A stretch of 64,000 nt of DNA. Origin: Acidobacteriota bacterium. GTDB taxonomy: Bacteria; Acidobacteriota; UBA6911. The position numbers and the translations under genes are program-made. The DNA is taken from positions 1,472,001-1,536,000 of the forward strand of contig OY761556.1 of assembly GCA_963664705.1 (NCBI GenBank), in the 5' to 3' direction. This document shows, piece by piece, positions 1-64,000 of this stretch. A model generated the notes under the pieces. It saw nothing but the letters and a program-made list of their open reading frames with translations, was not told where the DNA came from and did no database searches. The number at the start of each line of letters is the position of its first letter. The stretch's first letter is position 1.

Positions 1-5
1 AATGG

Positions 6-190
6 AGCCCCGGCAGGGGCGAAAGAAATGTTCACACAAAAAAGGGTTGAGACCACGCGACTAAATTTGATGAAAGGTATTTTTGATAATCGCTTTCTTT
101 CGCCCCTGCCGGGGCTGGTTCATCCTGTGGTCGACAACCAGGGGTTCGCTGCGCTCACCCCTGGCTACTCGCTGCCGGGCCTCCGGCCCT
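6..190. repeat. REP/REPIN-like palindromic element (family A)
   Basis: Perfect 23-bp inverted repeat AGCCCCGGCAGGGGCGAAAGAAA (6-28) / TTTCTTTCGCCCCTGCCGGGGCT (94-116), then hairpin CCAGGGGTTCGCTGCGCTCACCCCTGG; the same modules recur at 38.3, 43.5 and 46.4 kb. Confidence 0.85.
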
Positions 191-333
191 TGTAAATTGG
201 AGCCAATCCGGGTCAATAATAATCGGGGCAAATTTCGGCCGCTTATCAATCAGGGTAATTTAGATCAGTCTGACTTTCTGAATTTGCTTCACGGCTGAGC
301 TGCGGTTTGCTGACAGTCACGGGGCTTAGAGAA

Positions 334-379
334 AATTACGAATTACAAATTACGAATTACGAATTACGAATGACGAATT
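334..379. repeat. Heptamer tandem array (ATTACGA/ATGACGA)n
   Basis: About 6 tandem units seen directly; overlaps the stop of CDS 350-1039. Confidence 0.9.
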
Positions 380-1039
380 GTGGGAAGGGCGCGGATCTCC
401 GGGCATGCTTGAAATCAGTCCCTGGGCCAGCACGACAAGGGCGGGAATCTGGATGAGGTGGAAGATGCCGTTGTGGTCGAAAGGCCAGATGAAGGTGAAT
501 TGCAGCGGGCTGGCCTGAATTACTGCCGCGACGATCGTCAGACTTATCCCCAGTGCAATTGTGGCCGCCCCGGGAACCTGTTTCCAGAGGGCGGCTCCCG
601 CATAGAGCGCGATCGCGACCAGCATTCCCACTCCCTCATAAAGGATGAAGATCCTGAAACTGCCATCCGAAAACAGAGTAATCACGTAGAAAAATGCGCC
701 GGCGGCCAGGGACGGCGCCAGCAGCCTGCGGGCAAGCTTCTCGCCAAACCCATCTACAATGCTTCCGACGACAAAAAGGGCAACATCCAACCCCAGCAGG
801 AGATACAGAGGGTGCCACAGCATGTCGCGCGTTGCGGTCGGGAGGCTGAACCCATGGGCAATGGTGCCGAGGAACGATGAAGCCGCCAGGAGGGCGAAAA
901 CCCATTGCCAGAGGCGAGCCTTCCAGCGATGGGAATCTGCGCGGCGGTTCATCCGGGCGGAAAGGACGAGGCACACAAACCCGAGCAGGGCGTCGGTGGC
1001 GGCCGTCGTCAATTCCGTTGCGGGGTTATTCAGGATCAT
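350..1039 (-). CDS. Polytopic membrane protein (DUF6962-like)
   Basis: About 7 hydrophobic segments; conserved-looking TD, GxxxHG and DHNGIFH motifs. Confidence 0.7.
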   Translation of the reverse strand: MILNNPATELTTAATDALLGFVCLVLSARMNRRADSHRWKARLWQWVFALLAASSFLGTIAHGFSLPTATRDMLWHPLYLLLGLDVALFVVGSIVDGFGEKLARRLLAPSLAAGAFFYVITLFSDGSFRIFILYEGVGMLVAIALYAGAALWKQVPGAATIALGISLTIVAAVIQASPLQFTFIWPFDHNGIFHLIQIPALVVLAQGLISSMPGDPRPSHNSSFVIRNS

Positions 1040-1059
1040 GGGCAGCGTCTTTCAGCGCA

Positions 1060-2007
1060 TCACCGAACCGCAAAGATGGCCAGGCTGCTCCCTACGGACC
1101 GGGGCGGCTTGTCCGAAGGAACGTTGATGATCTTTGCTTTCCCATCGGCAGGGTCGGCCATCGACAGCGTGGTGGATCCCCCACCGTCGAGATTGATGGC
1201 ATTGTAAACGCCATAGTCTTTTGCCATGATCCCTGCCATTTCCGCGCCGGTCAGCCCATAGCTTCCGCCGGCCCCCCTGCCGTCTGCTACGAAAATTGTC
1301 AGCACGCGATTGTTCCTGGACAGGCCAATAGCGGTGCGGGGATTCGGCACATCGTACCAGGAGCCGAGATTCGTTCCTTTCGGTGGATCGTTGGAATAAT
1401 TGCTGCCGACGGTCAGTGTTCCTTCCGGATGGGCCGTGTCTTTGTAGACCGGGATGGTGACGGCGCCCTTGGTGATGATTTGGGCGGACCCGCTGAGCGC
1501 ATTCCTGATTTTTATTTTCTCGAGGATGTGCTTGCCGTCCGGATAGCGTCGGTCGGCATGAACGAGCTTTGCGTGGTTCCCGCCGTCAATGGCGATAGCC
1601 GGTGCATAGTCGACGATGGCATAGGTTTGTTCCGGGGCTTCAAAGCCCGAGTAGACGTCACCGTCGGAAGCGGCGAGTCCGATCAGGTTGGTTTCCTTGG
1701 CGAGGACCGGCAGGTAAAAATGGCTGTTGACGGCAAGCTGGGCGCCTTCCTTTATCATGAAATCGAGCGTTGGCTGGTTGATGACTTCCAGCGCTCCCGC
1801 GCGGGGACTCAGCTTGAAGCGGAGTCCGCGGGCTTTGAGGTCAATCTGCAGAATCTTCAAATTGACCGCGCGCGGCAGATCTGGTGGCGTAATGGTGCGC
1901 TGAATCAGGGTGATACCGGAATAGGGATGCTCGATTTTCTGGGGTTGCTGGGCCAGGGCCGCGCTGCATACCAGGAGCAGAATGAGTGCAATCAGTTTTT
2001 TGGGCAT
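1060..2007 (-). CDS. Secreted phosphodiester glycosidase (NAGPA) family protein
   Basis: Signal peptide; NPRTAIG, DGR and NLDGGGST motifs. Confidence 0.9.
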   Translation of the reverse strand: MPKKLIALILLLVCSAALAQQPQKIEHPYSGITLIQRTITPPDLPRAVNLKILQIDLKARGLRFKLSPRAGALEVINQPTLDFMIKEGAQLAVNSHFYLPVLAKETNLIGLAASDGDVYSGFEAPEQTYAIVDYAPAIAIDGGNHAKLVHADRRYPDGKHILEKIKIRNALSGSAQIITKGAVTIPVYKDTAHPEGTLTVGSNYSNDPPKGTNLGSWYDVPNPRTAIGLSRNNRVLTIFVADGRGAGGSYGLTGAEMAGIMAKDYGVYNAINLDGGGSTTLSMADPADGKAKIINVPSDKPPRSVGSSLAIFAVR

Positions 2008-2180
2008 GGCGGAAAAAATCCTCTCTTTGGCAAAGCCCTCACAATTTGAGTCCTCGAGTTTCCGAGGTTACCAGAAAATTGTCGAACTGGGTGGTCAAAC
2101 TGAGGCTAGGATGTTATTTTTGATGTGTTTGCATTAATGACTAAGCTTCCAAAAGATCAACTTGTATCAGGAGATGAAGA

Positions 2181-2645
2181 ATGAAAGGTAATCCGACAGT
2201 TATCGAAGCGCTTAACGAAGCTCTTGGTGAGGAGATGACGGCAATCAACCAGTATTTCCTTCACAGCGAAATGTGTGAAAACTGGGGTTACACGAAGCTG
2301 TCTGCCTTCATTAAAAAGGAATCGATTGATGAGATGAAGCATGCGGAGAAACTGATCGAGAGGATTCTGTTCCTGGACGGTCGCCCCAACATGACCAATC
2401 TCAAGCCGCTCAACATCGGACAAAACGTGCCCGACATGATTGAAAACGACCTGAAGCTGGAACTCAGCGCCGTTGCCATGTACAACAGGCTCGTCAAGAT
2501 CGCCAATGATGCCGCGGACCAGGGATCCGTGGAGCTGCTCAAGAAGCTGCTCCAGGACGAAGAAAGCCACGTGGACGGTCTGGAAGAGCAGGCAGGAAAG
2601 ATCAAGGATATGGGCGTACAGGTCTATCTGAGCGTCCAGTCCTAG
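2181..2645 (+). CDS. bfr: Bacterioferritin
   Basis: MKG start; AINQYFLH, IDEMKHA (heme Met) and DEESH ferroxidase motifs; GGAG RBS. Confidence 0.97.
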   Translation: MKGNPTVIEALNEALGEEMTAINQYFLHSEMCENWGYTKLSAFIKKESIDEMKHAEKLIERILFLDGRPNMTNLKPLNIGQNVPDMIENDLKLELSAVAMYNRLVKIANDAADQGSVELLKKLLQDEESHVDGLEEQAGKIKDMGVQVYLSVQS

Positions 2646-2648
2646 CGA

Positions 2649-2727
2649 GTGACCAATGACGAATTACGAATGACGAATTGGATCCCTTCATCCCAATTCG
2701 TCATTCAGCATTCGTCATTCGTAATTT
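2649..2727. repeat. Inverted pair of ATTACGA/ATGACGA heptamer arrays between convergent genes
   Basis: ATGACGAATTACGAATGACGAAT followed by ATTCGTCATT...ATTCGTCATTCGTAAT. Confidence 0.85.
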
Positions 2728-2728
2728 G

Positions 2729-3262
2729 TTATGTTCGTTTGGCGATCTTGGTTCCTTTGATCCCCACGGTAATTCCACTTCGCAGCTTTTCGACATCCTC
2801 CTGATCGTAGGGCAGTCGGTCGGAATGCTTCGGATGCCCGGACATATCATCCTTTGCTCCCATCTGGTATTTGCCCTGGAAGAGGACGTGCATCCACTGC
2901 ACAGGCTTATCCACCTTCAGGGTTGTGATCGGGCAGTGAACGACTCCTTTAGGAACATAGATAATGGTGGTTTTGTCGACGATGTGCCGTTCCTGCTCCT
3001 CGCCCATCATGATTTCGATAACTGCGCCAAACTCAAAATAATTTTGCGGGTTTCCTCCAAAGATGAAAAAAAGCTCATCGCAATCGTGAGCGTGCGGCTT
3101 GTGAATCATCACTCCCGGCTCTTTCAGGCAGAGCAACTGCATTTCAATCGGGAATCCCGAAAATTGGGCTCCCACGCAACCATCTTCGCCACACGCATGA
3201 AGCATCGGTCCTATTTCGATCGGCTCCGTCATGAAGTACTTCCCATACTTCGATCCCGCCAT
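2729..3262 (-). CDS. Cupin-like hypothetical protein
   Basis: Start moved to MAGSKY (AAGGAG RBS); HxHxxxE (HAHDCDE) and VPKGVVHCP cupin metal motifs. Confidence 0.75.
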   Translation of the reverse strand: MAGSKYGKYFMTEPIEIGPMLHACGEDGCVGAQFSGFPIEMQLLCLKEPGVMIHKPHAHDCDELFFIFGGNPQNYFEFGAVIEIMMGEEQERHIVDKTTIIYVPKGVVHCPITTLKVDKPVQWMHVLFQGKYQMGAKDDMSGHPKHSDRLPYDQEDVEKLRSGITVGIKGTKIAKRT

Positions 3263-3358
3263 GATACGACCTCCTTCAGGTGAATGAGACTTCCTGCTCT
3301 TTGTTTGGATAAGAAATCGAGAGCATTTTAGACTCGTTGGATGGTGGGAAGCACGCAA

Positions 3359-3423
3359 AAATTACGAATTACGAATGACGAATGACGAATTGGGCAGGGG
3401 GAATCAATTCGTCATTTGTAATC
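3359..3423. repeat. Inverted pair of ATTACGA/ATGACGA heptamer arrays
   Basis: Forward array 3359-3391; reverse units 3407-3423 overlap the stop of CDS 3412-4443. Confidence 0.8.
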
Positions 3424-4443
3424 CGTGGAGGTCTTGATCAGGGCCTGAATATTCTCGGACGGGGTATCCGGCGGCATGCCGCCCCCGCAGGAAACGATCA
3501 ATCGGGAATGATCGCCGAGCGCGGACAGCATTTCCCGGACTGACCGGGAAACGTCCTCCGGCGTGCCGGACGCGAGTACGTCGCGTGGAGGGATGTTTCC
3601 CAGCAGCGTGATCCGATTCCCGGTCCACGCCTTCATTTCCGCAAGGGAGTGCTGGATTCCGAAATTCAGCAGGTTGATCCCGATATCCGGCAGTAGCGGG
3701 GCGCTGGCTTTGCACGGCGCATCGTTGTGAAAGAACTTCACGGTCACGTCGGCGCTGAAAAGACGCTGCAGGTAGGGCGCGCCGAAAATCTCGAAATCCC
3801 CCCGACTGATGAATCCTACGATGTCGTCCAGAAGCAGAATCCCGTCAATGGAAGGGAAGCATTCCCGCTGATAGGCGATCCATCCTTCGAGAAACTCCGT
3901 AATCATTGCAAGCAGCCGATGCATGGGTTCCGGATCGGTTTTGAGCGCCGTCATGAACTCGGTGGCTCCCATGAGGAAGGTCGCAATGTTCAGGGGACCG
4001 CGGGCCACCGCAAACCGGATTTTGTGGCCGGCATTCCTGATTTCCGGTTCGAGATGCTGAAGACGCTTGATGACGAAGGGAAGCAGCCCTTCTTTGCGCG
4101 GATTCGGTTTCTCGATCCGGTCCAGGGCGCTGACCGAACGCATTATGCGCCGGGCGAACGGGAATTCGTTTTCCTCCCACATGGATACCGCGCCGAAGGC
4201 CGAAGGCTCCGTGCACATGCCGTATTCCGACCAAAAGCCGGGCAGGAACATGGTATCGGGAAAAGTGCGGATGGCTTTCAGATTTGCATCCAGGAAGGCC
4301 CGGTCATCCGTGAAGTAGTCCAGGATTGAGTGGCCGGACCATTTCGGGAGCCACGGGCTGTCGATGATAAACCCGGTGGGAAGGACCTCCGGTTCTTCCC
4401 CTCGAATGACAGAAACCAGCGTATTCCATTGCGAATCGTTCAT
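3412..4443 (-). CDS. Uroporphyrinogen decarboxylase (URO-D/MtaA-CmuA) family protein
   Basis: RGP, LLGNIPP, GTPEDV and C-terminal SCGGGMPPDTPSENI motifs of URO-D-like TIM barrels. Confidence 0.85.
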   Translation of the reverse strand: MNDSQWNTLVSVIRGEEPEVLPTGFIIDSPWLPKWSGHSILDYFTDDRAFLDANLKAIRTFPDTMFLPGFWSEYGMCTEPSAFGAVSMWEENEFPFARRIMRSVSALDRIEKPNPRKEGLLPFVIKRLQHLEPEIRNAGHKIRFAVARGPLNIATFLMGATEFMTALKTDPEPMHRLLAMITEFLEGWIAYQRECFPSIDGILLLDDIVGFISRGDFEIFGAPYLQRLFSADVTVKFFHNDAPCKASAPLLPDIGINLLNFGIQHSLAEMKAWTGNRITLLGNIPPRDVLASGTPEDVSRSVREMLSALGDHSRLIVSCGGGMPPDTPSENIQALIKTSTDYK

Positions 4444-4719
4444 GGGCGCTAATTAAAGCCAAAAACCTGCGGAAATTCCATTTAAGATTTCAGATTTCCG
4501 CCGGACACCGGAATGGGAATCGGACAAACGGGGACACCCACCATTCTTCTCGGTAGACTCCGAGACGCTCCGAGGCGTCGAGCTGGTTCAAATAATGGAT
4601 GTCCAGATTTATTCCAGATTTATACGGATTTATGTTTTCTTGAAGCGAAATCCAATTTAAAAATAGCCGTAAGAAATTAATAACTTGATTTATATGGTTC
4701 TCGGTACTATTTCTTTCCT

Positions 4720-6003
4720 ATGAACACCCTACAGTTTGGAAAACCCTACCTTGCTTTTTTGCTTTTAACGATCCTGATTCCGGTTGCGGTGGCGCAACAG
4801 CAGACAACGCCGCCGGTGGGAGGAGGGTCCAGCGGCGGGAATACGGGAGGAAATTCGCGGCCGAGTATTCCGTCGAGACCGAATTTGCCCCAGCCTCAGC
4901 CACAGCCCGGCGGTCAGGATCAGCAGTTGTCGATGCCCGTCCAGGTATTCATTTTGGGGAGAGTGGTGCGGGAGGATGGATCCCCTCCGCCGTATGGAGC
5001 GGTGATTGAGTTGAACTGCGGGGGAAGCATCACGCGGGAGGCGATTGTAGGGACAAACGGGCAATTCAGCTTCCAGTTCGGGGGTGACAACCGGCTGGCT
5101 CAGGTATTTCCGGATGCCAGTCAGAGCCTGGATCCGCCGCTTGGAGATAGCGAAAGAATGGTTGGGGGGAATTCCAGTTCCGGATTTTACGGAGGGGATG
5201 CGAGGCGGCAGCGCAGTCGTCGGATGATCGGGTGTGAAATGAGAGCGCAGCTCTCCGGGTTTCGATCGACGATACTCAATATAATGGAGGAGCCACAACA
5301 GGGGCCGAATGAAGTCGGGACTATCGTGCTCTACCCGAATGAGCGTGTTCAGGGGAGCCTGGTGAGTGTTACGAATCTGCTGGTTCCGAAGTCGGCAAGA
5401 AAGTCGGCAGAAAAGGCGAGGAAGGCGGTTCAGAAGCGGAATGCTGCGGAAGCAGAGGTTCTTTACAAGGCGGCGATCCAGGAATATCCGAAATATGCGG
5501 AAGCCTGGTTCGAACTGGGGGCTTTGTATGAAGGTCAGGGGAAGATGGACGATGCAAGGAGCGCCTATCGCGAATCCAAGCGGGTGGATGGAATGTATTT
5601 GAAGCCATACATGCGTCTCGCGCAGCTCGCTGCGGCGGACCAGGACTGGCGCGTGGCCTCGGACCTTGTGGAAAAAGCGCTCGAACTGGATTCAATCAAT
5701 CTGGTGGAAGCCTATTTTGTCAGTGCGCTGGCGCACTTCAACCTGAGGGAGTTCGATCTGTCGGAGAAGCGGGCCAAGCAGGGGCAGCGCATGGATTTTT
5801 CGAATAAATATCCGCAATTGTGCCTGATCCTGGCAAACATTTCCCTCGTACGGAGGGACTCCGACAATGGCTTGAAAGAGATGAAAAATTATCTCAAGCT
5901 GGCTCCGAATGCGGCGAACGCGGCGGTCATCCGAGCGCGCGTCCGGCAGATGGAAGAAGAGGCGAGCCAGCGGGCGGCGGGACCCAAGATCGTTGAACGT
6001 TGA
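4720..6003 (+). CDS. Secreted TPR-repeat protein
   Basis: Signal peptide, Pro/Gln linker, beta-rich N-domain and TPR motifs (YPKYAEAWFELG, YLKLAPNA). Confidence 0.85.
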   Translation: MNTLQFGKPYLAFLLLTILIPVAVAQQQTTPPVGGGSSGGNTGGNSRPSIPSRPNLPQPQPQPGGQDQQLSMPVQVFILGRVVREDGSPPPYGAVIELNCGGSITREAIVGTNGQFSFQFGGDNRLAQVFPDASQSLDPPLGDSERMVGGNSSSGFYGGDARRQRSRRMIGCEMRAQLSGFRSTILNIMEEPQQGPNEVGTIVLYPNERVQGSLVSVTNLLVPKSARKSAEKARKAVQKRNAAEAEVLYKAAIQEYPKYAEAWFELGALYEGQGKMDDARSAYRESKRVDGMYLKPYMRLAQLAAADQDWRVASDLVEKALELDSINLVEAYFVSALAHFNLREFDLSEKRAKQGQRMDFSNKYPQLCLILANISLVRRDSDNGLKEMKNYLKLAPNAANAAVIRARVRQMEEEASQRAAGPKIVER

Positions 6004-6032
6004 ACGTTGGGACGTTTGGACGTTGGACGTTC
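5992..6032. repeat. Heptamer array (GTTGGAC/GTTGAAC)n
   Basis: GTTGAACGTTGAACGTTGGGACGTTTGGACGTTGGACGTT; inverse of the array at 6893-6933. Confidence 0.8.
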
Positions 6033-6040
6033 GGCAAATT

Positions 6041-6868
6041 CTATGGAAATATCTGGTTCAGAATCCAGGCGGTGCGAATTCCTGCTTTTGCCAGCTGCTT
6101 TTGAATGACCGGCAGAGCTATTCTGCAGTATTCCGGACTAATCCTCGTGCCGGACGTGATCCATGCCAGTGAACCTGGGAGACGGTGTGCAGATTTCGCC
6201 AGGATCAGGCTTTCGGTTGCCCAGTCCTCCGGGCTTCCCTTGGACCATTCGGATCTATTCTTGGGGTTGGCCATAAAGCTCACATCCCACATCCAGACGT
6301 TCTCATTCTGCGTGTGACGCTCCATAATCTGCGAATCCCACAGACGGTGAAGATTGGTACCCTGACCGAAAAACTGTACTTGAAGCAAATTGCCCCCCTT
6401 GTCGTTGTCATCCCCGACATGCAAGGGTTGGTGAAGGTCCGCAATAAAGTGGACCAGAAATCTAAGAGCCATCTGCTTTTGCGCCTTTCCGGCCCCGGGA
6501 TCCTGGAGAAGGCGTCGAAAATCTTCAACCTTGCTCACCACGCATCCCTGGGCAGGACAATAGCGCCGGTCGTAGCGCGATTCGCTGATCGGAACATTGA
6601 CGTAATGCCACGTCCCGGTTCCGGTAACCTCCTGCTGCTCGTCCGCCCAGTTTGCCACGTCCGACAGTCGAACCCCGCTGCCCAGGAGACTCTCAATCGC
6701 AGTCCTGGCATGTGGCGTCAAATTGTCTTCGGCAATTCTCGCGGCAACGCGGTGCCCGATCTTCCCCCAGGCAAAAGTCTCGCAGGGAAGGAGGAGAATG
6801 TTCGCAGCTATCGAAAGGGCTATTGCCAGCCTGAGCAAGGGCGTCATCATGGGTTTCGAATATTTCAT
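6041..6868 (-). CDS. S1/P1 nuclease
   Basis: Signal peptide then WGKIGH; WAD, WHYVN, HFIADLHQPLH, DKGGN and LHRLWD zinc-ligand motifs. Confidence 0.95.
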   Translation of the reverse strand: MKYSKPMMTPLLRLAIALSIAANILLLPCETFAWGKIGHRVAARIAEDNLTPHARTAIESLLGSGVRLSDVANWADEQQEVTGTGTWHYVNVPISESRYDRRYCPAQGCVVSKVEDFRRLLQDPGAGKAQKQMALRFLVHFIADLHQPLHVGDDNDKGGNLLQVQFFGQGTNLHRLWDSQIMERHTQNENVWMWDVSFMANPKNRSEWSKGSPEDWATESLILAKSAHRLPGSLAWITSGTRISPEYCRIALPVIQKQLAKAGIRTAWILNQIFP

Positions 6869-6892
6869 AACATTGCGTTCGGGCTATTTTGA

Positions 6893-6933
6893 CACGTCCA
6901 ACGTCCAACGTCCAACGTCCAACGTCCAACGTT
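6893..6933. repeat. Heptamer array (GTCCAAC)5
   Basis: Five perfect tandem units. Confidence 0.9.
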
Positions 6934-6943
6934 CCGACTCCGC

Positions 6944-7657
6944 CTACTTCTTGGGTGAAGAAAGGGAGGCGCGGAATTTTTCGATTTCCGTCCGGTAGGC
7001 GGAAGCGATCTTTTCGATTCGTTCTTCCGGCCAATCCGGATCCCAGCCCAGTCCGAGGTCTTCGCCCACCAGAACAATCAGGAAATCGATTGTTGGCGGT
7101 TTTTTGGAAATGATGGTTGTGATGTTGCAGATGCGCTGCGGCGAATCGCAGTCCATGCACTGGTCTGTGGAAGCGCAGGGGGTGTTCAGCCCCAGGTATT
7201 TGGCGTGGTAGGGGGAGATGACCTTCTGCACGCGTTCCAGCGCTTCATCGAGATCGCGCACGATTTTATTGGCGCCCACCAGCAGAACAACCTGCTTGGT
7301 TCCGAAGAACATGGTAGCCACGCGGTTGCCCATGCCGTCGGTGTTTACGAGTTTTCCGTCCAGGGTTATGGCATTGGTGCTGGCCAGCAGCACATCCCGA
7401 CGGTCTTTCCGGATGGCATCGAAGGAGAACTCCTCCGGCTTCGGAAATTGCAATCCCTTGTTTCCGCGTTCCCGGAGGCGGTCCAGCAGTCCGAGTTGTC
7501 CGACCGAAACGGATCCTGCCATTTCGATCGAAGCATCCGCGGGAATCGCATTGAGGACGACCGGGATGGCATCCTTTGCTTTTTCCACGTACTCCACTTT
7601 AAAGTTATTCGCCTTCAACGACTGGATGACGGTTTCGATATCGTTCTTTGCGGCCAT
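6944..7657 (-). CDS. Lactate utilisation (LUD domain) family protein
   Basis: NAITLDGKLVNTDGMGNRV, VGANKIV and Cys-rich PCxxxxxCxDC...RIC motifs. Confidence 0.88.
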   Translation of the reverse strand: MAAKNDIETVIQSLKANNFKVEYVEKAKDAIPVVLNAIPADASIEMAGSVSVGQLGLLDRLRERGNKGLQFPKPEEFSFDAIRKDRRDVLLASTNAITLDGKLVNTDGMGNRVATMFFGTKQVVLLVGANKIVRDLDEALERVQKVISPYHAKYLGLNTPCASTDQCMDCDSPQRICNITTIISKKPPTIDFLIVLVGEDLGLGWDPDWPEERIEKIASAYRTEIEKFRASLSSPKK

Positions 7658-7734
7658 GATAAAACCTCGGAAGATGCAAGGGCTCGAAGCGCTTGCGCTG
7701 CTTCGAGCCCTTGGAGCGAATTCAGGTTAGGCTT

Positions 7735-8895
7735 CTACTTCTTCTCAAAATACTCCGCGACGACTTTGAGTTCATTGGGGATATCAATGTGCTGCGGACA
7801 TTTTTCGACGCAGACGCCGCAGTCGATGCAGCCGGAGGCGCGCTGATCGGGCGTCAGGAAGCTGGTGTAAAAGAACTTGTTCATCTCGGCTCCCTTGAAC
7901 AGGAAGCTGTCATTGTACAGGTTGAAGTTTTGCGGGATATTCACGCCATTGGGGCAGGGCATGCAGTACGCGCAGGCGGTGCAGTCAATCTTGAGCAGCT
8001 TTCTGTAGGCCAGGCGGACCTGTTCTATCAGCGCGTGCTCTTCCTGCGTCAATGAATTGGCGACGCCCTGATCGACGATGCGCGTGTGGTCGGAGATCTG
8101 CTCCAGCGTGCTCGATCCGGACAGAACGGTCGTGATTTCCGGGAAGTCCCAAACATAGCGCATGGCCCATTCCGCCGGAGAGCGTTTGACGGGCGCTTTA
8201 TCCCAGAGTTCCTGCACTTCCTTGGGGATCTTGTCGACCAGCTTGCCGCCTCGCAGCGGTTCCATGCCGACGATGCCAACGCCGCGGGAGGCCGCGTAGG
8301 CAATGCCCTGACGGCCGGCCTGGTAGTCCTGGTCATAAAAATTGAACTGAAGCAGGCACATGTCCCAGTCAAACGCATCGATGATGTCTTTGAAGACTTT
8401 GATTTCGTCGTGGAACGAGAAACCGGCAAACCGGATCCTGCCCTGGGCCTTCAGTTTGCTCATGAATTCCAGAACGCCCATGGATTTCATTTTTGCCCAG
8501 TTCTTCGTGTCCAGGCCATGAACCAGGTAGCAGTCGACGTAATCCATGCCGAGCCGCTGCAGCTGTTCCTGAAAAAGTGTTTCCTGGTCTTCAGGCTTCT
8601 GCACATTCCACGAGGGGAGTTTCGTCGCGATCATGACATTTTTGCGATGCGGCCGGATTGCTTTTCCCAGGAAGACTTCGCTTTTGCCTCCATGGTAGCC
8701 GTAAGCGGTGTCGAAATAGGTAACCCCCTTTTCGACGGCATGTTCAATGATCCGCGTGGCATGCGCTTCATCGATCGGAACGCTTGGATCAAAGCTGGAC
8801 ATTCCTCCTTGGGCGCCCAGCATCGGCAGACGCATGGCTCCAAACCCGAGGATGGATGCGCTTACATTGGTTTTTCCCAGTTTACGGTAGAGCAT
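7735..8895 (-). CDS. Aldo/keto reductase with C-terminal 4Fe-4S domain
   Basis: LGFGAMRLP, YFDTAYGY, IATKLP, MEPLRGG; CTACAYCMPCP and CIDCGVCVEKCP. Confidence 0.93.
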   Translation of the reverse strand: MLYRKLGKTNVSASILGFGAMRLPMLGAQGGMSSFDPSVPIDEAHATRIIEHAVEKGVTYFDTAYGYHGGKSEVFLGKAIRPHRKNVMIATKLPSWNVQKPEDQETLFQEQLQRLGMDYVDCYLVHGLDTKNWAKMKSMGVLEFMSKLKAQGRIRFAGFSFHDEIKVFKDIIDAFDWDMCLLQFNFYDQDYQAGRQGIAYAASRGVGIVGMEPLRGGKLVDKIPKEVQELWDKAPVKRSPAEWAMRYVWDFPEITTVLSGSSTLEQISDHTRIVDQGVANSLTQEEHALIEQVRLAYRKLLKIDCTACAYCMPCPNGVNIPQNFNLYNDSFLFKGAEMNKFFYTSFLTPDQRASGCIDCGVCVEKCPQHIDIPNELKVVAEYFEKK

Positions 8896-8935
8896 TGTGA
8901 ATCCTTTCTCCTGTCCTTGCTGTCAATGCGGGTGG

Positions 8936-9451
8936 TTACTTGGGAGCCTTTTTTACATCCGCCTGGTACTGCTCGATGCGCGATTTCTGAGCCTTGATCA
9001 TGTCGGCCAGCTCATCTTCGGTCGGATGGGGATAGGCTGCGAGCAGCTTGTTCTCCATTCGGTCTTTCTCCGCCTGGAGTTTCTCCTGGGTGCCCTGATC
9101 CGGGATTTTGTTATCCGCGGCTATGGCGTACCAGGTATAGGCTTCGGGTTGATCCTCGACGATCCCGCGTCCGTTTTCGTAGGCTTCGGCAAGGCATTTC
9201 TGCGCCTTGTAATTGCCGAGATAGGCGAGCCCGGTACAGAACATGAAATCGGAACGGGGTGTTTTGCTGGCGGCGAGATTGATGGAATCGATTTTGCTGT
9301 TTTGCTGCTGCGCCGGCATGCGGGCGATCTTAGCCATCATTCCCGTGATATCCTGCTTGTTCGGCCGCGTCTTCACATCTTCGGATTCCTGGGCATAGAT
9401 GAGTGCCAGGGACATCGTCATCACTATCGTCAAAAGTATTTTTTTCAACAT
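8936..9451 (-). CDS. Secreted SEL1-like repeat protein
   Basis: Signal peptide; AQKCLAEAYENGRGIVEDQPEAYTWY SEL1 repeat; GGAGG RBS. Confidence 0.8.
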   Translation of the reverse strand: MLKKILLTIVMTMSLALIYAQESEDVKTRPNKQDITGMMAKIARMPAQQQNSKIDSINLAASKTPRSDFMFCTGLAYLGNYKAQKCLAEAYENGRGIVEDQPEAYTWYAIAADNKIPDQGTQEKLQAEKDRMENKLLAAYPHPTEDELADMIKAQKSRIEQYQADVKKAPK

Positions 9452-9587
9452 GAGTCCTCCAGGCCATTATCGTAGATGAAGAGAATCAAAAACGCCACGA
9501 ATTAGCGCGAATTTCACCGGGGGTCTGGATTAGATTCGTTTTATAATGGCTTTGCCAATTATCCATAACCCATGCAAGGAGAGCCCC

Positions 9588-10526
9588 GTGAAGATTGATA
9601 TTTTTTCACACATCATGACGGAGAAGTATCTGGAGGTTTACAGGAAGAAGGTGCCTGCGATAGAAAACGAAATCGAGGTGTACACGCGGCCGGTGGTGGA
9701 TCTTCAGATGCGGCTTGGATTGATGGATCGCTACCCGGACGTTTTGCAGATTCTGACCGTGGCCAAGGTGCCGCTCGAAAAATTTGTCGGACCCAAGGAT
9801 GCCGCGGAACTGGCGCGGATCGCCAACGATGAACTGGCTGAACTGCTTGTGAAGTATCCGAACAAGTTTTTCGGCGCCGCCGCCTGCCTCCCGATGAATG
9901 ACATGGATGCGGCTTTGGAGGAACTCGATCGGGCGATCGGCAAGCTGGGACTCCAGGGAGTCCAGATATACAGCCGCATCGCGGGTGAGCCGCTGGATTC
10001 GCCGAAATTCAAGCCTCTCTATACCAAGATGGCCGAATACAATCTTCCCATCTGGCTGCATCCGGAGACGAATCCTCTGCTGGATGTCGATCGGGGCCTC
10101 TTCAGTTGGCCGTATGAAACGACGGCCGCCATGTTCCGGCTGGTCCATTCGGGCATTTTTTATGAATACCCGGATCTCAAGTTCATTGTGCACCACGCCG
10201 GCGCCATGGTTCCGTTCTTTTCCGACCGGCTGAAATGGTTCGCATCGGCAACCAAACTTTTCCCGCAGCGCGATCCGAAAATTTACGAACACTTCCGGAA
10301 GTTCTACGTGGATACGGCTCTCTACGGGAACACCTCGGCGCTGCAGTGCGCCTATGAATACTATGGGGCCGATCACATTCTCTTCGGCACCGATGCGCCG
10401 CTCGGACCGCGTTGGGGAATGATCGAGGGAACGGTCCAGTCCATCGAGAGAATGGCTATCACGGACCAGGAGAAAGAAAAGATATTCAGCAAGAATGCCA
10501 TCGAGATCTTTAAAATGGCGCTTTAA
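9588..10526 (+). CDS. Amidohydrolase family 2 (ACMSD/decarboxylase-like) protein
   Basis: GTG start after AGGAG; IDIFSH, IWLHP, HHAG, FYVDTA and LFGTDAP motifs. Confidence 0.9.
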   Translation: MKIDIFSHIMTEKYLEVYRKKVPAIENEIEVYTRPVVDLQMRLGLMDRYPDVLQILTVAKVPLEKFVGPKDAAELARIANDELAELLVKYPNKFFGAAACLPMNDMDAALEELDRAIGKLGLQGVQIYSRIAGEPLDSPKFKPLYTKMAEYNLPIWLHPETNPLLDVDRGLFSWPYETTAAMFRLVHSGIFYEYPDLKFIVHHAGAMVPFFSDRLKWFASATKLFPQRDPKIYEHFRKFYVDTALYGNTSALQCAYEYYGADHILFGTDAPLGPRWGMIEGTVQSIERMAITDQEKEKIFSKNAIEIFKMAL

Positions 10527-10594
10527 CCATAACTGTGTCCTTTTCCCTTTGTGTTGCGGAAAAGGGAGAATGCGTAACGGATAGGAATGTTTGT

Positions 10595-11635
10595 ATGACT
10601 TTCAGTTCACAGTGGAAGGATGAATACGCCGCCCTGCAGGAATTTATAGCGGCGAATCCTGCGATAATTCTCAGCTCCAGCGAGATTTCCATTCCCCAGG
10701 AGTTCAAGGATGAGTTTTACCGGCGTTTCGACCGGATCCGGGGCGCCATGGTGGATGCTCATTATTCCGAGGTGCCGTACGATATTGATGCCCTCTGCCA
10801 GCAATACCTTCAGATCGAAAAGGAAATCATTGCCCTTCTTGGCATCGAGCGCATTACGATGCCAATGGATCTGTTCAGTTTTCTGCACACTCCACGGGAG
10901 GGGCTCATCCGGATCCTCTACAACCGGTTGTTCGACCTTCTGCAGGGCAAGACAACGGTGGAGGTTTTTGAAGAGCAGTGCCTGGGAGATCTGCGCAGTT
11001 CGTCGTCGGATCTCTACCGTCTCGGATATGAGTGGTGGGCCGGGCTGGCAATCCTGAAACTCCTCGAACCGGATCGAGTCTTTGCGATCGAACTGGATGA
11101 GGATTACCAGCCGTACCTGGGGCAGTTGACCGAGATTTCTTTCGGACGGCAGGCGCATCATCCTACGATTCGTCTGCCCGAATTTGCGCTTCACTCGAAA
11201 AAGCTGGATCGGCTTGTAGCCATCAAGATGTCGATTGCGAAGGAAATTGAAAGCTATGCCGAACGCTACCGGCCCCCGGTTCGGCCCAAGAAGCGCACGG
11301 GCGATACTTCATTTGCCCTGGATTCGCGGGTGATGATGCTTTCATTTATGTCCAGCGAAACGGATATTCCGATCATTGCGGAAACCTATGATCGCACGCT
11401 CACAAGCCCGGATTATATGATTGGGTTTATTACAAAGGATGAACTCGAGGATCCGAGCGCCGTTGAGGAGGTTCAGCATCATATCGATTTTATGAAGCCC
11501 AGACTGGGGATGTCCCTGGTTGTGGTGGACCCGGAGAGCGCGGAAGCTCTCGCCGCATTGCCGGAATCGATTTTATCGGTGACGGCAGGCTTTGATCAGG
11601 CCAAGCTTCAGCCGCTCCTCTCCGTACTTGCCTGA
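10595..11635 (+). CDS. Hypothetical protein
   Basis: Long ORF with natural composition, co-oriented with the amidohydrolase; no recognised motif; start uncertain (10535 or 10595). Confidence 0.75.
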   Translation: MTFSSQWKDEYAALQEFIAANPAIILSSSEISIPQEFKDEFYRRFDRIRGAMVDAHYSEVPYDIDALCQQYLQIEKEIIALLGIERITMPMDLFSFLHTPREGLIRILYNRLFDLLQGKTTVEVFEEQCLGDLRSSSSDLYRLGYEWWAGLAILKLLEPDRVFAIELDEDYQPYLGQLTEISFGRQAHHPTIRLPEFALHSKKLDRLVAIKMSIAKEIESYAERYRPPVRPKKRTGDTSFALDSRVMMLSFMSSETDIPIIAETYDRTLTSPDYMIGFITKDELEDPSAVEEVQHHIDFMKPRLGMSLVVVDPESAEALAALPESILSVTAGFDQAKLQPLLSVLA

Positions 11636-11659
11636 TTGGCAATTGCGGCAGGAACGCCT

Positions 11660-11726
11660 TTGTGGAATTCGTGGAATTCGTGGCGGAACTGCAAATCGGC
11701 CACGAATTTCACGAATTTTTCACGGA
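11660..11726. repeat. Nonamer-based hairpin (GGAATTCGT / CACGAATTT) between convergent genes
   Basis: GTGGAATTCGTGGAATTCGTGGC...GCCACGAATTTCACGAATT; related copies at about 9493-9520 and 36297-36350. Confidence 0.75.
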
Positions 11727-11739
11727 GAATGCCTGCTCC

Positions 11740-12759
11740 CTAAATTCCTACTTCGGACCATGCTTCGCGAACAGCCTTCTGTTCCAGGCTGTTCGCGCCA
11801 TACAACTCGCCGGCAACCGCAACCGTCATCATCATGGCATCGTGAAAGTTGGAATTTGGCCGGAGCTTATCCGTCAAAGTTCGATACCAGATCTGCCCCG
11901 CCTTTTCCCAGGCATAACCCTTGAGCCGGACAGCAAGCTCATAGAAGGCCCGATTGGGAATTCCTGAGTTCAGATGCACGCCGCCGTTATCCTCCTGGGT
12001 CACAACATAATCCCGCATGTGACCTGGTTGCGGGTCCCGTCCGAGGACCGGATCGTTATAAGCGGTTCCCGGAGCCTTCATCGACCGGATTCCCTTTCCC
12101 TTCACTCCGGGCAGAAAGAGTTTTTCCCCGATCAGCCAACTCGACTTTTGCGCAGTCTCGCGCTTTTTGTATTGTTGGATCAGACAGCCGAATACATCGG
12201 AGAATGATTCGTTCAGCGCGCCGGACTGCCCCCGGTAATTGAGCCCGGCCTCGTTTTGGGTGATCCCGTGGGTCAGTTCGTGGCCGATGACATCGAGCGC
12301 CCGCGTGAATGGGCCGAAAATCACTCCATCCCCATCGCCGTATACCATCTGCCTGCCATTCCAGAATGCATTTTCGTAGGCTTCGCCATAATGCACCGTA
12401 GCGTCCAGGCGCATGCCGCGATCGTCGATGGAGTTGCGGGAGAACACTCGTTTGAACATATCGTAGGTGACGCCGGCGCCGTCATAGGCTTCATTGACGC
12501 GCGGATCTTTTGATTTCGGCTTTCCTTCCGATCGCACCAGTTTTCCCGGAAGATCGTATTGGTGCCGGGCGTCGTACACGGAGCGCCGTTTGTGCCCGGG
12601 TGCAACGGACAGTGGAGCCAGGGCGGCTAGCAGGCGGCGTTCGCCGCGAAATTGCTCCGAATCGGTCAGGGTGGACCATGCCAGTGCCTGCTGCCTGGAG
12701 TCGCCGTTCTGCAGAATCGCACGAAGCATATAGGGGGGTACGATACAGTGACGGAACAT
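11740..12759 (-). CDS. M4 family metallopeptidase, protealysin-like
   Basis: Short propeptide with CIVPPY, NAFWNG, HELTH zinc motif, GALNESFSD, DNGGVHLNSGIPN; no signal peptide. Confidence 0.95.
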   Translation of the reverse strand: MFRHCIVPPYMLRAILQNGDSRQQALAWSTLTDSEQFRGERRLLAALAPLSVAPGHKRRSVYDARHQYDLPGKLVRSEGKPKSKDPRVNEAYDGAGVTYDMFKRVFSRNSIDDRGMRLDATVHYGEAYENAFWNGRQMVYGDGDGVIFGPFTRALDVIGHELTHGITQNEAGLNYRGQSGALNESFSDVFGCLIQQYKKRETAQKSSWLIGEKLFLPGVKGKGIRSMKAPGTAYNDPVLGRDPQPGHMRDYVVTQEDNGGVHLNSGIPNRAFYELAVRLKGYAWEKAGQIWYRTLTDKLRPNSNFHDAMMMTVAVAGELYGANSLEQKAVREAWSEVGI

Positions 12760-12771
12760 AGAAGCTCCTTT

Positions 12772-12904
12772 GGATTCCAGATTTCAGATTCCAGATTTCA
12801 GATTTCAGATTTCAGATTTGTTTCGGTAGGAAGGATTATAGCAAATAGTAAATAGCAATTAGTAATTCTGTCTTCTGACTCCTGACTCCTGACTCCTGTC
12901 TCCT
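12772..12904. repeat. Three adjacent heptamer arrays: (GATTTCA/GATTCCA)n, (AATAGCA/AATAGTA)n, (GACTCCT)n
   Basis: Seen directly at 12772-12818, 12836-12866 and 12868-12904. Confidence 0.85.
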
Positions 12905-12910
12905 TGCCTT

Positions 12911-15900
12911 CTAATCGAGCAGGATGGCCAAATCGTCCCGGCTGAGATTTCTCAGCAGGCTGTTATCCTGATTAATAATGGCTTCGGCAATTTCCCGTTT
13001 GCTCCCCTGGAGTTCGAGGACCTTTTCCTCAACGGTATCTTTGGCAATCAGTCGGTAGGCGAACACGGATTGGGTTTGGCCGATCCGGTGGGTGCGGTCG
13101 ATGGCCTGGGCCTCCACGGCGGGGTTCCACCAGGGATCCAGGAGGTAGACATACTCGGCGGCGGTCAAGTTCAGTCCGAGGCCTCCGGCCCGCAGACTGA
13201 TCAGGAAGAGCTTGGATTCCGGGTTGTTCTGGAATCGTTCGACGGGGGCGGCGCGATCCTGCGTCTGTCCGTCGAGGTATTCATACTGGATATTCTCTGC
13301 TTCAAGCCGTTGGCGAAGAATCCCGAGCATGGAGGTGAACTGTGAAAAGACGAGGGCTTTATGGCCTTCTTCCAGGACCTCCATCAATTGCGGCATCAGC
13401 ATTTCCATCTTGGCGCTGGGTTCGTTGGAGCGCGTCCGGTCGATCAGGCCGGGATGAATAGCCGCCTGCCTCAGCCGGAGGAGTGCTTCCAGAACATGGA
13501 TCTTGGATTTTTCGAGTCCGTCGCGTTCAATACGATCCAGCAGGGTGCGCCGATAGTGGTCGCGAAGCTCGTCGTAGAGGGCGCGCTGCGCCGTTTTCAG
13601 ATGGCAGAACAGGACCTGCTCGAATTTTTCCGGCAGATCCCGGGCAACCTGCGACTTGGTCCGACGGAGTATGAACGGGCGCAGGGCCTGGGCCAGCAGG
13701 ATGCGCTGGTTTTCATCTCCATTGGCTGCGGATCCCTTGCCCATGCGAAAAACCGAGGCAGATCCCAGCATTCCCGGATTCAGGAATTCGAAGAGGCTCC
13801 AGAGTTCGCCTAGGTGATTTTCAATCGGCGTCCCGCTCAGGGCAAGCCGATGGCGCGCCCGCAGCAGGCGAGCGGCCTTGGCGGATTCGGTGGAGGCGTT
13901 CTTAATAGCCTGGGCCTCATCGAGGATGACGTAATCAAACATCTTTTCTTTAAAAAACGGAGCATCGCGCCGGAGGGTTCCATAGGTGGTGAAAACCACG
14001 TCGTAGTCGTCGAAGTGCTCATGACTGCGAATGCGCTCGCCGCCCGTGTGCTCGAGCACGCGAAGCTTCGGCGTGAAGCGGGCCGCTTCCTGGTGCCAGT
14101 TGAATACGAGAGACCGCGGCATTACGACGAGGGATGGGGGAATGGCGTCGGCGGACAGGTCTGGGCTGTTGCGGAGTTGACGCTGTTCTTCGAGCAGTGC
14201 CAGGACCTGCACGGTTTTTCCCAGGCCCATGTCATCAGCAAGGCAGCCGCCGAAGCTGAACTGGTTTAAAAAATGCAACCAGCCCAACCCTTCACGCTGA
14301 TAAGGGCGAAGCGTGCCCTGAAAACCGTCGGGGGGATCTGCCGGCGTGACGCCCTGAAAAGTCCGCAGTTCGCTGCGCATGCGGTTGAACAGCTCATCGC
14401 AACTAACATCGGGTTGGGCGGCGAGCAGAACATCCAGAAGGCCGGCCTGGTTTCGGCCGAAGCGCACATGATCCTCCTCGGCGGTGCCGAGTCCGGCCAG
14501 CATTCCATATTTTTCCATCCACTCTTCGGGGATCATACCGAAACTGCCGTCGTCGAGCAGGATGGTGTTTTCGTGGCGACGCAGGGCGGAGAGCAGTCGC
14601 GGAATGGCCACCTGCGTATTCCCGAATTCAACGGTGCCGTGCAGCTCGAACCAATCGATTCCGGAGGAGAGCTGAACTTTGAAGGAGTCCGGATTTCTGA
14701 AGAGTTTGCCTTCGGCTTCCACCTGCCAGCCCGCCGCGACCAGGTCTCGAACGGCTCCGGGCAGGCGCGACTGCGCAATGCTCCAGATCAGGGTGCCTCG
14801 ATAATCGCGCTGATGCTTGAATCCCGCCTCCTCGAATTTCTGTTTTGCCAGGCTCTCGATTTTCGGGTCGCGCACAATGCGCTTTCTTTCGGAAACCAGG
14901 GGGATACCGGCCGCCGGATCGTCCTGGCTTATCGCATGGCCGAGATAGTCGAAAAACATTTCGCCCAGCAGAAAGGGAGCACCCCACGCCTCTTTTCTGG
15001 TGCTGATGCGCGCGATCACTTTCGGCACGGATTGGATTTCCTCCAGGCGCAGCGCCTCGGGGAGGTTCAGGGCAGGAAGGGAAGGGAGCGCCACCATGGT
15101 TTCCAGCCATTGATCCGCTTCATTTTCGGGGACAAAAAAAGATTCCTCCCGCCGGAAAAACGATATCCACTCATACGATCCGCGAAATCGTGCAAGGCAG
15201 TTCCCGACCAGGAAGACTTCCGAAGAGAAGATAAACTCGGGCAAAGCAATTTCAATCGCCTGGTCATCTCTGCGAAATGTCCCGCGCACCTCGTATTGGT
15301 GTCCCGCCTCGTCTGCGCGCACATCGATGCCGAATTCCCATGGGCCGGCGTCCTCCCAGGTGACGGGAGTCAGTTCCTCGGCCGCTTCCGGGTTGCGATA
15401 AAAGAGACGGTTCGTTTTCGAGATGATGGGCAGGAGGTCTGCCAGTTCCTGCTGTCCCGGCTGGAATCGATAAATCGATTCATAGGGGCCGTAATACCAG
15501 GTTTCCCGCTGTACACCGATGAGCCGCGTCAGGATTTCACGGTCTGCGGCTTCCGGCAGCGCCGACAGGATTTCGTGCGATATGGACAGCGGTTTCGGTT
15601 TTTTCCATCCGCCATTTTTCTTCGGGTCGCGGGCCTCGATCTGCAGGATGAAAGTGGTGCCCAGAGAGCGGCGGGCATTCTCGATGATGTATAGAATCTC
15701 CCGGCCGGCCGGCCAGGAAGGCCGCTGCTCCTGCAGCCTTGGCTGGTTGATCCTGGTCAGAAGATGCTTCCAGGAGCGCGGGGACGGCAGAGCAACGTGG
15801 CGCGTTCCGGTTTTGTCCCGCGGTTCCTCCTCGGATCCGTACTCGGGTGTTTCGAAATCCAGCTCTTCGAGATCGTCCACTTCGCTCGGGTCGGACTCGG

Positions 15901-16213
15901 CCGGAACCAGCTTGTTGGGAAAGCTGCCGGGCCATTTTTGCAGATGGCCGTTCCTCTCCAGTTCCAGGAGCGTCGCCCAGACGTGTTTGCAGACTTCCAG
16001 GTTCTGTTCAAAATAGAGGCAGTCGCAGGAATAGATCAACGTATTGTCGTCGCGTTCCAGGTCAACATCGTAGTCATCGGTGCCGGAGACGCGGGCCGAT
16101 ATAAACTCCGGGTCGGCGAAGAGGATGCGGACGGCATTCCTCTGGAAGTAGTCCCTTCCCCGTATCTGGATTTTTTGGCTGACAAGCCGCCCTATGCGTT
16201 CTATCTGAGACAT
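12911..16213 (-). CDS. SWIM zinc finger-SNF2 family helicase/ATPase
   Basis: CDC..CKH SWIM; LRPYQ, LADDMGLGKT, DEAQ, LSGTPIEN, LIS..AGG.GLNL, QAIDRTHRIGQ. Confidence 0.95.
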   Translation of the reverse strand: MSQIERIGRLVSQKIQIRGRDYFQRNAVRILFADPEFISARVSGTDDYDVDLERDDNTLIYSCDCLYFEQNLEVCKHVWATLLELERNGHLQKWPGSFPNKLVPAESDPSEVDDLEELDFETPEYGSEEEPRDKTGTRHVALPSPRSWKHLLTRINQPRLQEQRPSWPAGREILYIIENARRSLGTTFILQIEARDPKKNGGWKKPKPLSISHEILSALPEAADREILTRLIGVQRETWYYGPYESIYRFQPGQQELADLLPIISKTNRLFYRNPEAAEELTPVTWEDAGPWEFGIDVRADEAGHQYEVRGTFRRDDQAIEIALPEFIFSSEVFLVGNCLARFRGSYEWISFFRREESFFVPENEADQWLETMVALPSLPALNLPEALRLEEIQSVPKVIARISTRKEAWGAPFLLGEMFFDYLGHAISQDDPAAGIPLVSERKRIVRDPKIESLAKQKFEEAGFKHQRDYRGTLIWSIAQSRLPGAVRDLVAAGWQVEAEGKLFRNPDSFKVQLSSGIDWFELHGTVEFGNTQVAIPRLLSALRRHENTILLDDGSFGMIPEEWMEKYGMLAGLGTAEEDHVRFGRNQAGLLDVLLAAQPDVSCDELFNRMRSELRTFQGVTPADPPDGFQGTLRPYQREGLGWLHFLNQFSFGGCLADDMGLGKTVQVLALLEEQRQLRNSPDLSADAIPPSLVVMPRSLVFNWHQEAARFTPKLRVLEHTGGERIRSHEHFDDYDVVFTTYGTLRRDAPFFKEKMFDYVILDEAQAIKNASTESAKAARLLRARHRLALSGTPIENHLGELWSLFEFLNPGMLGSASVFRMGKGSAANGDENQRILLAQALRPFILRRTKSQVARDLPEKFEQVLFCHLKTAQRALYDELRDHYRRTLLDRIERDGLEKSKIHVLEALLRLRQAAIHPGLIDRTRSNEPSAKMEMLMPQLMEVLEEGHKALVFSQFTSMLGILRQRLEAENIQYEYLDGQTQDRAAPVERFQNNPESKLFLISLRAGGLGLNLTAAEYVYLLDPWWNPAVEAQAIDRTHRIGQTQSVFAYRLIAKDTVEEKVLELQGSKREIAEAIINQDNSLLRNLSRDDLAILLD

Positions 16214-16294
16214 AAACTACCTATTATGCACGTCTTGCCCGGCAGACTCAAAGAGTCTTGGGGTCTTGATGCGTTCAAGGTTATGATTAGAGCC

Positions 16295-17149
16295 ATGAAG
16301 AGACAACCCAGACCGGAATGGTTGAAGGTCAGGCTTCCCGCCAGCGAAGGCTATTTTCGGCTGAAAACGCTCGTTCACGACCAGAGGCTCAATACGGTCT
16401 GCCAGGATGCGCGATGTCCGAATATCGGCGAATGCTGGGGGGCGGGGACCGCTACGTTCCTGATTCTTGGCGATATATGCACGCGAGCCTGCAAGTTCTG
16501 CGCTGTAAAGACCGGCCTACCCCCTGAATACGATACGGAGGAGCCCGGACGCGTGGCGGAGGCCATCCGAAAGCTGAACCTCCGGTATGCGGTCATCACT
16601 TCGGTCGATCGTGACGATCTTGAAGACGGCGGCGCCTTTATTTTTGCGGAAACGATCCGGAAAACCAGGGCAGCCTGTCCCGGCATCAGGATCGAGGTGC
16701 TGATCCCGGATTTCAAGGGCAGTGTCAGCGCACTGAAAACGGTGGCCGAAGCCAGGCCGGACATCCTGGGGCACAATGTCGAAACTGTGCCGCGTTTATA
16801 TAAAACGGCGCGGGCGGGATCGCGCTACGAGCGGTCGTTGGATCATCTGCGGAATGCCAAGAGTTTTGGTTTTCCCCTGACTACCAAATCCAGTCTCATG
16901 CTGGGGCTGGGGGAAAGCCGGGAGGAAATCCTGGAAGTTCTGAAGGATTTGCGCGGCGCCGACGTCGATATCCTTACGCTTGGCCAATATTTGCAGCCGA
17001 CGAAGGACCATTTGCCGGTCGAGAGATTTTATACGCCGGCGGAATTTGAGGCGTACCGCGAGCATGCCTTGTCGATAGGCTTCCGTCAGGTGGCCTCCGG
17101 TCCGCTTGTGCGGTCATCGTACCGGGCCGAACAGCTTGTTAACGGCTGA
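16295..17149 (+). CDS. lipA: Lipoyl synthase
   Basis: CQDARCPNIGEC and CTRACKFC cluster motifs, C-terminal RSSY; start reassigned to MKRQPRPEWL. Confidence 0.96.
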   Translation: MKRQPRPEWLKVRLPASEGYFRLKTLVHDQRLNTVCQDARCPNIGECWGAGTATFLILGDICTRACKFCAVKTGLPPEYDTEEPGRVAEAIRKLNLRYAVITSVDRDDLEDGGAFIFAETIRKTRAACPGIRIEVLIPDFKGSVSALKTVAEARPDILGHNVETVPRLYKTARAGSRYERSLDHLRNAKSFGFPLTTKSSLMLGLGESREEILEVLKDLRGADVDILTLGQYLQPTKDHLPVERFYTPAEFEAYREHALSIGFRQVASGPLVRSSYRAEQLVNG

Positions 17150-17883
17150 TTTCAGATTCCAGATTTCAGATTCCAGATTCCGGAACAGTCTCCAATTCAT
17201 GGGTGTCCACAATCCTTACCAACAAAATGAGCCCAAACTATACTTTGCGGTCTTCGCGGTCTTCGCGGTTCAAATATTAAAAATTAACCAACGCCATTTA
17301 TTTATGGAGATTGTGGACACCCATTAATAGAAGGGACACCGGGGTTTCTCCCAAGCTGGATAACCGCGAAGACCGCAAAGAAGACACTTTTTTATCCCCA
17401 ATCGAGCGCGATCTCCTTGTAGTGGATAGGAACAGGATATTCTGCATAAACATCCAGCCCGCGAATACCAACAAAATGAGCCCCAAAACTATACTTTGCG
17501 GTCTTTGCGGTCTTCGCGGTTCAAATATTAAAAATTAACCAACGCCATTTATTTATGGAGATTGTGGACACCCATTAATAGAAGGGACACCGGGGTTTCT
17601 CCCAAGCTGGATAACCGCGAAGACCGCAAAGAAGACACTTTTTTATCCCCAATCGAGCGCGATCTCCTTGTAGTGGATAGGAACAGGATATTCTGCATAA
17701 ACATCCAGCCCGCGAATACCAACAAAATGAGCCCCAAAACTATACTTTGCGGTCTTTGCGGTCTTTGCGGTTCAAATATTAAAAATTAACCAACGCTATT
17801 TATGTATGGACCCTGATTTGATCAAACTGGAAAGCCCCATCCGCAATCCGAAATCTGGAATCCGGAATCTGGAATCTGAAATC
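17148..17883. repeat. Nested repeat region: 251-bp tandem duplication (about 2.4 copies) bracketed by inverted heptamer arrays
   Basis: About 93-bp unit at 17217-17308, 17466-17559 and 17717-17810 with two identical spacers; (GATTTCA)n at 17148-17183 and its inverse at 17841-17883. Confidence 0.92.
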
Positions 17884-17945
17884 GTGAATTCCATGGATTC
17901 CTGCCGTTTTTCGTTTAAAATCAATATATAGGCGAAAATAAAACC

Positions 17946-19241
17946 ATGACGCCCAGACGAATTGCGCTTGCCATTCTTCTACTTCTTCTCGCCCCTCACG
18001 TCCGGGGAGACATCGCGCGTATTGATTTGAACGGAAGCATCGACCCGGTCACGGCCGAATTTGTGACGCGAAGCATCGACCGGGCGGAGGCGGAGCATGC
18101 CGGGTTTTTGCTGATCCGTCTCCAGACGCCGGGCGGATTTGCGTCTTCGATGGAACAGATTATTTCGCGGATGCTCGGCAGTAAAGTGCCGGTCGTTGTC
18201 TTCGTAACTCCCAGTGGAAGCAAGGCTGCATCCGCGGGATTTTTTATTCTGCTTGCATCCGATATTGCCGCGATGTCTCCCGGAACGAATACAGGGGCCG
18301 CACACCCGCTCATGGCGATTGGCGGGTTTCCTGTCAGCGGCGGGGATGCCGGCAAGACATTGACGGAGAAGATTACCAGCAACGCGACAGCGTTTCTGCG
18401 CAGCATTGCCACCAAGCGCAATCGGAACGTGGCTGAAGCAGAGAAGGGAGTTACGGAAAGCAAATCGTTTACCGACGCGGAAGCGCTCAATGCGCATCTC
18501 ATCGATTTTATTGCCCGGGACGAGGCCGAATTGTTTGCCAAACTCCACGGATACCATGTACGGCTGTTTTCGGGGCGGGAATGTGTATTGGTTACGCAGG
18601 GGCAGCGCGTGGTCGATTACCCGATGTCGACGCGGGAGAAGTTGCTTGCCGCCATTTCCCAACCCAACCTGGCATTGCTGCTGGGGATTGTGGGTCTGAT
18701 CCTTCTTTATTTCGAATTTACGCATCCTGGCTTTTATGCTCCGGGAGTGATTGGCGGCATCTGTGTGCTGCTGTCGGTTCTGGGGCTTTCGTTTCTGCCA
18801 ATCAATTACGTGGGGGTGCTCCTGATCCTGCTGGCGATCGGGCTGTTTGTCGCGGAGGTCAAGGTGGGGGGATTCGGGGTTCTCGGGATTGGAGGAATCG
18901 TGTCCATGGTGATAGGAATGTTGATCCTGATAGATGCTCCGGATCCGGCGGTCCGGATCCGGTTATCGACTGCGCTGGCGCTGGCGCTCCCCTTTGCCGC
19001 CATTTTCCTGATTCTGCTGATTGCGCTGTTCCGCTCCTACCGGCAAAAGGTTGCAACCGGCGACCAGGGGATGATTGGATTGATCGGGGTTGCGGACAAT
19101 GATTTTCAGGAGCGCGGACGGGTAAAGGTTCGCGGGGAGTATTGGACGGCGTACGCCGAGGTCCCTGTGGCTGCCGGGAAGGCGGTCCGGGTTCTGGCGG
19201 TTGAGAATTTGGTTCTGAAGGTTGAAGAGGTGAAAGACTAA
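17946..19241 (+). CDS. nfeD: NfeD family membrane-bound serine protease
   Basis: TPGG, AASAG and GAAHP motifs, membrane region, C-terminal G.V.V.GE.W.A OB fold. Confidence 0.93.
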   Translation: MTPRRIALAILLLLLAPHVRGDIARIDLNGSIDPVTAEFVTRSIDRAEAEHAGFLLIRLQTPGGFASSMEQIISRMLGSKVPVVVFVTPSGSKAASAGFFILLASDIAAMSPGTNTGAAHPLMAIGGFPVSGGDAGKTLTEKITSNATAFLRSIATKRNRNVAEAEKGVTESKSFTDAEALNAHLIDFIARDEAELFAKLHGYHVRLFSGRECVLVTQGQRVVDYPMSTREKLLAAISQPNLALLLGIVGLILLYFEFTHPGFYAPGVIGGICVLLSVLGLSFLPINYVGVLLILLAIGLFVAEVKVGGFGVLGIGGIVSMVIGMLILIDAPDPAVRIRLSTALALALPFAAIFLILLIALFRSYRQKVATGDQGMIGLIGVADNDFQERGRVKVRGEYWTAYAEVPVAAGKAVRVLAVENLVLKVEEVKD

Positions 19242-19256
19242 TTATCCGGAGGCGAC

Positions 19257-20012
19257 ATGCAATCGACGCTGCTGTTTGGAATTGTGATTGTTCTATTGTA
19301 TCTCTGGAGTACCGTCAACGTATTGCGGGAATATGAACGCGGAGTGGTATTCCGGCTGGGTCGCCTGATGCCCAATGCGACCGGACCCGGGATCGTATTT
19401 ATTCTCTGGCCCGTTTATAAAATGGTGCGCGTCAGTCTTCGGACGATTACGCTCGAAGTTCCTCCGCAAGACATTATCACGCGGGACAACGTTTCGGTGA
19501 AGGTGAATGCCATCGTATATTTCCGCGTCATGAATGCGCCCCGGGCGATCGTGGAGGTGGAGAATTATCTGTACGCCACCTCCCAGCTTGCGCAGACAAC
19601 GCTCCGCTCCGTGCTTGGGGAGGTTGAAATGGACGACCTGCTGAGCCGGCGCGAGAAACTGAACGTAAAGCTTCAGGAGATACTCGATCAGCATACGGAT
19701 GCATGGGGGATCAAAGTGAGCCTGGTTGAAGTGAAGCAGGTGGATCTGCCCCAGGAGATGCAGCGGGCGATGGCCAAGCAGGCCGAAGCGGAGCGGGAAA
19801 AGCGGGCCAAGATCATTCACGCCGAGGGAGAATTCCAGGCATCCTCCAAGCTTGCCGAAGCGGCAGGCGTAATTAATAAAGAACCTGTTGCACTTCAGTT
19901 GCGATATCTGCAGACTTTGACCGAAATCGGTGTGGAGAAAAATACGACGGTTGTTTTTCCCGTTCCGATCGATATCATCAAGGCTTGGGTGGACACTACA
20001 AAGCGGGAATAG
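19257..20012 (+). CDS. Slipin/stomatin (SPFH) family protein
   Basis: [35 protein letters not shown] and LQLRYLQTL; canonical partner of nfeD. Confidence 0.95.
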
Positions 20013-20018
20013 GGGAAA

Positions 20019-20666
20019 ATGGCGAATAACGAAGTGGAGTCGGGGCTCGAACTTGTGCTGGATAACCGGAAGCTCATTATTGCCTTTGCGCTGTTGATCG
20101 CGATTTGCGGCTGCTTCTTCGTGGTGGGATTTATTGAAGGGAAGAGGCAGGGATACCAGGAGGGGAGCCAGATTGCATCGGAACCGGCTCCACGGCAGGT
20201 TCCGGAGGCTGTTCAGCCACCGGCTGAAAAGCCGGCAAAGGAAGAAGCCCAGCCGACGCAGCCCGCTGCCGCCAGTCAGCCGCTGGACTGGTATCAAAAC
20301 GTCAACAGTAAAGAGGCGCGGCCTGCCGCAGCGGTTGCCACGACGCCGGCCGCTGCTCCGGTTGTAACCGTCAAGAAGCCCGCTTCAGAGGAGCCGGCTG
20401 TTCACACCGAGAAGCATAAGGCAGCGGCGAGCTCGGAGCCGGGTTCGTATGCAGTCCAGGTTGGGGCGTTTCGGGATAAGCATCAGATGGAACTCCGGGC
20501 AAAGGTTTTGAAAGAGAAGGGATTCGAATGCAGGATGGAATCTCCGTCCGAACCGGGCCAGCTGTTTCTCTTGAAAGTGGGCAAGTTTAAAACCAGGGCG
20601 GAAGCTTCTGCCCTGCAGCTTCGACTCAAAAGAGAAGGTATTTCCTCCTTCATCAAAACAAACTAG
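20019..20666 (+). CDS. SPOR domain cell division protein
   Basis: N-terminal TM, Pro/Ala linker, YAVQVGAF SPOR domain. Confidence 0.88.
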   Translation: MANNEVESGLELVLDNRKLIIAFALLIAICGCFFVVGFIEGKRQGYQEGSQIASEPAPRQVPEAVQPPAEKPAKEEAQPTQPAAASQPLDWYQNVNSKEARPAAAVATTPAAAPVVTVKKPASEEPAVHTEKHKAAASSEPGSYAVQVGAFRDKHQMELRAKVLKEKGFECRMESPSEPGQLFLLKVGKFKTRAEASALQLRLKREGISSFIKTN

Positions 20667-20678
20667 AACGCCGCAGAT

Positions 20679-22244
20679 TTGCGCAAGACAATCGAGCCAT
20701 TTGCGGCATCTCCCAAGAGCATGCTTTTTTTATTGCCGGTCATCTCCGGACTTCTGCTTTTTGTCTCATTCCCTCGCATTGATCAGGGCTACCTGGCGTG
20801 GGTTGCGTTCATTCCCATTGCGATCTTCATCGATCGGAGTGCCAGCGTGCGAAGAGCCTTTGCCGGCGGCTTTGCGCTGGGCTTTGTTCTGGCATTCGCT
20901 TCTTTGAATTGGATGCCAACGGTGCTGGCCCATTATGGCGGGCTGCCATCCCCCCTGGCCTGGATTGCTTATGCGCTGTTGATCGCGGTACTGGCCTGCT
21001 ATCCGGCCGCGGCCTGCGGTCTGACGCGAAGCCTGATCCGTTGGGGCGGGGAATCCTATCTGTTGGTATTTCCGGCGCTCTGGGTCCTTTCCGAATATGC
21101 GCAGAGCTTTTCCCCTTTTGGAGGACTCCCCTGGCTTGTCGCCGCGTACTCTCAATCCCGATTCCTCCCTGTGATTCAGATCTCCGATATAACCGGCGTA
21201 TACGGAATCTCCTTTGTTCTGGCCTGGACCGGAGCCTCGGCTGCCTGGCTGACCAAGAAAAGGGGGCATGGTCGCAGCGCCTGGCTGCCTGCGGGCATTT
21301 CCATCGCGATGGTGGTCGGGATGCTGGTTTATGGCGGGGCGTCCATGCGCCGATGGGAGAGCCCGGAGCCGCGGTACCGCGTGGCCATGTTGCAGAAAAA
21401 TATATCCTACGATGACCCGCACAGCGTGCTGGTGGAAAAATTTGGGGAAGGCTATGCCAGGATGGCCGACAGCCTGAAGACGACCGGCACGGATTTGCTG
21501 CTTCTTCCGGAATCTCCCTCCCCGGTGTTTTTTGAAACGGATGCGGCTTACCGGCAAGGCCTTGCCACGCTGGCCGGGAGCTTTCGCTTCGGGATTGTGT
21601 TCAACAATGTTCGCATTCAGGATTCCGGCGAGATATCCCGGTACTTCAACAGCGCCTATTTCATGGATCGCAGCGGCAAAGTGGATGGCGTTTACGATAA
21701 AATTCACCTCGTTCCCTTTGGCGAATATATTCCATGGAAGCGCCTGCTTTCATTTATCGAGGTTATTTCAAAGGATGTCGGGTCTTTTGAGCCGGGCAGT
21801 TCCTACCTGGTGGCCAGGATCGATGGCCATCCAGTGAACGCGGTGGTCTGTTTCGAGGCTGTGTTTCCAGATATGGTGCGCAGGTTTGTCCGGCAGGGAA
21901 GCGAGTTGATCATTAATCTGACGAATGACGGCTGGTACGGCGATTCGGCTGCTCCTTTCCAGCACCTGGCAATCGCGCGGTTCCGTGCGGTCGAAAACCG
22001 GAGATTCCTTCTTCGGTCGACCAATTCCGGGATTTCCGCCCTGGTGAATCCGGACGGACACATACAGGCATCGACCGGGATTCTGCGCGAGGCGATCTGC
22101 CGGGGCCGCTTTGACTTCATGACAACGGAAACGTTCTATACCCGTTATGGCGACGTTTTCGTTTTCCTATGTGCTATCATTTCGGTTGGATTGGCGCTTT
22201 TTTCGGTTTTGCGAGGCGCTGGAGTGCATAAACGTTCAGTTTAG
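20679..22244 (+). CDS. lnt: Apolipoprotein N-acyltransferase
   Basis: GLPW, PES, YFNSA, YDKIHLVPFGEY, CFE, TNDGWY and RAVEN motifs. Confidence 0.95.
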   Translation: MRKTIEPFAASPKSMLFLLPVISGLLLFVSFPRIDQGYLAWVAFIPIAIFIDRSASVRRAFAGGFALGFVLAFASLNWMPTVLAHYGGLPSPLAWIAYALLIAVLACYPAAACGLTRSLIRWGGESYLLVFPALWVLSEYAQSFSPFGGLPWLVAAYSQSRFLPVIQISDITGVYGISFVLAWTGASAAWLTKKRGHGRSAWLPAGISIAMVVGMLVYGGASMRRWESPEPRYRVAMLQKNISYDDPHSVLVEKFGEGYARMADSLKTTGTDLLLLPESPSPVFFETDAAYRQGLATLAGSFRFGIVFNNVRIQDSGEISRYFNSAYFMDRSGKVDGVYDKIHLVPFGEYIPWKRLLSFIEVISKDVGSFEPGSSYLVARIDGHPVNAVVCFEAVFPDMVRRFVRQGSELIINLTNDGWYGDSAAPFQHLAIARFRAVENRRFLLRSTNSGISALVNPDGHIQASTGILREAICRGRFDFMTTETFYTRYGDVFVFLCAIISVGLALFSVLRGAGVHKRSV

Positions 22245-22252
22245 GAGGAATA

Positions 22253-23354
22253 ATGCCCGAGGAACTTCAGGAGAGAGTTACCGCCATCGAGGAAAAGATA
22301 CAGCAGATTCGAGGGTATCTTTGATGCGGGTAAAAAGCGTACAGAGGTTCTCGAGCTTGAACGAAAGGTAGCCAAGCCGGAGTTCTGGAATAACCAGGAA
22401 CAGGCACAATCCATACTGCAGACAAGGAGCCGACTGGAAGAGGACATCGAGCTGGATTCCAAAATGGCCCGTCAGATCGATGATCTCAAAGCACTGGCGG
22501 AACTAGCGCGGGAAGGGGAGGACGTTGGCGCTGAATTGGCCGGCGAAGTCCAACGGCTCGAGCAGGAAGCTCAACACACAGAAATCCGGATGCTTCTTTC
22601 CGGAGAGCATGACCATTCCAATGCCATCGTGACGATTCATCCCGGAGCCGGCGGCGTCGACTCGCAGGATTGGGCGGAAATGCTGCTTCGGATGTACCTG
22701 CGCTGGAGTGAGCGATCCGGATATGCCACCAAGGTTCTGGATTATCAGCCTGGAGACGAAGCCGGCCTCAAATCGGCGACGGTCCTGGTTGAAGGCCACC
22801 TGGCTTATGGATACCTCTCCTCCGAAAGCGGCGTGCATCGGCTGGTTCGCATTTCGCCTTTTGGCGCGATGGGCAAACGGCAGACAAGTTTTGCCTCTGT
22901 GTTTGTCTATCCGCAGCTGGATGACAAGATTGAGATTCAGATCGATGAGAAGGACCTGCGGATCGATACCTACCGTTCTTCCGGGGCGGGCGGACAGCAC
23001 GTCAACGTCACCGATTCTGCCGTAAGAATTACCCACCTTCCGACCGGCATTGTCGTGTCGTGTCAGAACGAGCGGTCCCAGATACGCAACAGGGAAATGG
23101 CGCGGCAGGTATTGCGCGCGCGTCTTTACGAATTGGAGCTCAGCAAGAAACGCCAGGAGTTGCAGGCTGTCGAAGATTCGAAGATGGACATCAACTTTGG
23201 AAGCCAGATTCGATCCTACGTGCTGCACCCGTACCGGATGGTGAAGGATCATCGAACCAAATACGAAACGTCGAATGCGGATCGGGTTTTGGACGGTGAT
23301 ATTGAGGATTTCATTTACGAATACATGGTGCACCGCGGTGTGCGCAGGTCGTAA
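22253..23354 (+). CDS. prfB: Peptide chain release factor 2 (programmed +1 frameshift)
   Basis: AGGAGG RBS and ATG 22253; GAGGG-TAT-CTT-TGA slippery site at 22311-22324; +1 frame continues into ORF 22464-23354 with SPF and GGQ motifs. Confidence 0.96.
22311..22325 (+). promoter_or_regulatory. prfB autoregulatory +1 frameshift site
   Basis: Internal SD-like GAGGG, 3-nt spacer, CTT TGA T. Confidence 0.93.
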
Positions 23355-23465
23355 GTTGTTATCGAGGATTCCGGATTTTGGTTTTCAGAGTAAGTCTGAA
23401 ATCCGAAATCTTCTGAGCCATTCCCGGCTTTCAGCGCGTCTAATCAGGTTTTAGGGGGGGATAGA

Positions 23466-24227
23466 GTGGCATTGGATACCAATGAATCCCAGGCAATGCC
23501 GATACGGCATCCCGATCCGCGTTTTTATTCAACCCGCAATCGAGTATCCACGATACTTCTCCTTTTTGTGGTTGTATTCGGGCTGCCCCTGATTGGCATT
23601 CCCTCGCTGCGGCAGCGCCTGTCGACGCGCGTGATGTCACTGAAGACCGCGTTTTCCGGTGAGATTGTGCCGGCCACGCTGGTCGCGGGTTCAAATCACG
23701 AGCCGTTTCCTGCGGAGTTCGAGCGGCCCACTCCTCCTCCACCGCAGCATGCTCCGGTGGTCGCCAATCTGGATCGTGTGTTTACCTTGGACGGACGCCC
23801 GGCAAGCCCGTCGCCGTCGCCGGCTCCAATGGCGGTTTCCCCTCGATCGGCGAAAAGCGCGAAAACGGCTGCTGCCGCCGAGCCAGCCCCGGCAAGCGCT
23901 GCGGCCGCGCCGGTGGAAACGCAGGCTGCGGCACAGCCTGCCGCGGGTGGAGAGGATGAGCTGAAATACCAGAGAGGAAAGGCGGAGCAGGAAGCGTATG
24001 ACCTGTTGCTGAAGTTAAACCCGGCCGTCAATAATCTGATCCAGGGGAAAGACCCGTCACTGAAATTCAAGTCATGGGATGCGGTGAATCGAGGAGATGA
24101 AGTTTATTGGGTTCGGCTCAGATTTCAGGCGGAGGGGACTCCTGATGCCGAATACATCTGGCAGGTTAAGGTTCAGTCCAGCCAGGCAACTCCTTTGAAC
24201 TACAACGCCAGAAACCTCGGCCAATAA
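23466..24227 (+). CDS. Hypothetical membrane-anchored protein
   Basis: G-rich RBS and GTG start; one TM, Pro/Ala linker, globular C-terminus. Confidence 0.75.
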   Translation: MALDTNESQAMPIRHPDPRFYSTRNRVSTILLLFVVVFGLPLIGIPSLRQRLSTRVMSLKTAFSGEIVPATLVAGSNHEPFPAEFERPTPPPPQHAPVVANLDRVFTLDGRPASPSPSPAPMAVSPRSAKSAKTAAAAEPAPASAAAAPVETQAAAQPAAGGEDELKYQRGKAEQEAYDLLLKLNPAVNNLIQGKDPSLKFKSWDAVNRGDEVYWVRLRFQAEGTPDAEYIWQVKVQSSQATPLNYNARNLGQ

Positions 24228-24275
24228 TATACTGACAACTGACGACTAACGACTGCTTTTGATATACTCAGGCCG

Positions 24276-26759
24276 ATGCGCGTGCCATCCATAAAACTGA
24301 CGCGCCGGGTTCTGCTCGGCATAATCCTCCTCACCATCGCTGCGGTTCTGCTCAATTATCTCCAGGCGTGGCGCCATCGTTCCCAGCAATCCGCCAAGCC
24401 TCCCGCCATCCTCGATGCGCAGATGCGTCGATCCGCGAATGAGGTTGAGTATATCGAATACCGGGGTACTCCAAGGGTTCCGAAATTCCGCATTCATGCC
24501 AGGCTGGCGCAGGAGAAGCAGACCGGCACGAACCTGCTGGAGGGAATCGATGCCTGCGACTTTAACGCGGACGGCAGCGTCCGTCACGAGATCCACAGTC
24601 TGAAGGCGGAATATGATCCGGTCCGAAAATTTGCGGATTTCGCGGGCAACGTCCGTGTGTTCATCAACAAGAAAATCGAATTGCAGACCGACTCGCTTCA
24701 CTACGACCTCGATAAAGAGGTCGGGACCACTCCGGATCTCATGCGGGTTTTATCCGAGGAAATACGCGGAACGGCGCGCGGAGTGCGATTTGAGCAGAAG
24801 CAGCAGTCCCTGGAATTGCAGAGCCAGGTCGATCTGACGTTCAACCAGGCGGGAGGGACGAAACCTGGTGCCAGGAAGAATGGAGCGATGCATGCTACCG
24901 CGCAGCGGGCATTCTGTTCCGACACCACGGGACGAATTCTGTTCGAGGGAAGCGCGCGCCTGGTTTCCGATACGCAGGTTTTATCCGGGGAGCGCGTCGA
25001 GGCAATCCTGGATGCGGATCATAAGCGGATCCGTTCCTTGACGGCCGAAGGAAATGCGCTGTACAGCTCCAGCGCGCCCGGGGAGTCGCGCTCCATTGGC
25101 GGCGATCGGCTGGTTTTCGAAATCCGCGACGGCGCGCTGCAGAGCATCTTTGTTTCAGGGCAGGCGACCTTTTCCGCCTCTTCTCCCGTCGAGACCCAGA
25201 ACCTGCGCGGGGGAGAGATCGATGTTCGATTCGATGCGGCGGAACTCCCTGCGGCAATCAAAGCGCGTACCGGTGTCACTTTCCAGAGCTACAGAGGTGC
25301 CGATCAGATTTCGATGTCGGGTGATCAGCTCGATGCAATCTTTGTTGCGGGCAGCAGAATTCTTAAAACGATACAGATTTTGAAGCCGTCCGGAACAACG
25401 GGAAGCCAGGCCATCCTAAAAATGTCTGCCGACAAAGCCGAAGGAAGCGAATTGCAGGCCGATGATATTCGCATCAGCCTGCGCGAAATCAACGGCAGAT
25501 CCGTCTTGGAGAAGCTGCGCGCCGAGGGGAAGGCGCGCTATATTTCGAGACCGCTGCCGAAGAATGCGGCTTCCGAACCGGTCCGGACGTTGAGCGGGTC
25601 TCTGCTTGAAATGACTCAGTCCAAAACGGGCGATTATATCGAATCCGGGAGTGCTTCCGGCGCGGTCGAATTTTCTGAAGGATCGAGCGAGCCTGCCAAC
25701 CGACCGCAGCTCAAGAGGTTGAATGCGGATAGAGCCGGCTTTCAGTTTTATGCCAGCAACAATGCAGTGAAGCATTTGGATGCAGAGGGCAACGTGCGTC
25801 TCGTGTATGAGAAAAGCGGAAAGTCATCGGGCGCGGCGGTGGAGAGATTCAAGACCTACAGCAACAGGATGAATGCCGAGTTTTTGCTGAAAGAGGGCAA
25901 AAGTGTGGTTGAGTCCGTTCAACAGTGGGGCGATTTCCGGTACGAGGATGCCGACAGAAATGCTTCGGCTGGAAAATGCGATTACGATGCCGGCCGGCAG
26001 CTGCTTGTTTTGACCGAGTCTCCCAGAATAGCGGATGGCGAAACCACCACCACGGGAACCCGCATTGAATATGACCAAAGCGGCAAGCAGCTTTGGGTCC
26101 GCGGCAATGTGTGGTCCAGTTTTCGATCCCGGAAAGGAAGCGGTTCTCTTTTTGGCACGGAATCATCGTCGTCTTCGGGGATTGTGAAGGCGAATGAAAT
26201 GCTCTACGGGGTTGAGAGCGGCCGCACGCGGTATTCCGGCAATGTCCGCCTGCTTGCGGACAATCAGAATCTGCAGACCGATACTCTTGAGCTTACGAAG
26301 GGGTTGGAGCAGGTCGTTGCCGAGGGAAAGGTTCGACATCTCATTTCCAGGAAAGAGAATGGAGGTTCGCCGGCTGGAAAAAAATCGAAGCAGGACCCAG
26401 ACGACGTTCTGACGTTGATTCAAAGCTCATCCATGAACTATGCAAAAGATAAAAACAAAATCAGCTATTCCGGGAAAGTAACGCTGCATTCGAAAGATGC
26501 GGACATTTCCTCCGACGATATGGAAGCCATTCCCGATGCGGAGGGAAAGAAGATACATCAGGCGACAGCGCGCGGGAATGTGGTGGTGCATTATGGCTCC
26601 CGGTCCTGCAAAGGGGATCTTGCGGATTACGACATGGATTCAAAAAAACTCGTCGTAACCGGGAAGCCGGCTGAGTTTTATGACCCGGATAAAGGCCGAT
26701 CGTTCGCCCGCAGATTGACTTCCACCACAGCCGATGATACGATTCTGCTCGAAAAATAA
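24276..26759 (+). CDS. lptC: LptC/LptA-like multi-beta-jellyroll LPS export protein
   Basis: N-terminal TM, repeated OstA/LptA-like strands (A.G.V, GNV, TG.P), directly upstream of lptB. Confidence 0.8.
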   Translation: MRVPSIKLTRRVLLGIILLTIAAVLLNYLQAWRHRSQQSAKPPAILDAQMRRSANEVEYIEYRGTPRVPKFRIHARLAQEKQTGTNLLEGIDACDFNADGSVRHEIHSLKAEYDPVRKFADFAGNVRVFINKKIELQTDSLHYDLDKEVGTTPDLMRVLSEEIRGTARGVRFEQKQQSLELQSQVDLTFNQAGGTKPGARKNGAMHATAQRAFCSDTTGRILFEGSARLVSDTQVLSGERVEAILDADHKRIRSLTAEGNALYSSSAPGESRSIGGDRLVFEIRDGALQSIFVSGQATFSASSPVETQNLRGGEIDVRFDAAELPAAIKARTGVTFQSYRGADQISMSGDQLDAIFVAGSRILKTIQILKPSGTTGSQAILKMSADKAEGSELQADDIRISLREINGRSVLEKLRAEGKARYISRPLPKNAASEPVRTLSGSLLEMTQSKTGDYIESGSASGAVEFSEGSSEPANRPQLKRLNADRAGFQFYASNNAVKHLDAEGNVRLVYEKSGKSSGAAVERFKTYSNRMNAEFLLKEGKSVVESVQQWGDFRYEDADRNASAGKCDYDAGRQLLVLTESPRIADGETTTTGTRIEYDQSGKQLWVRGNVWSSFRSRKGSGSLFGTESSSSSGIVKANEMLYGVESGRTRYSGNVRLLADNQNLQTDTLELTKGLEQVVAEGKVRHLISRKENGGSPAGKKSKQDPDDVLTLIQSSSMNYAKDKNKISYSGKVTLHSKDADISSDDMEAIPDAEGKKIHQATARGNVVVHYGSRSCKGDLADYDMDSKKLVVTGKPAEFYDPDKGRSFARRLTSTTADDTILLEK
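26715..26743 (+). promoter_or_regulatory. Putative sigma70 promoter for lptB-rpoN inside the lptC/A 3' end
   Basis: TTGACT-17 bp-TACGAT with TGn extended -10. Confidence 0.5.
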
Positions 26760-26797
26760 AACGTGATATAAGTTTTTGATTTTCAATTATTTAACAT

Positions 26798-27529
26798 ATG
26801 GATAACGGGGAACTGCAGGCCTCGTCGTTAAGCAAATCCTATCGCGGAAGAAAGGTTGTTAACGACGTCAGCCTGGAGCTGCGGCGCGGGGAGGTTGTTG
26901 GGCTGCTGGGGCCGAATGGAGCGGGAAAGACCACAACTTTTTACATGATTGTGGGCCTGATCTCGCCGGATGGCGGCCAGGTGCAGCTCGGTGGGGAGGA
27001 TATTACCCGAACGCCGATGTATCGGCGGGCCCGGGCCGGAATCAGCTATCTGCCTCAGGAGCCTTCGGTATTTCGCAAGCTTACGGTTCTTGAAAATCTT
27101 CTGAGCATTGCGGAAACGCTCAATCTTCCCTCGGAGAAGCGTTACCAGCTGGTTGCGGAACTGCTGAAGGAGTTCGGCATTGAACCGCTGCAAAATCAAG
27201 GTGCATATACGCTTTCAGGTGGCGAGCGACGGCGTTTGGAGATTGCGCGAGCCCTGGTGCTGACCCCGAGGTTTATTTTGCTGGACGAGCCGTTTGCCGG
27301 AATTGACCCGCTGGCGGTTCTGGATATCCAAAGAATTATCCGCGGTTTGAAGCAACGGGGGATCGGCGTGCTGATTACCGATCATAACGTGCGGGAAACT
27401 TTGAATATAACGGACCGTGCTTATATAATAAGCGAGGGCAAAATTTTACGTGAAGGAACGCCGGAACAGCTGACAAATGACGATGAGGTAAAGAAGGTAT
27501 ATCTTGGCGAGAATTTCAGGCTGGGATAA
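26798..27529 (+). CDS. lptB: LPS export ABC transporter ATP-binding protein
   Basis: [54 protein letters not shown]. Confidence 0.97.
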
Positions 27530-27560
27530 ACGGGAAAGCGCGGATTAGACAGATATAACG

Positions 27561-29015
27561 ATGAATCGCAGACAATATCTTCGGCAGACTCTGGATTTAA
27601 GGCTGAGCCAGCGGCTTGCCCTGACCCCATCCCTGCTTCAAAAAATTGAACTTCTACAGCTCAACAAGCTAGAGCTGCAGGAAATGCTCAATCAGGAATT
27701 GGTGGAAAATCCGATCCTGGAGGAAGTTCCCGAGCAGGAGACGCCCGCGGAAATAGCGCTCGATGCCGGTGTGGCCGAAGAGCCGCCAGTGCCGGAAACA
27801 CCGCTCGCGAACGGGGAAAAAGACTCCTTTGACGAGATCGATTTTAAATACTTCTTCGATGAATACCTGGATACCGGGTACCGGAACCGCGAAGTTGAGG
27901 ATTCCGAAAAGCCTTCCTTTGAAGCATTTCTCACCAGATCCCCCTCGCTGGAAGAGCATCTGAACTGGCAGTTAGGTCTTTCGGATGCCAGCCCCAGAAT
28001 CGCCGAGATTGCCAACCAGATCATCGGAAACCTTAACGAAGATGGATACCTGCTGATCGGCATGGAGGAATTATGCCAGGTTTGTGGCTGCACGCTCGAA
28101 GAGGCCGGAGAGGCCCTGGCGGTGGTGCAGGCCATGGATCCGATTGGTGTGGCGGCCCGCGATTTGCGCGAATGTCTTTGCCTCCAGTTGGACAGCATTG
28201 ATCTGAAAGGCAGTCTCGCCTACCAGATCGTTCAGGAACATCTGCCCCTGTTGGAGAGCCACAAATTCAAGGAGATTGCAGGGCGCACCGGAGCTACTTT
28301 TGAAGACGTTCTGCAGGCCGTGGACTGCATCAAGCATCTGATTCCGAAACCGGGACAGAAATATAACAACCAGAACGCAACCTATGTGCAGCCTGAAGTC
28401 ACGATCTCGAAGGTGGACGACGAGTACGTGATTCTCCTCAACGACGAAGGGATGCCGCAATTGCGGCTGAATGCCAGCTACAAGGAATTGCTGAAAAGCA
28501 ATGGAGTCAGCGGCGAAACCAAGACCTTTCTGCGGGAGAAGTTCCGTTCAGCGGTTGATCTCCTGAGAAGCGTGAACCAGCGAAAACAGACAATCTACAA
28601 AGTCTGCGTCTGCATCGTAAACAGACAGAGGGATTTCCTCGAAAATGGTCCCTCTCATCTGCATCCAATGCTGATCAAGGATGTGGCCAGTGAACTCGGG
28701 GTCCACAGTTCCACAATCAGCAGAGTTGTCACTAACAAATACGTCGATACTCCGCAAGGGGTCATGGAGCTGAGAAAATTCTTCACCATGGGCGTTGAAA
28801 ACCCGGATGGCGGGGAACTCTCCATTGTTCAGGTCAAACTCAAGATCAAGAAACTGATTGAGGAAGAGAACAGGAGCAAGCCTTACTCGGACAACCAACT
28901 CGGGCAGTTACTGCGCCGTGACAACATTTTCATCACTCGGCGCACGGTGGCCAAATATCGCGAACAGATGCAGATTCCCGGGTCGCGCGAGCGAAAGATA
29001 GGATATCTCTTCTGA
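27561..29015 (+). CDS. rpoN: RNA polymerase sigma-54 factor
   Basis: Gln/Leu-rich region I, HSSTISR helix-turn-helix, RpoN box RRTVAKYRE. Confidence 0.97.
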   Translation: MNRRQYLRQTLDLRLSQRLALTPSLLQKIELLQLNKLELQEMLNQELVENPILEEVPEQETPAEIALDAGVAEEPPVPETPLANGEKDSFDEIDFKYFFDEYLDTGYRNREVEDSEKPSFEAFLTRSPSLEEHLNWQLGLSDASPRIAEIANQIIGNLNEDGYLLIGMEELCQVCGCTLEEAGEALAVVQAMDPIGVAARDLRECLCLQLDSIDLKGSLAYQIVQEHLPLLESHKFKEIAGRTGATFEDVLQAVDCIKHLIPKPGQKYNNQNATYVQPEVTISKVDDEYVILLNDEGMPQLRLNASYKELLKSNGVSGETKTFLREKFRSAVDLLRSVNQRKQTIYKVCVCIVNRQRDFLENGPSHLHPMLIKDVASELGVHSSTISRVVTNKYVDTPQGVMELRKFFTMGVENPDGGELSIVQVKLKIKKLIEEENRSKPYSDNQLGQLLRRDNIFITRRTVAKYREQMQIPGSRERKIGYLF

Positions 29016-29092
29016 TCCGCGGGACTGGCGTCCGCGCACCGCGTCGAATTGCGAGAGCAGTTTGAATAATCTACCTGGAAGGGAAACTCACC

Positions 29093-29632
29093 ATGAATGT
29101 GGAAATAACCGGCAGACATGTTCTGATTACGCCTGCAATCCGCACCTATGTACTGAAAAAACTCCGTAAATTCGTCAAGATCCTGGGAGACGACATCAGT
29201 TTCCATGTGATTATTGACGTCGCAAAGGAGCGTCAAACCGCGGAAATTCTATTGAAGCACAAGCTTCTGGATCTGACGGGCAAAGGTGAGTCTGATGATA
29301 TGTACAACTCGATCGTGCGTGCGATCGAGAAACTCGAGCGTCAAGCTCTCAAACACAAGAGCAAGATCATCGAGGGAAAACGACAGAGGGCAAAAGCGAA
29401 ATCGGTGGCTACAAAGCTCGGCACTGGCGAGCGCACGGCCAGGACGCTTGCCCGCAAGACCGACGGGATTCGAGTAGAAGAAGCCCAAAGAAAGCCGATG
29501 GAGGTTGAAGAAGCCGTCGTCGAACTCAACCATTCGGAATACCCGTTCGTGGTATTCCGAAATGCGGATTCCGGTGCGGTGAACGTTGTCTACCGCCGGA
29601 AAGATGGAACGGTCGGGCTTATCCGCGCCTGA
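29093..29632 (+). CDS. hpf: Ribosome hibernation promoting factor (long HPF)
   Basis: ITGRH, DMY, KPM..EEA and NVVYRRKDG motifs; follows rpoN. Confidence 0.93.
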   Translation: MNVEITGRHVLITPAIRTYVLKKLRKFVKILGDDISFHVIIDVAKERQTAEILLKHKLLDLTGKGESDDMYNSIVRAIEKLERQALKHKSKIIEGKRQRAKAKSVATKLGTGERTARTLARKTDGIRVEEAQRKPMEVEEAVVELNHSEYPFVVFRNADSGAVNVVYRRKDGTVGLIRA

Positions 29633-29644
29633 TCCTGACGCCGA

Positions 29645-30607
29645 ATGGTAAGAGATTCTTTGCAGAAAAAGAATGAAGCGCTTCCGGATAGCGAGCGACT
29701 GCAGATAGAAGAGGTAACGATCCGGGAGTTTTCGACAACGCCGGCCCTCGGTCTGGAACTGGAGGTTCTGCAAGACCGGGGGCTGGATAATAAGATCGGG
29801 TCTGCCCGCATCCAGAAGCTGGGAATGGGGCTGGCCGGGTTCTCCGGGTATATTCATCCCAATCGCATTCAGGTCTTCGGCAGCAGCGAATTGAACTATT
29901 TGCGGGACCTGGACCCGGAGGCGCGATCGGCGGCCGTGCAGCGGCTGGGAAAATATAAAATCTGCTGCATCCTGGTTACCAAGGGGCTTGAAGTTACCGG
30001 TGAACTGCTGAAGCTTGCGGCGGAAAACAGCATCCCGGTGCTGCGGAGCCGAGTAGTCAGCTCCGTGGCCATGGAAAAGATTGTTGCCTACCTCGAGGTT
30101 CGGCTGGCTCCAAGGATGACCATCCATGGAGTGCTGCTCGAGATCTTTGGCTTGGGCGTTCTCATCCTGGGGCCCTCCGGCATTGGGAAGAGCGAATGCG
30201 CCCTGGAACTGATCCTCAAAGGGCATCGCCTGATTACTGACGATGCCGTCGATATCACGAGGATCGGAATTGATCGCCTGTCCGGTTCCGGCGGGGACAT
30301 ACTGAAGCATCACATGGAATTGCGCGGGCTCGGAATCATCAACATCCGGGAACTCCTCGGGATTTCCGCCACCGGCGCATCGCAGAATATTGATTTTGCC
30401 GTGCGGCTGGAGCGTTGGAAATCCGATGCGGAATACGACCGGCTGGGACTGGATCAGTCCAGCCTCGAATTGCTGGGCGTCTCCATCCCCGTAATCGATA
30501 TGCCGGTAGCACCGGGAAGGAATATGGCGACATTGGTTGAAGTGGCGGCGCGGATTCATCTTCTGCGGCAGCGCGGTTACCGCCCCTTTGAAGAGCCGAG
30601 TCAATAA
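29645..30607 (+). CDS. hprK: HPr kinase/phosphorylase
   Basis: HGVL, GPSGIGKSE, LITDD, MELRGLGII, PVAPGRN. Confidence 0.96.
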   Translation: MVRDSLQKKNEALPDSERLQIEEVTIREFSTTPALGLELEVLQDRGLDNKIGSARIQKLGMGLAGFSGYIHPNRIQVFGSSELNYLRDLDPEARSAAVQRLGKYKICCILVTKGLEVTGELLKLAAENSIPVLRSRVVSSVAMEKIVAYLEVRLAPRMTIHGVLLEIFGLGVLILGPSGIGKSECALELILKGHRLITDDAVDITRIGIDRLSGSGGDILKHHMELRGLGIINIRELLGISATGASQNIDFAVRLERWKSDAEYDRLGLDQSSLELLGVSIPVIDMPVAPGRNMATLVEVAARIHLLRQRGYRPFEEPSQ

Positions 30608-30611
30608 TGAT

Positions 30612-30663
30612 TTCGTCATTCGTCATTCGTAATTCGTCATTCGTAATTCGTAATTCGTAATTT
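30612..30663. repeat. Heptamer array (TTCGTCA/TTCGTAA)7 inside the hprK-rapZ junction
   Basis: Seen directly; reverse orientation of the ATTACGA family. Confidence 0.9.
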
Positions 30664-30666
30664 GAT

Positions 30667-31527
30667 ATGGGACTCCGAGATCTGGTCGTTCTAACAGGGA
30701 TGAGCGGTTCCGGCAAAGGGACGGTTTTAAGGACCTTTGAGGATCTTGGTTTCTTCTGCATTGACAATCTTCCGGTGCCGCTGATTCCGAATCTGGTGGA
30801 AGGGATTCATGTATCGGGCGGCGACATCAAGCACGCAGCCCTGGTCATCGATATTCGCGCGGGGGAGCGGCTGCAGGGGCTGGACCGCTTGATCGGCGAT
30901 CTCCGGAACAACTCTTTCCGCCTGTTTGTCCTCTATCTCGAAGCGAGGGATGATGTCCTTGTCCGTCGATTCAGCGAGACGCGCCGGCCGCATCCGTTGT
31001 GTGCCGGGCAGCGGTCGTTGCGTGAAGCCATTCAGATGGAACGCCGGCGGTTGCGCAAACTTCGGGATCTGGCGGATCACATCATCGATACATCCGATAC
31101 CACGGTGCACCAGGTCCGTTCGCTGATCATGGAACGGTTCCGGAAGCGTCCGCACTCCGAGGAACTGAACGTCAATCTGCTGAGCTTCGGCTATAAAAAA
31201 GGGATCCCGCTCGAAGCCGACCTGCTTTTTGATGCGCGCTTCCTGCCTAACCCGTTTTTTGTGCCTCGCATCAAGGCGATGAGCGGCCTGGACCGGGGAG
31301 TGATCCGGTATCTGCGCTCATTTCCGGAAACCAAGGAGTTTGTAAAACGGATCGGAGATCTTCTACAATACCTGCTGCCGAACTACCTGCGGGAAGGGAA
31401 GAGCTACCTGACCGTGGCGGTTGGGTGTACCGGAGGCCGGCACCGTTCCGTTTTTGTAGTCGAAGAGCTGGCAAAATTTCTGAAGGACAGAAAGCGCACC
31501 ATTCATGTGCGTCACCGGGATCTATAA
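30667..31527 (+). CDS. rapZ: RNase adapter RapZ
   Basis: TGMSGSGK, DNLP, ETRRPHP, SFGYK, RFLPNP, GCTGGRHRSV, HRD. Confidence 0.96.
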   Translation: MGLRDLVVLTGMSGSGKGTVLRTFEDLGFFCIDNLPVPLIPNLVEGIHVSGGDIKHAALVIDIRAGERLQGLDRLIGDLRNNSFRLFVLYLEARDDVLVRRFSETRRPHPLCAGQRSLREAIQMERRRLRKLRDLADHIIDTSDTTVHQVRSLIMERFRKRPHSEELNVNLLSFGYKKGIPLEADLLFDARFLPNPFFVPRIKAMSGLDRGVIRYLRSFPETKEFVKRIGDLLQYLLPNYLREGKSYLTVAVGCTGGRHRSVFVVEELAKFLKDRKRTIHVRHRDL

Positions 31528-31551
31528 ATTCAGAGGAGAACAAGGCGCCTT

Positions 31552-31950
31552 ATGATCGGTGCACTGGTTGTAACGCATGGGCATCTGGGCCAGGAACTCG
31601 TGGCTGCCGCGGAAATGATTGTCGGCGATATTTCGCACATCAAATCCGTGTCTATCGGATGGCACGATGATGTGAACGATGCCCATAACGATATTGAACG
31701 GCGTATTGCCGAGGTTGAGAGTGGCAGCGGCGTGCTTATCCTGACGGATATGTTCGGCGGGACCCCCTCCAACATCGCCCTGTCCTTTCACGATCCGGGG
31801 AAAGTGGATGTCCTGACCGGCGTCAACCTGCCCATGATCATTCGAATCGCAAGCCAGAAGGAAGGGGATACCCTGGATTCGCTCGCCCGCACAGTCAGGG
31901 ATCAGGGCCGGTCCAGCATTTCGATGGCCAGCGACTTTCTAACCGCATGA
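31552..31950 (+). CDS. PTS EIIA, mannose/fructose family
   Basis: VTHG, DMFGGTPSN, GVNLPM. Confidence 0.93.
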   Translation: MIGALVVTHGHLGQELVAAAEMIVGDISHIKSVSIGWHDDVNDAHNDIERRIAEVESGSGVLILTDMFGGTPSNIALSFHDPGKVDVLTGVNLPMIIRIASQKEGDTLDSLARTVRDQGRSSISMASDFLTA

Positions 31951-32222
31951 TTCGTCAATCCGTGCTGGTCTCGAACAAACTTGGTCTTCATGCGCGCGCG
32001 GCGGCAAAGCTGGTCAGGCTTGCGTCCAGTTTCGCCAGCGAGATTCATTTATCGCGCGAAGATGCGAATCAGATGATTGATTCCAAAAGCATTCTCGGCA
32101 TCCTGATGCTTGCCGCAGCGAAGGGAACGCGGCTGGTGATCTCCATCGAAGGACAGGATGAAGCGGCAGCCGGTGAGGCGATCTGCAGGCTTTTTGATGG
32201 CAAGTTTGGAGAGGAAAGCTGA
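31947..32222 (+). CDS. ptsH: Phosphocarrier protein HPr
   Basis: GLHARAA (His15) and KSILGIL (Ser46). Confidence 0.95.
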   Translation: MIRQSVLVSNKLGLHARAAAKLVRLASSFASEIHLSREDANQMIDSKSILGILMLAAAKGTRLVISIEGQDEAAAGEAICRLFDGKFGEES

Positions 32223-34039
32223 TGGCTGCCCAGAACGAGATCATTTTCAGCGGAAGCGGCGTGTCTCCCGGGATAGTCTTGGGCCAGGCTCTGAAGCTCG
32301 ACAGCCATAACCGGCTCATTCTGAAAATTCAGATCGATGATGTGGAATCGGAGGCGGACCGGTATCTGCGGGCGATCGAGGCGGCAAAAGATCAAATGCA
32401 GATGCTGCGATCCCGCCTGGAGGAAAAAGTCGGGAACGAACACGGCATTATTCTCGATGCCCATCTGCTCATCCTGGAAGACCGGAACTTCAATGCCGAG
32501 ATTCTCGCGACCATACGCGAGGGGCACGCCAACGCCGAATGGGCGGTGGTGCAGGCCACCGACCGGCTGGTCCACGCTTACAAATCGCTGGACGACGAGT
32601 ATTTCAGGGAACGCCACAGTGACATTGAGCAGGTCGCGGAACGCATTCTGCTGAATCTTTCGGGAGATCGGCCTTTGAGTTGGGAGCATCTCTCGGGAGA
32701 CCTGATCCTCGTGTCTCACGATTTTAACCCGTCCAATTTTGCCACGATGGACACGCACAAGGTTCTCGGCCTTGCCCTGGAATCGGGCGGCAGGACCTCC
32801 CACACGGCAATTATCAGCAGAGGGCTGCGCCTCCCGACGGTCATGGGCGTTCAGGATCTGCTGCCCTCGGTCTCCACGGGAGATACGCTCCTGCTGGACG
32901 GAGATGAGGGCCTGGTAATCGTCCATCCTTCGCCGGAAAGAATTCAAGCCGCACGCCTGCGAATGGAGGCCTTTGTCTCGCGGCCGGAGTCTTCTGCCGC
33001 CACCACCAGCCCCGTTACAAAAACTAAGGATGGCACCGTTGTCTCGCTGCGCGCGAATACGGAATTGCCGCGCGAACTGGAGACCGCAAAAGCATGCGGA
33101 GCCGAAGGGATCGGACTTTTTCGCTCTGAGTTTCTGTATTTCGGCCACCCGAACCGGTTTCCGGGAATGGATGAGCAATTGGCCGCATACAAAGCTCTGG
33201 CCAAGGAGATGAGCCCCCACCCCGTGTCCATCCGAACGCTGGATGCCGGATCCGAACAGGTGGGTGGCCATGTCGATACCTCCGGTCAATCCAACCCGAG
33301 CATGGGCTTACGTGGGATCCGTTTGAGCCTGCATCGTGAACATGTCTTCCGGACCCAGATTGAAGCTATTCTGCGGGCGAGCTGTGAAGGCAATATTGAG
33401 ATCGTGCTGCCGATGATTTCCACCGTCGAAGAGATCTGGCAGGCCAAAGAGGTGATCTCAAAAATGCGGGCCAAGCTGACGAAGAAAGCCGGCCTGGACA
33501 TTCCCCCGGTCCCGCTGGGGGCAATGGTGGAGGTTCCCGCCGCGGTTCTCGCGCTGGAAACGCTGGCGGGAGAGGTTGATTTTCTTTGTGTCGGCACCAA
33601 CGATCTGATTCAGTACACCCTCGCCGTCGATCGCGGAAACCCGCATGTGGCTTATCTGTTCCAGCCGCTCCATCCCGCCGTGCTGCAATGCCTGGATCGA
33701 ATCGCCGAAGTTGCCGGAAAAGCGAACAAGCCGGTGCGTATCTGCGGGGAGATATCCTCCAATCCTATCTTTGCCGTCCTGCTCCTGGGAATGGGATTCA
33801 CGCAGTTGAGCATGAATCCTCTATCGATTCCGCAGATTCGCAAGGCGATTCGGGAGGTCCCCCTGCCCGAATGCCGGGCCATCGCCAAAAAAGCCCTGAC
33901 TTTTGTGACAGCCCACGATGTGCATCAGTACCTGACGGATGCGGTTTCGGGACTGATTACGTGGGATCTGGCGCCGTATGCGAATGAAATTGCGGTTTTT
34001 AGGGAAAGGAGAAAGGAGACAGGAGTCAGGAGACAGTAG
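32222..34039 (+). CDS. ptsI: PEP-protein phosphotransferase (enzyme I)
   Basis: GGRTSHTAI, GIGLFRSEF, RTLDAG, MGLRGIR, MVEVP, GTNDLIQY, ICGE. Confidence 0.96.
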   Translation: MAAQNEIIFSGSGVSPGIVLGQALKLDSHNRLILKIQIDDVESEADRYLRAIEAAKDQMQMLRSRLEEKVGNEHGIILDAHLLILEDRNFNAEILATIREGHANAEWAVVQATDRLVHAYKSLDDEYFRERHSDIEQVAERILLNLSGDRPLSWEHLSGDLILVSHDFNPSNFATMDTHKVLGLALESGGRTSHTAIISRGLRLPTVMGVQDLLPSVSTGDTLLLDGDEGLVIVHPSPERIQAARLRMEAFVSRPESSAATTSPVTKTKDGTVVSLRANTELPRELETAKACGAEGIGLFRSEFLYFGHPNRFPGMDEQLAAYKALAKEMSPHPVSIRTLDAGSEQVGGHVDTSGQSNPSMGLRGIRLSLHREHVFRTQIEAILRASCEGNIEIVLPMISTVEEIWQAKEVISKMRAKLTKKAGLDIPPVPLGAMVEVPAAVLALETLAGEVDFLCVGTNDLIQYTLAVDRGNPHVAYLFQPLHPAVLQCLDRIAEVAGKANKPVRICGEISSNPIFAVLLLGMGFTQLSMNPLSIPQIRKAIREVPLPECRAIAKKALTFVTAHDVHQYLTDAVSGLITWDLAPYANEIAVFRERRKETGVRRQ

Positions 34040-34119
34040 TCAGAATAGAATTCGCCAAAATTAGTACACCCTCCTGCCTCCTGACTCCTGACTCCTTTCT
34101 CCTGTCTCCTTTTCCTGAC
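34013..34119. repeat. Inverted pair of (GGAGTCA/GGAGACA)n heptamer arrays
   Basis: AGGAGACAGGAGTCAGGAGACAG...CTCCTGACTCCTGACTCCT; contains the ptsI stop codon. Confidence 0.85.
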
Positions 34120-34187
34120 ACTTTGCCGCAATCTCCGCATCTGATATGTTAGAAAAACGTAAAGCACACAGGAGGGAGGGTGTAAAC

Positions 34188-36287
34188 GTGATCCGCCGAC
34201 TGGTTCTCTTGGTGATTGCAGCTTGTCTGACCGGCGCCCTTGGTTTTACCAATCCGCAGGATGAAACCTATACACGCCTTGCGCGACTCTCTTTGGTTGA
34301 GGGGCGTGTCAGCTTTCAGCATGGTTCGGATGTGGACTGGTCCGCGGCAAGTGTCAACCTGCCGCTTGAACCGGGCGACCGTATTTATACCGGCAATGAT
34401 GGTAGAGCGGAGGTAGAGTTTGACGATGGCTCGACCTTTCGCATGGCCGAAAATACCGATATCGAAATCCTCTCTTTGCGCGAGGAGGGAATCCAGATAC
34501 GGATGTCTCTGGGGCTTTCCACGCTGAATGTTCTGGGAAATGCGGATTTTGAAGTCGACACTCCCACGGCCGCGTTTAACGCGGTGCGGGAAGGCATCTA
34601 TCGCTTTGATGTTGTGGAAAATGGAGATACGGATGCCATTGTACGCAAGGGAGAAATGGAGGCCGCGAATAACCAGTTTTCGCAGCGTTTGCAGGCGGGA
34701 GAGCTTCTGCACCTGACTCTGAAGGATAGAGATAACCCGGAAGTATCCAGCTATGACCGGCGGGATCAATGGGACGAGTGGAATGACCGGCGGAATGCCG
34801 ATCTCCGTGTTTACGGAAATCAGAGGTACCTGCCGGATGACGTCAACATGGGTGCGTCTGAACTGGACCGCTATGGCCGCTGGGTCAATGTGGAGACGTA
34901 TGGGAATGCTTGGATCCCCTACAACATGGCGGATTATTGGAGCCCCTATTCGGTTGGGCGATGGTGCTATCGCCCGATGTATGGGTGGACATGGATATCC
35001 TATGAGCCCTGGGGATGGCTCCCGTACCATTATGGACGTTGGTACCACAGCTCGCTTTACGGATGGTGCTGGCTGCCCGGTCCATCCTACGGGTTCAACT
35101 TCTGGTCTCCAGCCCTGGTGACTTTCTATAACGGACCCGGCTGGGTTTCCTGGTGCCCTCTGGGACCTGGAGATTACTACGACGTCCGGAATTACCATTA
35201 TCGACATGGAATTTACAGCCACCAGATCGCCGAGCTTCGAAGGTTGAACACGAGACCGGCCGGCAACCCGTTCAACCGGGACGTGCGTGGCGCCTTCCGC
35301 ACCGCACAGCTTGAACAGTTCCGCGAGGGCAGCTTTGACGGCAGGAGCCGGAACACGCGGTTTGGAAATATCGATCGCCCGTGGAGCCAGGGGACTCTGG
35401 TGCAAAACCGGCTGGATATTCAGCCGTCCGCGAGAAGCTTCAGCGCGGTAACGGATCGCATCGCGGCGCGGCCCAGTACCGCTCGTCCTTTGCCCGTAGT
35501 GGTACGAGGCATTCCGGAGAAGAATTCCGGGGATCGCGAACGGTTTAATCAGATTACGAACTCCCAGATTCGTTCCGGCTGGTCCGGCAGCGCTCGAGTC
35601 CGAGGAGAACAGAATCCTGATGCCAGACCGAGCGGCCGGGCCATTCAGGTCCCACAAAATCCTCCGGCCTCGAATCCGGGCATGCAGGATCGGCGCGAGA
35701 ATAACGCCCGGCCTTTTGGGCGAACGAATGACAGCGAGAGCTCTCGCGGCGGATCCATCCGGCCAAGCCCCCGGGAGGATAATGCTCCGGCAGCCAGACC
35801 GGAACCGAGAGCGACACCGCAGAATCCTCCGTCAAGGCAGAATAATGAACGGTCAACTCCGGAACAGCGGCGGACTAACCCGCCTGCCCAGGCCAATCCG
35901 AGAAGCGAATTCCGGCAGAGCGACTCCGGCAGCTTCCTCCGCCCGAGCACAGGCCGCTGGAGCAGTCCTGCCCCGGCAGAGGCACCCAGGCCGGTGGAAG
36001 GTGTTCGCACCTTTACAGCGCCGAGATTTGGCAATGGTGCGGGAGGAGGGGCCGATTCCGGTCCGGCGTATGTTCGTCCATCAGAGCCCGCCAACGCCAA
36101 TCGCTCTGAATCCTGGCGAGCGCCTGAAGGGGGAAGGGCTCCCTCCTACAGCGCTCCCAGTGCTGCCCCTGCAGCCCGGCCCTCATTCGAGCGTGGCGGA
36201 GGGGTCCATTCAGCTCCAGCTCCTTCCCGTGAGAGCGGTTCTCCCGGCAGGAGTACCCCGGAAAATAACTCCGGCCGCCGCCGCTAG
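34188..36287 (+). CDS. FecR-domain plus DUF6600-like Trp-rich secreted protein with disordered tail
   Basis: Signal peptide; GD.I.TG..GRAEV FecR motif; PWGWLPYHYGRW segment; Pro/Arg/Ser tail; start could be 34146. Confidence 0.82.
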   Translation: MIRRLVLLVIAACLTGALGFTNPQDETYTRLARLSLVEGRVSFQHGSDVDWSAASVNLPLEPGDRIYTGNDGRAEVEFDDGSTFRMAENTDIEILSLREEGIQIRMSLGLSTLNVLGNADFEVDTPTAAFNAVREGIYRFDVVENGDTDAIVRKGEMEAANNQFSQRLQAGELLHLTLKDRDNPEVSSYDRRDQWDEWNDRRNADLRVYGNQRYLPDDVNMGASELDRYGRWVNVETYGNAWIPYNMADYWSPYSVGRWCYRPMYGWTWISYEPWGWLPYHYGRWYHSSLYGWCWLPGPSYGFNFWSPALVTFYNGPGWVSWCPLGPGDYYDVRNYHYRHGIYSHQIAELRRLNTRPAGNPFNRDVRGAFRTAQLEQFREGSFDGRSRNTRFGNIDRPWSQGTLVQNRLDIQPSARSFSAVTDRIAARPSTARPLPVVVRGIPEKNSGDRERFNQITNSQIRSGWSGSARVRGEQNPDARPSGRAIQVPQNPPASNPGMQDRRENNARPFGRTNDSESSRGGSIRPSPREDNAPAARPEPRATPQNPPSRQNNERSTPEQRRTNPPAQANPRSEFRQSDSGSFLRPSTGRWSSPAPAEAPRPVEGVRTFTAPRFGNGAGGGADSGPAYVRPSEPANANRSESWRAPEGGRAPSYSAPSAAPAARPSFERGGGVHSAPAPSRESGSPGRSTPENNSGRRR

Positions 36288-36296
36288 GCCGGGTTG

Positions 36297-36350
36297 TTCG
36301 TGAAATGTGTGGAATTCGTGGCAGCTTTTGGGGTTGCCACGAATTCCGCA
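36297..36350. repeat. Nonamer-family hairpin, possible terminator
   Basis: GGAATTCGTGGCA...TGCCACGAATTCC inverted repeat. Confidence 0.7.
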
Positions 36351-36425
36351 AAGCCTCCGAATGCAGCGCTCCTCATCCCTTTGATGCTTCGTCCATCCTG
36401 AATCTGTGCTAGTCTACTGCGGTTT

Positions 36426-38219
36426 ATGGATATATACCGGAAGCTCTACCAGTTCGTTCGTCCGTACCGGGGCACCCTGGTTCTTGCCATGGCGCTTTCC
36501 GTCCTGTTCGGTCTTCTTGAAGCTGCATTGACCTCTCTTTCGATCCCCATGTTCGATGATGTCCTGGTCAAATCGCAGGTTTCCGACTTCACTTCCATCC
36601 AGCATTTCATCTCAATTTTTCTCGCCATTTTCCCCGGGAACAAGATAACGCGGCTGTGTGTGGCGATCCTTGTTTTGGCTTTATTGAAGGGACTTTCCCT
36701 TTATTATGCAAACTATTTCATGAACCGTGTTGGGCAGGGGGTCGTCACGGATCTGCGGAACGCTCTTTTCCATCATGTACTAGGGCAGTCCATGGGATTC
36801 TTCTCTCTGAATTCCACCGGCCGGCTCATGTCCAGGATGAGTGGAGATGTGGAACAGGTACAGGAATCGGTCTCCAACGTCCTTGCGGACTTTGTCCGGG
36901 AAGTCGTTACGCTGCTGTTTCTCCTGTGCGTCACGCTGTGGATTGACTGGAGGCTGGCGTGTCTTTCGCTTCTGATCGCTCCCTTTGTCCTGGTCCTCAC
37001 GCTTGGAATGGGAAAGCGCATCCGCCGCGTCAGTCTGAGGGGCAGGGAAGATGCCGCTACTTTGAATGATCAGCTTCAGCAATCGATTACGGGGATGCGC
37101 ATCATCAAGGCGTTCGGAATGGAGGCGCACGAGGAGGATCGCTTTCGCCATAATTCGGCCCGGCTGTACCGCAGCAATGTGAAAGCGGCGGCCATCCTTT
37201 TTCTGAATTCCCCGGTAATGGAGTTCATCGGATTTGCCGTTTTCATTCCGTTTCTGTATTACGCTTCAGGTCGCATCAACACCGATAAGACCCTGACCTT
37301 CGGGCTCTTTGGCGGGTCGATGTTCAGCCTTTTCCGCATGTATGACCCGATTCGGAAGCTCAGCCGGATGCATGTTCAGTTTCAGCGGGCTATTGCCTCG
37401 GGTGCGCGCATTGTGGAACTCCTGGAAGAGCACAGGGAAATCCAGGATCGTCCCGGGGCAAAAACGCTGGGCGGAATCAATGAATCGATCGAATTCAGGG
37501 ACGTCTGCTTTGATTACGTGGATCAAAGCGGTGAAACGCGAGTGCTGAAGGATATCAATCTGAAGGTCGAGCGGAACCAGGTGGTGGCCATAGTTGGCAG
37601 CAGCGGTTCCGGCAAGACCACGCTGGCTGGGCTGATCCCTCGCTTTTACGATCCTACGTCCGGGAAAGTTCTAATCGATGGCATCGACATCCGCGAATAC
37701 ACCCAGAACTCGCTGCGGAAGCAGATCGCCATGGTTACGCAGGAGACTTTTCTCTTCAACGACACGGTTCGGAACAATATCGGGTATGGAAACATCCTGG
37801 CATCGGAAGAGGAGGTTGTCGCGGCATCACGGGTGGCATTGGCGGACGATTTCATCTCTCGCTTTCCCATGAAATATGCCACCTTGATCGGCGAACGCGG
37901 CCAGCGATTGTCCGGAGGGGAGCGCCAGCGGATCTCGATCGCGCGAGCGCTGCTCAGAAATGCGCCTATCCTGGTTTTGGATGAAGCAACGTCGGCCCTG
38001 GATTCGGAATCGGAAAAACTGGTTCAGCAGGCGCTTACGAATCTTATCCGGGACCGGACCACCTTTGTCATTGCGCATCGTCTGTCGACGATACGGAATG
38101 CGGACATGATTGTGGTCATTGACAAGGGGAGAATCGTGGAGTCGGGGACGCACGACGTGCTGATAGCCCGGGATGGCCATTATCGGAAGTTCTTCCGCCT
38201 CCAGACGGAAGAAGACTAG
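36426..38219 (+). CDS. msbA: MsbA-like lipid A export ABC transporter
   Basis: TM domain plus GSSGSGKTT, LSGGERQR and DEATSALD; TG.LMSR motif. Confidence 0.85.
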   Translation: MDIYRKLYQFVRPYRGTLVLAMALSVLFGLLEAALTSLSIPMFDDVLVKSQVSDFTSIQHFISIFLAIFPGNKITRLCVAILVLALLKGLSLYYANYFMNRVGQGVVTDLRNALFHHVLGQSMGFFSLNSTGRLMSRMSGDVEQVQESVSNVLADFVREVVTLLFLLCVTLWIDWRLACLSLLIAPFVLVLTLGMGKRIRRVSLRGREDAATLNDQLQQSITGMRIIKAFGMEAHEEDRFRHNSARLYRSNVKAAAILFLNSPVMEFIGFAVFIPFLYYASGRINTDKTLTFGLFGGSMFSLFRMYDPIRKLSRMHVQFQRAIASGARIVELLEEHREIQDRPGAKTLGGINESIEFRDVCFDYVDQSGETRVLKDINLKVERNQVVAIVGSSGSGKTTLAGLIPRFYDPTSGKVLIDGIDIREYTQNSLRKQIAMVTQETFLFNDTVRNNIGYGNILASEEEVVAASRVALADDFISRFPMKYATLIGERGQRLSGGERQRISIARALLRNAPILVLDEATSALDSESEKLVQQALTNLIRDRTTFVIAHRLSTIRNADMIVVIDKGRIVESGTHDVLIARDGHYRKFFRLQTEED

Positions 38220-38237
38220 TCAAGGCCGCCGTCCCTG

Positions 38238-38535
38238 CTAATGCCGCATACTAATTGTTCTGAACCCTGCGGCGCGAGCGAGGCACCAGGCCCGGAGGGC
38301 CGAAAGCGAGTAGCCGGGGGTGAAGCGCAGCGAACCCCCGGATTGGATTAGACCAGTAACAAGCCCTGAAGGGGCGGCAGAATGCCCGATCTTACGCCCC
38401 TACCGGGGCTCTTTCTTGCGCTTATCTGTACCGGGGGTTCGCTGCGCTTCACCCCCGGCTACTTTCTGTTCGCCCCTCCGGGGCTGATACGCATTGCGAT
38501 ACCAAGTTCCTTTGGCAAATAATATGCAGCATTAG
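38238..38535. mobile_element. MITE/REPIN-like non-autonomous element (family A)
   Basis: Imperfect terminal inverted repeats CTAATGCCGCATACTAATT / AAATAATATGCAGCATTAG; nested internal palindromes; homologous to 43436-43790. Confidence 0.7.
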
Positions 38536-38693
38536 CCGTCCCGACGGCATCAACGTCGTGGAAGCGGCCACGTTCTTGCCAGTGAGACGCCGATACGCCC
38601 GAGTGAAGCCTTCCCTGCCCGCAACGACTGCGCTCCCGGAGCAATTTGCAATCGTTCCCGATTTTCTAAAGTCAAAAGATACAAAGGTTAACC

Positions 38694-38722
38694 TTGACGT
38701 ATCCCCCCATCCTCGCTACACT
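38694..38722 (+). promoter_or_regulatory. Putative sigma70 promoter of the yicC-gmk-rpoZ operon
   Basis: TTGACG-17 bp-TACACT. Confidence 0.6.
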
Positions 38723-38754
38723 ATTTTGATTTCGGCACCGAGGTATGCCAACCG

Positions 38755-39630
38755 ATGATTCTGAGCATGACTGGCTTTGGGAGTGGCTCCGCTCAGAAGG
38801 ACGACATCACGGTCTCGGTGGAAATCAGGACTGTCAACCATCGTTTCCTGGATCTCCACATACGACTGTCGAGAGAGTACCTGTTCCTTGAGGGAGAGAT
38901 TCAACAACTGGTTCGAGGTGTGCTGGATCGTGGGCGGGTCGAAGTGAATACGACGATCCAGAACACGAGTGCAGCGGCATTTCTGGTCAACACCAACCTG
39001 GTCAAAGGGTACCTGGAGGCGGCCGGAAGGCTGAAGCAGGAATTCAACCTCCAGGATTCGCTGGATCTGAAATCCATCCTGAGCCTGCCCGGTGTTCTTC
39101 AGAACCGGGACATGGTCACCGACAATACCGCAGCCATTTCGGAGTTGGTGGCTGCCGCTGTCAGAACAGCGCTCGACGGAGTTCTGCAGATGCGTCGCAA
39201 AGAAGGGGAAGCGCTGCGCACGGATATGCTGAAGAACCTCGGATCGGTGGAAGCGAGTTCGAGTGAGATCCAGCAGTTGAGCAGCAATTCCTCGATGGAA
39301 TACATGCAGAAGCTGAAGGATCGGCTTGCGCAGCTTCTCCCGCAGGGAGGACTGGATCCGCAGCGTCTGGCGCAGGAAGCCGCGCTCCTTGCGGACAAAT
39401 GCGATATTTCGGAGGAAGTGGCTCGCCTGAGAAGCCATATTGAGCAGTATCATGCTTTGATGGATGGGAAAGAGAAAGCGGGAAAGAAGCTCGATTTCCT
39501 TCTTCAGGAGCTGCAGCGCGAGGCGAACACCATTCTTTCAAAATCGGGAAATCTCGATGTTTCCCGCAACGCCATCGCGATCAAGGCCGATATTGAAAAA
39601 CTCCGTGAACAGGTTCAGAACGTTGAGTGA
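38755..39630 (+). CDS. yicC: YicC/YloC family endoribonuclease
   Basis: SMTGFG, VNHRFLD, DISEEV.RL.SH, GKKLDFLLQE..RE.NT, REQVQNVE. Confidence 0.95.
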   Translation: MILSMTGFGSGSAQKDDITVSVEIRTVNHRFLDLHIRLSREYLFLEGEIQQLVRGVLDRGRVEVNTTIQNTSAAAFLVNTNLVKGYLEAAGRLKQEFNLQDSLDLKSILSLPGVLQNRDMVTDNTAAISELVAAAVRTALDGVLQMRRKEGEALRTDMLKNLGSVEASSSEIQQLSSNSSMEYMQKLKDRLAQLLPQGGLDPQRLAQEAALLADKCDISEEVARLRSHIEQYHALMDGKEKAGKKLDFLLQELQREANTILSKSGNLDVSRNAIAIKADIEKLREQVQNVE

Positions 39631-40270
39631 GACGATAAAGCGAAGCGGCAATCTGATTATCGTTTCGGGACCCTCGGGTGCGGGGAAGTCCGCCCTGGTT
39701 GGAAGTGTCTTGAAGCTCGTGTCGCGCGTGCGGTTTTCGGTGTCCTATACGACGAGAGCGCCGCGCGGAACAGAGACCGATGGTGTGGAGTATTTCTTTG
39801 TAGACAGGGCGGAATTTGAATCTTTGATTGGAAGCGACAGTTTTCTTGAATGGGCTGAAGTGCATGGCAATTTGTACGGCACTTCAAAAGCCTTTGTGGA
39901 AGACCTGATGATGCAGGGCTACGATGTCCTGTTGGATATCGATGTTCAGGGGGCGGGAATTATTCGCAAAAAGCGGCCGGATGCCATTGCCGTTTTCATC
40001 CTGCCGCCATCTTTCGATGTTTTGCAGAGCCGTCTCGTGCACCGAAGTCTCGATACGGAAACGGTTGTGGAGCAGCGGCTGAAGCGGGCCTGTAACGAAA
40101 TCAGCCACTACAAGGAATACGATTATCTGGTCATCAATGAGGATCTCGGCAGCGCCATACGCGAACTGGAGTCCATAATTGTAGGAGCGCGGTGCCGGAC
40201 CGCTGCCAGGGTTGAATCCGTCAAGTCGATATTAGCTACTTTTGGAGGAATGGATGCAGAAGGTTCCTGA
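39623..40270 (+). CDS. gmk: Guanylate kinase
   Basis: GPSGAGKS, SYTTRAPR, YGT, DIDVQG; start inferred (TTG overlapping yicC). Confidence 0.93.
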   Translation: MSETIKRSGNLIIVSGPSGAGKSALVGSVLKLVSRVRFSVSYTTRAPRGTETDGVEYFFVDRAEFESLIGSDSFLEWAEVHGNLYGTSKAFVEDLMMQGYDVLLDIDVQGAGIIRKKRPDAIAVFILPPSFDVLQSRLVHRSLDTETVVEQRLKRACNEISHYKEYDYLVINEDLGSAIRELESIIVGARCRTAARVESVKSILATFGGMDAEGS

Positions 40271-40457
40271 AAGCATTGGATCTAAATACCGATTTATCAT
40301 TATTGCGGCGGAGCGTGCCAAGCAGTTGCAGAACAATGCCAGGCCGAAGATCAAAACCCGGTCCACCAAGCCGGCTCATATAGCGATGCGGGAGATCGAG
40401 CAGGATCTGGTTGCTTTTGAAATGCAGACTCCGGTAGAGCCCTCGAGTCAGGGTTAG
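40254..40457 (+). CDS. rpoZ: RNA polymerase omega subunit
   Basis: SKY..III.A.RAKQL...KP..IAMREI; GGAGG RBS; between gmk and coaBC. Confidence 0.92.
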   Translation: MQKVPESIGSKYRFIIIAAERAKQLQNNARPKIKTRSTKPAHIAMREIEQDLVAFEMQTPVEPSSQG

Positions 40458-40466
40458 GGAGTTCCT

Positions 40467-41645
40467 GTGAAGATCGCGCTGGGCGTAACCGGTTGCATCG
40501 CTGCCTACAAGGCTATCGAGGTCATGCGAGGGCTTCAGAAGGCCGGCGCATCCGTGCAGGTGATTCTGACGCGCTCGGCGGCCGAATTTGTCACGCCGCT
40601 GACTTTTGAATCCTTGTCGGGACAGCATGTCATCACGGACATGTTTGAGGCGGAACTGAACCGGGATATCCGGCACATCAGTGTCGCGCAGTCCATTCAA
40701 CTGCTGGCGGTCGTGCCGGCGACGGCGAACATCATCGGAAAGTTTGCCCACGGGATCGCGGATGATTTTCTGTCCACGCTGTATCTTTCCACTCCTTCCC
40801 CTGTCTTTATTGCGCCGGCGATGAATGTGGAAATGTGGCATCACGCGGCGGTGCGGGCCAATGTGGATATCCTCAAGAGCCGTGGACACTATTTCGTGGA
40901 TCCGGAGCCGGGCATGCTTGCCTGTGGCATGGAGGGGGATGGGAAGCTGGCGACCGTCGATGTGATCGTCAGCCGGATTCTCCAAGTGCTGCGTGCGGGT
41001 GACGCGCTTTCGGGGATGAAGGTGCTGGTTACCGCGGGGCCAACGGTTGAGGACATCGATCCGATCCGGTTTCTATCCAACCGGAGTTCCGGGAAGATGG
41101 GGTATGCGGTGGCGGAGGAAGCTCGCCGTCGCGGGGCTACGGTCTACCTCGTATCGGGTCCAACGGCGTTGAGTGCGCCGGCAGGCGTGCAGCGAATTTC
41201 CGTGCGTTCGGCGGCCGAGATGAAGGATGCCGTGATGCGTCTGTATCCGGACGTGGACATTGTTGTCAAGGCTGCGGCGGTTGCCGATTATCGCCCGGTG
41301 GAAGTTGCCGCGCAGAAGATCAAAAAAGGCAAAGATGAAAAGATCCTGCATCTGACGCGCACGGAAGACATTCTCGAGACTCTGGGGAAACAGAAGAAGG
41401 GCCAGGTACTGGTCGGATTTGCGGCTGAAACGGAAAACCTTCTTGAGGCCGCGAAGGAGAAGCTGCTGCGCAAGAACCTGGACCTGCTGGTGGCCAATGA
41501 TGTCTCCCGGGGAATCTTTGGTTCGGATTCCTCCACGGTCCACATTCTGAACAAAGGCGGGGAGACAATTACCATCGAAGGGCAATCGAAACTCTCCATT
41601 GCAGGCAAAATCCTCGATTTGGCATTAGCTGTCAGAAAGGGCTGA
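40467..41645 (+). CDS. coaBC: Bifunctional PPC decarboxylase/PPC synthetase
   Basis: TGCIAAYK, PAMN, TAGPT.E.IDP.RF..N.SSGKMG, AAVADY, GFAAET. Confidence 0.97.
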   Translation: MKIALGVTGCIAAYKAIEVMRGLQKAGASVQVILTRSAAEFVTPLTFESLSGQHVITDMFEAELNRDIRHISVAQSIQLLAVVPATANIIGKFAHGIADDFLSTLYLSTPSPVFIAPAMNVEMWHHAAVRANVDILKSRGHYFVDPEPGMLACGMEGDGKLATVDVIVSRILQVLRAGDALSGMKVLVTAGPTVEDIDPIRFLSNRSSGKMGYAVAEEARRRGATVYLVSGPTALSAPAGVQRISVRSAAEMKDAVMRLYPDVDIVVKAAAVADYRPVEVAAQKIKKGKDEKILHLTRTEDILETLGKQKKGQVLVGFAAETENLLEAAKEKLLRKNLDLLVANDVSRGIFGSDSSTVHILNKGGETITIEGQSKLSIAGKILDLALAVRKG

Positions 41646-41698
41646 TACTCGAAGCGGGCGCACCTCGCCCCATCCGGTAGCCAGCATCGTATTCACTT

Positions 41699-42589
41699 AT
41701 GAAGTCAGGCACTGTAGTCATCATCGGACGACCCAATTCCGGAAAATCCACTCTGCTGAACGCGCTCGTGGGGCAGAAAATTTCCATCGTATCCCCGAAG
41801 CCGCAGACGACGCGGCATCGCATCCTCGGGATCACAACCGAAGCGCGCGGACAGATCGTCTTCATGGACACGCCGGGAATTCACAAGCCGGCCTATGGGA
41901 TGAATCGTCGGATGCTGCACACCGTCTACGACGGGTTGAGAGATGTTGATCTTGTGCTCCTGGTCGTGGATGCCTCTATTGCCTACGGGTCGGGAGAGCA
42001 TTTTGTTCTCGAGACCGTAAAAAAAGCGGAGGCGCGGTCGCTGCTGCTGCTGAACAAAATTGACAGCATTGCCAAGAACAAGCTGCTTCCCATTATGCAG
42101 CGGTATGGAAGCTCGTATGAGTTTCTGGAGATCCTGCCGATTTCTGCAAAGACCGGTGAAAACCTCGATCTGCTGCGCGACAGGCTTTTCGAATATCTGC
42201 CGGAAGGGGAGCCGCTTTACGATTCTGAACAGTTCACAGACCGGACGGAGAGGTTTCTTGCCTCCGAGTTCATCCGCGAAAAACTGCTGGAGCGTGTTCG
42301 CGAGGAATTGCCGTATGCCTGTGCCGTACTGATTCGTAAGTTTGATGAAAGCCAGAGAGAAGAAAAAAACCTGGTGGTGATCGATGCGGACATCCTGGTC
42401 GAGAAGCGTTCGCAGCAGGGGATTGTTCTGGGTGCCGGCGCTTCGCAGCTTCGGGATCTCGGCATCTCCGCCCGCAAGGAACTGGAACAGCTGCTCGATT
42501 GCAAGGTATACCTCGGCCTCCAGGTGAGAACAGCGCGAAACTGGCGGAATGACGACGCCGTGCTGGATCAACTGGAGCTCGGGCTATGA
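41699..42589 (+). CDS. era: GTPase Era
   Basis: GRPNSGKS, QTTR, DTPG, NKID, ISA and KH domain. Confidence 0.96.
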   Translation: MKSGTVVIIGRPNSGKSTLLNALVGQKISIVSPKPQTTRHRILGITTEARGQIVFMDTPGIHKPAYGMNRRMLHTVYDGLRDVDLVLLVVDASIAYGSGEHFVLETVKKAEARSLLLLNKIDSIAKNKLLPIMQRYGSSYEFLEILPISAKTGENLDLLRDRLFEYLPEGEPLYDSEQFTDRTERFLASEFIREKLLERVREELPYACAVLIRKFDESQREEKNLVVIDADILVEKRSQQGIVLGAGASQLRDLGISARKELEQLLDCKVYLGLQVRTARNWRNDDAVLDQLELGL

Positions 42590-43368
42590 TCGGCGATGAA
42601 AAGCTTGAGAAGCAGATACTGGAGCATCTGAAGCTTTACAGGGATTTGGGGGTGCGTTGGGTGCGAGCGTCCGAAAAGCCAAAACAGAAGGCGGCTGCCC
42701 GAACGCAGCGGCGGCCGGATCCAGTGGCGCGGCCGGTTTCGGGACCGGTTCCGAAAACGACCGAGCCGGCGAAAGCGGAAGTCCGTCCGGCGCAGCCAGC
42801 CGCGCAACCGGATAAATTCTTTGATGCGATCCGGGTGGATCTGACGGATTGCAAGCGCTGCAAGCTTTGGTCCACGCGCAAGAACATCGTGTTCGGTTCG
42901 GGGAATCCCCATGCGGACCTGATGTTTGTCGGGGAAGCCCCCGGGGCGGACGAAGATGAACAGGGTTTGCCATTTGTAGGGCGCGCCGGCCAGCTGCTCA
43001 CCAAAATCATCGAGTCGGTCGGACTGCAGCGGAGCGATGTGTTCATCTGCAATATCCTGAAGTGCCGCCCACCCGGAAACCGCAATCCGGAAAGCGAGGA
43101 AATCGCCGCCTGTGAGCAGTTTCTTTTCCGGCAGATTGAGGCGGTGAAGCCGAAGATCATTTGTGCGCTGGGCACGTTTGGTGCGCAGACGCTTTTGCGG
43201 ACCACAGAGCCGATCGGGAGGCTGCGCGGTCGCATGCTCGAATACCGGGGCGTTAAACTCATTGCCACCTATCATCCTGCCTACCTGTTGAGAAACCCGA
43301 TGGAAAAGAGGAAGGTGTGGGAGGACATGCTGGTAATCAAAAAACACCTCGGCTCCGTTCATCCATAA
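42586..43368 (+). CDS. Uracil-DNA glycosylase family 4
   Basis: CxxC, GEAPG..ED, PFVGRAG, KCRPP.NR and HPAY motifs. Confidence 0.95.
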
Positions 43369-43435
43369 ACATCACCGCATGCGCGTCAGGCCCGGGCATA
43401 AGAAATCCGCGTCCGCCGGGAGCGCCGCCGTCCCG

Positions 43436-43790
43436 GCTCATACTGCATTGTATTTGTTCTGAGCCCTGCGATGCGAGTGAGGCACCAGGCCCGGAGGGCC
43501 GAAAGCAAGTAGCCGGGGGTGACGCGTAGCGAACCCCCGGATTGGATTGGACCAGCAACAAGCCCTGAAGGGGTGGCAGAATGATCGATCGTTCGCCCCT
43601 CCAGGTTTTTCTCGCGCTTGTCTCTACCGGGGGGGCGCTGCGCTTCACCCCGGCCACTTTCTGATCGCCCTCCGGGGCTGATATGCGTTGCCCAACCAGG
43701 TTTCTTGGGCAAATAATATGCAGCATTCGCCGTCCCGGCGGCAGCAGCTGTGGTGAAAGTGGCCAAGCTTTTGCCGGTGAGATGCCGGCG
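43436..43790. mobile_element. MITE/REPIN-like element (family A), second full copy
   Basis: Colinear with 38256-38592 (TTGTTCTGA...GGCACCAGGCCCGGAGGGCCGAAAG...GGCAAATAATATGCAGCATT). Confidence 0.75.
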
Positions 43791-43818
43791 TTCCCGACAG
43801 GTAAGTCGGCAGGAAATC

Positions 43819-46275
43819 ATGCGTGAAATCGTCGATATAGCCATCCCGGTTGGAATTCGAAAAACTTTTTCTTACTCTCTGCCGCCGGAGTTCCGAGGAT
43901 GCATTGCGGAAGGAATGCGTGTGCTGGTGCCATTCGGCCGCAAGCTTCTGACCGGGTATGTGGTTGGCTTTCCGGAGAGCGCGCAGGTGGAGATGAAGAA
44001 GCTGCGCCCTGTCCGGGAGTTGCTCGATTCTGAACCTGCCGTTCCTGCAGCGCTGGTGGAGACGGCGCTCTGGGTTGCCAGGTATTACTTTGCTCCGCCG
44101 GGAGAGGTATTCCGGGCTTTGTTTCCGGCGGGGACGCAGGTGTCGGGAGAGCGGCGCGTCTCTCTTACGCCCAAAGCGGAGAGGCTTCTGGCTGGGGGAT
44201 TACGTCCGGTTGGGCTACGCTCTCAGGAAGATAGGATCCTGGATATCCTGGCAAAGGAAAATTCACGGACAATCAAGGAGCTGTCCGAGTCTTCGGGGTT
44301 GCAGGGTGTCGATGGCTGGATCGAATCGCTCGTAGCGGCGCAATGGGTGCAGGTCGAGACATTTGTTGAAGTGGCCAAGGTGAAGGCGAAGGAGCAGCTG
44401 GGAATTCGCATTCTCGAATTCTCTCCTGAAATTGCCGCGGATCTGCCGACCGCGCAGAAACGGCTGTTCTCGGTGCTCAATCCGGCCGGGGAGCCGGTTC
44501 TGCTGCAGGACGCGTTGAAAGCAGCCAACAGCACAAACGGCGTGGCCCGCGCCCTGGAACAAAAGGGACTGGTTTCGATTGCACCGGCTCAACTGCACCG
44601 GACACCGCTGGACCTGGCCGCCACCGAGGCTTCGATTGCGCCGGTCCTGACGCCGGCACAGAGCGAGCTGGTCGATGGCGTTCTGCAATTGATTTCACAA
44701 GGGCAGGCGGCCCGTTGCCTGATTCATGGCGTGACGGGAAGCGGTAAAACCGAGATCTATCTGCGGCTGATTTCCGAGGTGCTGAAATCCGGTGGCACCG
44801 CGATGTTCCTTGTTCCGGAGATTGGGCTCACTCCGATGCTCAGCCGATTGGTTGTATCCCGTTTCCCGGGCCAGGTTTCGCTGTTGCACAGCGGCATGTC
44901 TCCGGGGGAGCGGTTTGACCAGTGGAGCCGGATTCGGGCCGGCCAGGCCAAAGTTGTGGTTGGAACTCGGTCCGCCGTGTTTGCACCGCTGAAGGATCTT
45001 CGATTCATTGTCATCGATGAAGAGCAGGATTCATCCTATAAGCAGGATGAATCCCCCTGCTACCATGCGCGCGAAGTAGCCTGGCATCGGATGGCGCAGT
45101 GTGGCGGGGTCCTGCTGTTGGGTTCGGCAACTCCATCGATAGAATCCTTCCACTGGGCCAGGCGCAGCGGCCGCTGTTTTTCACTGCCGGAGCGGATCGA
45201 GGCAAAGCCGTTGCCCCTGGTCCATATCGTCGACATGACCCGGGAATTCCAACGCGTCGGCAAACGAACGGTCATTTCAGCAGCCATGGAAGAGGAACTG
45301 CAGAGCTGCATGGATCGCCAGGAACAGGCGATCGTTTTGCTCAATCGCAGAGGGTATTCCCGGTCGCTGCTGTGCCGGAGCTGCGGGCACGTGTTCACAT
45401 GCCCGGACTGCAGCATCAGCATGACTTACCATCAGCTGGAGGATCGGCTGGCTTGCCATTATTGCGGGCAGGATCGCAGCACCCCGGATGTCTGCAGCGA
45501 GTGCGGGGGGGCCTACATTCACTATTCCGGAGTAGGGACCGAACAATTGGAAGCACTGCTGAAAGCACTGCTTCCGAAGGCGAGGATTGCCCGCCTGGAC
45601 AGAGACTCCACGCGCCGACGCGGTGTGCTGAGATCCACGCTGTTTGCCTTTGCCGATCGCAAGCTGGACCTGCTGGTCGGAACCCAGATGCTGGCAAAAG
45701 GGCACGATTTTCCGAACGTTACGCTCGTAGGTGTTGTGTCCGGCGATTCCGGGCTGGCATTCCCGGATTTCAGATCCGCGGAAAGAACGTTCCAGCTTCT
45801 GACCCAGGTGGCGGGCCGCGCGGGCCGGGGGGCCTCTCCCGGCCGCGTGGTTCTTCAATCGTACTACCCCGACAACTACGCGCTGCAGTTTGCACAGCAA
45901 CAGGATTATCAGGGGTTTTATGAGAGGGAGATCGATTTCCGTCGGTTGATGGGATATCCCCCCTATCGCGGATTAGTGCAGATTCTCATTGCGGATCCCG
46001 ACCATTCCAAGGCTTCGGCGACGGCCGAAAAGATAGCCGCTACTTTGCGGAGACTTGCGGCCCGGACTGAAGGCCCGATGCGGCCGCATGTGCTGGGGCC
46101 CGCAGCGGCGCCGATTGAGAAGCTGCGCGGCAATTTCCGGATGCAGGTATTGGTGAAGCTGCACCCGGATTTGCAGGGCGCCGCGATTCTTCAGGATTGC
46201 TTTGAGGAATTGGACCGGCAAAAGTTGTCGGCAGCGCGCGTGCATGTCGACGTCGATCCTCTGTCTCTGCTTTAG
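43819..46275 (+). CDS. priA: Primosomal protein N' (replication restart helicase)
   Basis: GVTGSGKT, DEEQ (DExx motif), SATPS, NRRGY, four CxxC pairs, KGHDFP, DVDP. Confidence 0.96.
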   Translation: MREIVDIAIPVGIRKTFSYSLPPEFRGCIAEGMRVLVPFGRKLLTGYVVGFPESAQVEMKKLRPVRELLDSEPAVPAALVETALWVARYYFAPPGEVFRALFPAGTQVSGERRVSLTPKAERLLAGGLRPVGLRSQEDRILDILAKENSRTIKELSESSGLQGVDGWIESLVAAQWVQVETFVEVAKVKAKEQLGIRILEFSPEIAADLPTAQKRLFSVLNPAGEPVLLQDALKAANSTNGVARALEQKGLVSIAPAQLHRTPLDLAATEASIAPVLTPAQSELVDGVLQLISQGQAARCLIHGVTGSGKTEIYLRLISEVLKSGGTAMFLVPEIGLTPMLSRLVVSRFPGQVSLLHSGMSPGERFDQWSRIRAGQAKVVVGTRSAVFAPLKDLRFIVIDEEQDSSYKQDESPCYHAREVAWHRMAQCGGVLLLGSATPSIESFHWARRSGRCFSLPERIEAKPLPLVHIVDMTREFQRVGKRTVISAAMEEELQSCMDRQEQAIVLLNRRGYSRSLLCRSCGHVFTCPDCSISMTYHQLEDRLACHYCGQDRSTPDVCSECGGAYIHYSGVGTEQLEALLKALLPKARIARLDRDSTRRRGVLRSTLFAFADRKLDLLVGTQMLAKGHDFPNVTLVGVVSGDSGLAFPDFRSAERTFQLLTQVAGRAGRGASPGRVVLQSYYPDNYALQFAQQQDYQGFYEREIDFRRLMGYPPYRGLVQILIADPDHSKASATAEKIAATLRRLAARTEGPMRPHVLGPAAAPIEKLRGNFRMQVLVKLHPDLQGAAILQDCFEELDRQKLSAARVHVDVDPLSLL

Positions 46276-46375
46276 CCCGCATACTAATTAGAGGTTGAGC
46301 TGCGGAATGAAGGCGGGACCCACTGGAAGCGCCGACGTCTCCGTAATACCATTTGCTTTTTTTCATTTGCCGATC

Positions 46376-46800
46376 TTTCGCCCTTCAGGGCTACTATTAT
46401 TTCACCACCCTACCAGGGGTTCGCTCCGCTCACCCCTGGCTACTTGCTTTCGGCCCTCCGGGCCTGGTGCTTCGCTCGTGTCGCAGGGCTCAGAACAAAT
46501 TTTGCGCCTCCGGCGTTCCTGCCAGGGCAGGGGTTCGCTCCGCTCACCCCTGCTTAAACTCCGGCGCTTTCGAGGCTCTTTGAACCGCGAAGCTCGCCCA
46601 GAGCCCTACCTCTTGCGCCTCCAGCGTTCCTACCAGGGCGGGTGGGTACTTCGTTGCCCTGTGACTCGATTCAAGCAGCCGTTGGTGTCATCGGCACGGA
46701 GATCCAGCGCCGGAGGCGCGAAAGATAGTAGCCCCGGGCGAGCTTGCGAGCCCGGGGTTATACTCGGGGGAATCAAAGAGCCCTGAAGGGGCGAAAGAAA
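46376..46800. repeat. Family A REP cluster in reverse orientation plus variants
   Basis: 46376-46500 is the reverse complement of the left half of 43455-43575; extra hairpins at 46527-46553 and 46705-46800. Confidence 0.75.
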
Positions 46801-46975
46801 GCGCCTGAAAAAAAGTAAATGGCATTGGGTGTCTCGCCGGCAAGCCAACGCTCCCGGTGCTGTGATCGACAGGTGCATTGTTTGTTTGGTTCAAAACGGC
46901 AAATTGTGGTACAACGAATTCGTGTTCGTAATCCGGAGTGTGTCCCAGATACAATCAAGTTGAAATGGAGGAATT

Positions 46976-47521
46976 ATGGCAGCATGCTCTAAATGCGGGT
47001 CGGTCGTAGCAGACGGCGCATCCTTCTGCAGCGTTTGTGGGTCACCGGTGTCAGTTGTCAGCAATCCTGTTCCCCCACCTCCGCCCCCACCGCAGTCCCA
47101 GTTTCAGCCTCAGTATCAGTCCCAGCCTCAGCCCCAGGCGCCGCTACAGCCTCAGATGGGAGCGACCTCGGCCGGCCTGAGTTCCAATGTTGCCGGCGCT
47201 CTTGCCTACCTGGTGGGTCTGATCACTGGAATCATCTTCCTGGTTCTGGATCCGTACAAGGGTGATCGTTTTGTCCGCTTCCACGCGTTTCAATCGATTT
47301 TCCTGAATGTCGCCCTGATTATTTTCGGATTTATCTGGAGCGCGATTGTGGGAATGCTGATCTTCTCGCTCGGGCTGCTTTCGCTGGTCAGTTTGATCGG
47401 CTCGCTAGTCTACCTTGCATTCTTTATTCTGTGGTTGTTCCTCATGTTCAAGGCGTACAACAAGGAAATGTTCAAGCTTCCGATCATCGGGGATATTGCC
47501 GAAAAACAGGCTGCCAAATAG
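46976..47521 (+). CDS. Zinc-ribbon plus DUF4870/Tic20-like membrane protein
   Basis: CSKC..CSVC, Pro/Gln linker, FVRFHAFQS and KLPIIG motifs; GGAGG RBS. Confidence 0.85.
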   Translation: MAACSKCGSVVADGASFCSVCGSPVSVVSNPVPPPPPPPQSQFQPQYQSQPQPQAPLQPQMGATSAGLSSNVAGALAYLVGLITGIIFLVLDPYKGDRFVRFHAFQSIFLNVALIIFGFIWSAIVGMLIFSLGLLSLVSLIGSLVYLAFFILWLFLMFKAYNKEMFKLPIIGDIAEKQAAK

Positions 47522-47593
47522 GATTTATGATTTGCGGCGGACAATGAGCGGATTGGCCCGCCATCGTCCGTCGCAAATCGTCAACGCTTCTTC

Positions 47594-48499
47594 ATGAGTC
47601 ACGATCACGCACATCACGCGCACCACGCACCGAAAACCGGCAAACAGAATCTGACCCTCGCCCTTGCGATAACCGGCACATGGTTTGTCATCGAGCTGGC
47701 CGGGGGGCTGTATGCCAATAGCCTTGCACTGCTGGCGGATGCAGCGCACATGCTCACCGATCTCGCTGCCCTCGGTCTGAGCCTGTTTGCCCTCAAGATA
47801 TCTGCGCGGCCAGCCACGCATTCCAAGACGTACGGGTACCTGCGTGCCGAAATTCTGGCCGCACTTGCCAACGGCATTTTTCTTATCCTGATCGCCATAT
47901 ATATCTTCTATGAATCCTATCAGCGTTTCCGTTTGCCGGAGGAAGTGAAGAGCGGGACAATGCTCGTCATTGCGTTCACCGGGCTCCTGGCCAATGTAAT
48001 CACGGCCGCGCTTCTGTTCCGGAGCCGGCATGAAAATCTGAATCTGCGAGGAGCCTTCCTGCATGTGCTCGGGGATACGCTTGGATCTGTCGGGGCCATT
48101 ATCGCGGGCGTGCTGATGATTCTTAAAAAGTGGTACCTGGCCGATCCTATTGTGTCAGTGGTTGTCGGTGCGCTGGTGCTGTACAGCTCCTGGGAACTGG
48201 TGGCCGAGAGCGTGGATGTGCTCCTGGAAGGCACGCCCAGGCATTTGAATATTTCAAATATCCTAAACGACCTGGGTCAGCTGAAGGGCGTCCGCTCGGT
48301 CCACGATCTGCATGTGTGGTCCATCACATCCGATATGACAGCCATGAGCTGCCATGTGGTGCTGAAGCCGAACGTGGATGCGGGCGAAGCGCTGGCTGCA
48401 TCCAACCGCCTGATGCGCGAAAAGTATGGGATCGATCATACGACCATCCAGATCGAATTCGACGATTGGCATCCGGGCGAGGACGTCGGCTGCCACTGA
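47594..48499 (+). CDS. Cation diffusion facilitator (CzcD/ZitB-like Zn/Co/Cd exporter)
   Basis: His-rich N-terminus; SLALLADAAHMLTD, HVLGD, VHDLHVW, HTTIQ. Confidence 0.94.
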   Translation: MSHDHAHHAHHAPKTGKQNLTLALAITGTWFVIELAGGLYANSLALLADAAHMLTDLAALGLSLFALKISARPATHSKTYGYLRAEILAALANGIFLILIAIYIFYESYQRFRLPEEVKSGTMLVIAFTGLLANVITAALLFRSRHENLNLRGAFLHVLGDTLGSVGAIIAGVLMILKKWYLADPIVSVVVGALVLYSSWELVAESVDVLLEGTPRHLNISNILNDLGQLKGVRSVHDLHVWSITSDMTAMSCHVVLKPNVDAGEALAASNRLMREKYGIDHTTIQIEFDDWHPGEDVGCH

Positions 48500-48501
48500 C
48501 A

Positions 48502-48674
48502 AATTACGAATTACGAATGACGAATGATGAATTACGAATGGAACAGCGCGTCCCGGTCTGCGTCATGCGTCATGGGATCGGAACTCTTCCACAAAGGTCT
48601 TCTTAATCAGCCAGCCCAATCATCGCCACATCGTATGTTTTCTTTCGTCATTCGTATTTCGTAATTCGTCATTC
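48502..48674. repeat. Inverted pair of ATTACGA/ATGACGA heptamer arrays between convergent genes
   Basis: Forward 48502-48540, reverse 48644-48674. Confidence 0.85.
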
Positions 48675-49190
48675 TGCTGGCGGTGCTGGCGGAACCGGCG
48701 GCTGATACACTGGCGGCATTGCGCCATCTCCGGGTTTGCGTTTCTCGAACAACGCGACGCCGATGGCGCCGCCGACCATGCCGAGCAGGCAGCAGAATGA
48801 AAGCATAAAAATGATGCCTAATGCATAAATAACCCCGGAGTTGGCAATGAAGGCTTCGGCCATTCGGCGGGTTTCCGGCGGCACATTCGGCATCTGTTCC
48901 ATGGATTGCCGGACCTGTTCGACGAAACTGCCATGTCCCAGCAGCATCTGCATCGGCACGGAGAACAGGCCGATGACGATGGCTCCGATGAAACCCGTCA
49001 GCAGCCCGAGCTGGACGCCGCGCCCGAGTTTAACGGCAACCGGCGAGTCCTTAACATAGATGTACGCGGCGATAACGCCGCCGGCAATGACCCAGGCACA
49101 GCAGAGGCAGCTGACGAGGGGCAATGAAGAAAGGATTCCCAAAACCACTCCGCCGATCACCGCAGGCTTCCACAGTCTTTCTTCATTCAT
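48669..49190 (-). CDS. Hypothetical membrane protein
   Basis: Start MNEERLWKPA with AAGGAG RBS and ATGA overlap with upstream gene; 3-4 TMs, CLCC motif, Pro-rich tail. Confidence 0.75.
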   Translation of the reverse strand: MNEERLWKPAVIGGVVLGILSSLPLVSCLCCAWVIAGGVIAAYIYVKDSPVAVKLGRGVQLGLLTGFIGAIVIGLFSVPMQMLLGHGSFVEQVRQSMEQMPNVPPETRRMAEAFIANSGVIYALGIIFMLSFCCLLGMVGGAIGVALFEKRKPGDGAMPPVYQPPVPPAPPAE

Positions 49191-49714
49191 ACAAGGTCTC
49201 CTTTGGGTTGCGGGGATGCCAGGAGCAGCGGGCGCAGGGATGCGTCCTCGGCCAGCTCTGAGAGTCCACGCATAACAAGTGAGGATGCCAGCGTGCCGAA
49301 AAACAGGCCGCTGAAAAAGCGCGTGCACCAGGTGTTCGTCCATAGTCCGGCCGCCGGCGCCAGTGCATCGCAGGCAAGCAGTAGGACAGCGCTCAAAATC
49401 CAGCCGCGGCGCGTCCGAGGGCTTCGGTTCATAACATCCATGTTCAGAAAACAGCCGAGAAACAGGCCTGCATAAATACCCATGCAGCGGTGGCAGACCG
49501 CCAGGGGATACCCCAAAAGCGAGAAGGATCTCTCCGGCATCTGATGGCAGATGCGGGAGAAGAGCAGGTACAGGACAGATGCGGCCGTGCCGTGCGAGCG
49601 GGCGAGCAGGATGGGCGCCGCGACGGCACACAGGCAAACCATGCCGCAGGCAGCCGCCACAGCCATGCGCGGCTGGATCGACAATAAGAGATTTCTAAGG
49701 ACTATCCGCTTCAT
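49187..49714 (-). CDS. DUF2085 family membrane protein
   Basis: ICHQ.PERS and VCxRCxGIY.G motifs. Confidence 0.88.
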   Translation of the reverse strand: MKRIVLRNLLLSIQPRMAVAAACGMVCLCAVAAPILLARSHGTAASVLYLLFSRICHQMPERSFSLLGYPLAVCHRCMGIYAGLFLGCFLNMDVMNRSPRTRRGWILSAVLLLACDALAPAAGLWTNTWCTRFFSGLFFGTLASSLVMRGLSELAEDASLRPLLLASPQPKGDLV

Positions 49715-50022
49715 CCCTACCCCCCCCATTCAAGGGACCGCCATTATACCCGATAACGGCGAAAAGTCTGAAACACGGCAATTCCAGCTCTTTTTTTGGC
49801 CATCCGCCCCGCCTCCACTGGAGCTTCCTGGCGTACCATTTGGGACAGTTTCACTATGCGGAACAGGCCAAAATCCGCTAAAAATGCGGGTAAAATGAAG
49901 GTTCACTTGCGGGGGTTTCGATTCGGATAGCCAATTTCGAATCCTAGGATAAGTTTTTTTTATCCGTCAATGGCCCCTCGATTGCATGGGGGCGCCAAAG
50001 TGGAGCGGGGACCCTACTTTGG

Positions 50023-50068
50023 ACACAAGATTTTGTGCAGAAACGAAGTTTTGGACTATATCTTGTGT
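50023..50068. promoter_or_regulatory. Tandem NrdR-box-like operators
   Basis: ACACAAGATTTTGTGC (50023-50038) and GGACTATATCTTGTGT (50053-50068) resemble consensus acaCwAtATaTwGtgt; 30-bp period. Confidence 0.55.
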
Positions 50069-50086
50069 GAATTTTCCAAATATATC

Positions 50087-50115
50087 TTGACAAGCAATTG
50101 CAATTCCCTTATACC
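50087..50115 (+). promoter_or_regulatory. Putative sigma70 promoter of the ATP-grasp/KamA operon
   Basis: TTGACA-17 bp-TATACC, 23 nt before the ATG. Confidence 0.55.
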
Positions 50116-50138
50116 AAATTGCGAAAGGTTAGGGGTGG

Positions 50139-51164
50139 ATGAGAGTTGGATTAACTTTTAATATGAAGAGGGGCGAGCCGGAGGAGGCGCAGGAACCTCC
50201 TGGTAGTTACCCGGCGGACAGCCAGGCGGAATGGGACACACCCGAGACCATTGCCGCCGTGGAGAGCGCCTTGGCCGAACGCCATGAAGTGATCCCGATC
50301 GATGCCGGCGGGGACGCCTATGGTGCCCTCCAGAAGACCCGGCCGGACATCGTTTTCAATATCGCGGAGGGGAGTTCCGGCCCCTGCCGCGAGGGCTACA
50401 TCCCCTCCATCCTGGAGCACCTGAGAATCCCATACACAGCCAGCGACCCCCTCACCCTGAATATCTGCCTGGACAAAGCGCGGACCAAGGAGATTTTGGC
50501 CTATTACGGTCTGCCGACTTCCCGTTTCCGAGTCATCCGGGAGGACGGGTTTTCGTCCAATAGCCTGCATTACCCGCTGATGGTAAAGCCTTTACATGAG
50601 GGGTCCAGCATCGGGATCCGGAACGACTCGTTGGTCCGGAACCGGCAGGAGATGCGGGAGCGAGTCACATGGCTGATGCGGCAGTATGGGGAGCCGGCTT
50701 TGGTGGAGGAGTTTCTGCCCGGACGCGAGTTTACGGTGTCCATCATCGGCAATAACGAAGAAGCCCGTGCGCTTCCGATTGTGGAGATTCTCTTCGATTC
50801 ACTCCCGGACGGAGTGAATCCTATCTATTCCTATGAGGCCAAGTGGATTTGGGATCAGAGTTCAAATCCGCTGAAGATTTTTGAATGTCCGGCCCGCCTC
50901 AGTCCGGAACTGCAGGCTGACATCGAGAGCGCGTGCCTTCGCGCCTATGCGATTTTGCGGTGCCGCGACTGGTGCCGCATTGATGTACGTCTGGACGCTT
51001 CAGGTCGCCCTCATATTATTGAGCTCAATCCCTTGCCCGGAATTTTGCCGAAGCCGGAAGACAACTCCTGTTTTCCGAAAGCGGCGCGTGCGGCGGGGAT
51101 CAATTACAACCAGTTAATCAATGCGGTCCTGGATACTGCGTGTAAACGCTACAGGTTGATCTGA
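50139..51164 (+). CDS. D-Ala-D-Ala ligase-like ATP-grasp protein A
   Basis: DK.RTK, VKPLHEGSSIGI, EEFLPGREF, YSYEAKW, RIDVR, ELNPLPG; lacks N-terminal GGxSxE of canonical Ddl. Confidence 0.9.
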   Translation: MRVGLTFNMKRGEPEEAQEPPGSYPADSQAEWDTPETIAAVESALAERHEVIPIDAGGDAYGALQKTRPDIVFNIAEGSSGPCREGYIPSILEHLRIPYTASDPLTLNICLDKARTKEILAYYGLPTSRFRVIREDGFSSNSLHYPLMVKPLHEGSSIGIRNDSLVRNRQEMRERVTWLMRQYGEPALVEEFLPGREFTVSIIGNNEEARALPIVEILFDSLPDGVNPIYSYEAKWIWDQSSNPLKIFECPARLSPELQADIESACLRAYAILRCRDWCRIDVRLDASGRPHIIELNPLPGILPKPEDNSCFPKAARAAGINYNQLINAVLDTACKRYRLI

Positions 51165-52207
51165 TGGAACACAACGATTGCGTCATTCTCTACAACGCTG
51201 CGAGTATTGAAGAAGTGGATGGCTGCGAAGAGAAGATTTACGCCTCGAACATTATCCGTTCGGAAGTGGTGGCCATCGAGGAAAGCCTCCGCGAAGGCGG
51301 CTTCAACCCGTATGTGCTTTCGGTTGAGTATTTCACGAAAGACCTGGTCGATACTCTGGCCGATCTCGCGCCGAAGTTTGTGTTTAACCTGGTGGAAGAG
51401 ATCAACGGGAAATGCGAACAGGAAGCCTGTGTCGCGGGGCTGCTCGACATGATGGGAATCCCGTATACGGGCTCCGACCCGTTTGCATTGGGATTGGCGC
51501 TTAATAAATTTCATGTGAAGCAGATCCTGCGATCAGCGGGCATCCCCACGGCCCGCGGATTCCTGCGGTTCCCGGGGCAGAAGCTGTCGATTCCGCGCGG
51601 CATGCGGTTCCCGATGTTTGTGAAGCCAGCCCACGAGGATGCCAGCCTCGGGATCAACAGCAATTCCGTGTGCTACACGGCGGAGCAGCTCGAACGGCAG
51701 ATCCGATATATTCAGGAGATTTATCAGCAGGAAGCGCTGATCGAAGAATACCTGGACGGTCGTGAATTCAACGTCTCGGTGATCGGCGACAAGCGGCCGG
51801 AGGTGCTCGCGGTTCAGGAAATAGACTTTTCCGGAATGCCGGAGGGGGAACCGCGAATCGTGAGCTATCGCGCGAAATGGGACGAGGAGAGTGATTTTTA
51901 CAAAGGCACCGTGCCTGTCTGCCCGGCAAATATTCCGAAGCGAATGGAAAACCGGATTCGCGATGTTGCGATCCGGAGCCATTTGACCCTGGGCTGCCGC
52001 GATTATTCGCGTGTGGATATGCGCACCGATGCCCGCGGCAACCTGTATGTGCTCGAGGTGAATCCCAACTGCGATATTTCGCCGGGGGCCGGATTCGCGC
52101 GGGCCGCAGGAGTTGCCGGATACAGCTACACCGAGATCATTGTCAAAATCAGTGAAACAGCTATGGAGCGCGGCGCGAAAGTGACCGACGCCATTTATGC
52201 ATTCTGA
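51164..52207 (+). CDS. D-Ala-D-Ala ligase-like ATP-grasp protein B
   Basis: IPYTGS, VKPAHEDASLGI, EEYLDGREF, SYRAKW, RVDMR, EVNPNCD. Confidence 0.9.
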   Translation: MEHNDCVILYNAASIEEVDGCEEKIYASNIIRSEVVAIEESLREGGFNPYVLSVEYFTKDLVDTLADLAPKFVFNLVEEINGKCEQEACVAGLLDMMGIPYTGSDPFALGLALNKFHVKQILRSAGIPTARGFLRFPGQKLSIPRGMRFPMFVKPAHEDASLGINSNSVCYTAEQLERQIRYIQEIYQQEALIEEYLDGREFNVSVIGDKRPEVLAVQEIDFSGMPEGEPRIVSYRAKWDEESDFYKGTVPVCPANIPKRMENRIRDVAIRSHLTLGCRDYSRVDMRTDARGNLYVLEVNPNCDISPGAGFARAAGVAGYSYTEIIVKISETAMERGAKVTDAIYAF

Positions 52208-52697
52208 CGAGCATCCAACGATTGCAGTTCGACCGATGGCATCACGCGATCTACCTGTCGTCTCTTCACTAGTCGGGTCGATCGAGAACTTCAATGGAGC
52301 TGAAGTCGACTGTGCCCTGGAACTGATCAACATCTATCTGCAGAACGATAATCAAACCGACTACCGTGTGGTTGTGGCCGAGGATTCTACCCCCTCCGTG
52401 CGTGCGTATGCGTGCTGGGGACCGGTGCCGCTGACCAGGGGGACGTATGACCTCTACTGGATCGCAACGCACCCGGAGTCGCGCGGTCACGGTTATGGGC
52501 AGGCGCTGATGTCGTATGTGGAAGACAAGGTTAAAGCAGAGAAAGGCCGGCTTCTCGTCGTGGAGACGTCGGGAAAAAGTTCGTACACCGCAACGGTTCA
52601 GTTTTATCAACGCCTCGGGTACGAGGAGGCATCTCGTATAGAGCACTTTTACGATGTCGGGGATGACAGGCTGATTCTTGTGAAGAGGCTTTCCTGA
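52197..52697 (+). CDS. GNAT family N-acetyltransferase
   Basis: DLYWIA, RGHGYG acetyl-CoA motif, VETS, FYQRLGY. Confidence 0.92.
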   Translation: MHSDEHPTIAVRPMASRDLPVVSSLVGSIENFNGAEVDCALELINIYLQNDNQTDYRVVVAEDSTPSVRAYACWGPVPLTRGTYDLYWIATHPESRGHGYGQALMSYVEDKVKAEKGRLLVVETSGKSSYTATVQFYQRLGYEEASRIEHFYDVGDDRLILVKRLS

Positions 52698-52716
52698 CAG
52701 GGAGACAGGCTCGCAA

Positions 52717-53811
52717 ATGGAACGAATGGAGCAGTGGACGATTGATTTACGCAACAGCGTTACTCAGGGGCAGCAGCTTGCCGCGGATTTTGGCGCGGAC
52801 GCCTCGGAGATCGACGCCATCTGCAAAGAGTATCCGATGCGAATTCCCAAGTATTACTACAACCTGATCAAAGGGAAAGGGGATCCCGTCTGGATGCAAT
52901 CGGTGCCGTCGATCCAGGAGTTGCGCGATATGAATTCTCCGGAGGATCCGCTGCACGAAGAGGAAGACAGCCCCGTTCCACGGCTGACGCATCGCTATCC
53001 GGATCGCGTGCTCCTGCTCGTGACAGACCGCTGTCCGATGTACTGCCGTTTCTGCACGCGGAAGCGCATGGTCGGCAGGACCAGCACCATCACGGAAAAA
53101 ACCATCGCGATGGGCATCGACTATATTCGGAGCCATACCGAGATACGGGACGTACTGCTGTCCGGCGGTGATCCGCTGATGGTCAGCGACCGCAAACTGG
53201 AGCGGATTATTTCCAGCCTGCGCGCCATTCCGCATGTGGAGATCATTCGAATCGGAACGAGATTCCCCTGCGTCCTGCCGAGCCGGATCACGGATTCGCT
53301 CTGCAACATGTTGAAGAAATATCATCCGATCTTCATCAACACCCATTTCAATCACCCGCAGGAAGTGACGCCGCAGGCGAAGGAAGCCTGCGAACGCCTG
53401 TCGAACGCGGGAATCCCACTGGGCTGCCAGACTGTTCTCATGAAGGGGGTTAACGACGACCCTGCGATTTTGAAAGAGCTGATGCACAAGCTCCTGATGA
53501 TGCGAGTGCGCCCCTACTACCTGTATCAGGCAGACCTTACCCGGGGAACCAATCACTTCCGCACCCGTGTGGAAGCCGGACTGCAAATCATGCAGTCCAT
53601 GCGCGGATACACCACCGGGTTCGGAGTGCCGCAGTTTGTGATCGATGCTCCCGGCGGCGGAGGTAAAATCCCCCTGATGCCGGACTATGTCGTTCGATTT
53701 GATGAGAAGGAAATCGTACTGCGGAATTTTGAGGGGAAACAGTACCGGTATCCGCAGGCGGATCAGCCCTACGTCAAAGATACGCGCGACGTCGAACTGA
53801 TCAACTTCTAG
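52717..53811 (+). CDS. kamA: KamA family radical SAM protein, lysine 2,3-aminomutase-like
   Basis: HRYPDR, CPMYCRFC, SGGDPL, RPYYLYQAD, IDAPGGGGKIP (PLP lysine). Confidence 0.9.
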   Translation: MERMEQWTIDLRNSVTQGQQLAADFGADASEIDAICKEYPMRIPKYYYNLIKGKGDPVWMQSVPSIQELRDMNSPEDPLHEEEDSPVPRLTHRYPDRVLLLVTDRCPMYCRFCTRKRMVGRTSTITEKTIAMGIDYIRSHTEIRDVLLSGGDPLMVSDRKLERIISSLRAIPHVEIIRIGTRFPCVLPSRITDSLCNMLKKYHPIFINTHFNHPQEVTPQAKEACERLSNAGIPLGCQTVLMKGVNDDPAILKELMHKLLMMRVRPYYLYQADLTRGTNHFRTRVEAGLQIMQSMRGYTTGFGVPQFVIDAPGGGGKIPLMPDYVVRFDEKEIVLRNFEGKQYRYPQADQPYVKDTRDVELINF

Positions 53812-53843
53812 GTTCCTTCGATGGAAGTGCAGAGCTTTTGCCG

Positions 53844-54244
53844 GGAGCGCCGCGGTTGTTGCCACCAAAGCCGGTGCTCCCGGCAAAATAGGTTCCATAA
53901 ATAAATGGGGTTGATTAGTTTTTATCTTTGAACCGCGAAGACCTCGAAGACCGCAAAGATTTTTTGGCTCATTTTGCTGCTGGGCAATGAGATAGTGTGA
54001 TGGATAGGAAAGAAGTTGTGCATCATATTGTCGATTCAGCGGTGCCTGATGTATGAAGCATCAGGGATGAAAGCCAGCGTATGATCTGGCGAGAACGATA
54101 ACCGCAAAACCTGCTAAAATATTTTCTTTGCGGTCTTCGGGGTCTTCGCGGTTAATGGGGTTGCTAATTCGGTCAAGTCAGGTTTTGTTAGGAGCGCAGC
54201 GGTTGTTGCCACCAAAGCTGGCGCTCCGGTAAAAACAGGTTCCA
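53844..54244. repeat. 54-bp direct repeats enclosing a nonamer-palindrome element homologous to the 17.2-17.8 kb unit
   Basis: 53844-53897 vs 54191-54244 (7 mismatches by eye); 53894-53980 matches the reverse complement of 17466-17560. Confidence 0.85.
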
Positions 54245-54427
54245 GATCTTTGTACCCAATCAATAACGAGCAGCATTAGGGAAGTACCGCCCGACTTCTT
54301 TAGTGCTACATCGGACAAACCGGCGCTTTCGCTGACGACAGGCGCCGTGGCACTATTTCCACTAAAGGTTTTCTTGCACTGCCGTGTTTCGGCTGATAAT
54401 CTGCGCAAATAATGTGAGGGACGTGCG

Positions 54428-56092
54428 ATGAAGTTTATTTTTGTAACGGGCGGAGTTCTTTCATCGTTGGGAAAAGGGTTGGCAAGCGCTTCCATCGGCT
54501 GTCTTCTGGAAGCTCGCGGCTTGAAGGTCAATTTCCTTAAGCTGGATCCGTATATCAATGTGGATCCGGGTACCATGAGTCCTTTCCAGCACGGAGAGGT
54601 CTTCGTGACCGACGACGGCGCGGAAACCGATTTGGACCTTGGGCATTACGAACGGTTCGCCAACGTACGGCTCACCAAAGAGAACAACTCCACAACCGGC
54701 AGGATTTACCAGACCGTGATCGACAAGGAACGCAAAGGGGAGTTCCTCGGCAAAACGGTCCAGGTGATCCCTCATATCACCAATGAAATCAAGGCGACTA
54801 TTCGAAAAGTTGCCCAGGATGTGGATGTTGCGATTATAGAAATAGGCGGAACCGTCGGCGACATCGAGAGCTTGCCTTTCCTGGAATCCATCCGCCAGAT
54901 GCGCAATGAGGTTGGTCGGGAAAACTCGATTTTTGTGCATTTGACACTTGTACCTTATATTGGAACTTCCGGTGAATTAAAGACAAAACCGACTCAACAC
55001 AGCGTCAAGGAACTGCGCGAAATCGGTATCCAGCCTGATATCCTGCTGTGCCGGACCAACCGCCTTCTGGGGAAAGAGATCAAATCCAAGATTGCGCTGT
55101 TCTGTAACGTTTCCGAAAAGGACGTCATTACGGCACTGGATGTACACAATATTTATGAAGTACCGCTCGTGTATCACAGTGAAGGTCTCGATGACACGAT
55201 TGTCAGCCACCTGTCTCTTCCGGAGCAGGCGCCGGATCTGACCCGCTGGGAGAAGATGATTGAGGCGGCGCGCAATCCACTCGATTCCGTGCAGATTGGA
55301 ATTGTGGGGAAGTACGTCGAGTACGAAGACTCATACAAGAGCCTCAATGAAGCGCTTTATCATGGCGGGTTGGCCAATCAGCTGCGTGTGGAGCTGAAGT
55401 GGGTGGAATCGGAAGGTCTGATTGATGAAATGCTGGACGAGCAGTTGGGTAAGTATGACGCGATCCTTGTTCCCGGTGGATTCGGGAAACGGGGAATTGA
55501 GGGCATGATCAAAGCGGCGCAATGGGCGCGTGTAAAGAAGGTCCCATACTTTGGCATTTGCCTGGGCATGGAATGCGCGGTGATTGAGTATGCGCGCAAT
55601 GTCTGTGGGCTGCAGGCAGACAGTTCCGAGTTCGATCCCGCAGCGCCGCATCGGGTGTTCTACATGTTGCGGGAACTGCTTGGAAGCGAAGTCATGGGGG
55701 GGAACATGCGGTTGGGCGCGTATCCTTGCCTTATCGAGCCCAATTCGCTGGCACACAAAGTTTACGGGGCCAAGGAAATCTCCGAGCGGCATCGTCATCG
55801 CTATGAGTTCAACCGGGAATACGAGAAGATCATCACCAGTTATGGCATGAAGTTTTCGGGCAACTCTCCGGATGGCAACTTCGTGGAGATCGCGGAGCTT
55901 CCGGGCCATCCATGGTTCCTGGGTTGTCAGTTCCACCCGGAGTTCAAATCGAAGCCGCTGCAGCCGCATCCTCTGTTTGCGAGCTTTATCGGCGCCGCCT
56001 GTCTGCATAAGTCGGACAGGAGGAAGCACGCCGAAGAGGCGGCGCAGGCCGAAATCCAGGTTCCCAAGAATCAAGATACGGCCCGGTCCTGA
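54428..56092 (+). CDS. pyrG: CTP synthase
   Basis: [46 protein letters not shown]. Confidence 0.98.
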
Positions 56093-56099
56093 GGATTGA

Positions 56100-56924
56100 A
56101 TGGGTTCTGTCAAAATCGGTTCGATAAAACTCGGCAGTAAAGGCCGGCCGTTTTTCATTGCGGGCCCCTGCGTCATTGAAAGTGAGAAGCATTGCCTGAA
56201 GATGGCGGAGCGGCTGGCGTCGTACGCGGCACGGCTCGACGTTGACCTTATTTTCAAGGCGTCGTTCGACAAGGCAAACCGTACATCCGTCAGCTCCTAT
56301 CGAGGGCCGGGACTGGAAGACGGGTTGCGCATTCTCGAAAAAGCGCGCGACGTCAGTGGTCTTCCCGTCCTCAGCGATGTTCACGAAATGGACCAGGTAT
56401 CTGCGGCGGCGCAGGTATTGGATGTTCTTCAGATTCCCGCATTTCTTTGCCGTCAAACCGATCTGATCCAGGCAGCGGCCAAGTCCGGCCGCTGCGTGAA
56501 TTTAAAAAAAGGGCAATTTCTATCTCCTCTGGAGATGCGGAAGGTACTCGAAAAAGCGCTGGCGACGGGCAATCACAATATCCTGTTGACCGAGCGTGGA
56601 GCTTCGTTCGGATACAACAACCTTGTCGTGGATTTTCGCTCCTTTGTGATCATGCAGTCTTTTAGACAACCGGTGATCTTTGATGTGACCCATAGCGTGC
56701 AGGCTCCTGGAGGGCAGGGGGACAAATCGGGTGGAGACTCTCGGTTTATCCCGTACCTGGCGCGTGCCGGCGCCGCCGCCGGTGTGGACGGGTTCTTTTT
56801 CGAGGTTCATGATAATCCCTCCCTGGCCCTGTCGGACGGCCCCAATTCTCTCGACCTGAAAACCTTTCCCCGGCTGATTGAGGACATTCTGCGGATTCGC
56901 GGTGCGCTGCGGAGGACCCTGTGA
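56100..56924 (+). CDS. kdsA: KDO8P synthase
   Basis: AGPCVIE, KASFDKANRTS, QIPAFLCRQT, KKGQF, SDGP. Confidence 0.97.
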   Translation: MGSVKIGSIKLGSKGRPFFIAGPCVIESEKHCLKMAERLASYAARLDVDLIFKASFDKANRTSVSSYRGPGLEDGLRILEKARDVSGLPVLSDVHEMDQVSAAAQVLDVLQIPAFLCRQTDLIQAAAKSGRCVNLKKGQFLSPLEMRKVLEKALATGNHNILLTERGASFGYNNLVVDFRSFVIMQSFRQPVIFDVTHSVQAPGGQGDKSGGDSRFIPYLARAGAAAGVDGFFFEVHDNPSLALSDGPNSLDLKTFPRLIEDILRIRGALRRTL

Positions 56925-57898
56925 AAGCCGTCGGGACGCATCTTGCGTTGGCAACGGCCGCCCGTGTTCTCGAGGCGGAAGCGGAAGCGATTCGGACACT
57001 CATCGACCGGCTTGGAGAATCCTTTTTGACCGCGGTAGATCTGGCCGTCTCGTGCTCGGGGAAGATCGCGGTAACGGGGCTGGGAAAATCCGGAATCATC
57101 TGCAAGAAGATTGCCGCCACGCTCAGCAGCACGGGGTCTCCTTCCATCTTTCTGCACGCGGCTGATGCTCTGCATGGCGATTGTGGACTGCTTGGAAAAG
57201 AAGATGTGGTGCTGGCGATTTCCAAAAGTGGCGAAACGGAAGAGGTGCTGCAGATTCTGAATGTCGCAAAGCGAATGGGACTGCCGGTGATTGCGATGGC
57301 CGGCGAGCCGGGATCCTCGCTGGCGCAGTTCGCCGATGTGTTTCTGGACGTCAGCGTCGCCGAAGAAGCGTGCCCGCTCGGGCTGGCGCCCACTACCAGT
57401 ACGGCCGCGGCACTGGCAATGGGTGATGCCCTGGCGATGGCTCTCATGGAAAGAAAGGGCTTCGGCAAAAACGATTTCGCTTCGTTGCATCCGGCCGGCA
57501 GCCTGGGGAAAAAGCTGTTGCGTGTCAGGGAATTGATGCATACGGGAGCTGGGATCCCGCGCGTGCTCGAGTCGACGCCAATGGGCGATGCGATTTATGA
57601 GATGACCCGGAAGAGCCTTGGGATGACGGTGGTGACCGGCGAAGACGGCGTCCTGCTTGGCGTGGTTTCGGATGGCGATCTGCGACGCATGCTGCAGAAA
57701 TCCACCGATCCCATGAAGCTGAAGGCCGGGGAAGTGATGTCCCGGAATCCGAAGACCATTTCTGAGGATGAGCTGGCGACGGTGGCGCTGTCAAAGATGG
57801 AAGAGATGAAGATCACCAGCCTGGTAGTGGTGGATGCGGCCCGCGTGGTTACTGGCGTGGTGCATGTCCACGACCTGTGGCGCACCGAAATGTTCTGA
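56921..57898 (+). CDS. kdsD: Arabinose-5-phosphate isomerase (KpsF/GutQ)
   Basis: GLGKSG SIS domain, EACP.GLAPT, HPAG.LG, paired CBS domains. Confidence 0.94.
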   Translation: MKAVGTHLALATAARVLEAEAEAIRTLIDRLGESFLTAVDLAVSCSGKIAVTGLGKSGIICKKIAATLSSTGSPSIFLHAADALHGDCGLLGKEDVVLAISKSGETEEVLQILNVAKRMGLPVIAMAGEPGSSLAQFADVFLDVSVAEEACPLGLAPTTSTAAALAMGDALAMALMERKGFGKNDFASLHPAGSLGKKLLRVRELMHTGAGIPRVLESTPMGDAIYEMTRKSLGMTVVTGEDGVLLGVVSDGDLRRMLQKSTDPMKLKAGEVMSRNPKTISEDELATVALSKMEEMKITSLVVVDAARVVTGVVHVHDLWRTEMF

Positions 57899-57931
57899 AA
57901 CCGGGAATACCGGGATCGGCGCCGCCGCGGC

Positions 57932-58040
57932 CAATGCCGCATATTATTGGCAAAAAGGCGCCTTGGAGCGCTGCAGCTTGCTGCCGCTTTTGAAGACCAT
58001 TAAAGCCGAAGGCGGTGGCAAGCTACCTCACTCCGAAGGG
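57932..58040. repeat. REP-like palindrome (family B) preceded by a family A terminal motif
   Basis: AATGCCGCATATTATT then GGAGCGCTGCAGCTTGCTGCCGC...GCGGTGGCAAGCTACCTCACTCC imperfect inverted repeat. Confidence 0.6.
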
Positions 58041-58089
58041 CTTCGCCCTCGATAAATAAGCCGAGCGCCCGTCATTTTTTGGCTGCCGG

Positions 58090-58614
58090 TTACATCCCCC
58101 AATAATCGTGCGTGTTGACCGGCTTTCCCTGGAGTTTCAGATAATAGAAAAGTTGTCCTTTATGGGCTTTCAGATGATCGATCATCTGAAGAAGACGGTG
58201 TCCCAGGCTCATGGGTGATGGGTCCCAGGGAGCCGGTGCCTGTTGGTTCTCCAGGTCTTCCTCTTTGCACCGGGCAAGGATTTCCAAAGCGGTTTTCTTG
58301 TCCTCGCGCAGCAGTTTTTGTCCCTCGGCAATACTGGCGACTGTGGGCATTTTCTCGGCAGGCGGGAGCATTTCCTCCTGCGGCAGCTTGCTTGGATCGA
58401 CATCCTGGGGCATTCCCCAATCTCCGGTTGCGAATCCTTTGAACGTCGCGCCGCAGGATGTGCACAGATGCATCAGGAGCTGTCCCGTGGTCATCCAATT
58501 CGGGCCGGTGGAAGGCTTCCAGGGAAGCATCTGATCATTGGCCAGGGAAACCAGTTTTTCGGTGGAAGCATAGGCAAATTCGAGTTCTGACTTCAGTAGT
58601 TCCGTCCATTTCAT
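58090..58614 (-). CDS. DinB family protein
   Basis: Start MKWTELL; WKP...M.TGQLL.H and H...[12 protein letters not shown] motifs. Confidence 0.88.
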
Positions 58615-58755
58615 AAGGTTCCGCTTTCTGTGGGGGGAGTGGCTGAGGTAAGTGTAGCATTTTGCGCTGCGGAATCTAAAACCGCGCAAAACTCTGTGCC
58701 GATCTTTCCGGATGTCACTTGCGGTGGCCCCGGGCGATGGGTATGCTTTCGGCTT

Positions 58756-60261
58756 ATGTATTCCGACGACGATATCCGTACCTGCATCCGTGTACTCCAT
58801 GATCTGATATCCGATCCCGATGCCTTTGCGCGGCTTACGGAATCCGAACGCATAGAGCTTCTGCATGTGGCCGGACTTCTTTCCCGTCCGGACCGGGAGT
58901 CTCTCAAAAAAAGAAGCAAGGCCATTCGGAAGGAGATGCGATCCGCAAACACCCGGATAGAGCGCGCGGCTCGGGCTGCCACCGGCATCCGGAGCGCCAG
59001 GGAAGCAGCCGTATTCGCGGCACCCCGTATGCTCTCCGCGCCTGAAATCCCACACAACGTCGTGGAACTGAACTCTCCCCGCAACTGCTATATCTGCAAG
59101 GCCGAATTTACCAGGCTCCATTTCTTTTACGATGCGCTCTGTCCGGAATGCGCAGAGTTCAATTATGCCAAACGGTTTCAGACGGCGGATCTCAACGGAC
59201 AAACCGCACTCATCACCGGCGCCCGCGTGAAGATCGGGTACCAGGCAGCGCTCATGATGCTCCGCGCTGGAGCCAGGGTGATCGCCCTTACGCGGTTTCC
59301 CGCGGACGCAGCGCTCCGCTATTCGAAGGAGGAGGATTTCCCGAGCTGGAGCGACAGGCTTCAGATCTTTGGGGTGGATCTCCGCCACACGCCGAGCGTG
59401 GAAATTCTTGCGCGGCATATTGAGGAAACCGAAAACAGGCTCGACATTCTCGTTAACAATGCGGCTCAGACAGTCCGGCGTCCCCCCCAGTTTTATGCGC
59501 ATCTTCTTGAAAATGAACGCCACGGCCGTTCGATCCTTACAGCCGCGCAACAGGATCTTCTCGCGGGATATAGCGATTGCGTGCGGAGGCTGGGAACGGA
59601 ACCTGACCGGGCCAATCTGCCGGTCCGGTGGCAATCGAGAACGCCGGGAATTGGGATTTCCCGATCCGCGGAGCTGTCGCAAATCGCCTATGAACACGAT
59701 CAGTCGCTCGAACTCGAAACGGTTTTTCCGGAGGGGAAACTGGATGCCGACCTTCAGCAGGTGGATCTTCGGAATGTCAACAGCTGGAGACTGAAACTGG
59801 GCGATGTTAAAACCTCGGAGATGATCGAGCTCCAACTGGTAAACGCGGTCGCTCCCTTTGTGCTCTGCAACAGGCTGCTGAATCTCATGAAACGCGACTT
59901 CACAGGCTGCAAGCACATCGTGAATGTCTCCGCCATGGAAGGTAAATTCCTCCGATTTAAAACGAATGGCAGGCATCCGCATACCAATATGGCAAAGGCT
60001 GCCTTGAATATGCTGACCCACACTTCGGCGTCGGATCTGGCCGGCTTCGGCATTTTCATGAACGCCGTGGATACGGGCTGGGTAACCGACGAAGATCCGG
60101 TTCTGCTTGCGCAGCGGAAACAGGAATTGCATGATTTCCAACCGCCGCTCGACATCGTGGACGGAGCCGCACGCGTTTGCGATCCGTTTTTCGACGGCAT
60201 CAAGTCAGGCACGCACTGGTGTGGGAAGTTTTTGAAAGATTACAGGCCGATAGACTGGTGA
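58756..60261 (+). CDS. Atypical SDR oxidoreductase with N-terminal Cys4 motif
   Basis: CYICK..CPEC; [15 protein letters not shown]; HPHTNMAK in place of YxxxK; start uncertain. Confidence 0.88.
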
Positions 60262-60454
60262 AGGAAAAGAAGGCAGGAGACATGACAAAGCAGGATTAAT
60301 CATCGGTGAATGCACGCCACAGGCCGGAAGCACAGACTAGTTCACTGGAGCAGCATTCCCTGCATTCTCCACCAGGCAGAGATAATCGTGAAAAGCGCAT
60401 CCGCCCGTGATGGACACAACGGGCGGGATGCCTTGTTCGAATGCTATTTGACGA

Positions 60455-60655
60455 TTAGTTCGCTGTCGTGCCGTCGCGACCATTGGGGCCACCCGGGCCA
60501 GCCAGGGATTGGATTAAGCGTACCACTTCATCGATACCTAACTTCGTTTGCAGCGCGGTTACCTGATCTACCGTCAATATTTTGATAACACTCACGGCAA
60601 AATCAATCTCGGCGGCCTCTCGCGTCAACGCTTCTGCGCTCCTCTCATCCTGCAA
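60455..60655 (-). pseudogene. Possible 5'-truncated gene remnant (LTxxQ motif)
   Basis: Protein-like helical frame with ILTVDQ; upstream in-frame stop and no convincing start. Confidence 0.3.
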
Positions 60656-60883
60656 AAAATGGGAATGGCGTTAAATTATTGTTAACCCGCTGTTCTTGAA
60701 TTCATCGCATCACCCTGTTGCATCAACGCTCAACGGAAGCTGGACGGATATACAAGGAAGGCTATCTGAACCATCCGGTCTTTCTGGTATGCTGTGCAAT
60801 CAGATATGGACTATGGAATCTGAACGGTGCCGCAATGCTGTGTTGGGGCATGTATCCTTCGATTGCTTTAGTGAGAGATCTTA

Positions 60884-62368
60884 ATGCGCGTAATGCTGAT
60901 CAATCCCCTGAGCGGCTGGTTTAAATATGACCCGATGGGGATGCCTCCGCTCGGTGTGTTGACTGTTGCCGCCAAACTTCGGCGGGAAGGGCATGAGGTT
61001 GTTTTCGTCGACCGCAATGCGCAGGCTTTCGGGAACAAAGAGAATGGCGCTTTTGCCGGCGGGCAGGATATTGATCTCATCAAAGCTCTCGATAAAAGGA
61101 CCCGGTCTGAGGTTTCCCGGTTTAAGCCCGACATAGTGGGTCTCACTGTGATGACCAGCCAATTGCGCGATGCGCGACATGTTGCGGATTTGGCGCGATC
61201 TGCATGCCGCAGCCAAACTTTGATTGTTGCCGGAGGTTACCATCCGACTTCTGAGCCGTTGACCATATTTCGCGATATCCCAAGCCTGGATATTGCCGTT
61301 CGGGGCCAGGGAGAGTTCGCCATGACTTTACTGGCCGATGGGCTGCCACTCGGCAAAATTCCAGGCCTGACTTACCGGGCTGCGAGGCGAGAGGATCGGA
61401 GCGTTTTGAGTTTTTTCCGCAGGCGGCGATCCGAGTTAAGTCCGAGCTCAATTCTCAGCACAGCGGACGGGCCCTGGTCCAAAGATCGCTTTTTTACAGT
61501 GCGTCCGGCGCGAGATCTCCTGGACAAGTCCTATTACCAGCGCGAAGGGGACGGTGTTATCAATTGCTATTACTTCCGGCAGCCGGCATCGATTATTTCC
61601 TCGAGAGGCTGCCCCAAACGCTGCGCGTTCTGTGCCTCCGTGCTGATGGAAGACAAGCTGTTTTTTAGTCCCGTTGAGGCATTGATCCAGGAAATCGAAG
61701 AACTGGTCGACAACGGCGTAACGGGCCTGTTTTTTTACGATATCAATTTTCCGGTGTATCGGAAGCGCGCGCGATCCTTCTGCTCGGCCATGGTCGAGCG
61801 TGGCCTGGCGGACCGGGTCAAGTGGATTGCCTGTGCCTCAGCCGACGATCTTCCCTATGAATTGTTGCCTGATATGAGACGGGCGGGCTGCATAGGGATC
61901 GTTTTTGGTTTCGAGTCCGCATCGCAGCGCGTGCTGGATATTCTCGGCAAACGAACGGCCGCCGAACTGAACCAGAAGGCGGTCGATGCATGCAAAGCCA
62001 ACGACATCCGGCCGCAATCCGGCTTCATTGTGGGGGTTCCGGGAGAAACCGAAACGGATATTCGGATAAGCCTGGATTTTATTGCAAAAAACAATCTGCT
62101 GAGCAGTCTTAACCTGCTGCTCCCCTTGCCTGGGACTCCCATCAACAAACAGTTGCGGGAGATGGGAAAACTGAATTGTGAAGATCCTGATTACTGGGGA
62201 TTAATCGCTGATACGAATGCGCCCATAATACCGTCGCGCGTTTACAATGATTTGCCGTTCGATCATTTTATGGAGCTTTATAATTACGGGATGCAGACGG
62301 TTTGTGCCCCTACATGGAAGACCGTATTTGCTGATAGACCGTCTGTCCCCAAGCCGGCGGATAAGTAG
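60884..62368 (+). CDS. B12-binding domain radical SAM protein (class B methyltransferase-like)
   Basis: PPLG, GGYHPT, SRGCPKRCAFC, GFESAS, G.PGET, PLPGT. Confidence 0.92.
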   Translation: MRVMLINPLSGWFKYDPMGMPPLGVLTVAAKLRREGHEVVFVDRNAQAFGNKENGAFAGGQDIDLIKALDKRTRSEVSRFKPDIVGLTVMTSQLRDARHVADLARSACRSQTLIVAGGYHPTSEPLTIFRDIPSLDIAVRGQGEFAMTLLADGLPLGKIPGLTYRAARREDRSVLSFFRRRRSELSPSSILSTADGPWSKDRFFTVRPARDLLDKSYYQREGDGVINCYYFRQPASIISSRGCPKRCAFCASVLMEDKLFFSPVEALIQEIEELVDNGVTGLFFYDINFPVYRKRARSFCSAMVERGLADRVKWIACASADDLPYELLPDMRRAGCIGIVFGFESASQRVLDILGKRTAAELNQKAVDACKANDIRPQSGFIVGVPGETETDIRISLDFIAKNNLLSSLNLLLPLPGTPINKQLREMGKLNCEDPDYWGLIADTNAPIIPSRVYNDLPFDHFMELYNYGMQTVCAPTWKTVFADRPSVPKPADK

Positions 62369-62411
62369 CGAAGCCGTTGGTCCGGATGGATGCATCGGAG
62401 GCTGAAAAGGA

Positions 62412-63653
62412 GTGGAGATGGAGGCAGGAAATACTGGCGCGCGCCATTTCGACGCGGAGCGTGCACGAAGCTATTGGCGTTACGCGCCGTCGGGGTTGGG
62501 CAAGCATGACACGCGCCTGCTGGCTACATTACCTGATACGGAATTGCTGCAGATCTGGAATGATGCCTTTATCGCTCGATTCCGCGGCTATCCGGAGGAA
62601 GATATTTTCGCTCAAATTGCAGCGCAGGATTTTGCCAGCCGCCGCATACTGTCCATCGGATCGGGGCTTGGATTTCATGAGGTCCTCTATGCCTCCAGAG
62701 GTGCTGAGGTCACCTGTGCCGATATTGTCGAAAGCAACCTCGCGGTAATCAACCGCATTGCTTCATTAAGGGGCGTGGCCGATCGAATCAAGACCCTGTA
62801 CTGCGCCGATAGCTCCGAGGCGGTGTACGGCGGCCCCTATGATGTCGTGTTTATTTATGGTTCGCTGATGGTGATGCCTGAATCCATGCAGCGAAACCTG
62901 TTGGCTCGCGCAAAGGCCTCTTTGACGCCGCGCGGCCAAATGATCCTGATGCTTTACACATGGCAATTTGCTCGAAGCACCTGTGGATGGGATTCCCCTG
63001 AGCACTTTGACCCTCTGGTTTTTGCCCGGGCTTCAGATCCAAGCGTGGGCGAGGAGCATTGTCCTTGGTCCGACTGGCATGATGATAGGAAGGTGCTCGA
63101 GTTGGTGGGTTCTGATATGGCGATTGCACGCCGCCAAACCTGGAACAATGCACTTTATATCTGGTACCTTTTGCAGCCTGGCCCGGCGCCGCAAAGGATC
63201 GAGCCTTTTTACAGCCTGTCCGAAATTGTAGCCCGGATGAGCCGTCGGCTTGATCTAAGCCCGAACCAATGGAACGCCTATGCGGCCAGTTCAAAAGTCC
63301 GCAACTCCGATGTCCTGGTCCACACCCAGAAGAATACCGCAAGTTACGCGTTGGGGTCGGCAACATTGAGCCGGGATGCCGATGCGGGCGGAGCAAATTG
63401 CATCTGCATGGATGTCAGCGTTCATGAAGGAGCGTTGTCCATTGGCATTCTTGATGCCGATTCCCAGAAGTTCGTTGCCTCCCAGATCATCACACAACCG
63501 GGGCGACAGACGGCGTTGATTGCATCCGATCTGCCGGAACGTTATCAGATCATTATTTCGAATTTCCGGCCGGAAGCGGCCGCCGTTTCGGTATTCACGA
63601 TTCACAAAGTCACAGCGGGTTGCCATCCCTGGCTATCCGTGCAAGGATTCTAA
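62412..63653 (+). CDS. Class I SAM-dependent methyltransferase with C-terminal extension
   Basis: ILSIGSGLG, VTCADI, YDVV, LTPRG motifs; AAGGAG RBS. Confidence 0.85.
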   Translation: MEMEAGNTGARHFDAERARSYWRYAPSGLGKHDTRLLATLPDTELLQIWNDAFIARFRGYPEEDIFAQIAAQDFASRRILSIGSGLGFHEVLYASRGAEVTCADIVESNLAVINRIASLRGVADRIKTLYCADSSEAVYGGPYDVVFIYGSLMVMPESMQRNLLARAKASLTPRGQMILMLYTWQFARSTCGWDSPEHFDPLVFARASDPSVGEEHCPWSDWHDDRKVLELVGSDMAIARRQTWNNALYIWYLLQPGPAPQRIEPFYSLSEIVARMSRRLDLSPNQWNAYAASSKVRNSDVLVHTQKNTASYALGSATLSRDADAGGANCICMDVSVHEGALSIGILDADSQKFVASQIITQPGRQTALIASDLPERYQIIISNFRPEAAAVSVFTIHKVTAGCHPWLSVQGF

Positions 63654-63812
63654 ATGAAAGGCGCATGGACTCCACCGCCATGCTGGAAGTGCTGGTGCGA
63701 ATACCCGCAAGAACCAATCGATTTCGCTTTTTAAAATGGCACAAAAGATAGAATCAGCGGGAATCCGAGGCGTTTTTACGCCAAAATTTATAACTGGAAT
63801 GAAAAGAGCGCA

Positions 63813-64000
63813 ATGATGGATGCTGCGATCGAACTGATAAATGTAACCAAAACATTCGGCAACACGGTTGCCATTAAAAATTTGGACCTCGCGATCCCGC
63901 GAGGAGGAATTTATGGATTCATCGGCCCGAATGGTGCCGGGAAAACGACAACGATCCGCCTGATCATGTCGATTCTCTTTCCGGACTCCGGGTCTCTTTC
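63813..64000 (+). CDS. ABC transporter ATP-binding protein (partial, runs off window)
   Basis: MMDAAIEL.NVTKTFG...[15 protein letters not shown] Walker A. Confidence 0.88.
   Translation, partial: MMDAAIELINVTKTFGNTVAIKNLDLAIPRGGIYGFIGPNGAGKTTTIRLIMSILFPDSGSL

Follow-up and report, generated by a model that had tools for sequence, protein, structure and literature searches.

A conserved operon of two Ddl-derived ATP-grasp ligases, an acetyltransferase and a predicted lysine 2,3-aminomutase in an Acidobacteriota bacterium

Phevamine A of Pseudomonas syringae is produced, as described in PMC6187163, by one transferase and two ATP-grasp enzymes that act on spermidine: hsvABC encodes a group-transfer enzyme and two sequential ATP-grasp ligases, which build an amino-acyl polyamine without an NRPS. 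Two other described systems involve lysine 2,3-aminomutases. In AblA/AblB (PMC3543383, PMC2821294), the aminomutase is found beside an acetyltransferase, and in EpmA/EpmB (PMC2821294), a C-terminally short aminomutase feeds beta-lysine to a ligase that acts on EF-P. The operon described here shares features with all three. It likewise combines two ATP-grasp ligases (A and B) with a tailoring transferase; in hsvABC as described, an amidinotransferase replaces the GNAT acetyltransferase, the donors are Val and Phe, and no aminomutase is included; the likeness drawn here is one of logic only. It differs from AblA/AblB in the two extra ligases, in a GNAT of 166 aa that does not match the AblB model, and in a C-terminally short KamA that falls below the AblA cut-off. 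From EpmA/EpmB it is set apart by the identity of EpmA as a LysRS paralog, by a far lower score of this KamA on the EpmB model, and by host EF-Ps that lack the lysine. The features of the locus, within a 64-kb window (the whole stretch of DNA analyzed), are as follows.

50023..50038, no strand assigned: NrdR-type box 1 (predicted operator); six key positions match, conserved in the family
50053..50068, no strand assigned: NrdR-type box 2 (predicted operator), separated from box 1 by a 14-bp linker
50087..50115, + strand: predicted sigma-70-type promoter (-35 hexamer 50087-50092, 17-nt spacer, -10-like hexamer 50110-50115)
50139..51164, + strand: ligase A, predicted Ddl-derived ATP-grasp amide ligase, 341 aa (ORF, profile matches, residue alignment)
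51164..52207, + strand: ligase B, predicted Ddl-derived ATP-grasp amide ligase, 347 aa (ORF, residue alignment); often GNAT-fused in relatives
52197..52697, + strand: small GNAT acetyltransferase, 166 aa; not AblB; ortholog of the uncharacterized Dde_3044 (PDB 2R7H)
52717..53811, + strand: 364-aa radical-SAM/PLP enzyme of the KamA family, a C-terminally short predicted lysine 2,3-aminomutase

An ORF check of the window places ligase A, ligase B, GNAT and KamA in this order on the plus strand, with a 1-nt overlap between A and B, an 11-nt overlap between B and GNAT, and a 19-nt gap before KamA. These junctions are exactly those given in the first-pass annotation of this DNA, and all motifs quoted there are present in the four translations. 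The operon had also been assigned its own promoter. A simple promoter scan did not pick it up; the predicted promoter is supported by conservation of the -35 hexamer, which is unchanged in 8 of 8 aligned loci and is found between -50 and -54 in 29 of the 30 loci of the Acidobacteriota family. No terminator was called 3' of KamA, and the sole Rfam match in the window is an Acido-Lenti-1 RNA at 46706-46757, with none on the operon.

NrdR is a dATP/ATP sensor that normally represses DNA-precursor genes. The members of its regulon, as described in PMC13584703, PMC4009431 and bioRxiv 10.1101/2024.05.27.596032, carry two 16-bp boxes that share six key positions, in genomes that contain nrdR, and a linker of 15-16 bp between the boxes is expected; the six highly conserved positions are named in PMC13584703. 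In all 30 Acidobacteriota family loci, a tandem pair of such boxes is located 5' of the promoter, with box 1 at -114 to -121 and, in this copy, a match at six of six key positions. The host genome contains nrdR, and the operon pair is the best in that genome, ahead of those at nrdD and nrdJ; predicted operators are also present at smc-like and parA-like genes. The arrangement departs from the described regulon in that the genes do not encode ribonucleotide reductases, the boxes lie 5' of the -35 hexamer, and the linker in this copy is 14 bp (15 bp in 26, 16 bp in 2 and 14 bp in 2 of the 30 family loci). In an E. coli reporter, a 14-bp linker gave derepression, but the same length is native in T. 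maritima nrdJ; here it may weaken the predicted NrdR site. Assignment of the boxes to the divergent DUF2085 gene is disfavored, since their distance to A is fixed, that to DUF2085 ranges between 423 and 774 nt, and one locus (L017) keeps a weaker box pair though it has no DUF2085 gene. The boxes were not found 5' of non-Acidobacteriota loci or of loci with the second arrangement. Based on these motifs, the operon is predicted to belong to the NrdR regulon in this Acidobacteriota family.

Across many bacterial phyla, the four genes form one conserved module. They occur together in 62/80, 26/40 and 29/40 related loci (three locus sets), which supports the first-pass reading of them as one unit. 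In split operons, the genes absent from the locus mostly persist elsewhere in the genome (KamA in 7/8, B in 3/3 and GNAT in 5/5 cases), consistent with a single module even when dispersed. B and GNAT are a single ORF in 9/160 loci, and among 150 listed GNAT representatives, the ligase partner scores as B in 24 of the 24 that bear a ligase. The GNAT alone accounts for 865 clusters at 50% identity (E up to 1e-30), and the operon GNAT is present in 62 of 201 sampled Desulfobacterota-group genomes. No GNAT relative was found on viral contigs; the 18 plasmid records are all below 60% identity, and the three inspected represent different, single-ligase contexts. Atlas searches returned only generic family names, both ligases are routinely annotated as D-Ala-D-Ala ligases, and the literature search found no paper describing a product of the four-gene operon. 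The neighborhood may already have been noted by Iyer et al. 2009.

The prediction that KamA converts L-lysine to beta-lysine is well supported by residue alignment. In agreement with the first-pass annotation, the lysine-binding residues are all kept: the enzyme has the CxxxCxxC motif, the PLP lysine, and the equivalents of Arg134, Asp293 and Asp330, and the radical-SAM Cys residues and the Arg134, Asp293, Asp330 and Lys337 equivalents are invariant wherever aligned in 97 KamA sequences. The match to 2A5H stops at residue 366 of 416, which leaves the C-terminal zinc/multimerization region short, and the Cys268 equivalent is lost. KamA exceeds the cut-off of the KamA family, and its best score is on the AblA model TIGR03820, where its 479.6 lies below the cut-off of 525.4; on the EpmB model it reaches 242 against a cut-off of 369. 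PF09043, sought as a sign of lysine fermentation, gave no match in the host, but the control was matched nowhere either, so this result carries no weight. The GNAT is an ortholog of Dde_3044 of Desulfovibrio G20 (37% identity, TM 0.90, profile E 5e-49), and its fold is no nearer polyamine acetyltransferases than RimI or phosphinothricin acetyltransferases. For Dde_3044, a crystal structure is available and no functional paper was found; the name 'putative D-alanine N-acetyltransferase' that it bears comes from annotation.

These two enzymes could in principle make N-epsilon-acetyl-beta-lysine alone by the AblAB pathway, established in PMC3543383, with the ligases as passengers, and the best score of KamA with AblA is in line with this. 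However, the operon GNAT does not match the AblB model TIGR03827, the host has no AblB over its cut-off, and GNAT fuses to B. The first-pass annotation was right that this osmolyte route does not account for the ligases. Because the four genes co-occur and are retained together even when dispersed, such a route is largely refuted and must be considered very improbable.

Ligases A and B share 35% identity across 284 aa and adopt the ATP-grasp fold of E. coli DdlB (PDB 2DLN/1IOV; TM about 0.75). Both match the Ddl C-terminal Pfam, yet both fall under every NCBIfam Ddl/Van cut-off shown (for PRK01372, 205.8 for A and 155.7 for B against 243). They share with DdlB/Van the residues that bind ATP, metal and the oxyanion: equivalents of Lys97, Lys144, Lys215, Arg255, Asp257, Glu270 and Asn272 are kept, and the catalytic Lys/Arg/Asp/Asn positions are invariant across the aligned rows. 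The differences concern His63, Ser150, Tyr216, Gly276 and Ser281, whose roles in the D-Ala site we take to be those of E. coli DdlB. His63 has given way to Glu in all 287 A and B rows (Glu77 in this A), and Tyr216 is changed, to Trp in the clade of this operon. The Ser281 equivalent is retained in 139/143 A-type rows (91/91 and 48/52; S310 in this A) and 5/5 Ddl rows, and in only 7/133 B rows. B lacks the equivalents of Ser150, Gly276 and Ser281; in this B, Ser281 is replaced by Ala and additional Asp residues are present at 159 and 304, with Asp occurring in the P-loop in 118/142 and at the Gly276 position in 103/133 family members. This loss of Ser and gain of Asp fits an amine acceptor, and the serine loss is also compatible with a peptide or protein lysine acceptor. 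Of two further motif claims in the first-pass annotation, the reported absence of GGxSxE stands for the motif itself, although both ligases retain an acidic residue in or close to the position of Ddl Glu15, where the alignment is loose; the B loop NPNCD is present in the translation, but its Cys is a local variant found in 2/142 sequences (Pro in the family). In a FastTree phylogeny of 146 rows thinned from 235, the five Ddl rows group in a separate clade (100), the A rows in another (97), and the B rows, though not resolved, lie outside Ddl. Taken with the profile scores and D-Ala-site changes, the tree supports the view that A and B are not ordinary Ddl/Van enzymes, as had been proposed. A prediction of the A+B complex gave a score of 0.09, with controls not folded, and speaks neither for nor against the heterodimer suggested in the first-pass annotation.

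The Ddl ancestry of the ligases raises the alternative that the operon builds an alternative peptidoglycan stem or a beta-lysine-bearing envelope decoration. The GNAT directly follows mreB-mreC in one clade (3 loci, related genomes), in Nitrospinota, one B-GNAT locus lies convergently against the ftsZ end of the dcw cluster, and replication-coupled control would suit such a role. Against these observations, a separate housekeeping Ddl is encoded in the host and, as a distinct clade, in genomes G004, G009, G010 and G011, the D-Ala-site residues are altered, and the loci surveyed show no conserved Mur ligase, racemase or transporter alongside the operon. We therefore regard an envelope function as improbable.

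Several neighbors point to a polyamine co-substrate; neither this lead nor the NrdR-type box pair figures in the first-pass annotation. A pyruvoyl arginine decarboxylase lies upstream in 11/160 loci and in two Nitrospinota B-GNAT loci, often accompanied by agmatinase and a deoxyhypusine-synthase-like gene; a minority of loci carry putrescine/homospermidine genes. A fusion of a GNAT with an acetylpolyamine-amidohydrolase-type deacetylase is found in or beside the operon in 8/160 loci, in two of which it is fused to the operon GNAT, and its deacetylase resembles acetylpolyamine amidohydrolases far more than HDAH/AcuC types. The operon GNAT is present in 10 of 11 Desulfobacterota-sample genomes with this fusion versus 62/201 overall. 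The host has one agmatinase-like and two deoxyhypusine-synthase-like genes; neither the arginine decarboxylase nor the fusion is in the window or was found in the host, and the decarboxylase is present in 0/40 second-set loci. Its genome-level enrichment is modest (40/62 versus 58/139), the kin not being independent, and the three decarboxylase-linked clades fall in an unresolved FastTree polytomy, so that the linkage may stem from one ancestral event. Substitution of putrescine for beta-lysine in KamA-less loci was rejected, given the KamA elsewhere in seven of eight such genomes.

A peptide of amino acids only, such as an N-acetyl-beta-lysyl dipeptide or a short oligo-beta-lysine that serves, much like NAGGN, as a compatible solute or a store of nitrogen, is a somewhat unlikely but serious alternative. 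It suits the restriction of most loci to just the four genes, the M24 peptidase after KamA in 9/80 loci, and the resemblance of the B-GNAT fusions to Ngg, itself a GNAT/ATP-grasp fusion; the epsilon-amine of beta-lysine could also serve as the acceptor for B. It leaves unexplained the repeated polyamine neighbors and the deacetylase, and an NrdR-type operator would be unexpected on an osmolyte operon. Protein modification by RimK-type ATP-grasp enzymes is established, and a third, RimK-like ligase joins 7/160 loci. Beta-lysine, followed by an acetyl cap, might thus be placed on a protein or other macromolecule with the GNAT as writer and the deacetylase as eraser, a regulatory role that would agree with their opposition and with an operator shared with nrdD, nrdJ, smc-like and parA-like genes. 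In contrast, no conserved target gene was found near the operon in the loci surveyed, the deacetylase is of the acetylpolyamine type, and EF-P is ruled out in the host, which has no EpmA (TIGR00462) match over cut-off and whose two EF-Ps have Asn- and Arg-type tips without a target lysine. Little evidence thus emerged for the peptidoglycan or protein targets suggested in the first-pass annotation, and a macromolecular target appears distinctly doubtful.

We tentatively favor, at somewhat short of even chances, a phevamine-like route to an acetylated beta-lysyl peptide that carries a polyamine in amide linkage. The conjugate would be small and cytoplasmic, with a polyamine as its probable final partner. 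KamA would convert L-lysine to beta-lysine. A diamino acid, for instance beta-lysine, would then be activated by A and coupled to an amino acid as acceptor, and the GNAT would cap a free amine. On the remaining carboxylate, B would form an amide with a carboxylate-free amine, for example putrescine, agmatine or homospermidine. In loci that have the GNAT-deacetylase fusion, this enzyme would remove the acetyl group again or shift it to another position. For the Acidobacteriota family studied here, control would come through the predicted membership in the NrdR regulon. A bolder proposal, which we hold to be quite unlikely, is that two re-tooled Ddl enzymes give rise to a widespread class of amide-linked beta-lysyl-polyamine polycations, with charge switched by the acetyltransferase/deacetylase pair and synthesis tied to DNA replication via NrdR.

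The module is common, yet both of its ligases usually carry the D-Ala-D-Ala ligase label. Its product would add a new beta-amino-acid metabolite to the chemistry of many bacteria that are poorly cultured. With a culturable, genetically tractable carrier in Desulfovibrio G20, whose GNAT has been crystallized, the question is directly testable. If found, the product would provide ligases that accept beta-lysine or polyamines, and the presence of an NrdR-type operator in front of metabolic genes other than reductases would tie the compound to DNA-precursor status.

The four-gene operon was checked by translating the open reading frames of the window, and the gene boundaries, junctions and motifs quoted in the first-pass annotation were reproduced exactly. 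The features of this region are as follows.

46706-46757 (-), Acido-Lenti-1 RNA, exceeding the Rfam gathering score
50023-50038 and 50053-50068, predicted NrdR boxes
50087-50092, predicted -35 hexamer
50139-51164 (+), ligase A, Ddl-like ATP-grasp ligase
50175-50204, acidic stretch ending Glu-Pro-Pro, near the ligase A N-terminus
51164-52207 (+), ligase B, Ddl-like ATP-grasp ligase
52197-52697 (+), GNAT, small acetyltransferase
52717-53811 (+), KamA, predicted lysine 2,3-aminomutase
53843-53897 and 54190-54245, direct repeat of ~50 bp in two copies (by eye)
53926-53960 and 54126-54155, inverted-repeat pair (by eye)
58630-60261 (+), short-chain dehydrogenase of 543 aa, its long N-terminal extension carrying a CxxC...CxxC motif

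The G+C content of the operon (0.55-0.56) is like that of the flanking DNA, and its closest relatives among the matches listed in a genome scan come from Acidobacteriota. The upstream neighbor is a divergent DUF2085 gene, and the other flank holds a gene recognizable by sequence as CTP synthase; the repeats between this gene and KamA look like REP-type elements. Just upstream of the window (L110:1-540), a long low-complexity tandem repeat array lies beside the second EF-P paralog locus.

The scan found a relative of A in 584 of 600 listed stretches. Three locus sets, with few loci in common, were compared: the best 80 of at least 584; 40 regions picked for variety, single-ligase relatives included, out of 75 genomes with a match in a 301-genome sample of the host phylum; and 40 regions picked out of 62 genomes that carry the GNAT in a 201-genome sample around genome G001. 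By profile search, all four genes are together in 62/80, 26/40 and 29/40 loci, respectively, many of the missing genes reflecting contig ends; the gene-neighborhood comparison proposed earlier finds the set conserved. The dominant orders are A-B-GNAT-KamA and KamA-A-B-GNAT. In genomes with a split operon, the displaced gene persists for KamA (7/8), B (3/3) and GNAT (5/5, one in two pieces). Because the genes are mostly co-located and mostly persist after splitting, genome comparison indicates that they are one module. In the host's family, A is present in 38 of 51 genomes.

Both ligases match the Ddl C-terminal domain in profile searches, and A adopts the Ddl fold in an AlphaFold model (pLDDT 90). 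The earlier view that they are not ordinary Ddl enzymes is upheld, since neither matches any curated Ddl or Van model, the host encodes a separate GGxSxE-type Ddl, and in a FastTree phylogeny of 146 rows (235 before many near-relatives were removed) 5 Ddl rows and 68 A rows fall into two distinct, supported clades, with the B rows outside both in a branching order that the tree does not settle. Residues were numbered as in E. coli DdlB from printed alignments. Both ligases are likely active, since no A or B row departs from the catalytic Lys, Arg, Asp and Asn residues. Glu replaces His63 in 287/287 A and B rows, which suggests a donor more cationic than D-Ala. The serine that we take to bind the acceptor's carboxylate in Ddl is conserved in A-type rows (91/91 and 48/52) and in Ddl (5/5) but survives in only 7/133 B rows, a count that leaves out 9 B and 2 A rows without a pattern match. 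B carries an Asp in its P-loop and usually another at Gly276. From these differences, we infer an amino acid acceptor for A and an amine without a carboxylate for B. A single open reading frame joins B and GNAT in 9/160 loci (sets including the best 80 of at least 584), and all 24 ligase partners among 150 listed GNAT representatives score as B; with these fusions, B and GNAT probably act on consecutive steps.

Related ligases also occur in other settings. The host has a third Ddl-like ligase at L004:724-2394 (G000:C1 near 1827000); it is fused to a PrmA-like methyltransferase and lies beside a YdjC-like deacetylase. Single ligases lie behind a fused methyltransferase-like domain (loci L155, L164) or have a zinc peptidase gene of Peptidase_Mx-like type as neighbor (L159, L163, L169, L170); these loci are sister systems that lack KamA. 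On Thioflavicoccus plasmid NC_019941.1 (L108), genes for diaminobutyrate transaminase and SbnA/ornithine-cyclodeaminase precede a distant single ligase, and a KamA-family gene lies convergent to them; this too is a diamino-acid context. The acidic Glu-Pro-Pro stretch recurs close to the N-terminus of A or KamA, often in the first gene (L032, L082, L094, L053, L193 and other loci), and could be a ribosome-stalling motif acting as a translational sensor.

The operon GNAT matches no specific family in profile searches and has a clear structural ortholog in Dde_3044 of Desulfovibrio G20 (PDB 2R7H). KamA, the only copy in the host, scores highest with the lysine 2,3-aminomutase model (480 bits), followed by the glutamate (431), arginine (363) and EpmB (242) models, and falls below the cut-off of all four. 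It can be aligned with clostridial 2A5H and keeps the cluster cysteines, one Arg, the two Asp claimed earlier and the PLP Lys, as does every aligned row of 97; presumably, the Arg binds the carboxylate and both Asp the side-chain amine. At loci L094, L095, L096 and L097, KamA lies apart from the ligases, directly downstream of a ~107-aa open reading frame with a MerR-type DNA-binding look (by eye).

The operon does not match the established roles of beta-lysine, because the host genome has no AblB or EpmA over cut-off (the best EpmA match is a 500-aa LysRS-like gene) and its two EF-P paralogs have Asn-type and Arg-type tips. An AblAB-type product only is very improbable. The best reading, held tentatively, is that lysine would be converted to beta-lysine, A would form a beta-lysyl-amino acid, GNAT would cap an amine and B would amidate the remaining carboxylate with a polyamine. 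Such an operon would work like phevamine A synthesis, as described in the portions seen of PMC6187163, with no membership of the phevamine family implied.

Several neighborhoods hint at polyamines. A pyruvoyl arginine decarboxylase gene is found upstream of the ligases in 7/80 (best 80 of at least 584), 0/40 and 4/40 loci, often accompanied by agmatinase and a deoxyhypusine-synthase-like gene, and directly precedes B-GNAT in two Nitrospinota. These loci fall into three supported B clades whose mutual relation FastTree leaves open. A GNAT-deacetylase fusion occurs in or beside the operon in 8/160 loci (sets including the best 80 of at least 584), divergent in L053 and, in L162 and L193, joined to the operon GNAT. 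Among single-domain PDB entries, the fusion is closest to acetylpolyamine amidohydrolases (E 5e-72 vs 2e-41 for HDAH), which remove acetyl from acetyl-putrescine or acetyl-spermidine (PMC11532494, in part). The operon GNAT is present in 10/11 sampled fusion-bearing genomes vs 62/201 overall; the Fisher p of 4e-5 overstates the association, given that related genomes are not independent and that the query was taken from an operon locus. Arginine decarboxylase shows only modest enrichment (40/62 GNAT-positive vs 58/139 other sampled genomes). In the host, tblastn found neither arginine decarboxylase nor the fusion; an agmatinase-like gene and two deoxyhypusine-synthase-like genes are present. 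Other neighborhoods speak against polyamine amidation or for its rivals: an M24 peptidase in 9/80 loci (best 80 of at least 584), a third RimK-like ligase in 7/160, and, in three related genomes, a GNAT that follows mreB-mreC. An acetylated peptide made from amino acids only is possible but rather unlikely; protein modification is improbable, followed by envelope modification, likewise improbable.

Consistent with the earlier proposal that the operon has its own promoter, an alignment of 8 upstream regions shows an invariant predicted -35 hexamer together with two palindromic blocks that are conserved. The 6.9-Mb host genome, which has an nrdR gene, was scanned with the NrdR box consensus given in PMC4009431 (seen in part) at box-pair spacings of 20-44. 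Only two pairs have at most 8 mismatches, those of the operon promoter (6) and upstream of nrdD (7). At 9 mismatches are the pairs of nrdJ, of an smc-like operon (pair at G000:C1:3693890, before the operon), of a parA-like gene (pair at 4856175, before the gene) and of three unexplained sites; the smc-like and parA-like pairs hint at a possible wider replication/segregation regulon in the host. Both window boxes, upstream of the -35 hexamer, match all six key positions (PMC13584703, in part). Among the best 30 of 38 family loci, window included, an NrdR-type pair lies at -114 to -121 in 30/30, and 29 pairs match 11-12 of 12 key positions vs 1/300 shuffles and 4/30 at wrong spacings. The pair keeps a fixed distance to A, and its distance to the divergent gene differs between loci by 350 nt. 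As caveats, the boxes lie upstream of the -35 hexamer and the window pair has a 14-bp linker, a length that gave derepression in a reporter in E. coli (bioRxiv 10.1101/2024.05.27.596032) though it is native in T. maritima nrdJ (PMC13584703). No NrdR-type boxes were found at the operon loci examined in other phyla.

Full-text searches covering the operon, Dde_3044 and the chemistry involved, a coverage outside which most subscription papers fall, turned up no paper that names a product, nor do the portions seen of one name it in PMC2821294, PMC3543383, PMC2922099, PMC12632600, PMC8836040 and PMC12748703. The operon is a real, widespread, uncharacterized pathway, and its product is fairly likely to be a beta-lysine small molecule, built either with a polyamine or from amino acids only. 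Its gene neighborhood may have been described by Iyer et al. in 2009.
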